Assembly: GCF_001457595.1 (NCBI RefSeq)
Contig: NZ_LN831039.1
Coordinates: 540,001 to 572,000, forward strand
Reading direction: 5' to 3'
Source of the DNA: Mycolicibacterium smegmatis
GTDB lineage: Bacteria > Actinomycetota > Actinomycetes > Mycobacteriales > Mycobacteriaceae
DNA length: 32,000 bases
In this document: piece after piece, positions 1 to 32,000 of the stretch
How the letters are laid out: every line of letters starts with the position of its first letter
Position numbering within the stretch: the stretch's first letter is position 1
The notes under the pieces: model-generated
What the model was told of the DNA's origin: nothing
Seen by the model: the letters and a program-made list of their open reading frames with translations, nothing else
Databases searched by the model: none
Made by a program: the position numbers and the translations under genes

Positions 1-824
1 CTCAGGTGAGGAGAATCCTGTGCTGCGGCGGCGCCCTTGCGCAGATCGAAACGTAGTACCACTCGCGCCGTGGTCTCGACTGCCGCACCACACGACTCAC
101 CGTCACCCTGTGCGAAGTGTCCGTCACCGACCGAGAACAGCGCTCCCGGTACCCACACCGGGAGGTGGACGCGACTGCCTGCGGTCAGGTGTTTGATGTC
201 GACGTTGCCGGCCGCCTCGGTGGGCGAGATGGTGCGCCGTCCCGGATCCGCCGCGCGGTCCGGTGGCACGGCCGAGGTGGGATTGGGAAGTTCGACCAGT
301 CCACCGCCCTGCGCGGCGCGCTGTTCGGCCGCCTTGGTGCGGTCGAACAAAGCGCGGGAAGGTGCGACGCCCATGACGCCCATGAACGGTGCTCCCGGTA
401 GCCGCACGCCGGGCAGGTCCGCCGAATGCGCAAACCCGTCGGCGATCTCCCAGCGCACGATGTGTGGTTCGGTGAACTCCTCACGCAAGAATCCGAACCC
501 GGGAATGTTCAAGGTGGCTCCGAAGTTCCCGGTGTCCACGGAAAGAACGTCGACCACGAGGAGATCACCGGGTTCGGCACCTTCGATGTGTATCGGCCCC
601 GTGAGCGGGTGGATACGGGCCAAGTCGGCGCGGAGCACATCGTCGGCGGTCGAGGCGCGGCCGAACTGACCGTCGTAGCCGTCGCGGGTGTCGATCGCCA
701 CGATATCGCCGGGGACACAACGCAGTACGGCAGGAATGTCGGGATGCCACCGGTTGTGCCCGGCTCGCGGATCCGCGATGAGGGGTCGGTCCAGATCGAC
801 AGTGATCTCGTGCGTGACATTCAT
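1..824 (-). CDS. Acetamidase/formamidase-family amidohydrolase, N-terminal ~274 codons; the 3' end lies beyond the window edge, so it is absent from the supplied ORF track
   Basis: Hand translation of the minus frame from ATG at 824 gives MNVTHEITVDLDRPLIADPRAGHNRWHPDIPAVLR ... EFTEPHIVRWEIADGFAHSA ... VLRFDLRKGAAAAQDSPHL. The frame was spot-checked at both ends and in the middle and was open to base 3. GHNRWHPDIP is the conserved N-terminal motif of FmdA/AmdA-type enzymes. The ATG overlaps the amidase stop (ATGA at 821-824). Confidence 0.8.
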   Translation of the reverse strand, partial: MNVTHEITVDLDRPLIADPRAGHNRWHPDIPAVLRCVPGDIVAIDTRDGYDGQFGRASTADDVLRADLARIHPLTGPIHIEGAEPGDLLVVDVLSVDTGNFGATLNIPGFGFLREEFTEPHIVRWEIADGFAHSADLPGVRLPGAPFMGVMGVAPSRALFDRTKAAEQRAAQGGGLVELPNPTSAVPPDRAADPGRRTISPTEAAGNVDIKHLTAGSRVHLPVWVPGALFSVGDGHFAQGDGESCGAAVETTARVVLRFDLRKGAAAAQDSPHL

Positions 825-2350
825 GGTGCGCTCACTTTCGCTGGGAGGAACCCGCCGGTCGCCTCTTCGTACGCGTGCGCGACGCGCAACACGGTGGCGT
901 CGTCGAAATGGCGACCGACGATCATCATGCCCGTCGGCAGGCCGTCCACCAGACCCGCCGGCACACTGCACGCCGGGTGCCCGGATACGTCGAGGCCGGC
1001 CGTGTTGGCCATCATCTCCAATGCACGGGCGAGATACTCGTCGCGGGGAGCATCGGATTCCGGGATCGGCGTGGCCACCAGCGGCGTGGTCGGCATGACG
1101 AGGACGTCGAAGCGTGACAGCGCGTCATCGTACGCGGCCCGCAACCGGGGCACCAGGTTGCGGGCCTTTGCATAATGCGCGCCGTGGTGGCGTCGGATGG
1201 TGTGCCGCCCGGTCAGAAGTACGAGCTTCACGGTGTCCGGCAACAGTGTTCCGTCCGCTTGCCTGCGGGATCCGAAGAATTCGATCAACGCAGGGTCGTA
1301 CGCTCCCTGCCAATTCATCCCGTAGGCATTGCCGTCGACCATCTGGGTCGTCGCACCTTCCACGGCGATCACGTCCCAGATCTTGCGTCCGTGCCGGTGC
1401 CACGGAATCGACACGTTCTCGCACTGCATTCCCTGCGCACGCAACACGTCGACCGCGCGGCGAACAGCGTCGTCCACTCCCGGTACCGCCTCTGGGTGGC
1501 CGAAGCCCTCGCACAGAACGCCGACACGCATCCCGGCGACCGGTCGCTTCAGCTCCGCGACGTAGTCGGGCACGGCGACACGCGTCGGCTGACGCGGGTC
1601 GAGGCCATCGCGTCCGGCGAGGACCCCGAGGAGCAGGGCGGCGTCGGCAACGGTACGTGTCATGGGGCCCAGGTGGTCGAGAGTCTGTTCGATGGGGAAG
1701 GCGCCGGTGTAGGGGACGAGCCCGTGAGTCGGTTTGTGCCCGACGATTCCGGTGAAGGCGGCCGGCAGACGTACCGAACCTCCCTGGTCGCCGCCGGTGG
1801 CGATGTCGACTATGCCGGCCGCGACCAATGCCGCGCTGCCGCTTGACGACCCACCGGAGGTCCGTGTCGGATCCCAGGGGTTTCGCACGGGTCCGGTGGC
1901 GGAGGTGTGTGAAGCTCCGGAGAAGCAGAGGTCTTCGCACACCGCCTTGCCGGCGATCGTGGCGCCGGCAGCCAGCATCCTGCTGATTATGGTGGCGTCG
2001 GTGTCCGGGATGAACCCCTCCAGCGCGGCAGAGCCGTTCATCATCGGTACGCCCGCCACCGCGGTGTTGTCCTTGACGGCGACTCTGCGACCGGCCAGCG
2101 GACCGTCGGTGGATTCGGTGATATCGCACGTGACGTACCAGGCCCCGAACGGATTGTGTTCAGGCTCGGCCCATGTACGTGTCACCGCATCTGGGCGTTC
2201 ACGTTCGTAGAGCTCGTCGACGAGGTCCCACGAACGCAGGACTTCGGAGACGTGCGGGACGAACTCGGCGAGTTCTCCTTCGGAGAGTCCGAGACCGTAT
2301 GCGTCTGCGATGGGCGACAACTCGGTGACACCGGGGGTTTGGGAGGGCAT
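821..2350 (-). CDS. Amidase-signature (AS) family amidase, 509 aa
   Basis: Contains VAVKDNTAVAGVPMMNGS and the Gly/Ser-rich GGSSSGSAALVAAG signature typical of Ser-cisSer-Lys amidases. ATG at 2350 has AGGAA 6 nt upstream. Confidence 0.9.
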   Translation of the reverse strand: MPSQTPGVTELSPIADAYGLGLSEGELAEFVPHVSEVLRSWDLVDELYERERPDAVTRTWAEPEHNPFGAWYVTCDITESTDGPLAGRRVAVKDNTAVAGVPMMNGSAALEGFIPDTDATIISRMLAAGATIAGKAVCEDLCFSGASHTSATGPVRNPWDPTRTSGGSSSGSAALVAAGIVDIATGGDQGGSVRLPAAFTGIVGHKPTHGLVPYTGAFPIEQTLDHLGPMTRTVADAALLLGVLAGRDGLDPRQPTRVAVPDYVAELKRPVAGMRVGVLCEGFGHPEAVPGVDDAVRRAVDVLRAQGMQCENVSIPWHRHGRKIWDVIAVEGATTQMVDGNAYGMNWQGAYDPALIEFFGSRRQADGTLLPDTVKLVLLTGRHTIRRHHGAHYAKARNLVPRLRAAYDDALSRFDVLVMPTTPLVATPIPESDAPRDEYLARALEMMANTAGLDVSGHPACSVPAGLVDGLPTGMMIVGRHFDDATVLRVAHAYEEATGGFLPAKVSAP

Positions 2351-2386
2351 GTCTGGTTCCTGTTCAGATGTGGCGAGGACGGCCGG

Positions 2387-3418
2387 TCAGTCGGTTGCAA
2401 GGGCCGTACGGGCATTCGCGGCCAGGTCGGTGTTCACGTTGTTCTCATAGGAGGTGGCGTCTGACGGATACGCGGCGATGTTCTTGGTGAACAGGGAGAT
2501 CCGCATGTTGTTGTCCCAGGACTGCCGGGTTACGGTGACATCTTCGGCGTAGCCTTTGGCCTCGATCTCGCGTTGCACGGCCGCCTCGATGACTTCGCGG
2601 GAGAGGTCGGGAAAGTATTCGGTTGCGATGTCCACCGTTGCCTCGGGTTCGGAGTAGATGAACCTGGCCGCCTTGGCGATCGCGGTGACGACTCCTTGAG
2701 CCGCCTCCGGATTCTGTTGCAGATATCGATCGGTGGACGTCAGGCTGGAGAAGGCGAAAGGATTCCAGCTGGGATTTGCCGCGAAGGAGTAGACGACGTC
2801 GAGATTTTGATCGACCACTGCCTGGCTGACGGTGGGTTCGAAAGACAGTGCGTAATCGGCCTGCCCGCTGGCGACGGCGGCGAGTTCGCTGCCCAGCGCC
2901 ACGTTGACCAAACTGACGTCCCGCAGGGTGTCCTGTTCGATCAGATACGTCATGAATGCCCAACTCGTGTCCGGTTCGGGGCTCACCGCCACCTTCTTCC
3001 CCTCGAAGATCGAGGAGTTGTCGAGGGTGCCGTCATTGTTCTCGCGGCCGATGACGAAAACCGATGGTGCGTTCTGAATGGCGGCCACCACGACGCCCGG
3101 ACCGCCGTTCTCGTGAGACTTGGGGACGAAGACCGGGTCCTGGATCGAGAAGTCAGCCGATCCGCCCAGGACCGCCGTCCAGGACTGCGTCCCACCTCCG
3201 CCGGTGGAGATCTCGGCGTGAATGTTCTGCTCTTCGAAGTATCCCTTCTCCTTCGCAACGTAGAGCGGTAAATAGAGCAGAGACTGGAATGCCTGGCTGA
3301 TGCGGACTGCCGTTTTTCCGTCGGTGCGTTGCGGGGCACTGCCGGCGCAACCGCTGACGAGGAGCATGGTCAAGACGACGAGTGCGGCGGCGGGCGACCG
3401 AAGTCTTTTCCCGTTCAT
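2387..3418 (-). CDS. ABC transporter substrate-binding lipoprotein, NMT1/THI5-like (NitT/TauT family)
   Basis: Signal peptide with lipobox LLVSGC, then periplasmic-binding-protein-like sequence. The track start at 3424 is a TTG. ATG at 3418 (MNGKRLRS...) with GAAAGG 8 nt upstream is preferred. Confidence 0.85.
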   Translation of the reverse strand: MNGKRLRSPAAALVVLTMLLVSGCAGSAPQRTDGKTAVRISQAFQSLLYLPLYVAKEKGYFEEQNIHAEISTGGGGTQSWTAVLGGSADFSIQDPVFVPKSHENGGPGVVVAAIQNAPSVFVIGRENNDGTLDNSSIFEGKKVAVSPEPDTSWAFMTYLIEQDTLRDVSLVNVALGSELAAVASGQADYALSFEPTVSQAVVDQNLDVVYSFAANPSWNPFAFSSLTSTDRYLQQNPEAAQGVVTAIAKAARFIYSEPEATVDIATEYFPDLSREVIEAAVQREIEAKGYAEDVTVTRQSWDNNMRISLFTKNIAAYPSDATSYENNVNTDLAANARTALATD

Positions 3419-3430
3419 GTTCAATACCTT

Positions 3431-4264
3431 TCAGGACTTCTGGTGGCGGCCGAGGATGCGCTCGAGACCGGCGACGAGGATGTTGAAAACGAGGACCATG
3501 ACCATCACGATCGCGATGCCTGCGATGACGAGGGTGATGGTGAAGTTGGAACTGCCGCGAAGGATCATGTGTCCCACACCGGCGTCGGAACTGATGTATT
3601 CGCCGACGATCGCACCGACAAGTGCGAAGCCGATGTTGAGTTTCAGCCCGGAAACCACCCAGGACATCGCCGAGGGCACGACGAGCTTGCGGAAGATCTG
3701 TGACCGGGTGGCCCCGAAGGACTTCATCAGATTGACCAGGTCAGGGTCGGTCCGGCGAGCACCGCTGTACGAGGTGGTGAGGCTCACGACCACGCAGGAG
3801 AAGGCGACGATCACCACTTTGGAGGTCATCTCCGTGCCGAACCAGATGATCGTCAGGGGTGCCACGGCCAATACCGGGATCGAGCCGATTGCCGCGATGA
3901 ACGGAGCCGTGAGATCAGCGACGAACTGTGAGTACCACAGCAGCAGCCCCAACGCGGAGCCGCCGACGGCCCCGACCAGAAACCCGAGTATGACTTCGGA
4001 ACTCGTTACACCGATGTCGCTCCACAATTCACCGGAGACGGCACGCTTGTAGAGCACATTCCATACCGCGCTGGGACTACCGAACAAGAATGAGCTGATG
4101 GATCCGCTTCGTGCTCCCAATTCCCAAGCAGCCAAAGCAGATAGCACGATCCCACCCTGAAGTGCGTGGAGGATGACACGCCTTCTGCCCGGGGACGGTG
4201 TCGAGGTGCGGCGTCGGGGCGATTGCGGAACGGTGGCGGCTCGCTGAGGCAGTACGGTGGTCAT
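3431..4264 (-). CDS. ABC transporter permease (NitT/TauT family), ~277 aa
   Basis: Multi-TM protein of binding-protein-dependent transport type. The track ORF (to 4465) overlaps the upstream ATPase. Internal ATG at 4264 (MTTVLPQRAAT...) follows GAAGGAGAG and sits 44 nt after the ATPase stop. Confidence 0.8.
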   Translation of the reverse strand: MTTVLPQRAATVPQSPRRRTSTPSPGRRRVILHALQGGIVLSALAAWELGARSGSISSFLFGSPSAVWNVLYKRAVSGELWSDIGVTSSEVILGFLVGAVGGSALGLLLWYSQFVADLTAPFIAAIGSIPVLAVAPLTIIWFGTEMTSKVVIVAFSCVVVSLTTSYSGARRTDPDLVNLMKSFGATRSQIFRKLVVPSAMSWVVSGLKLNIGFALVGAIVGEYISSDAGVGHMILRGSSNFTITLVIAGIAIVMVMVLVFNILVAGLERILGRHQKS

Positions 4265-4307
4265 CGGCTCTCCTTCGGGGATGTGCGCACATAGAGGTGC
4301 CAGGGCG

Positions 4308-5156
4308 TCATGCTGCACCCGGCTTCTGACCGATTCCGCGCCAGATCTTTTCGTAGAATTCGTTGAAGCGCGGTGCCAGTCGCCTTTCATTGATGTCGGT
4401 GCTGGTGGTGCCGAGGTCGATCGGAAATTCGGAGACGACCTCACCGGGCCGTGCCTTGAGTACATACACGCGGTCGGACATGGTGACCGCTTCTTCGATG
4501 TCGTGGGTCACGGCGACGACAGTCTTTCCGGTAGTTCGAGCCGTTTCTAGCAGCTCGCTTTCCAGCGCTATCTTGAGCGGGTAGTCCAACGCCTTGTAGG
4601 CCTCGTCCATGAGGATGATGTCGGGGTCCGTCACCATCGTGCGCATCAGTGCCGCACGCTGTTTCATCCCACCGGAGAGATCTGATGGGTACTTGTCCTC
4701 ATAACCTTCGAGCTTGTAGGTGGCGAACAAGGAGCGTGCTCGGGTGCGCGCATCTTTCTTGCGGACACCGCGGACCTCAAGGCCGAGGACGACATTTTCC
4801 AGCACCGTCCTCCAGGGGAACAGCAGATCCTTCTGCAGGACGTATCCGATGTGCCGGGACGTCGAACCGGTGACGTCCTCGCCGTTCACCAACACCGAAC
4901 CCGCCGTCGGGGGAACCAGGCCGGTGATGATGTTGAACAGGGTGGACTTGCCGCAGCCACTCGGGCCCACGATGGAGACGAACTCGCCTCGATCGGCACG
5001 CAGACTCAGTCCGCGCAGAATCTGGATCGGGCCCGTGGCAGCGGGGTACTCCTTGTCTATGCCGACCACCTCCAATCTTGGCGTCTGACGTTCCGTGGAC
5101 AAATCGTTCGCGAACGAATCAACTACCGACATATCGCTCATATATCGCAATCCCAT
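4308..5156 (-). CDS. ABC transporter ATP-binding protein (NitT/TauT family)
   Basis: Walker A GPSGCGKST, ABC signature LSGGMKQRAALMR, Walker B ILMDE. The start is ambiguous (ATG at 5156, 5141 or 5132). The track start at 5489 would overlap the divergent gene and is rejected. Confidence 0.85.
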   Translation of the reverse strand: MGLRYMSDMSVVDSFANDLSTERQTPRLEVVGIDKEYPAATGPIQILRGLSLRADRGEFVSIVGPSGCGKSTLFNIITGLVPPTAGSVLVNGEDVTGSTSRHIGYVLQKDLLFPWRTVLENVVLGLEVRGVRKKDARTRARSLFATYKLEGYEDKYPSDLSGGMKQRAALMRTMVTDPDIILMDEAYKALDYPLKIALESELLETARTTGKTVVAVTHDIEEAVTMSDRVYVLKARPGEVVSEFPIDLGTTSTDINERRLAPRFNEFYEKIWRGIGQKPGAA

Positions 5157-5273
5157 CTCGTGTGCTGCCGTGGTGGCGACCTTGTGAAAGTTGCCCGGAG
5201 CAGTCACAGAACGACCGGTGAGCAACCAGATCCTGGATGTGTGCTGGCTAAAGCGAAGCACATGAAGTACCTG

Positions 5274-5291
5274 TGAGCAACCGATTGCGCA
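5274..5291. promoter_or_regulatory. Candidate LacI-family operator A (TGAGCAACCGATTGCGCA)
   Basis: 14 of 18 positions are self-complementary around a central CG (TG-GCAA-CG-TTGC-CA pattern). It lies in the divergent intergenic region 5157-5388. Confidence 0.45.
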
Positions 5292-5305
5292 AAATGCCTT
5301 AAAGG

Positions 5306-5323
5306 TGGACAATCGATTGCGCA
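5306..5323. promoter_or_regulatory. Candidate LacI-family operator B (TGGACAATCGATTGCGCA)
   Basis: 14 of 18 positions are self-complementary. It shares CAAyCGATTGCGCA with operator A, 32 bp away. Confidence 0.45.
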
Positions 5324-5388
5324 CCCCGAACCTCATGTTGTTCGGGTGAGCCCACCAATCTGCGTTCGCCGTCCAGAGAGGAGGCGCG

Positions 5389-6561
5389 ATGTCCCTGCTT
5401 GAAGGAGTCCGCGTCGTCAGCTTCACACATTTTCTCCAGGGGCCGTCAGCAACGGCGCTCCTTGCTGATCTCGGTGCCACCGTCATCAAGGTGGAACCGC
5501 CGAGTGGCGCCTTCGAACGGTCGTGGTCCGCGCCGGACGCCTACCTGAACGGGGAGAGCGTCTTCTTCCTGCTCGGGAACCGCAACGTGGAAAGTGTCGT
5601 CGTCGACCTGAAGGATCCGGAGTGGCTCGAGGTGGTGCTCCGCCTGCTGGACGAGGCGGACGTGTTGATCGAGAGCTTCCGTCCCGGGGTCATGGATCGC
5701 CTGGGCCTCGGCTGGGAACGGTTGCGTGAGCGGAATTCTCGGCTCGTCTACTGCTCACTGTCGGGATACGGCAGCGATGGCCCGTACAAGGACCGACCCG
5801 GGCAGGATGTTCTGCTGCAGTCGATGGCGGGCATTGCGTCGGTCACGGGAACAGCCGACAGACCGCCGACGCCGGTGGGAGCCTCGCTCGTTGATCAACA
5901 CGGGGCAGTTCTCGGTGCTTTCGGGATCCTGGCCGCTCTGCACGGTCGAGATCGAACCGGGCAGGGAACACGGGTGGAGAGCAACCTGCTGAGTGCTGCG
6001 ATGGACCTGCAGATCGAACCCCTGTCGTACTTCTTGAACGGATTCGACGGCATCCGAAGTGCGACCGGTATCTCTTCTCCCTACTACAAATCGCCGTACG
6101 GGGTTTTCGCCACTGCAGACGGTTACCTGACGTTGTCGCTCAACGCGCTGGAGAAACTGGCGGAACTGTTCGAGGACAACTGGTTTCGGTCGATCGGTGA
6201 ACAGTCCTCCTATGCGCGCAGGGAAGAAATCAATGAGCGCGTAGCGGTGCATCTGGGGAAGCGTTCGACGGAGGAATGGACGACGCTGCTCGCAGCGGCG
6301 CAGATGTGGTTCGCGCCGGTCAACGGCTATGCCGAGGTGGTCGACGACCCGCAGGTCAACCACAACGGTTCGGTGATCGAGATCCAGCATCCCCGGGCAG
6401 GTGCGGTGAAGCTGCTAGCGCACCCGATCACTTACGACGGCCAGCGCCCGGGCGTGCGCAGCACGCCACCCGAACTGGGCGGCTCGAATCGCAAAGTACT
6501 CGCCGAACTCGGCTACAGCACAGAACACATCGATCGACTTCAGGCAAAGGTGCAGAAATGA
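5389..6561 (+). CDS. Family III CoA-transferase (CaiB/BaiF-like), 390 aa
   Basis: N-terminus MSLLEGVRVVSFTHFLQGPSATALLADLGATVIKVEPP is typical of the family. ATG is preceded by GAGAGGAGG. Confidence 0.9.
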   Translation: MSLLEGVRVVSFTHFLQGPSATALLADLGATVIKVEPPSGAFERSWSAPDAYLNGESVFFLLGNRNVESVVVDLKDPEWLEVVLRLLDEADVLIESFRPGVMDRLGLGWERLRERNSRLVYCSLSGYGSDGPYKDRPGQDVLLQSMAGIASVTGTADRPPTPVGASLVDQHGAVLGAFGILAALHGRDRTGQGTRVESNLLSAAMDLQIEPLSYFLNGFDGIRSATGISSPYYKSPYGVFATADGYLTLSLNALEKLAELFEDNWFRSIGEQSSYARREEINERVAVHLGKRSTEEWTTLLAAAQMWFAPVNGYAEVVDDPQVNHNGSVIEIQHPRAGAVKLLAHPITYDGQRPGVRSTPPELGGSNRKVLAELGYSTEHIDRLQAKVQK

Positions 6562-7340
6562 CGATCCAGGACAGCGTCGCTCAGAAGCAGTCCGAGGTTC
6601 GGATCCAGCTGGACCGCAGCGTGCTGCACGTCCTGCTGGACCGTCCCCGGAAGCGCAATGCACTCGACCTGACCATGATTCGGTCGATCTCTCGCGCAAT
6701 CGACGGGCGACCGACGGACACCAGGGTGGTGGTGATCAGCGGCGGTGCGTTCTTCTCCGCCGGCGCGGACATAGCGACGTACAAACGGGGTGACCAAGGC
6801 GAGATCGGTGAGATCACCCGCGCGGCAGGCGCGGTGATCGACACGATGACCACGGCGCCGATCCCGGTGATTGCGGCAGTGGAGGGGATGGCCCTGGGCG
6901 GCGGATTCGAACTGGCGATGGGTGCCGATATCGTCGTCGCCGGCGAGTCGGCTAAACTCGGGCTTCCCGAGGTGGCGCTGGGTTTGATTCCCGGATGGGG
7001 TGGGACGCAAAGGTTGTCAGCCCAGATCGGTATCCGGCGAGCAAAGCAGATCATCATGCTTCAGCAGACGATATCGGCCGAGGACGCCTGCACGCTCGGG
7101 CTTGTCAATGAAGTTGTCCCCGACGGCACAAGCCTGAACCGTGCACTGGAGATGGCTCACCAACTCGCGGCATCGTCCGCCACTGCTCTGGCAGCCACCA
7201 AGCGCCTCGTTTCCGGGATCGAGCGAAACTTGGCCTACAGCGATGAACGCGCGGCGCTCATGGAGTTGTTCGGTTCGCCGGACGGCATAGAGGGAGTAAC
7301 CGCCTTCGTCGAGAAGCGGCCCGCCAACTTCGGCCGCTGA
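6558..7340 (+). CDS. Enoyl-CoA hydratase/isomerase (crotonase superfamily), 260 aa
   Basis: MTIQDS... start overlaps the CoA-transferase stop (ATGA at 6558-6561). Crotonase motifs FFSAGADI and AAVEGMALGGGFELAMGADI are present. The track ORF from 6276 is an upstream extension. Confidence 0.9.
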   Translation: MTIQDSVAQKQSEVRIQLDRSVLHVLLDRPRKRNALDLTMIRSISRAIDGRPTDTRVVVISGGAFFSAGADIATYKRGDQGEIGEITRAAGAVIDTMTTAPIPVIAAVEGMALGGGFELAMGADIVVAGESAKLGLPEVALGLIPGWGGTQRLSAQIGIRRAKQIIMLQQTISAEDACTLGLVNEVVPDGTSLNRALEMAHQLAASSATALAATKRLVSGIERNLAYSDERAALMELFGSPDGIEGVTAFVEKRPANFGR

Positions 7341-7370
7341 CAGCCGAATCGGCGCCCCGCGCGTAGTCGA

Positions 7371-8399
7371 TCAGTCACGCGTCGGAGGCGCGGTGGTCTC
7401 TCTCACCAGCAGTTCAGGGGTGGGTTGGGTGACCACCGTGTCGGTCAAAGCCCGTCCCCCGAGATGTTCCATCAGAACATCCGCGGCCACTTCGCCGAGG
7501 CGCTGTAGCGGAAGCCTCACTGTGGTGAGTGCGGGATAAACGGTATCCGACACCCAGGTTGTGTTGATACCCACAATCGAGAGGTCCTCGGGGACACGCA
7601 ATCCCAGCCGCAACGCGGTTGACAGAGCTCCAACCGCGGCATTGACGCTGGCGACGACGACAGCGGTTGGCCCGTCCGGCTTTCCGAGGTTCGCACCCCG
7701 GTACAACGTGTTGAGCGCGGCGGAACCGGCATCGGCTTCCCATCCGGCGTCGACCACCCACGCGGCTTCTGACCGAAGGCCCGCGCTCGCGAGTGTTTCG
7801 AGATACCCCTCTTTACGCCGCTGTGCTGTGTCGTGGATCGCTGTGCCGGATATGAACGCAATTCTGCTGTGACCCAGAGTGATCAGATGCTCTGTGGCGA
7901 TACCGCCGCCTTTTTGGTCATCGAGGATCACCGATCCCACCCGGCCGGGGACTCGGGAGTTGATGGTGACCGCGGGGACACCTTCGAGCACGGCGGCCAG
8001 CATGTCGTCGTCAAAATCCTCACGCCTCTGGAGCAGTACGCCATCGACGCGGCCTTCACTCACCAGTCGTGACAGCTGTTGTGTACCGCGGGGTGGCGCG
8101 TCGATTTGGCCCAGTAAGACGTCGGTCGAGTGGCCTGAGGCGGCCATTTGCACACCGGAGAACATGTCGGCGAAGACGGCGTTGTTGACATCGGGAACTA
8201 TGAGACCGATTGTTCCGGAACGGGAATGACGTAAAGCCCGGGCGCGCGCGTTAGGTACGTAGTTCAGTTCGTCAGCGGCCGCGAGTACGCGTGCACGTGT
8301 GGCTTCACTCATCCGGGCGCGGGTGTCGCCACTGAGAGCCCGAGACGCTATCGAGACCGAGACCCCCGCGGCGCGTGCCACATCGGCGAGAGTTCCCAC
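7371..8399 (-). CDS. LacI-family transcriptional regulator, 342 aa (GTG start)
   Basis: N-terminal HTH TLADVARAAGVSVSIASRALSG, followed by a periplasmic-binding-protein-like effector domain. Confidence 0.9.
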   Translation of the reverse strand: MGTLADVARAAGVSVSIASRALSGDTRARMSEATRARVLAAADELNYVPNARARALRHSRSGTIGLIVPDVNNAVFADMFSGVQMAASGHSTDVLLGQIDAPPRGTQQLSRLVSEGRVDGVLLQRREDFDDDMLAAVLEGVPAVTINSRVPGRVGSVILDDQKGGGIATEHLITLGHSRIAFISGTAIHDTAQRRKEGYLETLASAGLRSEAAWVVDAGWEADAGSAALNTLYRGANLGKPDGPTAVVVASVNAAVGALSTALRLGLRVPEDLSIVGINTTWVSDTVYPALTTVRLPLQRLGEVAADVLMEHLGGRALTDTVVTQPTPELLVRETTAPPTRD

Positions 8400-8441
8400 G
8401 CTGCCATGATAGGTGCCGACGCCGCAGAAGCCGCGCCAGGT

Positions 8442-9077
8442 CTACAGCGCGAGCCCCCGAATCGACCACACCGTGAGGTAGGCCAGCCCGAAGAACGCCG
8501 CGACGGCGATCGCCACGCCCGTCGACTGCACATATGCCAGCGGGGCGCGCATCCAGTCGAAGGTGGCCGCGACCACCGCGTCGGGCTGGGTGACCAGATC
8601 CCACGAGTTCCAGCGCTGGAACCGGCCGATCACCACGCCGATCGCACACAGTCCCACCGACAGCACGGCGGCCAACCATCCCCAGGCCGCGCCGAATTCG
8701 CGTGAGATCCGTGTGTGCACGAGAAGCAGCGACACCACCCCGAGCAGGATGCCGGTCCAGGCCGCGAACCCGTACTGCAGCACGTGCCGCCACAGCTCGT
8801 AGCCCTCGCCGAGGTGCACCAGATCAGTGACCAGGTAGGGGGCGTTGGGAAGGAACGCCAGCCAGACCAGGCCCAGCGGTATCAGCCAGAAACGCCGCTC
8901 CGCCAGGTCGAACGCGACCGCGCACAGCATCGGGATCCAGGCCAGGAAAAGGTTCCACACCAGGAATTTGGTCGGGTACGACAGGGGAGCGGCGGGATCG
9001 GTGAATCCCAGCGCCAGTGTCAGAGCCGTCGTGGCCGCCAGCGAGATGATCAGCAGGAACCCGCGCGCTTCGGTCAT
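8442..9077 (-). CDS. Integral membrane protein, DUF1361-like, ~211 aa
   Basis: Motifs WNLFLAWIP, LPNAPYLVTDLVHL and RFQRWNSWD match my recollection of DUF1361, and there are several hydrophobic spans. ATG at 9077 (MTEARGF...) is preferred. The track start (GTG at 9125) lies inside the upstream hairpin. Confidence 0.65.
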   Translation of the reverse strand: MTEARGFLLIISLAATTALTLALGFTDPAAPLSYPTKFLVWNLFLAWIPMLCAVAFDLAERRFWLIPLGLVWLAFLPNAPYLVTDLVHLGEGYELWRHVLQYGFAAWTGILLGVVSLLLVHTRISREFGAAWGWLAAVLSVGLCAIGVVIGRFQRWNSWDLVTQPDAVVAATFDWMRAPLAYVQSTGVAIAVAAFFGLAYLTVWSIRGLAL

Positions 9078-9112
9078 GCGATCAGTGTGCCTTCCGCGCT
9101 GGTGCCACAACG

Positions 9113-9147
9113 AGAAGAGGGGCACCCACGTGGGGTGCCCCTCTTCT
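9113..9147 (-). terminator. GC-rich hairpin downstream of small-peptide gene 1 (15-bp stem, 5-nt loop)
   Basis: agaagaggggcaccc / acgtg / gggtgcccctcttct is perfectly complementary. It begins 12 nt after the stop at 9160. There is no clear U-tract after it on the minus strand (CGUUGUGG). Confidence 0.55.
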
Positions 9148-9159
9148 GACGTCGGGGTG

Positions 9160-9327
9160 TCAGCGGCCGTTGCCGAAGACGGGCTGGACGGCGCCGACGG
9201 TGGCCTGCTGCTGTGTGCTGTGGACCCAGTCGTGGTGGGCGGAGTCCGCCTGTGCCGGTGCGGCCAGGGCGAAGATGGCGGCGGCGAAGCCGGTGGCGAT
9301 GGTGGTGGCGAATCCGAACTTCTTCAT
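9160..9327 (-). CDS. Small secreted peptide paralog 1 (55 aa; predicted 27-aa signal peptide plus 28-aa mature peptide)
   Basis: ATG 9327 to TGA 9160 encodes MKKFGFATTIATGFAAAIFALAAPAQADSAHHDWVHSTQQQATVGAVQPVFGNGR. It has an n-h-c signal with AQA, GAAAGG 8 nt upstream of the ATG, a hairpin after the stop, and a paralog at 9526-9693. It is below the ORF-track size cut-off. Confidence 0.7.
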   Translation of the reverse strand: MKKFGFATTIATGFAAAIFALAAPAQADSAHHDWVHSTQQQATVGAVQPVFGNGR

Positions 9328-9402
9328 GATTCGAGCCTTTCTGTGTCGGTGTTTCCTACCCGGTTGCCTGTCACAACGAGGCCAGGTGCTCGGTAATTTC
9401 CG

Positions 9403-9430
9403 CTGGCAGTGATTGACCGCCAGATGGCAG
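9403..9430. promoter_or_regulatory. Conserved direct-repeat motif upstream of peptide gene 1 (CTGGCAG-N14-ATGGCAG on + strand)
   Basis: The same motif with the same 21-bp period occurs at the same distance (~75-103 nt) upstream of both peptide genes. The intervening TGATTGACCGC is also conserved. Confidence 0.35.
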
Positions 9431-9482
9431 CAACTGGTCGCTGCGCTGTGACCGCGCTCTCAAAACCATTGGCAGAAACGAA

Positions 9483-9512
9483 AAGAGGGGCACCCGCATG
9501 GGTGCCCCTCTT
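9483..9512 (-). terminator. Hairpin downstream of small-peptide gene 2 (13-bp stem, 4-nt loop)
   Basis: aagaggggcaccc / gcat / gggtgcccctctt lies 13 nt after the stop at 9526. It is followed on the minus strand by UUCGUUUCU, a partial U-tract. Confidence 0.6.
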
Positions 9513-9525
9513 GTGTCGCTGTGTG

Positions 9526-9693
9526 TCAGCGGCCGTTGCCGAAGACCGGCTGGACGCTGCCGACGGTGGCGTGCTGCTGGGTGTTGTGGACCCAGTCGTG
9601 GTGGGAGATATCGGCCTGGGCCGGCGCGGCCAGTCCGAAGACGGCGGCGGGGAAACCGGTGGCGATGGCGCTTGCGAATCCGAACTTCTTCAT
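9526..9693 (-). CDS. Small secreted peptide paralog 2 (55 aa)
   Basis: ATG 9693 to TGA 9526 encodes MKKFGFASAIATGFPAAVFGLAAPAQADISHHDWVHNTQQHATVGSVQPVFGNGR. It has the same length, signal-peptide architecture, SD-like GAAAGG spacing and hairpin as paralog 1. Confidence 0.7.
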   Translation of the reverse strand: MKKFGFASAIATGFPAAVFGLAAPAQADISHHDWVHNTQQHATVGSVQPVFGNGR

Positions 9694-9767
9694 GGTCCGA
9701 ACCTTTCTGTGTCGGTGTTCCTACCCTGTTGACACCCACAACCGAGGCCCGCGCCGGCAAATTTCTG

Positions 9768-9795
9768 ATGGCAGTGATTGACCGCAGGATGGCAG
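9768..9795. promoter_or_regulatory. Conserved direct-repeat motif upstream of peptide gene 2 (ATGGCAG-N14-ATGGCAG on + strand)
   Basis: Paralogous to 9403-9430. It ends 5 nt before the reactivase stop codon. Confidence 0.35.
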
Positions 9796-9799
9796 CAAT

Positions 9800-11374
9800 T
9801 CACCGATCGACGGTCAGCGCCACCAGCCCATAGGCCACCGCGAACCGATGGCTCAGCCGGCCGCACACGTTGCCGCGCCCCACCGTGACATGGTGGCCGA
9901 GTTGCTCGCTGACCGCCCGCACGAGCTCGTCATCGCTCGCGCCGCCGCCCACGAGCAGCACCCCTGCGGCCCCGGGTGCCACCTGCGCGATGCCCCGCAT
10001 CACATTGGTGCCGATCACCAGGCGTTTTGCGGCATGCCGCCAACTGCGCCATTCCGCACCCGAGAGCCTCGACGTGAAGGGGAGCAGTCCACTGGGCGCG
10101 GTCGTCAGCAACCAGCCCGTGCACCGGCCGTCGATGGGCCGGTCGAGGAACCGCCGTCTGCCGTGTTCGTCCTCAACGAGTTGGGCGGTGACCGCGGTCA
10201 CCGCCTCGGCGCGTTTCGCGTACTCCGCGGCGCTCCGCGAGATCTCCAGCGCCGTGGCTGTCGCGGTGGTCAGCAACTGCCCGGCTCCGGGCAGCACGAC
10301 GCGGGCACCGTCGGCGACCACGTCGACGGTGCCGCCGCCGACATCCACCACGACGACATCGGGGGTGACCCCGGGCGTGGTGAGTGCGCCCACGCGCGCC
10401 GCGGCCGCCTCCGAGTCGACCCGCGTGACCGGGACCCCAACGGCCTCTGCGAGTGCATCGGCGTCGGCCGGTGGGTCGGCGTCACCGCCCATCGTGGCCA
10501 GCACAAGGTTGTCCACCACCACCGAGCCGCGGCGTGAGTTCGCCTGTGCGGCAATCTCAGTCAGATCCACGACATGGGTGCGGTCGGATTCTTCGGGGGC
10601 AGGGACGCCAGATGGAGACGAGGTTGCGTCGACGGCCGCGGAATCGCTCAGGCACACCACGGCACACGCGCTGTCGTAGAGCAGGTCCGCCACCACTCGG
10701 GCGTCGACGCGTTCGTCGCCGTCCAGCGTGAAGGTGTCGGTGAGCCAGAAGGGATCGGTCAGCCGCTGCAGCGGTGTCGGACCTTGGCGCACCTCGACGG
10801 CGACCAGCGTCGTCGACAGCACCTGCGGCACGTCGACGTCGTCGACCACGGGCACCGGCGCGCGCAACCGGTTGGACACGAGCACCGCTTCGTCGTTCTC
10901 GGTGAGCACGGCGACCACGTTCGTGCCCGCCTCGACAGCCGCGTTCACCAGGCCGGCGACGTCGCGGTAGCCCCACTGCCGGGTCGCGCACGCGACCACC
11001 GGGCGGTCCGGACCGGCGACGGCGAGCTGCTCGACCGGTACCGGCGTGCCGACGCCGGCGCCGTCACCAGCGGTGGTCGCCGCGGCCCGCGTGACGATGG
11101 CGAGTCGTCCGGTGCGGCGCGACTGCAGCAGAACGCGTTCCACCGTCGAGTGCACGGGTGGGGTCGGCGCGAACGCGGCCCGGTCGATCACCAGCCCGTG
11201 GGCGTCCGCGAGGCGGCGGGCCAGTTGCGCGGCCCCGTGAACGGCGCGAAGCGATCCCTTGCCGCCACGCGTGGGGGTGCGTGCACTCGCGAGCACGTCG
11301 AGTCCGGTGTCTCCTCCGCACAGCACGACCTCGGTGGTGGCGTTCCCGATGTCGACGCCCGCCCAGACGGTCAC
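9800..11374 (-). CDS. Diol/glycerol dehydratase reactivase large (alpha) subunit-like ATPase, 524 aa (GTG start)
   Basis: Aligns from memory with DdrA/PduG/GdrA: VDIGNATTEV (cf. IDIGNSSTEV), DEAVLVSNRLRAPVPVVDDV (cf. DDGVLVSNRLEKPLPIVDEV), GALTTPGVTPDVVVVDVGGGTVD, LLVGGGAS...VGRGNVCG. GTGA overlap with the upstream gamma subunit gene. Confidence 0.85.
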   Translation of the reverse strand: MTVWAGVDIGNATTEVVLCGGDTGLDVLASARTPTRGGKGSLRAVHGAAQLARRLADAHGLVIDRAAFAPTPPVHSTVERVLLQSRRTGRLAIVTRAAATTAGDGAGVGTPVPVEQLAVAGPDRPVVACATRQWGYRDVAGLVNAAVEAGTNVVAVLTENDEAVLVSNRLRAPVPVVDDVDVPQVLSTTLVAVEVRQGPTPLQRLTDPFWLTDTFTLDGDERVDARVVADLLYDSACAVVCLSDSAAVDATSSPSGVPAPEESDRTHVVDLTEIAAQANSRRGSVVVDNLVLATMGGDADPPADADALAEAVGVPVTRVDSEAAAARVGALTTPGVTPDVVVVDVGGGTVDVVADGARVVLPGAGQLLTTATATALEISRSAAEYAKRAEAVTAVTAQLVEDEHGRRRFLDRPIDGRCTGWLLTTAPSGLLPFTSRLSGAEWRSWRHAAKRLVIGTNVMRGIAQVAPGAAGVLLVGGGASDDELVRAVSEQLGHHVTVGRGNVCGRLSHRFAVAYGLVALTVDR

Positions 11375-11730
11375 CGCAGCAGGCCGCGCCGCCGGTAGGC
11401 CGCGGCCGCCTCACGGACCAACTGGGCACACGTGTGCGCCTCCTGCGCGGCGAGGCGCTGTGCGAGCGCTTCGAGTTCGGAGAAGGTGGAGCGTCCCGGC
11501 CGCAGCGCCTCGTATGCCGCCAGCATGTCGTCAGAGCTCAGCGCGGTCAGTTCGGCCGCGCGCCGAAGATTGAGGCCCAGTTGCTCCGACCCGGTGCGTT
11601 CGGCGGCCTCGGCCTGGGAGATCAGGGTGTCCCGGCTGATCCGGATGTCGTCGAGGGTCAGGTCGCCGCCGCGGGCGGCCTCGACCGTCACCTCGTCGAT
11701 GCTGCGGCCGGAGTGTGAGGTGATGGTCAT
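11371..11730 (-). CDS. B12-dependent diol/glycerol dehydratase small (gamma) subunit, 119 aa
   Basis: ISRDTLISQAEAAERTG...NLRRAAELTALSSDDMLAAYEALRPGRST..EL resembles the PduE/DhaB3 core. ATGA overlap with the upstream gene. Confidence 0.85.
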   Translation of the reverse strand: MTITSHSGRSIDEVTVEAARGGDLTLDDIRISRDTLISQAEAAERTGSEQLGLNLRRAAELTALSSDDMLAAYEALRPGRSTFSELEALAQRLAAQEAHTCAQLVREAAAAYRRRGLLR

Positions 11731-13991
11731 CGGGTGATCTCCAGTTCGACGTTTCCGGTTTCGCGGCGCTCGGACTCCTCACGTTCGATGGCAACCATCG
11801 ACACCACCTTGGTGTGGTAGCGGGCGGTGATCGCCTCGTCGGTGTAGGCGTTGCGCATGGGTGACGGTGTCGCGCCTTTGGCGTGCCTGCCGGCGTTGAT
11901 ACCGATCAACCGGTACATCTCGGGCGTGATGAGCGGTGCGACGCTGAGCAATTCGAGGTTGGCCAGCGGCGGGAGATCACGACGGTGGATCAGCGTGGTG
12001 CCCTTGGCCTGCAGGCCCACCCCGATGCCGGAGCCGGAGAGCTGCGCCGCCGACTTGCCGATCGCACCGAGGTCGATGCTGTCGGTGATCCGCACCAGGC
12101 GCGGCACGCAGTGTTCTTCCTCCAGGCCGGCCAGGATCTGCTCAAGCACGTCGTAGATGGTCATCCCGGACAGAGTGCGAAACAGCTTGGTGCCGAACGC
12201 CGGTGACACCCCGATGACGACCTCGCGCGGATCCTCGCCGACCGTGGCGGCACCCAGAACCCTCAATCGGTCAGGTTGCGCGGAGGTGGCCTGCTCCTTG
12301 ACCAGGTCGGCCACCGATCGTGCCTGGCGCACGGCGTCGATCTGCGCCTGACGCTCCGGCGTCGGCCGGTATCCGGTTCCTGGGCCCCGGTAGTCGTTGG
12401 GATCGTGCAGCGCCGACAGCACATTCATCTCTTCGTCGAATATCGCGGCGGTCTGCAGGTAGTCACCGGTGACGCGGGCCCGGGCCATGCCGAGCACCCG
12501 GTCGGCGATGTGGGTGAACCCGGTCTCGGCGAGTGCGGACACGATGTCGAGCACCGTGAGCCCGGACTGGTCGATCATCCGGGCGGCGCTGAGCACCTTC
12601 ACCCCGTCGTCCTGCGGAAGGTCCTTCGAACCTTCGGCTCCCACAACGGCTTCCACGTGGTCGTCGTCGAAATCGGCCAGGCCGAGGTACTCGAACACCG
12701 CGCGGGTGGCCTCGGCAGCCTCGCGGCGCATCGACTCCAGGGTGGTCGGATCCACCGACCGCAGACCGCCGTCGACGCCCCAGTCGCGCTGCAGCACGAG
12801 GTAGTCGTCGAGGTCGGCGGCGTTGAAGTTGGACGGGCCGAACATGTTGTCGTAGGACACGACCGAGCCGAACCCGGAGAAGATGAAGTCCGAACCCGAC
12901 AGCAGTGTCGGCAACGTCCGGCTGGTGCGGCGCATGGTCGACTCGCTCATCAACGAGTCGTTGCCACTGCAGGATTCGAGCCCGCGCAGCATCACCATGA
13001 GGTTCTCGGCGTGGAGTTCCTTGACGCCGCCGGGTACGGACGCGGTGATCGCCGCCCCGTCGACGCCGCCGTTCTGCACGCCCTGGGCACCGATGCCCCT
13101 GGCCAGCGCCACGCAGCGGGCCTCCAGGTAGTTCATCGACTTGCCCTCGGCCTGTCCCATGAGCACCTCGGAGCCTGCGCCGCTGGACAACCGCATCTTG
13201 ATTCCGCGCGAGGCGTAGCACGAGGTGAGGAACGCCTTGGACCACGGCGTGTCGTCGCCATCGGTGAAGACCTGCTCGGTGCCGTAGACCGACACCGTCT
13301 CGGCGTACGAGACCAGGCCGCGCACACCCAGTTCCAGTTCGCGAGCCTCCTCCACGGAGCACTGCGTCAGCGCGCCGGGGGCGGGCACCTGCGAGCCGAT
13401 CAACAGGCCGACGGCGACCGCAGGGGCGTCGTCCAGCACGGGCACGGTGGCCTCGAGTTCGCGGAAGCCGTACACCACCGCGGTGGCGGCGTCGGCCGCG
13501 ATCAGCAGTGGGTCGTCGAGGCGGTTGGTGACGTGGGCCTGGTTGGCGGGCGTGCGCCGGGCACGCATCTTCATCATCGCCATCTGGATCTCGACGGGCT
13601 GCAGGCTCGCGACGACGCGGGCCATCTTGGCAGGGGTCAGCCCCGAGCACACCCGCAGGATCTCCTCACGCGGCCGGCCCGGGTCCACGATCATCCGGGC
13701 CAGGTCCAGGTCGGTCATCGCCATCGAACGCGGCGCCTGCTCGTGGTCGATGGCGTATTTCACGATGAACTCGTCGATCGTGTCGAAGTCTTCGGCCGGT
13801 TTCGAGTCCATCTCCAGCACCGTGCCGTCGTCGGCCACCACCCAGGACGGCTCCGGGTCGTTGGGCGAGAGATGCGAGATCATCCCGAGTTCGGCGTCCA
13901 CGTCGGCGAACCCGTCGAGATTGACGCGCTGCCGATCCAGCAGACGGATGCGTCCCAACCTGCTGTCGACCTCGGTGCTGTTCAGGTGCAT
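11727..13991 (-). CDS. B12-dependent diol/glycerol dehydratase, fused large (alpha, ~res 1-565) and medium (beta core, ~res 589-754) subunits, 754 aa
   Basis: The alpha part matches PduC/DhaB1 throughout (SPNDPEPS, KMRARRTPANQAHVTN, VYGTEQVFTDGDDTPWSKAFL, EGKSMNYLEARC, YDNMFGPSN). The C-terminal EVVIGVSPAFG...LSGSGIGVGLQAKGTTLIHRRDLPPLANLEL matches the PduD/DhaB2 core. Start set at ATG 13991 (MHLNSTEV...). The 165-codon upstream extension in the track is rejected. Confidence 0.9.
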   Translation of the reverse strand: MHLNSTEVDSRLGRIRLLDRQRVNLDGFADVDAELGMISHLSPNDPEPSWVVADDGTVLEMDSKPAEDFDTIDEFIVKYAIDHEQAPRSMAMTDLDLARMIVDPGRPREEILRVCSGLTPAKMARVVASLQPVEIQMAMMKMRARRTPANQAHVTNRLDDPLLIAADAATAVVYGFRELEATVPVLDDAPAVAVGLLIGSQVPAPGALTQCSVEEARELELGVRGLVSYAETVSVYGTEQVFTDGDDTPWSKAFLTSCYASRGIKMRLSSGAGSEVLMGQAEGKSMNYLEARCVALARGIGAQGVQNGGVDGAAITASVPGGVKELHAENLMVMLRGLESCSGNDSLMSESTMRRTSRTLPTLLSGSDFIFSGFGSVVSYDNMFGPSNFNAADLDDYLVLQRDWGVDGGLRSVDPTTLESMRREAAEATRAVFEYLGLADFDDDHVEAVVGAEGSKDLPQDDGVKVLSAARMIDQSGLTVLDIVSALAETGFTHIADRVLGMARARVTGDYLQTAAIFDEEMNVLSALHDPNDYRGPGTGYRPTPERQAQIDAVRQARSVADLVKEQATSAQPDRLRVLGAATVGEDPREVVIGVSPAFGTKLFRTLSGMTIYDVLEQILAGLEEEHCVPRLVRITDSIDLGAIGKSAAQLSGSGIGVGLQAKGTTLIHRRDLPPLANLELLSVAPLITPEMYRLIGINAGRHAKGATPSPMRNAYTDEAITARYHTKVVSMVAIEREESERRETGNVELEITR

Positions 13992-14076
13992 GGCAACTGC
14001 CGTACCTCTCTTGTTGCGTGACCGAGCCAGCATCGACGGGAACACGCGCCTCCGACAATGGCGGGCGGGCAGCTTC

Positions 14077-14089
14077 CAACAACCTGTTG
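14077..14089. promoter_or_regulatory. Palindrome CAACA-acc-TGTTG, candidate operator 1 in divergent promoter
   Basis: The exact same 5+5 palindrome recurs 52 bp downstream. Both lie between the dehydratase and permease starts. Confidence 0.35.
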
Positions 14090-14128
14090 AGCGGCCGTCC
14101 GGGCGGGCCGGTTCGGTCGCGACATCTT

Positions 14129-14141
14129 CAACAAGATGTTG
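14129..14141. promoter_or_regulatory. Palindrome CAACA-aga-TGTTG, candidate operator 2
   Basis: See 14077-14089. The flanks are also similar (TTCCAACA / TTCAACA). Confidence 0.35.
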
Positions 14142-14247
14142 GAAACCGGCGTTCTCCTCTGGCCGCAGCGGCGTTTCTTCTCGCAAGATTTCCCGGAATC
14201 TGACGGGGCCGCCGATCGCGGTCCCGCTGGCACAGGAGGACCAACCC

Positions 14248-15675
14248 ATGTCTGAGGTCGTCGACGACCGGCCCGGAAGCGATGCGCCGCCGGGTAGCGA
14301 GAAACTTCGCGGGAATCTCGGTATCCCCGCCATCGTCCTGATGGTCGTGGCGGCCGCGGCGCCGCTGTCGACCATCGGCGGCAACGTGCCGATCGGTATG
14401 GCGCTGGGCGACACCACCGGCATCCCGGTCGCGTTCGTCGTCGCGGGCGTGATCTTCCTGCTCTTCTCGGCGAGCTTCGTGGCCATGTCGAAGTACGTGA
14501 CCGATGCCGGCGCCTTCTACGCCTACATCCAGCGCGGTCTCGGGCGGGCCGCCGGCACCGGCGCGGCTGTGCTCGCACTGCCGGCCTACATGTGCACGTT
14601 GCTCGGCGTCTCGGCGTACGACGGTGTGATTCTCGGCGGTCTGATCGAGCGTTTCGGCGGGCCGCAGATCCCGTGGTGGATCCTGACTGCACTCGTGCTC
14701 GCGGCCGTCGCGTGGCTCGGCTACCGCGACATCGACCTGAGCGCGAAGGTGCTCGGCGTCTTCCTGGTCTCCGAAGTGGCGATCCTGGTGGTTCTCGACC
14801 TGGTCATCGTCCTGCGTGGCGGCGAGCAGGGCATCACCGGTGACTCCTTCACCCCGCAGGGTCTCGCCGGTGGCGTCGGTATCGCCCTGCTGTACGCGCT
14901 GTGGGGCTTTGTCGGTGTCGAGGCGACGTCGGTGTTCCGGGACGAGGCCAAGGACCCCGACCGCACCGTGCCCCGCGCGACCTACTGGGCCGTCGGCATC
15001 GTCGCCAGCTTCTACGCCTTTTCGAGTTGGGCCCTCATCGAGGGCAACGGCGGCCACGACGCCATCCAGGTGGCCAAGGACGACCCAGACAACTTCATGG
15101 TGAACACCGCTCAGCAATACCTCGGCATGCTGGGCCGCGACCTCACCACGCTCTTCTGGTTCGTCAGTGTGTTCGCCTGCGCCCTGGCCTTCCACAACAT
15201 CACCGCGCGGTACGCGTTCGTCCTGGGGCAGAACAACGTCTTCCCCAAGCAACTCGGCAAGGTCCACCACCGCTTCGGCGCCCCGTCCAACGCGTCGTTG
15301 GCGGTCACCGTGGCGTCCTTCGTGATCATGGCCTTCCTGGCCGGGCTGGGTCTGGACCCGGTTCTGCAGATCTTCGGTCCGCTCGGCGGCGTGGGTGTTC
15401 TCGCGCTGGCCATCCTGTGGCTGCTGACGACGATCTCTGTGGTCATCTTCTTCCGCCGTCGCGGCGGCGCGACCCGCATCGTCGTGCTGGCCTCGGCCGC
15501 CACGCTCGCGCTGGGCGCGGGCCTGGTGCTGATCGTGTCGAACCTCCCTCTGGTGGTCGGTGGTAGCCCGACTCTCGCCGTGATCCTCGGCATCGCGCCT
15601 GTGGTGGTGTTCGGCATCGGTATGGTGCTGAGCCGACGGGCCACGGGAACGCTTTCCGAAGCGAAATCCGAGTAG
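14248..15675 (+). CDS. APC-superfamily amino acid/amine permease, 475 aa
   Basis: ATG at 14248 is preceded by AGGAGGA. The protein is a ~12-TM hydrophobic protein with an APC-like N-terminal region (GIPAIVLMVVAAAAPLSTIGG...). The track ORF from 13447 is an upstream extension. Confidence 0.85.
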   Translation: MSEVVDDRPGSDAPPGSEKLRGNLGIPAIVLMVVAAAAPLSTIGGNVPIGMALGDTTGIPVAFVVAGVIFLLFSASFVAMSKYVTDAGAFYAYIQRGLGRAAGTGAAVLALPAYMCTLLGVSAYDGVILGGLIERFGGPQIPWWILTALVLAAVAWLGYRDIDLSAKVLGVFLVSEVAILVVLDLVIVLRGGEQGITGDSFTPQGLAGGVGIALLYALWGFVGVEATSVFRDEAKDPDRTVPRATYWAVGIVASFYAFSSWALIEGNGGHDAIQVAKDDPDNFMVNTAQQYLGMLGRDLTTLFWFVSVFACALAFHNITARYAFVLGQNNVFPKQLGKVHHRFGAPSNASLAVTVASFVIMAFLAGLGLDPVLQIFGPLGGVGVLALAILWLLTTISVVIFFRRRGGATRIVVLASAATLALGAGLVLIVSNLPLVVGGSPTLAVILGIAPVVVFGIGMVLSRRATGTLSEAKSE

Positions 15676-15704
15676 AACGAGCGGACCGCTCGCAAATCGC
15701 CGCA

Positions 15705-15746
15705 AAGGGCGCTGATACCGTCGGACCAGGCGGCGTCAGCGCCCTT
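15705..15746 (+). terminator. Hairpin after permease gene (11-bp stem AAGGGCGCTGA/TCAGCGCCCTT, 20-nt loop)
   Basis: Perfect 11-bp inverted repeat 30 nt after the stop. The large loop and lack of a U-tract lower confidence. Confidence 0.4.
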
Positions 15747-15808
15747 CGCGGCTCCTCCGGCAACTGGGTGGCGACGCACGCCGAACCGATCACGGAGTGA
15801 GGAATGAG

Positions 15809-16876
15809 ATGTCTCGGGATTTGCCGCTGACCGTGGCGGCGGCCTTGACTGTTCCGCCACTCGACCTGGGATCGGTGGTGGCCGGGCAGCGCGGGCTTAC
15901 CCGCGAGGTCCTGTGGGTGGACATCATGCACGCACCTGCGGAGTCCTTCGTCCGTCCCGGCGACCTGGTGCTCACCACCGGCGCCGATGTCCGCCAGCCC
16001 GGAGTGTTGGACTTCCTCACCTACGTCGTCACATCTGCAGCCGCCGGGGTGGTGATCAGCCCGCCACCCGAGGCCGCCGTCGACGAACTGCTCGTCACGC
16101 TGGTCCCGTACGCCGAGCAACACGAGTTCCCGGTGGTGGTGCTGCCGTGGGAGGTCGCGTTCTCCGCGGTCCAGCGAAGCCTGCTGCCGCTTCTGACGCC
16201 CCTGGCGCCCGACGAACTGGTCCAGATGGTCATCGGTCGTCGTGAACGCGACGACGCGGGGTGGAACGACTTTGCCGAGGTGTTCGCAAAGAATCTGCAG
16301 GAACTGGCGCTCGCGGCGGGGGTCACGGTGAGATCCTCGGTGACCGACGACCTCGTGATGAGTCACTTCTCGCCGGCCCCGTCGTCGTCGACGGTGTCCG
16401 CCCTTGTCGAAGCGGCCAAGCGGCTCAACGCAATTCAGCAGACCGCGGTCAGCTGGGTGCTGCTGCCTCCTCAGGAGGCGGTCAACGCGGCCGCCACCAC
16501 GGCACCGCGGACGCCCGCCCCCGAAGGCCCCGTCGGGCCAGTGCAATTCGCCGACGTGCTGCGCCAGCATCCGCAGTGCATGGCCATCGTGCTGCAGACG
16601 CTGCAACCGCTGATCGACTACGACCGCACGCGCCGCGGGCAACTCGTCCGCACATTGGAGGTCCTGCTCAACGAGGCCACCAACATCAGCGCGGCGGCCA
16701 GGACGTTGTACCTGAACCGGCATTCCCTGCTGTACCGGATCAAGCTCATCGAGGAACTCACGGGTCTGTCGCTCAAGAACCCCGCCGACCGGTTCCAGCT
16801 CGAGGTGAGTGTGCGCGTACACCAGATCAACGAGGCTCGCACCACGGCAGGCCGCGCTGCGCGGCTCACGACCTGA
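15809..16876 (+). CDS. PucR-family transcriptional regulator
   Basis: The C-terminal HTH LYLNRHSLLYRIKLIEELTGLSL is typical of the PucR C-terminal domain. The N-terminus resembles the purine-catabolism-regulator-like domain. Start is either ATG 15809 (GAGGAA 4 nt upstream) or GTG 15797. Confidence 0.8.
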   Translation: MSRDLPLTVAAALTVPPLDLGSVVAGQRGLTREVLWVDIMHAPAESFVRPGDLVLTTGADVRQPGVLDFLTYVVTSAAAGVVISPPPEAAVDELLVTLVPYAEQHEFPVVVLPWEVAFSAVQRSLLPLLTPLAPDELVQMVIGRRERDDAGWNDFAEVFAKNLQELALAAGVTVRSSVTDDLVMSHFSPAPSSSTVSALVEAAKRLNAIQQTAVSWVLLPPQEAVNAAATTAPRTPAPEGPVGPVQFADVLRQHPQCMAIVLQTLQPLIDYDRTRRGQLVRTLEVLLNEATNISAAARTLYLNRHSLLYRIKLIEELTGLSLKNPADRFQLEVSVRVHQINEARTTAGRAARLTT

Positions 16877-16885
16877 GGTACGCGC

Positions 16886-17632
16886 TCAGCGACGTGCGGA
16901 GTGCTCGACCAGGAGCGACGCGGCGCCGGCATCGAGGGTGACATGCACGTCTGGATGACGCTGCAGGATGCTGGCCGGGCACTGTTCGGTGATCGGGCCG
17001 TGCAGTGCCCGTGCGACCGCGTCGGCTTTCTGCTCTCCGCCGGCGATGAGCTCGATGCGTCGCGCGCGCATGATCGTGGCGAGTCCCTGTGTCAGGCACT
17101 CGTGAGGCACCTCGTCGAGACCGGAGAAGAACCGCGCATTGGCTTTTCGCGTCGACTCGGTGAGTCGGGCCCGGTGGGTGCGGGAGGCGAACGACGTGCC
17201 CGGCTCGTTGAACCCGATGTGCCCGTTGCGCCCGATGCCCAGGATCTGCAGATCGACACCCCGCTCGGCCAGAAACGCTTCGTAGTCCGCGGCGTCCTTG
17301 TCCGGATCATCGGCAGTACTGTCGGGAACCCGCAACGACGCGGGATCGAGGTGCAGTGGCGCGACCAGAGCACGTTCCAACTCAACCCGATAGGACTGTG
17401 GATGATGTGTTGGCAGACCGAGATATTCGTCGAGCGCGCACCAGGTCACCCGCGTCACGTCCAGGCCCGCATCGACATATCTGGCCAGAGCGGTGTACAC
17501 CGGCAACGGTGACGACCCGGTCGCGACGCCGATCACCGCATCGGGTGTGGCGCGAATCAGCGCCGCGATGCGCGCGGCGACCGCCTCGCCCGCGGCCCTG
17601 GTATCGGCGGTGATGTCGACCGTCGGTGTCAT
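16886..17632 (-). CDS. nagB: Glucosamine-6-phosphate deaminase/isomerase, 248 aa
   Basis: LGIGRNGHIGFNEPG signature, VATGSSP, and CALDEY motifs. ATGA overlap with the upstream GH4 gene. Confidence 0.85.
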   Translation of the reverse strand: MTPTVDITADTRAAGEAVAARIAALIRATPDAVIGVATGSSPLPVYTALARYVDAGLDVTRVTWCALDEYLGLPTHHPQSYRVELERALVAPLHLDPASLRVPDSTADDPDKDAADYEAFLAERGVDLQILGIGRNGHIGFNEPGTSFASRTHRARLTESTRKANARFFSGLDEVPHECLTQGLATIMRARRIELIAGGEQKADAVARALHGPITEQCPASILQRHPDVHVTLDAGAASLLVEHSARR

Positions 17633-19005
17633 GCGGCCAGTGAGCTCTTCGCCAGCACCCGGGCCAGATCGGGATTGGCGGCGATGTAGCCCGCCAGCAA
17701 CTGGCGGGCCACGGTCACCGAATCCACCAGCGGGTGCAGTGCGAACGCTTTGAGCGCCTCATCGGTGGAGCCGTTGACGGCCGCCGAGATCGCGTGCCGC
17801 TCCACGGCTTTGACCTGCTGCATGAGACCGAGTTGGTGAAGATCCGGCTGGCTGTCGAGGGTCAGCGGGTGCACGCCGTTGGCGTCGACGGTGGTCGGCA
17901 CCTCGACGACCGCGTCGGTGGGCAGGCCGGCGATGGTGCCCCGGTTGCGGACGTTGAGGATCATGGTGCGCCGCTCGTCGCGGCTGATCGCCGCCATCAC
18001 ACCGAGAGCCACACCCGCATAGCCCAGATGCGCCGGATCGGTCTCGCGCTCACGCTCGACGGTCGGGTTGCCCTGCACGCCGCCCTTGGCCTCGGCCATG
18101 TAACTTGCACCGCGCTCATCGACCGCCTCGCCCCACAGCTTGGCAGCGGTGTCGGGATTCTCCGCGGCCTCGGTGAAGAACTTGCCCTGGGTCTCGAGCA
18201 GGAAGTCACCACGGGTCTGGGGGGATTCGAGTATGCGGCGCACCGCATCACGGTTGAAGTAGTAGTAGTACAGATATTCGTTCGGGATCACGCCGAGGGA
18301 GTGGATCCATTCGGCACCGAAGATCTGGGTTTCCTCCATGCGGCTCAACCGGTGCTCGTCGGCGAGCAGGTTGGGCAGCACGTCCACGCCGTCCACCAGC
18401 ACGCGCCGCATCCAGCCGAGGTGGTTGAGGCCCACGTAGTCCATCTGGATGCGGGTGTGATCGTAGCCGAGCACGCCCGCCACCCGGCGTCCCAAACCCG
18501 AAGGCGTGTCACAGATCCCGAGTGCACGGTCACCCAGAACGGTCTGCAGCGCTTCGGTGATGATGCCGGCCGGGTTGGTGAAGTTCAGGAAATATGCCTG
18601 CGGTGCGACCCGTTTGACCGTCTCGGCGATGTCGAGCATCACCGGAACGGTGCGCAGCGCGTAGGCGATCCCGCCCGGGCCCGTGGTCTCCTGCCCCAGC
18701 ACGTTGAGGTCGAGTGCGACATGTTCATCGCAGCACCGCTGTTCGACGCCGCCGACGCGGATCGCCGCAAACACGAAATCGGCGCCCTCCAAAGCGGGTT
18801 CGAGCTCGGTGTAGGTGCGCAGTGCGGGGGTGTCGTCGAACCCGAGGGCCAACTGCTCGCAGATGGTGGTGACGGTGGCCAACCGGGTCTCGTCGACGTC
18901 GTACAGGGCCACCTCGGTCACGCGGGGTGTGCCCTGATCGCGGATCAGCGCCTGCCAGACGTAGGGGGTGCGGAATCCACCACCACCGAGAATGGCGAGT
19001 TTCAT
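17629..19005 (-). CDS. Glycoside hydrolase family 4, 6-phospho-beta-glucosidase-like (CelF/ChbF type), 458 aa
   Basis: N-terminal NAD fold MKLAILGGGGFRTP, GQETTGPGGIAYALRTVPV, FLNFTNPAGIITEA, GICDTP. These parallel E. coli ChbF/CelF as I recall it. Confidence 0.85.
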   Translation of the reverse strand: MKLAILGGGGFRTPYVWQALIRDQGTPRVTEVALYDVDETRLATVTTICEQLALGFDDTPALRTYTELEPALEGADFVFAAIRVGGVEQRCCDEHVALDLNVLGQETTGPGGIAYALRTVPVMLDIAETVKRVAPQAYFLNFTNPAGIITEALQTVLGDRALGICDTPSGLGRRVAGVLGYDHTRIQMDYVGLNHLGWMRRVLVDGVDVLPNLLADEHRLSRMEETQIFGAEWIHSLGVIPNEYLYYYYFNRDAVRRILESPQTRGDFLLETQGKFFTEAAENPDTAAKLWGEAVDERGASYMAEAKGGVQGNPTVERERETDPAHLGYAGVALGVMAAISRDERRTMILNVRNRGTIAGLPTDAVVEVPTTVDANGVHPLTLDSQPDLHQLGLMQQVKAVERHAISAAVNGSTDEALKAFALHPLVDSVTVARQLLAGYIAANPDLARVLAKSSLAA

Positions 19006-19778
19006 GCGACTATGACCTTCCTGCCGGCCTCACGGCGCTTGGCGATTTCGTCCTCCGGGGTGCCGGAGGTGGTGATGAGCACGTCGACCTCGTCGAGCGT
19101 GCACAGGCGCAGTGCGCCGGTCCCGGGGAACTTGACCTCGCTGGCCAGCAACGCAATTCGCTGTGACGCGGCGATCAGCGCCTGCTTGATGGGGGCCTCG
19201 ACGGCCATGTTGTCCACCACACGGCCACCGCGAACTCCCGTGCAGCTCAGGAACATCAGATCGGCGCTGAGCTGTCCGATGAGCTGCTCGGTGAGCGGGC
19301 CCACCAGCGACTGCTGATTGCGCCGCAGCACGCCGCCCAGGAGCACCACCTCGACCGTGTCGTCGTCGCGGATCTCGTCGAGCACCGCGAGGTTCGAAGT
19401 GATGACCGTGACGGGCCTGCCGCGCAGTTCGCGGGCCACGAGCGGGGTGGTCGACCCGATGTCCAGGACGATGACGTCACCGTCGGAGACCAGCCGTGCC
19501 GCCTCCGCGGCGACCCGCTTGCGCAGCGCGAAGTCGGGACGGCTCTCGAAGGTGTACGGCTCTTCGACCGCGCCGGAGTCGGTGATGTTGGCGCGGCTGC
19601 CCGAGGTGAGCATCGCCCCGCCGTAGAGCCGCTTCAACCGGCCGGATTTGGCGAGGATGTCGAGGTCGCGACGGATGGTCGACTCGCTGACGCCGAGCGC
19701 CTCGGCGAGCTGAACCACCGACTGTCCGCCGTCGGCCAGCTCGGCGAGTATCCGTTCGTGACGCTCGGCGAGGAACAT
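19002..19778 (-). CDS. DeoR-family transcriptional regulator, 258 aa
   Basis: HTH SVVQLAEALGVSESTIRRDLDILAKSGRLKRLYGGA plus a DeoR C-terminal sensor domain. ATG at 19778 (MFLAERHERIL) is chosen over the track start at 19895. Confidence 0.85.
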   Translation of the reverse strand: MFLAERHERILAELADGGQSVVQLAEALGVSESTIRRDLDILAKSGRLKRLYGGAMLTSGSRANITDSGAVEEPYTFESRPDFALRKRVAAEAARLVSDGDVIVLDIGSTTPLVARELRGRPVTVITSNLAVLDEIRDDDTVEVVLLGGVLRRNQQSLVGPLTEQLIGQLSADLMFLSCTGVRGGRVVDNMAVEAPIKQALIAASQRIALLASEVKFPGTGALRLCTLDEVDVLITTSGTPEDEIAKRREAGRKVIVA

Positions 19779-19801
19779 GGGAAGAATCTTACGCAGAATT
19801 T

Positions 19802-19824
19802 GACAGAGTTTGCGCGACTCTGAC
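19802..19824. promoter_or_regulatory. Inverted repeat GACAGAGT-N7-ACTCTGAC in the DeoR/kinase divergent region
   Basis: 7 of 8 complementary arms. GAAAT-N5-GAAAT direct repeats lie nearby (19836-19850) and AATAAC...GTTATT follows. The region is locally AT-richer. Confidence 0.3.
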
Positions 19825-19951
19825 TGGTTCTGGCGGAAATTTCTCGAAATAACTCCCTGGAGACGGCTTTGAAACGTTATTGTCATCCGGTACATGCACG
19901 CTGACCGCGCAAGTACGTCAAACTACGTCACCAATGGGGAGGGAACCGCGC

Positions 19952-20938
19952 GTGACCGAGCGCGAAATCGACGTCCTGGTCGCAGGCCGGGTCTACAGCG
20001 ACCTGGTGTTCACGGGTGTGAACGCCCCGGCCCCCGGCGAGGAGGTCTACGCCGACGGGTTCGCGATCTCGCCGGGAGGCGCCGCGAACCGGGCCGTCGC
20101 GGCCGCGCGACTCGGCGCACACACCGCGCTGGTCACCGAACTCGGTGACGACCCCATAGGCTGCATCGTCGCGCGCAGCCTGCAGAAAGAACCGAACCTC
20201 GACCTGCGCTACGCCGTCCAGCACCCCGGATATCAGATCCCCATCTCGGTGGCCATCACCGACGGCCACGACCGGTCGTTCGTCACCTACGAACACTCCG
20301 GGCATCTGCCGTCCTGGCCCGAAGACATCCCGGTACGGGTGGCACACGTGGGGCTCGGTCGCGGTCCGGTCCCGGCCGAAGCAGCGCATCTTCGCGCGCA
20401 AGGCACCCTGCTCGTCGGTGGCGTGGGCTGGGACCCGTCGGGTGAGTGGTCCGAGGAACTGCTCGATCACCTCGCGGGCGTCGACGTGCTCATCGTCAAC
20501 GAGATCGAAGCGCTCCTCTACACCCGGGCCGCCACCGTCGAAGAGGCCCTGGAGGTCCTGGCCGGCGCGGTCGAGACCGCCGTCATCACCCTCGGCCCCG
20601 ACGGCGCGATCGCGGCCCAGGGCGCGACACGCCTGCGGGTACCCGCCATCGCGGTGGAGGCCGTCGACCCCACCGGGGCCGGCGACGCGTTCACCGCGGC
20701 ATTCATGGTCGCCACGGCGTGGGAGTGGGAACTGGCCGACCGGCTGAGGCTCGCCAGCGCCTGCGCGACGTGCTCCGTGCGGGGCGCCGGGGGAGCGCGC
20801 AGCGCGCCGCACCCGGCCGACATCGCCGACCTGCTCGCCGACTGCTGTGCCGACCCGGACTGGACGCCGGTCCGGGAATGGGCCGGCCGACATCGCCAAT
20901 CCACTGTCCCCGCAACCCCAGGAGCCCTGACGTCATGA
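19952..20938 (+). CDS. PfkB-family carbohydrate/sugar-phosphate kinase
   Basis: GGAANRAV and DPTGAGDAFTAAF PfkB signatures. GTG at 19952 is preceded by GGGGAGGGAA. The alternative start is ATG 19934. Confidence 0.8.
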   Translation: MTEREIDVLVAGRVYSDLVFTGVNAPAPGEEVYADGFAISPGGAANRAVAAARLGAHTALVTELGDDPIGCIVARSLQKEPNLDLRYAVQHPGYQIPISVAITDGHDRSFVTYEHSGHLPSWPEDIPVRVAHVGLGRGPVPAEAAHLRAQGTLLVGGVGWDPSGEWSEELLDHLAGVDVLIVNEIEALLYTRAATVEEALEVLAGAVETAVITLGPDGAIAAQGATRLRVPAIAVEAVDPTGAGDAFTAAFMVATAWEWELADRLRLASACATCSVRGAGGARSAPHPADIADLLADCCADPDWTPVREWAGRHRQSTVPATPGALTS

Positions 20939-22305
20939 CCAGAACGCGCCTCTTCCGATTCGGTTCCGCCGTCGCATCCACCCTCACCGTCGCGGCGCTG
21001 GCGTTGTCCGCCTGTGCGCCCGGCCCATCCGGTGACTCCGGTTCTTCACCCGCCCCCACAGGCGAGGTGTCCAAGGACATCGCCTCGGCGGGCCCGGTGA
21101 CGCTGACCGTCTGGGACCAGAACACCGACGGTGGTATCCGAGAGGCGCAAGAGAAGCTCAACGCCCAGTTCCAGGAGATGTACCCCAACGTCACCATCAA
21201 ACGCACCGTCGAGTCGTTCAGCGACCTGAAGACCACACTGCGCCTTGCCTTGTCGAGTAACACCCCACCCGACGTGGTGCAGGCCAACCAGGGCTACCCC
21301 GACATGGGCGCGTTCGTGGCGGCGGGCATGCTGCGCCCGATGAGCGACTACGCCGAACTCTACGGGTGGAACACCTATTACCCGGAGGCGCTGCTCAAGC
21401 AGAACAGCTTCAGCAGCGACGGCAAAACCTGGCAGGGTGACACGCTCTACGGGGTGTCGCAGACCGGCGAGGTTGTCGGGATCTTCTACAACCGCGAGTT
21501 GCTCTCCTCACTGGGCCTCGAAGTCCCGAAGACGTTGGACGACTTGAACGCCGCGATGGAGGCCGCGAAGGCCAAGAACATCCTGCCGATGGCGTTCGGC
21601 AACCTCGACAAGAGCCCCGGCATCCATCTCTACGGCGTGGTGCAGGCCGCGCTGGCCGGTGCGCCCGCGGTCAACGACCTGGTGAGTGGCAAGGGCGGAG
21701 CCTGGACCGACGAACCGTCGCTCAAAGCCGCACAGCGGATCGCCGACTGGTCGACGAAGGGCTATCTGACACCCGGCGCCAACGGCGTCTCGCGTGACGA
21801 CGCCATCGCCGAATTCGGCCGCGGCGGAGCCCTGTTCACCATCACCGGCACCTGGATGCAGCAGCCGCTGCAGGATGCTCTCGGCGACAAGGCAGGCTTC
21901 ACCACGCTCACCTCCGACCAGGGCGAGCCCGCCACCACCGGCGGTCAGGGCCTGGCGTGGGCGATCACATCGAAGTCGGCGCATCCCGACGTGGCGGCCG
22001 CGTACATCGACTTCATCACCAACGCCAAGGCCTCGCAGTTGCTGCTGGACACCGGCAACCTGCCGACGGTGCTGCCATCGGGGTACGAGCCCGAGGCAGG
22101 CACCGTCGCCGCCGACATCGCGACGCAGTACCGCGACGTGCAGGAGGCCAACGGTGAGGTGCCGTACCTGGATTACGCGACGCCCACGTTCTACGACACC
22201 ATCACCGCCGCGATGCAGGAACTGGTCGGCGGGCAGGCCACCCCTGAGCAATTCGTCGACACACTGCAGAAGGACTACGCCGACTTCCTGGCGAGCCAGA
22301 AGTGA
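20935..22305 (+). CDS. Sugar ABC transporter substrate-binding lipoprotein (family 1 SBP), 456 aa
   Basis: MTRTRLFRFGSAVASTLTVAALALSAC lipobox signal. ATGA overlap with the kinase stop. The track ORF from 20446 is an upstream extension. Confidence 0.9.
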   Translation: MTRTRLFRFGSAVASTLTVAALALSACAPGPSGDSGSSPAPTGEVSKDIASAGPVTLTVWDQNTDGGIREAQEKLNAQFQEMYPNVTIKRTVESFSDLKTTLRLALSSNTPPDVVQANQGYPDMGAFVAAGMLRPMSDYAELYGWNTYYPEALLKQNSFSSDGKTWQGDTLYGVSQTGEVVGIFYNRELLSSLGLEVPKTLDDLNAAMEAAKAKNILPMAFGNLDKSPGIHLYGVVQAALAGAPAVNDLVSGKGGAWTDEPSLKAAQRIADWSTKGYLTPGANGVSRDDAIAEFGRGGALFTITGTWMQQPLQDALGDKAGFTTLTSDQGEPATTGGQGLAWAITSKSAHPDVAAAYIDFITNAKASQLLLDTGNLPTVLPSGYEPEAGTVAADIATQYRDVQEANGEVPYLDYATPTFYDTITAAMQELVGGQATPEQFVDTLQKDYADFLASQK

Positions 22306-23264
22306 CCGTGGCGCTTCGTCAGCCGAACGAGCCCGCGTCCCCGCCCGGTGACACCACCGCGGCGGGGAGGCGGGTCGCACAGCCGAAGCGGCGGCGCTCG
22401 CGCCGGTCGGTGAAGCCCTATCTGTACGTCGCCCCGGCGTTCGTGGTGTTCGCGGTGTTCCTCGGAGCGCCGGTCCTGCAGACCGTGCAGTACTCGTTCT
22501 ACAACTGGGACGGCTTGGGCGTCGCAACCGTTGCGGGGCTGAAGAACTACGTCGCGGTGTTCGGCGACGAACGGTTACGGGATTCGTTCCTGCACGCCGG
22601 TGTGCTGATGCTGTTCTACGCCGCCGCACCGGTTTTCATCGGTCTGGTGCTCAGCGCGCTGATCTCGCGCGCACACGGCCTGCGCTCCATGTCGTTCTTC
22701 CGCACGGTGCTGTTCCTGCCGCAGGTGATCGCCACCGTCGTGATTGCCACCATCTGGATCTCCATCTACTCCCGCGACGGGCTGTTCAACCAGACCCTGC
22801 GTCTGGTCGGCCTCGACTCGATCACGCGGGTGTGGCTGGGGGACCACACCTTTGCGCTCATCGCGATCGGCCTGATCGGCACCTGGCTGAACATCGGCCT
22901 GTGCTTGGTGCTGTTCCTGTCGGGGATCGGCAACATCCCGCCCGAACTGTTCGAAGCCGCTCGCCTCGACGGGGCCGGGCGTGTGCGCGAATTCGTGGCG
23001 ATCACGCTGCCGTCGCTACGGGGGCAGATCGCCGTGGCACTGACCCTGACCGTGGTGTCCGCGCTGAAGACCTTCGACCTGGTGTTCATCACCACGCGCG
23101 GCGGCCCCGGCAACGCGACGTCGGTGCCCGCGTACGAGGCGTACAACCGGGCCTTCAACACCGGGCAGGTGGGGCTGGCCTCGGCCATCGCCGTGGTGCT
23201 GACGATCGTCATCGTGGTGCTGACGGTTCTGATCAGCCGTATCGCTCCCCGGGAGGCAGAGTGA
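22302..23264 (+). CDS. Sugar ABC transporter permease (MalF/UgpA-like)
   Basis: EAA loop FEAARLDGAGRVREFVAITLP and about 6 TM segments. GTGA overlap with the SBP stop. Confidence 0.9.
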   Translation: MTVALRQPNEPASPPGDTTAAGRRVAQPKRRRSRRSVKPYLYVAPAFVVFAVFLGAPVLQTVQYSFYNWDGLGVATVAGLKNYVAVFGDERLRDSFLHAGVLMLFYAAAPVFIGLVLSALISRAHGLRSMSFFRTVLFLPQVIATVVIATIWISIYSRDGLFNQTLRLVGLDSITRVWLGDHTFALIAIGLIGTWLNIGLCLVLFLSGIGNIPPELFEAARLDGAGRVREFVAITLPSLRGQIAVALTLTVVSALKTFDLVFITTRGGPGNATSVPAYEAYNRAFNTGQVGLASAIAVVLTIVIVVLTVLISRIAPREAE

Positions 23265-24085
23265 AGCTCACCCGCACCGAGCGGATCGTCAACCAGTTGA
23301 TCCTCGGGGTCTTCGCCCTGTTCGCGGTGATTCCCCTTGTGGGCGTGCTGTTCTCGTCGATCACACCGCCCAGTGAGAACCACGGCGGCTTCGCGGTGCC
23401 CCGCAGCGTCGACCTGGGCAACTACGGTGCGGCCTGGACGCGCGGGAACTTCAGCAGCTACCTGCTGTCCAGCGTGATCGTCACGGTCGCCGTGGTGATC
23501 CTCAGCGTCGTGCTGGCGACCTTCGCCGGATACGCGTTCGCACGCATGAAGTTCTTCGGATCTTCCGTGCTGTTCTATCTGCTGCTGCTCGGGCTGACGC
23601 TGCCGACCGAGGCGTTCATCATCCCGCTGTACTTCAACATGCGGACCGTGGGCCTCACCGACACCTATTGGGCGTTGATCCTGCCGCAGACCGCGCAATC
23701 GCTGGCGTTCGCGGTGTTCTGGATGCGCAACCAGTTCCGCGGATTCCCCGGTGAGATCATCGAAGCCGCGCGGCTCGACGGCGCGAGCGATCTGCGGGCG
23801 CTGTGGCGGATCGTCGTCCCCACCAGCCTGGCGCCCATGATGACGATGGCCGTGATCATCACGATGTGGACCTGGAACGAATTCCTGCTGCCGCTGGTCA
23901 TGGTGGTGTCCGACAACAGGCGCACCGCTCCGCTCGGCCTGGCGTTCTTCCAAGGTCAGCACCTCACCGACTATTCACTGCTGGCTGCCGCAGGCGTGAT
24001 GGTGGCACTGCCCATCGCTGTGTTGTTCTTCGCGCTGCAGAAGCGCTTCATCAACGGCATGGTCGGCGGCATCTCGGTGCGCTGA
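23261..24085 (+). CDS. Sugar ABC transporter permease (MalG/UgpE-like), 274 aa
   Basis: EAA loop IEAARLDGASDLRALWRIVVP. The GTG start overlaps the previous stop (GTGA). The track ORF from 22832 is an upstream extension. Confidence 0.9.
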   Translation: MKLTRTERIVNQLILGVFALFAVIPLVGVLFSSITPPSENHGGFAVPRSVDLGNYGAAWTRGNFSSYLLSSVIVTVAVVILSVVLATFAGYAFARMKFFGSSVLFYLLLLGLTLPTEAFIIPLYFNMRTVGLTDTYWALILPQTAQSLAFAVFWMRNQFRGFPGEIIEAARLDGASDLRALWRIVVPTSLAPMMTMAVIITMWTWNEFLLPLVMVVSDNRRTAPLGLAFFQGQHLTDYSLLAAAGVMVALPIAVLFFALQKRFINGMVGGISVR

Positions 24086-24111
24086 CCTCTTCACCAACAG
24101 GAGCACAACCC

Positions 24112-25182
24112 ATGGCTGCCATCCGATTCGAGAAGGCCCAGCTTCGGTACCCTCACGCCCCCACGCCGGCGGTGGCAGAGCTGGACCTGGACATCGCCGA
24201 CGGTGAATTCATGGTGCTGGTCGGCCCGTCCGGGTGCGGCAAGTCGACGACGCTGCGCATGCTGGCCGGCCTGGAGGACCTCACCAGCGGCTCGATCTAC
24301 CTGGACGACCGCGACATCACCACGACACCGCCGCAGGACCGCGACATCGCGATGGTGTTCCAGAACTACGCCCTGTACCCGCACATGACGGTGGCCGGCA
24401 ACATGGAGTTCTGCCTCAAGAACGCGGGCCTGTCGAAGGACGAACGCCGCCGCCGGGTGGCTGCTGCCGCCGAAACCCTCGGCCTCACCGAGTATCTCAA
24501 CCGCAAGCCCAAGGCGCTGTCGGGTGGACAGCGGCAACGTGTCGCGATGGGCCGCGCGATCGTGCGCAACCCGCAGGTGTTCTGCATGGACGAACCACTG
24601 TCCAACCTCGACGCCAAGATGCGTGTGCAGACCCGCACCGACATCGCCAAACTGCAACGCGAACTCGGCGTCACCACCATCTACGTCACGCATGACCAGA
24701 CCGAGGCCATGACGATGGGGGGTCGTGTCGGCGTCATGAAAGACGGTGTTCTGCAACAGGTCGGCGCACCCATGGACCTCTACGACCGGCCGGCCAACGC
24801 ATTCGTCGCGGGCTTCATCGGGTCGCCGGCCATGAAGTTCTTCGACGCCCAGCTCGGTGACCGCACGCTCGGCGTGGCCGGGCACGACATGGCCGTGCAG
24901 TGCGCTGCCGACTTGCGTGGCCCGGTGCTGATCGGCGTGCGTCCGGAAGGATGGCGGCTCACCGCACCCGATGCCGGCATCGCCGTGAAGGTCGGTGTGG
25001 TCGAGGTACTCGGCGCCGATTCGTATCTGTACGGCACCGCGATCCATGCCGGGGCCGACGTCGACGTCGTCGTGCGCGTCAGCACGCGCGACGGTATCCG
25101 CGCCGACGACACCGTGCACGTCACCGCCGACCCGGACGCGATCCACCTGTTCGACAACGAAACGGGCGTGCGGCTCAATTAG
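24112..25182 (+). CDS. Sugar ABC transporter ATP-binding protein (MalK/UgpC/MsiK-like), 356 aa
   Basis: Walker A GPSGCGKST, LSGGQRQRVAMGRA, Walker B FCMDEPLSNLD, and a C-terminal MalK-type regulatory domain. CAGGAG lies upstream of the ATG. Confidence 0.9.
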   Translation: MAAIRFEKAQLRYPHAPTPAVAELDLDIADGEFMVLVGPSGCGKSTTLRMLAGLEDLTSGSIYLDDRDITTTPPQDRDIAMVFQNYALYPHMTVAGNMEFCLKNAGLSKDERRRRVAAAAETLGLTEYLNRKPKALSGGQRQRVAMGRAIVRNPQVFCMDEPLSNLDAKMRVQTRTDIAKLQRELGVTTIYVTHDQTEAMTMGGRVGVMKDGVLQQVGAPMDLYDRPANAFVAGFIGSPAMKFFDAQLGDRTLGVAGHDMAVQCAADLRGPVLIGVRPEGWRLTAPDAGIAVKVGVVEVLGADSYLYGTAIHAGADVDVVVRVSTRDGIRADDTVHVTADPDAIHLFDNETGVRLN

Positions 25183-25266
25183 GCTGCAGCAGTGCGCCGC
25201 TCGTAACACCACGGCGGAAAAACGCGCTCAGGACCGCCACTGCGTTACGCACGGCGGGATCCGAAC

Positions 25267-26052
25267 TCACCCGTCGCTGACGTCGACGACGTGCACCTGG
25301 ACACCGGCTGCGGTGATGCGGTCGAGTTCAGCGCGGTCTGCGGTCGAATCGGTCACCAGATGGTCGATCTGGTCGAGCGGCACCATCTTCGCGAGTGTCA
25401 CCTTGCCGATCTTCGAACCGTCGACAGCCACCACCACGCGCTGCGCGTTGGACGCCATGGCAATCGCTGTGCGTGCCTCACCCTCGTCGAAAGTCGTCGC
25501 CCCGATGCCGGCGGACATCCCGTCGGCGCCGAGCACCGCGGTCCCGACCGTGATCACCTGGAATGCATGCTCGGACATCGGGCCCACGGCCTCAAGGGAT
25601 TTCGAGCGCACCACACCGCCGGTCATGATCACCTTCATGTGCGCGTCCACGGCGCAGTCGGCTGCAATCGTCAGCGAGTTCGTGACGATGGTGATCTGCG
25701 GTCTGCCACGCAGCGCGCGCGCCACCTCGCCGGTGGTGATGCCGCCGGTGAGCGCGACGGCCTGCTGACCCGGAGGCACCAGTGCGGCCGCATGCTGGGC
25801 GATGCGTCGTTTGATGGCGACCATCCGGTGGTCGCGCAGCCGCACGGGGATCTCGCTGTCGCTCGGATCGACCGCTCGCGCGCCGCCGTGGGTGCGCACC
25901 AGCAGGCCCTGCTCCTCGAGCTCGCTGAGATCGCGGCGGAGCGTGGCCGCCGAGATCTTCAACTCCGTACACAGCACCTGAGAGGTCACCTCGCCGCGTT
26001 CGCGGAGCAGGGAAAGCACCTCGCGCATGCGGTCGGTGCGCTTGATCGACAT
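25267..26052 (-). CDS. DeoR-family transcriptional regulator (AgaR-like by context), 261 aa
   Basis: HTH VTSQVLCTELKISAATLRRDLSELEEQGLLVRTHGGA. ATG at 26052 (MSIKRTDRM...) with GAGGAG upstream. It is divergent from agaZ-agaS, as agaR is in E. coli. Confidence 0.85.
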   Translation of the reverse strand: MSIKRTDRMREVLSLLRERGEVTSQVLCTELKISAATLRRDLSELEEQGLLVRTHGGARAVDPSDSEIPVRLRDHRMVAIKRRIAQHAAALVPPGQQAVALTGGITTGEVARALRGRPQITIVTNSLTIAADCAVDAHMKVIMTGGVVRSKSLEAVGPMSEHAFQVITVGTAVLGADGMSAGIGATTFDEGEARTAIAMASNAQRVVVAVDGSKIGKVTLAKMVPLDQIDHLVTDSTADRAELDRITAAGVQVHVVDVSDG

Positions 26053-26094
26053 CGCTGACAACTCCTCGGTGTTCTTTGCGGCGCCCGTCAAACA

Positions 26095-26109
26095 ATCAGT
26101 TTTACTGAT
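26095..26109. promoter_or_regulatory. Inverted repeat ATCAGT-ttt-ACTGAT in the DeoR/agaZ divergent region
   Basis: Perfect 6-bp arms with a 3-nt spacer, 43 nt upstream of the DeoR start and 82 nt upstream of agaZ. Confidence 0.3.
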
Positions 26110-26190
26110 CGCTTCACGGCTTTGTATTGCGCGCTTTGAGCGAGCTTCTCATGATCTACGCATGTTGTTCACCTTCTGGGCCGAGAAGCC

Positions 26191-27513
26191 ATGACGCCAC
26201 ACTGGATTCGCGAAACGATCGCGCAGCACAAGACCGGCGATCCGGTCGGCGTGTACTCGGTCTGCTCGGCGCATCCCACCGTGGTGACCGCAGCCGTCAT
26301 GCAGGCCGCCGCGGACAACAGTTTCGTGCTCGTCGAGGCGACGTCGAACCAGGTCGACCAGTTCGGCGGCTATACCGGCATGCGGCCCGCCGACTTCCGC
26401 GACCTGGTGCACGGCATCGCCGACGAGCAGGGATTCGACCGCGACCGTGTGGTCCTCGGCGGTGACCATCTGGGCCCCAACCGTTGGCAGGACCAGCCGG
26501 CAGCGGTGGCTATGACCAACGCCGACGCGCTCATCGCGGCCTACGTCGAAGCCGGCTACCGCAAGATCCACCTCGATTGCAGCATGCGGTGCGCCGACGA
26601 TCCGGAGGTCCTGTCCGACGAGGTTGTGGCCGATCGCTCGGCACGGCTGTTGCGGGTGGCCGAACAGACCGCGAACCGCCTGGGCATCGAGCCCCCGGTC
26701 TACGTCATCGGCACCGAGGTACCGGTCCCCGGCGGCGCCCACGAGACGCTGACACGGCTCACGCCGACCCCGGCCGAGCACGCACGTCGAACCATCGAGG
26801 CGCATCAGGCGGCTTTCGCCGCAGCCGGGTTCGAATACGTGTGGCCGCGGATCGCCGCGCTCGTGGTGCAGCCAGGGGTGGAGTTCGACCACGTCAACGT
26901 CATCGACTACGAGCGCACCGCGACCGCGCAGCTGCGGCGGGTCCTCGACACCGAGGACCACATGGTGTTCGAGGCGCATTCGACGGATTACCAGAAACCG
27001 GACCAACTGCGTGAGCTGGTGGAGGACCATTGGGCCATCCTCAAAGTCGGCCCCGGTCTCACCTTCGCGATGCGCGAGGCGCTGTTCGCGCTCAGTCACA
27101 TCGAGGCCGAACTCGTCGACCCGGCATCTCGCGCGAACCTCATCGACGTCGTCGAACGGCGCATGCTCGCCGAGCCGCGGTACTGGCAGAGCTACTACGA
27201 GGGCGATCCGGTCACGCAGCGGACCGCGCGCCGGTACAGCTACAGCGACCGGTTGCGCTATTACTGGGCCGACGCCGAGGTGGACGCCGCGCGGCGAACA
27301 CTGCTGGCCAATCTCGACCGCACCGGGATCCCCGCACCGCTCATCAGCCAGTTCCTGCCCACGCAGTACGAACGTTTCCGCGCAGGCGAACTCGATCCCG
27401 ATCCCCGATCCTTGGTGATCGATCGAATACGCGATGCGCTTCGGCCCTATGCCGCGGCATGCCGCACCACCGACCACCACGCCACCGCTCTGACCACTGG
27501 AGTTGCCCGATGA
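26191..27513 (+). CDS. agaZ: GatZ/KbaZ/AgaZ-family protein (tagatose-bisphosphate aldolase non-catalytic subunit / tagatose-6-P epimerase family), 440 aa
   Basis: Near-collinear with E. coli AgaZ as recalled: VYSVCSAHP, VEATSNQVDQFGGYTGMRPADFR, GGDHLGPNRWQ, KIHLDCSM, VIGTEVPVPGGAHE, ALVVQPGVEFDH, FEAHSTDYQ, ILKVGPGLTFA. Confidence 0.85.
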   Translation: MTPHWIRETIAQHKTGDPVGVYSVCSAHPTVVTAAVMQAAADNSFVLVEATSNQVDQFGGYTGMRPADFRDLVHGIADEQGFDRDRVVLGGDHLGPNRWQDQPAAVAMTNADALIAAYVEAGYRKIHLDCSMRCADDPEVLSDEVVADRSARLLRVAEQTANRLGIEPPVYVIGTEVPVPGGAHETLTRLTPTPAEHARRTIEAHQAAFAAAGFEYVWPRIAALVVQPGVEFDHVNVIDYERTATAQLRRVLDTEDHMVFEAHSTDYQKPDQLRELVEDHWAILKVGPGLTFAMREALFALSHIEAELVDPASRANLIDVVERRMLAEPRYWQSYYEGDPVTQRTARRYSYSDRLRYYWADAEVDAARRTLLANLDRTGIPAPLISQFLPTQYERFRAGELDPDPRSLVIDRIRDALRPYAAACRTTDHHATALTTGVAR

Positions 27514-28652
27514 CCAGCCCGCAGGCCCACCACGCGGAGATCCCCGCCCAATCCGCCGGTGGCGCGACCATTCTCGAGATCGGGCAACAACCCGATGTGT
27601 GGCGTGAGATCGCCGGGCGTTCGGACGCCGAGACCAGCGAGTTCCTGCGACCGATCGTCGAACGCCCCGATCTGCGCGTCATCCTCACCGGCGCAGGCAG
27701 TTCGGCTTTCATCGGGGAGATCGTCGCGGCGTCCCTGCGTCGCAATCTCAAGCGCCGGGTCGAGGCCATCGCGACCACCGACATCGTCGCGGTCCCGCTG
27801 GATCACCTCGAACGCGATACGCCTACCCTGCTCGTGTCGTTCGGCCGGTCCGGGAACAGTCCGGAAAGTGTCGCGACGACAGAGCTTGCCGACGAACTCG
27901 TCACCGACGTCTGGCATCTGATCTTCACGTGCGATCCGGCGGGAACGCTGGCACGTACCCATGAGGGGCGTGCCAACTCCCGGGTGGTCCACATGCCCGC
28001 ACGCACCAACGACACGGGGTTCGCCATGACGTCGAGCCTGACGTCGATGTTGTTGTCCTGCTTGCTGACTCTGGGCGGGGTGCGCCCTGAGAGTGCCGAG
28101 GCGCTGGCTGCCGCGGCCGAGCACGTCTCCGGTCTGTCGTCGGACATCCGCGACCTCGCGCGGGCCAAGAAGCAACGGTTCGTCTACCTGGGCAGTGGAC
28201 CCCTGACCGGGCTGGCCCGTGAATCGGCGCTAAAGCTCCTCGAGCTCACCGCGGGCGAGGTGGTCACCTACTTCGACTCGTCGCTGGGCTTCCGGCACGG
28301 ACCCAAATCGGTTCTCGACTCCGACACCCTGGCCATCGTGTACGTGTCCACCGACCCCTACACGCGCCGGTACGACCTCGACATCATCGCCGAACTCCGC
28401 GAGCAGCTCGGTCAGGAGGCGGTGAAAGCGATCAGCGCCGAGCCCATTCCGGATGCTCTCGGCCCGGCGCTGGTGCTGCCCGGGCTCGGCGGACTCGACG
28501 ATGCGCAGGTGGCCCTGCCGTATCTGGTGTTCGCCCAGTATCTCGCCCTGTTCTCGTCTCTGGAGTACGGCAAGACCCCGGACAATCCGTTCCCGTCGGG
28601 GGAAGTCAGCCGCGTCGTCAAAGGCGTGACGATCCATCCGATGGAGCGGTGA
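27510..28652 (+). CDS. agaS: SIS-domain galactosamine-6-phosphate deaminase/isomerase, 380 aa
   Basis: Matches E. coli AgaS motifs: RVILTGAGSSAFIG, LLVSFGRSGNSPESVA, DTGFAMTSS, ARESALKLLELTAG, GFRHGPKS, DPYTRRYDLD. ATGA overlap with the agaZ stop. Confidence 0.85.
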   Translation: MTSPQAHHAEIPAQSAGGATILEIGQQPDVWREIAGRSDAETSEFLRPIVERPDLRVILTGAGSSAFIGEIVAASLRRNLKRRVEAIATTDIVAVPLDHLERDTPTLLVSFGRSGNSPESVATTELADELVTDVWHLIFTCDPAGTLARTHEGRANSRVVHMPARTNDTGFAMTSSLTSMLLSCLLTLGGVRPESAEALAAAAEHVSGLSSDIRDLARAKKQRFVYLGSGPLTGLARESALKLLELTAGEVVTYFDSSLGFRHGPKSVLDSDTLAIVYVSTDPYTRRYDLDIIAELREQLGQEAVKAISAEPIPDALGPALVLPGLGGLDDAQVALPYLVFAQYLALFSSLEYGKTPDNPFPSGEVSRVVKGVTIHPMER

Positions 28653-29629
28653 CCGACATGTCGCGCTATCTCGGGGTGGACGGCGGCGGATCGAAGACCG
28701 CCTTCGCCCTCATCGACGATCGGGGACGCATCCTGGCGCGCGCCACCGCACCGACGTCGTATTACTTCAACGACGGCTTCGACGTCGTGGAACGTGTTCT
28801 GGCGCAGGGTGTTTCCGAGGTCTGCGCACAAGCCGGGTGCACCTCCGCCGACATCGACGCCGCGTTCTTCGGAATACCCGGCTACGGTGAGGCCAGCGCC
28901 GACATCGCCCGCCTGGACGCGGTGCCCGCACGAGTGCTGGGGCATGACCGCTACCGCTGCGACAACGACATGGTGTGCGGCTGGGCCGGCTCCTTGGCCT
29001 GCGCTGACGGCATCAATGTCATCAGCGGCACCGGGTCCATGACCTACGGCGAACGTCAGGGTGTCGGACACCGCGTAGGTGGCTGGGGTGAGCTGTTCGG
29101 TGACGAAGGCTCCGCGTACTGGGTTGCCACACAGGGACTCAACGCGTTCACCCGGATGAGCGACGGCAGGCTCCCGCGCGGCCCACTGCATGCGATGCTC
29201 AAAGAGCGCCTGGAACTGACAGGCGACCTCGACGTCGTCAGCCTCGTCATCGAGAAGTGGTCGGGCAACCGCAGCAAGATCGCGGCACTGGCGACGACCG
29301 TGTGCGACGCCGCGCGCGACGGGGACGAGGCCGCCGCCCAGATCCTCTCCGCAGCGGTCGACGAACTCGTCGAGTTGGTCGACACCACCGCCAGGCTGGT
29401 CGGTTTCACCGAACACGAGACCGTACCCGTGTCGTACTCCGGAGGCATGTTCTCCGGAGCGGAATTCCTGCAGATGTTCACCACCGCACTCGAAAAGCGC
29501 CTCACCAAGTACGACCTGAAACGCCCCCTGCTCGATCCTGCACTCGGTGCCGCTCTCTACGCGGCAAAACACATCGGCCATCCCCTCGACGCCGACGCGC
29601 TGCACCAACTCGCCACATCCACACACTGA
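28649..29629 (+). CDS. BadF/BadG/BcrA/BcrD-type ATPase, N-acetylglucosamine/hexosamine kinase-like
   Basis: N-terminal YLGVDGGGSKTAFALID phosphate-1 motif and ISGTGS motif of the ASKHA fold. Start is GTG 28649 (GTGA overlap) or ATG 28658. Confidence 0.8.
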   Translation: MTDMSRYLGVDGGGSKTAFALIDDRGRILARATAPTSYYFNDGFDVVERVLAQGVSEVCAQAGCTSADIDAAFFGIPGYGEASADIARLDAVPARVLGHDRYRCDNDMVCGWAGSLACADGINVISGTGSMTYGERQGVGHRVGGWGELFGDEGSAYWVATQGLNAFTRMSDGRLPRGPLHAMLKERLELTGDLDVVSLVIEKWSGNRSKIAALATTVCDAARDGDEAAAQILSAAVDELVELVDTTARLVGFTEHETVPVSYSGGMFSGAEFLQMFTTALEKRLTKYDLKRPLLDPALGAALYAAKHIGHPLDADALHQLATSTH

Positions 29630-29650
29630 TTCGACCGAATCGAGCCCACC

Positions 29651-30616
29651 ATGACCATGTCACAGTCGAATTCACCCAAGGCTTCCGCCCGTCACCCACG
29701 CAGCTGGATCTTCTACGCGACGCTGTTGGTCATCTTCTGGGGTGTCTGGGGCGCGTTCTCGGCCCTGCCCGCCACCTGGTACGGCTACCCCGACGAGATG
29801 ATCTACTGCATCTGGGCGCTCACCATGATCATCCCCGCGGTGTTCGCGCTTCGCGGTGAGCGGTTCGACCGTCGCCCGAAGGCCGCCGTCTACGGCCTGC
29901 TGATCGGACTCACCGGTGCGGGCGGTCAGCTGCTGCTGTTCCAGGCGCTCACCATGGGCCCGGCCTACCTGATCTTCCCGATCGTCTCGATCTCGCCGGC
30001 GATCACCGTGCTGATGGCGATGGTGCTTCTGCGCGAACGCATCAGCGGACTGGCCGCTGTCGGCCTGATCGCCGCACTGGCCGCGATTGTGCTGTTCAGC
30101 ATCACCGGCGGCGAATCGGACGTCTCCTCGGGCCCATGGCTGCCGCTGGCCGTCCTGATCTGCGTCGCGTGGGGTGTGCAGGCGTACTTCATGCGCAAGA
30201 CCGCGACCATCGGCGTCAACGAGGCCACCACCTTCGGCTGGATGGCGATCACCGCCATCGCGCTCATCCCCGTCGCGGTCATCTCGATGGGCGGCATCCC
30301 CACCGGATTCCCTTGGCAGGCACCGGTTCTCACCGCAGGCACCCAGGTGCTCAACGCGGTCGGCGCGTTGTTCCTGGTCATGGCACTCAGCCGCGGCAAG
30401 GCCACCATCGTGGCGCCCACCACCAATGCGCTCGCACCCGCGCTGACCATCGTCGTGTCCCTCATCGCCTACCAGACGCTGCCGACCCCGTACGGTGCGG
30501 TGGGCATCGTGCTGGCGCTGCTGGGCTCCACGCTGATGGTCTACAGCGACGAGAAGCGGGGTGAGGCACCGACCGCCGCGGTCACCGCACCAGAGGCCAC
30601 GAGGAGCCGCGCGTGA
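29651..30616 (+). CDS. DMT-superfamily (EamA-like) membrane transporter, 321 aa
   Basis: About 10 hydrophobic spans arranged as two similar halves. The substrate is not inferable from sequence alone. Confidence 0.7.
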   Translation: MTMSQSNSPKASARHPRSWIFYATLLVIFWGVWGAFSALPATWYGYPDEMIYCIWALTMIIPAVFALRGERFDRRPKAAVYGLLIGLTGAGGQLLLFQALTMGPAYLIFPIVSISPAITVLMAMVLLRERISGLAAVGLIAALAAIVLFSITGGESDVSSGPWLPLAVLICVAWGVQAYFMRKTATIGVNEATTFGWMAITAIALIPVAVISMGGIPTGFPWQAPVLTAGTQVLNAVGALFLVMALSRGKATIVAPTTNALAPALTIVVSLIAYQTLPTPYGAVGIVLALLGSTLMVYSDEKRGEAPTAAVTAPEATRSRA

Positions 30617-31926
30617 AACCCACCGTTGCGATCATCGGCGCGGGTAGCGTCGAGTTCACCCGGGAACTGCTCGGCGACATCCTGTCGTTCCCCGAGCTCG
30701 CCACCACACGGATCGTGTTGCACGACATCAACACCGAGCGTCTCGAGACAGCGGAAGCCATCGCACGGGCCACCGCCCGCGCGGCGGACGCCGACCCCGA
30801 GATCAGCGCGACCACCGACCGCCGCCGCGCACTCGACGGCGCCGATTACGTCATCAACGTCATCCAGGTCGGTATGCACGAGGCCACCGTGCGGGACTTC
30901 GAGATCCCCGCCCGATACGGCCTGAACCAGACCATCGGTGACACCATCGGCATCGGCGGAATCTTCCGCGGCCTGCGGACCTTCCCGGTGCTGGCCGGCA
31001 TCGCCAGGGACATGCAGGAGGTGTGCCCCGATGCCTGGCTGCTTAACTACACCAACCCGATGGCCATGAACGTCACGTACCTGCACCACATCGCACCGCG
31101 GCTGAAGGTGCTCGGCCTGTGCCACTCGGTGTACTGGACCATGGTCGGCCTGTGTGAACTGATCGACGTTCCCTACGAGGAGGTCTCGTACTGGTCCGCC
31201 GGCGTCAACCACCAGGCCTGGGTCCTGCGATGGGAACGCAACGGCCAGAACCTTTATCCGGAACTCGACCGGCGTATCGCGGCCGACGCAGAGTTGCAGC
31301 GCCGGGTACGTGTCGACATGTACCGGCGTCTCGGTTACTACCCGACGGAGACCAGCGAACACTCCAGTGAGTACGTGCCGTGGTACGTACACCACCGGCA
31401 GGAAATCGACCGGCTGCGCATCAACGTCGGCGAGTACGTGTCGATCAGCAAGGCCAACCTCGCCGAATACGCCAGGATCCGGGAGGAACTGGCCGATGCC
31501 GACTCGCTGCCCATCGACACCGGCTCCACCGAGTACGCCCCGCAGGTGATCCACTCGCTGGAAACCGGTACCACCAGGGTCATCTCGGCCAACGTCGCCA
31601 ACCAGGGGCTCATCACCAACCTTCCCGACGGCCTGGCGGTCGAGGTTCCGACGACACTCGATGCGCTCGGCGCGCATCCCATGCGGGTGGGGGATCTGCC
31701 GCCCCAATGCGCCGCGCTCAACCGCAACTTCCTCGGTCCCGTCGATCTGACCGTCCGCGCGGCGATCGACGGTGATCCTCGGCTGGTCCGTGCCGCGGCC
31801 ATGGTCGACCCCAACACCGCGGCCACGCTGACCGTCGACCAGATCTGGGACCTGTGCGACGAATTGACCTCCGCGCACGGGGATCTGCTGCCCGAACCGC
31901 TGCGATCCGCCGTCTGTAACCCCTGA
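30613..31926 (+). CDS. Glycoside hydrolase family 4, alpha-galactosidase/alpha-glucosidase-like (MelA/AglA type), 437 aa
   Basis: VAIIGAGSVEFT NAD fold, GDTIGIGGIFRGLRT, LLNYTNPMAM, and GLCHSV metal/catalytic motif. GTG start with GAGGAG upstream, GTGA overlap with the DMT gene. Confidence 0.85.
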   Translation: MKPTVAIIGAGSVEFTRELLGDILSFPELATTRIVLHDINTERLETAEAIARATARAADADPEISATTDRRRALDGADYVINVIQVGMHEATVRDFEIPARYGLNQTIGDTIGIGGIFRGLRTFPVLAGIARDMQEVCPDAWLLNYTNPMAMNVTYLHHIAPRLKVLGLCHSVYWTMVGLCELIDVPYEEVSYWSAGVNHQAWVLRWERNGQNLYPELDRRIAADAELQRRVRVDMYRRLGYYPTETSEHSSEYVPWYVHHRQEIDRLRINVGEYVSISKANLAEYARIREELADADSLPIDTGSTEYAPQVIHSLETGTTRVISANVANQGLITNLPDGLAVEVPTTLDALGAHPMRVGDLPPQCAALNRNFLGPVDLTVRAAIDGDPRLVRAAAMVDPNTAATLTVDQIWDLCDELTSAHGDLLPEPLRSAVCNP

Positions 31927-31938
31927 CAACGACCCCTC

Positions 31939-32000
31939 ATGAATCCCGCCGAAAAAGGAGTGCCTACCGTGATACGACGCTGGTTGTGCCTGGCCGTGGT
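31939..32000 (+). CDS. 5' end of an unidentified gene (possibly starting at in-frame GTG 31969 after AAAGGAG); hydrophobic N-terminus
   Basis: ATGAATCCCGCCGAAAAAGGAGTGCCTACCGTGATACGACGCTGGTTGTGCCTGGCCGTGGT is open to the window edge. Only about 10-20 codons are visible. Confidence 0.25.
   Translation, partial: MNPAEKGVPTVIRRWLCLAV

Follow-up and report, generated by a model that had tools for sequence, protein, structure and literature searches.

Two tandem small genes and their transcription units

The window (the whole stretch of 32,000 nucleotides from Mycolicibacterium smegmatis that was analysed) contains two genes of 55 codons each on the minus strand, MSMEG_0493 (gene 1) and MSMEG_0494 (gene 2). 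Their basic features are as follows:

9160..9327, minus strand: gene 1, MSMEG_0493, 55 codons plus TGA, exact match to ABK72016.1/AFP36961.1
9336..9341, minus strand: Shine-Dalgarno (SD) sequence GAAAGG of gene 1, 8 nt before the ATG
9365, minus strand: transcription start site (TSS) of gene 1 (mc2155 572841, supplementary TSS table of Martini et al. 2019, offset 563476), 5'UTR of 38 nt
9113..9147, minus strand: terminator hairpin of gene 1, AGAAGAGGGGCACCC-loop-GGGTGCCCCTCTTCT, then CGTTGTGG
9526..9693, minus strand: gene 2, allele of MSMEG_0494, 55 codons plus TGA, identical to P0003/CKG95090.1
9702..9707, minus strand: SD GAAAGG of gene 2, 8 nt before the ATG
9730, minus strand: TSS of gene 2 (mc2155 573206, supplement of Martini et al. 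2019), 5'UTR of 37 nt
9473..9512, minus strand: intrinsic terminator of gene 2, 13-bp stem, 4-nt loop, TTCGTTTCTG tail

In M. smegmatis mc2155, gene 1 has the coordinates 572636..572803 complement (from the annotation and from Martini et al. 2019, who use the tags MSMEG_0493 and MSMEG_0494 for the two genes), and both are annotated as "hypothetical protein" (ABK72016.1/AFP36961.1; A0QPR9). Residue 15 of MSMEG_0494 is Pro in this sequence and Ala in mc2155 (A0QPR9). The two ORFs had been proposed in an earlier, sequence-only reading of this DNA. Translation of 9160-9327 and 9526-9693 gives exactly the proteins quoted there, and we obtained the same counts for the paralogues, which share 45 of 55 residues and differ in 18 codons (8/18 synonymous). 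The genes are not "invisible", as had been claimed: both ORFs are in the program-made ORF list, both are annotated in mc2155, and both are found in published TSS and RNA-seq tables. The main texts of the literature that was searched mention neither MSMEG_0493 nor MSMEG_0494, and a search for HHDWVH likewise gave no match.

The duplication of ~330 bp takes in the whole transcription unit, from ~100 nt upstream through SD and ORF to the terminator, and the alignment of the two copies has a mean column identity of 88%. The TSS of gene 1 is the A of a cAGACCGG box that is conserved across the family. The GAAAGG reported earlier 8 nt ahead of each ATG is seen in the sequence, and a purine-rich SD is kept in the orthologues. 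Folding and a shuffle test bore out the GC-rich hairpins described as beginning 12-13 nt past each stop (gene 1, -38.5 kcal/mol, z = -6.0; gene 2, -34.2 kcal/mol, z = -6.2), with 0/200 shuffles as stable. One of the two hairpins, that of gene 2, passed a terminator scan; the U-tract is weak in gene 1 (CUCGUUGUGG) and better in gene 2 (UUUUCGUUUCUG). The same GAGGGGCACCC...GGGTGCCCCTC hairpin stands downstream of nearly every family member. We conclude that both ORFs are real protein-coding genes of M. smegmatis, each transcribed independently as a monocistronic unit.

A riboswitch or structured leader was also considered and rejected. In M. smegmatis, the 5'UTRs are no more stably folded than shuffled sequences, and Rfam contained no riboswitch that matched. 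A TCCGAACC...GGCTCGAAC box in the longer UTRs of orthologues was likewise discarded as a structured element (5-bp stem only, no covariation).

The coding frame is under purifying selection

Among 23 distinct orthologous CDSs of 168 nt, none has a stop in the sense frame (0/23), and each of the five other frames is interrupted in 7 to 23 of the same CDSs. The sense-frame dN/dS of these orthologues is 0.27 overall, 0.19 for the signal peptide and 0.375 for the mature part, and the third codon position is the most variable one. The coding frame is thus under purifying selection. These data also bear on the alternative that the DNA does not encode the proteins, being a duplicated regulatory or RNA element or carrying a gene on the plus strand. 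This alternative could draw on the fact that an antisense frame has the same wobble positions and that long antisense ORFs are present in this GC-rich DNA. However, stops were found in 7, 17 and 20 of the 23 orthologues in the three antisense frames (17 in the wobble-sharing one), and antisense dN/dS is 0.44-2.5. Moreover, the mapped TSSs lie on the minus strand, Rfam gave no match, and the length of 55 aa is kept in hundreds of family sequences. We regard a non-coding or plus-strand element as effectively refuted. The minus-strand frame put forward by the sequence-only reading is now backed by selection seen directly, and the orthologues with a broken frame that would have spoken against it were not encountered (sense frame intact in 23/23).

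SigH-type promoters and induction by hypochlorite

Upstream of each TSS, two further elements were found:

9375..9400, minus strand: SigH-type promoter of gene 1 (GAAAT 9396-9400, 18-nt spacer, GTT 9375-9377)
9740..9765, minus strand: SigH-type promoter of gene 2 (GAAAT 9761-9765, 18-nt spacer, GTT 9740-9742)
9404..9433, minus strand: two direct repeats TTGCTGCCA and TCACTGCCA upstream of gene 1 (CTGCCA 9425-9430 and 9404-9409, 21 bp apart)
9769..9798, minus strand: the same pair of direct repeats ahead of gene 2 (CTGCCA 9790-9795 and 9769-9774)

Relative to the mapped TSSs, GTT is located at -12..-10 and GGAAAT (gene 1) or AGAAAT (gene 2) at -36..-31. The -35 element GAAAT of both genes is one mismatch away from GGAAT; the SigH consensus has been published as GGAAT-N18-19-GTT or GGAAY-N18/19-GTT, and the paper with GGAAY allowed one mismatch. 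The family promoter consensus is GGAATTAA-N15-GTTTAA, in which the -35/-10 spacing is conserved, and orthologues in other species carry a perfect GGAATTAA at -35. In Table S7 of Hillion et al. 2017, MSMEG_0494 is already listed with a SigH promoter, GAAATTTGCCGGCGCGGGCCTCGGTT, whose -10 element is placed at -47 relative to the ATG. MSMEG_0493 was not assigned to SigH in that study. A scan for sigma-70 promoters found none. A SigF promoter (GTTT-N15-17-GGGTA), which a GGGTAGG box had brought into consideration, was rejected, because the spacing is 12-13 nt and the mapped TSS is upstream of the box.

Both genes are among the ~30 most induced in the genome 30 min after addition of NaOCl: in the RNA-seq data of Hillion et al. 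2017 (Table S5), MSMEG_0493 and MSMEG_0494 have M-values of 8.08 (271-fold) and 7.83 (228-fold), which corresponds to ranks 23 and 27. In log phase, the small TSS read counts indicate low basal expression of both (Martini et al. 2019). Neither the SigH-type promoter nor this very strong response to oxidative stress was mentioned in the sequence-only reading. Because GAAAT-N18-GTT lies at -36..-31/-12..-10 from the mapped TSS, we strongly infer that transcription is driven by SigH, the thiol-oxidative/heat-stress ECF sigma factor, or by an M. smegmatis paralogue, an assignment that draws on the promoter motif and on co-induction. Since M. smegmatis has seven sigH paralogues, it is the SigH type that is assigned and not one particular sigma factor.

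Predicted export of 28-residue peptides

Both proteins begin with a sequence that has the features of a Sec signal peptide, and the predicted products are:

9247-9327, minus strand: predicted signal peptide of gene 1, codons 1-27
9163-9246, minus strand: predicted mature 28-aa peptide of gene 1, DSAHHDWVHSTQQQATVGAVQPVFGNGR
9613-9693, minus strand: predicted signal peptide of gene 2
9529-9612, minus strand: predicted mature 28-aa peptide of gene 2, DISHHDWVHNTQQHATVGSVQPVFGNGR

The n-region is a positively charged M-K-K in both genes (K2 and K3 at least 90% conserved in the family). It is followed by an h-region of 19 residues (FGFATTIATGFAAAIFALA, mean Kyte-Doolittle hydropathy 1.77; 1.59 in gene 2) and by the c-region A-P-A-Q-A, after which comes D; A25 and A27 do not vary in the family, and P24 is kept in at least 90% of its members. 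Neither protein contains a Cys, so there is no lipobox, and the n-region has no twin-Arg. The textbook Sec-type signal peptide described earlier is thus recognisable in all its parts, and from its sequence we infer that the 27-residue N-terminus is cut by SPase I after A-Q-A, which would release peptides of 28 residues. These predicted mature peptides have masses of 3030 and 3124 Da, are mildly acidic (net charge -1) and contain neither Cys nor Met, the two residues that react most readily with HOCl. They are not cationic, nor, with a hydrophobic moment of 0.10-0.19, amphipathic.

The N-terminal segment might also serve as an uncleaved signal anchor of a small membrane protein, whose 28-residue tail would modulate a membrane or envelope complex from outside, as MgrB does on PhoQ. 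AlphaFold2 models one continuous helix over residues 3-46, passing through the predicted cleavage site (mean pLDDT 76 overall, 82-83 over residues 21-40). The segment is under stronger constraint than the tail (dN/dS 0.19 vs 0.375) and is conserved even across another cargo family (see below), which is more than a generic signal peptide needs. However, P-A-Q-A followed by D has the small residues at -1/-3 and the Pro at -4 of a canonical SPase I site, and the A-x-A is kept in essentially all family members. AlphaFold2 routinely models signal peptides as helices, so that the modelled helix is uninformative on cleavage; as a single long helix, it is also uninformative for fold comparison. We give the membrane anchor a low probability. 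For the cleaved peptide, the same model predicts that the N-terminal half is helical. That the signal peptide is better conserved than the mature part and common to a second cargo family is in any case unusual for a plain export signal.

The properties of the mature peptide also bear on a Sec-dependent, bacteriocin-like antimicrobial peptide deployed under stress. A small product that is predicted to be secreted, a variable, multi-copy family in soil bacteria and direct repeats in the promoter would suit this idea, but a peptide with net charge -1, hydrophobic moment of 0.10-0.19 and no Cys does not, no immunity or transporter gene is conserved next to the genes, and the family was not found on plasmids or phages. 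An antimicrobial function is thus very improbable.

Published data sets were also searched for the products. They were not found in the supplementary tables of Hillion et al. 2017 other than the RNA-seq tables. Both genes are absent from the available part of the supplements of the small-protein study of Shell et al. 2015, and the H2O2 RNA-seq supplements of Li 2015 contain no protein-level trace.

A family with one conserved module

The sequence-only reading had proposed a small-ORF-aware homologue search and had assigned the mature sequence to no named family. The search gave at least 204 homologous proteins at E <= 1, nearly all of exactly 55 aa, and 181 cluster representatives at E <= 1e-3 among 1.84 billion proteins. 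All matches that bear species names are from Mycolicibacterium, the others from unnamed Mycobacterium genomes; M. tuberculosis, other named slow-growing species and named pathogens were not among them. For both peptides and ten diverse relatives, Pfam, NCBIfam, PDB sequences and Rfam gave nothing above threshold, so that the statement on named families stands. Weak profile matches (WGxxGxxG, UrcA, LytR_C) were located on the signal peptide region or far below the cut-offs. A phage or plasmid origin was rejected, as tblastn gave no match. The family is uncharacterised and probably restricted to fast-growing soil mycobacteria. Some loci carry tandem arrays (four copies in L061, three in L018).

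The motif HHDWVH, which had been called invariant, is so between the two paralogues only. Across 311 family sequences, only two of its residues are fixed, the first His (100%) and the Trp (98%); of the other two His, the second is kept in 75% and otherwise replaced by L/N/Q/R, and the third is kept in 35%. The peptide always ends 24 residues past the invariant His. This pattern suggests, at the level of sequence, a functional module [D/G]-[I/V]-x-H-[H/L/N]-x-W-[V/L/I]-x-[D/Q/N]-I-[Q/G]-[Q/P] with a tail of fixed length that reaches to 24 residues past the His.

The motif is also central to the alternative that the products are secreted metal- or corrinoid-binding peptides which use HHDWVH and are linked to the adjacent cobalamin-dependent diol dehydratase operon. 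Both paralogues have His-His-x-Trp-x-His, the His-His dyad is present in 75% of the family members, and in M. smegmatis the genes immediately follow those for the dehydratase and its reactivase. Metal-handling proteins are often part of oxidative-stress regulons. However, the metal site of three His, two Asp and a Trp that had been suggested is not singled out by conservation, with one His and the Trp fixed and the other two His often replaced. After cleavage at A-Q-A, the start D-S-A-H-H puts His at positions 4 and 5, and not at position 3 as in an ATCUN motif, and in a long subfamily the motif is shifted to 15-25 residues from the N-terminus.

The neighbourhood also speaks against the link to B12. 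The synteny with the dehydratase is confined to M. smegmatis; the small genes of five further synteny groups stand beside unrelated genes (isopropylmalate-dehydrogenase-like genes, hsaACDB steroid genes, a LysR regulator, a Pro-rich protein, oxidoreductases). When all ORFs in 63 genome loci were clustered, no gene was shared across the synteny groups. An operonic partner, including the B12 dehydratase and the downstream DUF1361 gene, was therefore rejected; the latter has its own leaderless TSS (Martini et al. 2019). The two small genes have their own promoters and terminators, their regulon is that of SigH and NaOCl and not of B12 or cobalt, and the 5'UTR is unstructured and contains no riboswitch. 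The cobalamin connection that the sequence-only reading had offered is thus not borne out. We consider metal or corrinoid binding tied to this operon unlikely, and we rate an enzymatic role, or any involvement with the neighbouring B12-dependent dehydratase, as less likely than a role in the stress response.

A promoter cassette shared with a second family

The direct repeats of gene 1 are located at -65..-60 and -44..-39 and adjoin the -35 element. Those of gene 2 begin 5 nt past the stop codon of the diol dehydratase reactivase gene. In the window, a pattern search gave 2 matches, compared with 0.03 expected. Across 72 family loci the repeats are at least 90% conserved, and in metagenome loci the first repeat is still conserved although it lies outside the search pattern used there. 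The promoter cassette with two ATTnCTGCCA repeats 21 bp apart, which we describe here for the first time, is common to all family members and to a second family of ~99 aa, which also has the same signal peptide. Candidates for cassette-like SigH promoters in M. smegmatis are those of MSMEG_6470, 6472, 6498 and 4499; a homology search meant to connect them with the 99-aa family listed only metagenomic sequences as top matches.

Conserved repeats of this kind imply an additional regulator besides SigH. They are probably a transcription-factor site, and a second DNA-binding protein probably acts at the two repeats just upstream of -35. A literature search with the direct-repeat motif gave no relevant match to any regulator.

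The repeats lead to a further alternative, namely that stress induces a secreted peptide signal, an alarm or quorum-type pheromone. In this case, SigH stress would trigger its export, and a sensor and response-regulator pair would detect the peptide and bind the two repeats, so that the circuit amplifies itself. Two conserved repeats with a 21-bp period abutting the -35 element would be in line with this, since in Firmicutes the promoters of pheromone and bacteriocin genes that are activated by response regulators typically have such a geometry. The peptides are small, predicted to be Sec-exported and have a conserved C-terminal module of fixed length, and the family is lineage-specific, diversifying and organised in tandem multi-copy arrays. 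In addition, the NaOCl/SigH-induced genes include one for a histidine kinase, MSMEG_0980 (Hillion et al. 2017). Against this, the 63 loci have no conserved gene for a receptor, kinase, regulator or processing protease beside the small genes, the literature yielded neither a factor for the repeats nor a precedent for peptide pheromones in mycobacteria, and SigH alone explains the induction. A signalling role thus appears unlikely to us. In a wider version, fast-growing mycobacteria would have a dedicated "stress secretome" made up of the 28-aa peptides and the co-regulated 99-aa family. The peptide would be an intercellular alarm signal, exported upon SigH-activating stress and sensed by a two-component system whose response regulator binds the ATTnCTGCCA repeats and amplifies expression. 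We think this quite improbable; if true, no ribosomal peptide pheromone circuit would have been described in mycobacteria before it.

Comparison with known systems

The closest parallel in terms of regulation is the SigH/SigR (ECF12-type) regulon of Actinobacteria (M. tuberculosis SigH, S. coelicolor SigR, C. glutamicum SigH). The genes share with it the GGAAT-N18-GTT-type architecture at the right distance from the TSS, the massive induction by hypochlorite alongside trx, clpB, dnaK and other members, and, for MSMEG_0494, a previous listing with a SigH promoter. However, classical members of the regulon are cytoplasmic redox enzymes, chaperones and proteases, whereas these genes encode predicted exported 28-aa peptides without Cys. 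Furthermore, the -35 element is GAAAT, the two upstream direct repeats are not a feature of described SigH promoters, and the 55-aa family has no match in M. tuberculosis or other named slow growers.

The periplasmic proteins Spy and CpxP (LTXXQ) of E. coli, which respond to envelope stress, are also small, Sec-exported, strongly induced as part of a stress regulon and thought to act stoichiometrically outside the cytoplasm; in our case, export is a prediction. Some family members of 67 aa are labelled "Spy/CpxP family protein refolding chaperone" in the JGI automatic annotation. This label is supported by no test in this analysis: the Spy/CpxP (LTXXQ) profile gave no Pfam or NCBIfam match at E <= 10. 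Spy is a helical cradle of ~140 aa, which a mature peptide of 28 aa cannot form.

The Phr pro-peptides of Bacillus and other Gram-positive pheromone precursors resemble the proteins in their size (40-60 aa), Sec signal peptide and short product, and also in forming paralogous, lineage-specific families with alternative-sigma promoters. In contrast to Phr, RNPP and RiPP-type systems, there is no adjacent Rap/RNPP receptor, modifying enzyme, dedicated transporter or any conserved neighbour; compared with Phr-type precursors, no further processing site is evident and there is no sequence similarity.

Copper handling provides a last comparison, with the mycobacterial RicR regulon (MymT, LpqS, SocA/SocB) and CusF, which binds Cu(I) in the periplasm via His and Trp. 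The tandem arrangement of small stress-induced ORFs is similar, and by analogy a His-His dyad beside a Trp could in principle bind Cu(I). However, no RicR/CsoR palindrome is located upstream and the control is of the SigH type, no sequence similarity was detected, and the His dyad of the family is not invariant.

Proposed role and significance

The explanation that accounts best for these data, and which we hold to be rather probable, is that MSMEG_0493 and MSMEG_0494 are SigH-type-controlled, stress-induced genes for exported peptides. Under oxidative stress, a SigH-type sigma factor would switch on both genes; the 27-residue signal peptide would be cut after A-Q-A, and the 28-residue peptides would be released into the cell envelope or the medium. 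There, the peptide might act stoichiometrically through its His/Trp face, either by buffering oxidant or a redox-active metal (Cu) or by binding to an envelope protein or the membrane surface. Since the peptide is neither amphipathic nor cationic, has no Cys or Met and has one invariant His, an envelope-protective mechanism is only a guess. The view that the peptides form an extracytoplasmic arm of the SigH oxidative-stress response is speculative, a serious possibility rather than a probable one. Any medical relevance would be indirect, because the family is found only in Mycolicibacterium and unnamed Mycobacterium, and in no named pathogen.

The SigH response is the main mycobacterial defence against oxidative and heat stress, and it has been described almost wholly in terms of cytoplasmic redox enzymes and chaperones. 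That two of the ~30 most hypochlorite-induced genes encode predicted exported peptides of 28 residues points to a possible extracytoplasmic arm of this response. The genes are short, duplicated and non-essential, in an organism that is tractable. As the cassette of direct repeats, SigH-type promoter and signal peptide drives two unrelated cargo families, it offers a handle both on a second regulator and on how a stress regulon acquires small secreted proteins.

The gene pair

Two ORFs of 55 residues each lie in tandem on the minus strand of the window. The sequence-only reading that first pointed to them is correct in position, and our translations match its own exactly.

9160-9327, minus: gene 1 (MSMEG_0493), ATG 9327 to TGA 9160; mc2155 complement 572636..572803
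9526-9693, minus: gene 2 (MSMEG_0494), ATG 9693 to TGA 9526; mc2155 complement 573002..573169

Its further details were reproduced as well. The products are paralogous, with 45 of 55 residues in common, and 8 of the 18 codon differences are synonymous. GAAAGG stands 8 nt 5' of each ATG, and a very stable GC-rich hairpin follows 12-13 nt 3' of each stop (-38.5 and -34.2 kcal/mol, z about -6; 0 of 200 shuffles were as stable). One of the two hairpins passed the terminator scan. Alignment of the two units showed that the duplication comprises a complete transcription unit of ~330 bp, with ~100 nt of upstream DNA, at a mean column identity of 88%.

The genes had been described as invisible to the ORF track. 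They are not invisible, and both are annotated in mc2155 as hypothetical proteins; the locus tags are those of the Martini et al. 2019 supplement (PMC6448022). The gene 1 product is identical to ABK72016.1/AFP36961.1 of M. smegmatis mc2155. Other M. smegmatis isolates have a protein identical to the gene 2 product, which differs from the mc2155 allele (UniProt A0QPR9) within the signal peptide (Pro15 vs Ala15).

Coding frame and predicted peptide

Since an antisense frame shares the same wobble positions, the strand assignment had been made with a caveat. Among 5.8 billion clustered proteins at least 204 homologues were found, nearly all of exactly 55 aa, and 23 distinct orthologous 168-nt coding sequences from genome loci were used to compare the frames. 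The sense frame contained stops in 0 of 23 sequences, with a dN/dS of 0.27 (0.19 in the signal peptide, 0.375 in the mature part). The five other frames had stops in 7 to 23 of the 23 and dN/dS values of 0.44 to 2.6; for the wobble-sharing antisense frame the values were 17 of 23 and 0.44. Variation among the orthologues falls mostly at third codon positions, and Rfam had no match within the window. The frame comparison and the Rfam result settle the caveat in favor of the minus-strand frame. A non-coding reading of the pair is excluded.

As had been proposed, the N-terminus shows all the sequence features of a Sec/SPase I signal peptide. Sec export, which would free a peptide of 28 residues, is strongly inferred. 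A rival explanation would leave the N-terminus uncleaved and make the product a membrane-anchored modulator. AlphaFold2, given the family alignment, predicts one helix spanning residues 3-46 (mean pLDDT 76 overall, 82-83 over residues 21-40), with a C-terminal tail of low confidence. The predicted mature peptides (3030 and 3124 Da, pI about 6.3, net charge -1) lack Cys and Met and have a low hydrophobic moment.

The HxxW peptide family

Among 1.84 billion cluster representatives, a profile search identified 181 proteins at E <= 1e-3, all of them small except for two spurious repetitive matches. Every match with a species name belongs to Mycolicibacterium (smegmatis, mageritense, septicum, peregrinum, porcinum, setense, cosmeticum, arenosum, moriokaense, agri, brisbanense and hodleri); the remainder come from Mycobacterium sp. 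genomes without a species name and from soil or water MAGs. There was no match in phages or plasmids, and the peptides matched no family in Pfam, NCBIfam or PDB. The family is without detectable relative among known families.

Three subfamilies have one common core: the GNGR type, which includes the window genes, a type with the C-terminus VPQVDTSVHQSR, and a longer type with a 15-25-residue spacer past the signal peptide. The core consensus of 311 sequences is A-[D/G]-[I/V]-x-H-[H/L/N]-x-W-[V/L/I]-x-[D/Q/N]-I-[Q/G]-[Q/P], and the C-terminal end, usually Arg, almost always lies 24 residues past the invariant His. The motif HHDWVH had been called invariant, which holds between the two paralogues only, because across the family just the first His (100%) and the Trp (98%) are so conserved, against 75% for the second His and 35% for the third. 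Several genomes carry tandem arrays, with four copies at locus L061 and three at L018.

Transcription and oxidative-stress induction

The proposed check by TSS and RNA-seq data can be made from published tables. Martini et al. (PMC6448022) report one primary TSS per gene, with low read counts for both in log phase.

9365, minus: TSS of gene 1 (mc2155 572841), 5'UTR of 38 nt
9730, minus: TSS of gene 2 (mc2155 573206), 5'UTR of 37 nt

Both 5'UTRs are unstructured on folding. A promoter scan found no sigma-70-like promoter at either gene. Both copies have GTT at -12..-10 and G/AGAAAT at -36..-31, and the resulting GAAAT-N18-GTT belongs, judged by sequence, to the class of promoter used by the thiol-oxidative-stress ECF sigma factor of actinobacteria; the SigH consensus is GGAAT-N18-19-GTT in C. 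glutamicum (PMC10012870) and GGAAY-N18/19-GTT in M. tuberculosis and M. smegmatis (PMC5430705). Table S7 of Hillion et al. 2017 (PMC5430705) gives GAAATTTGCCGGCGCGGGCCTCGGTT, upstream of MSMEG_0494, as a SigH promoter. For MSMEG_0493 these authors name no regulon; this gene has a TSS of its own and a promoter of the same geometry. The M. smegmatis genome contains seven sigH paralogues.

RNA-seq 30 min after NaOCl (Hillion et al. 2017, PMC5430705, Table S5)
MSMEG_0494: M-value 8.08, 271-fold, rank 23
MSMEG_0493: M-value 7.83, about 228-fold, rank 27

It is established that both genes are real, monocistronic and strongly induced by oxidative stress.

A shared promoter cassette

The same ~80-bp sequence precedes all family members, regardless of subfamily or locus: gATTcCTGCCA-N11-CAATTtCTGCCA-nC-GGAATTAA-N5-TGACCT-N4-tGTTTAA-N5-cAGACCGG. 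The M. smegmatis TSS is the conserved A of cAGACCGG. Upstream, and adjoining the SigH-type -35 element, are two 10-bp direct repeats ATTnCTGCCA, exactly 21 bp apart.

9404-9433 and 9769-9798, minus: direct repeats, at -65..-60 and -44..-39

The repeat pattern has 2 matches in the 32-kb window vs 0.03 expected, and conservation of the repeats is at least 90% both between species and between two cargo families (genome loci L004-L066, metagenome loci L067-L186). They look like a putative site for an activator or repressor acting on a SigH promoter; a literature search on the motif found no factor that binds it. We strongly infer that a SigH-type promoter controls the genes and that another factor acts on the direct repeats.

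A JGI metagenome scan with a pattern of the second repeat, the -35 element and TGACCT only gave 120 loci, 108 of which had an ORF 3' of the cassette. About 70 of these ORFs encode HxxW peptides, and ~25-30 encode secreted proteins of ~99 aa from an unrelated family. The first repeat had no place in the query and is at least 90% conserved in either class. The ~99-aa family (...GPGNAQDTISxLQAxGYxVIVNR(xGxTPL)...TVYVDVK) has the same signal peptide as the HxxW family (MKKFGFAT...AQA type). It comprises at least 530 proteins, all of them hypothetical and without a Pfam or PDB match, and occurs at L056, L063, L059 (4676-5279) and metagenome loci such as L067, L071, L076 and L083. A smaller third cargo type, ...PHYSVDNHDxVNTTNGFVD, was seen in L051 and L057.

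Four other M. smegmatis 'hypothetical' genes, all outside the window, have cassette-like SigH promoters (GGAATTA-N5-CTGACCTGC-N2-GTT; Hillion 2017, PMC5430705, Table S7) that are nearly identical to the family cassette: MSMEG_6470, MSMEG_6472, MSMEG_6498 and MSMEG_4499, with NaOCl inductions of 3970-, 898-, 427- and 121-fold, respectively (PMC5430705). They may be further cassette cargo.

At all family loci the terminator hairpin right after the stop is conserved in sequence and structure (GAGGGGCACCC-loop-GGGTGCCCCTC). The conservation extends over species and over cargo families, so the terminator seems to have been inherited or spread as a single unit together with the promoter and the signal peptide.

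In some orthologues (L004, L005, L008, L009, L011, L014, L030, L035, L044, L062 and others) the 5'UTR is longer and carries, ~40-75 nt 5' of the ATG, the highly conserved box GTCCGAACC-(4 to 15 nt)-GGCTCGAAC. RNAalifold gave only a 5-bp stem without covariation for it, and M. smegmatis has a degenerate version fused to the SD (ACCGACACAGAAAGGCTCGAA). Just past the gene 2 terminator (9461-9480, minus), cgTTTCTGCCAATGGttttga agrees with the cassette consensus TTTCTGCCAATGG(AATTAA) over 13 bases before the two part. It resembles the remains of a third unit of repeat and -35 element and may be a scar left by the tandem duplication.

Gene neighbourhood

The order on the coding strand is MSMEG_0497 to 0495 (diol/glycerol dehydratase large and small subunits and reactivase), MSMEG_0494, MSMEG_0493, MSMEG_0492 (a DUF1361 membrane protein) and a LacI regulator. 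This setting had led to the conjecture of a link to B12 or cobalt, in which the peptide would be a metal or corrinoid binder tied to the dehydratase. When all ORFs within 5 kb were clustered for 63 genome loci, no neighbour was common to the whole family. There are at least five synteny groups, with neighbours such as an isopropylmalate-dehydrogenase-like gene, hsaACDB steroid-degradation genes with a LysR regulator, a Pro-rich membrane protein or oxidoreductases, and the dehydratase neighbourhood was found in M. smegmatis alone. As the peptide genes also have separate promoters and terminators, the basis for the link is gone and the B12-linked reading is excluded.

Nor are the peptide genes leader ORFs for the DUF1361 gene, because MSMEG_0492 has its own leaderless TSS (572553, window 9077) exactly on its ATG (9075-9077, minus). 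For the same reason, the mechanical ORF from GTG 9125 over-extends MSMEG_0492 into the gene 1 terminator.

The reactivase (9800-11374, minus) is encoded by one uninterrupted ORF of 524 aa, both in the window and in two further assemblies of M. smegmatis; the gene calls of the mc2155 record CP000480 (L003 3955-5528) give two pieces of 270 and 256 aa. The split could be a frameshift/sequencing difference of that record or a gene-calling artefact. The table of Martini et al. (PMC6448022) has MSMEG_0495 as a single gene.

Possible role and novelty

Our favored reading, a speculative one, is that the peptide works stoichiometrically outside the cytoplasm as part of the SigH stress response. It might act through the invariant His/Trp face of its short helix, by oxidant or metal buffering or by binding an envelope target. 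Less likely rival explanations are a secreted peptide that serves as a signal and a bacteriocin.

Public tables already contain both genes and their induction by NaOCl, so the mere existence of the pair is no novelty. We found no prior description of the family as such, of its fixed-length HxxW module, of the restriction of the family to Mycolicibacterium, or of a shared cassette of repeats, promoter and signal peptide serving two cargo families. The system is of a familiar kind, that of small exported proteins under an ECF sigma factor during stress. The peptide pair overturns nothing, and it is a good, cheap experimental lead.
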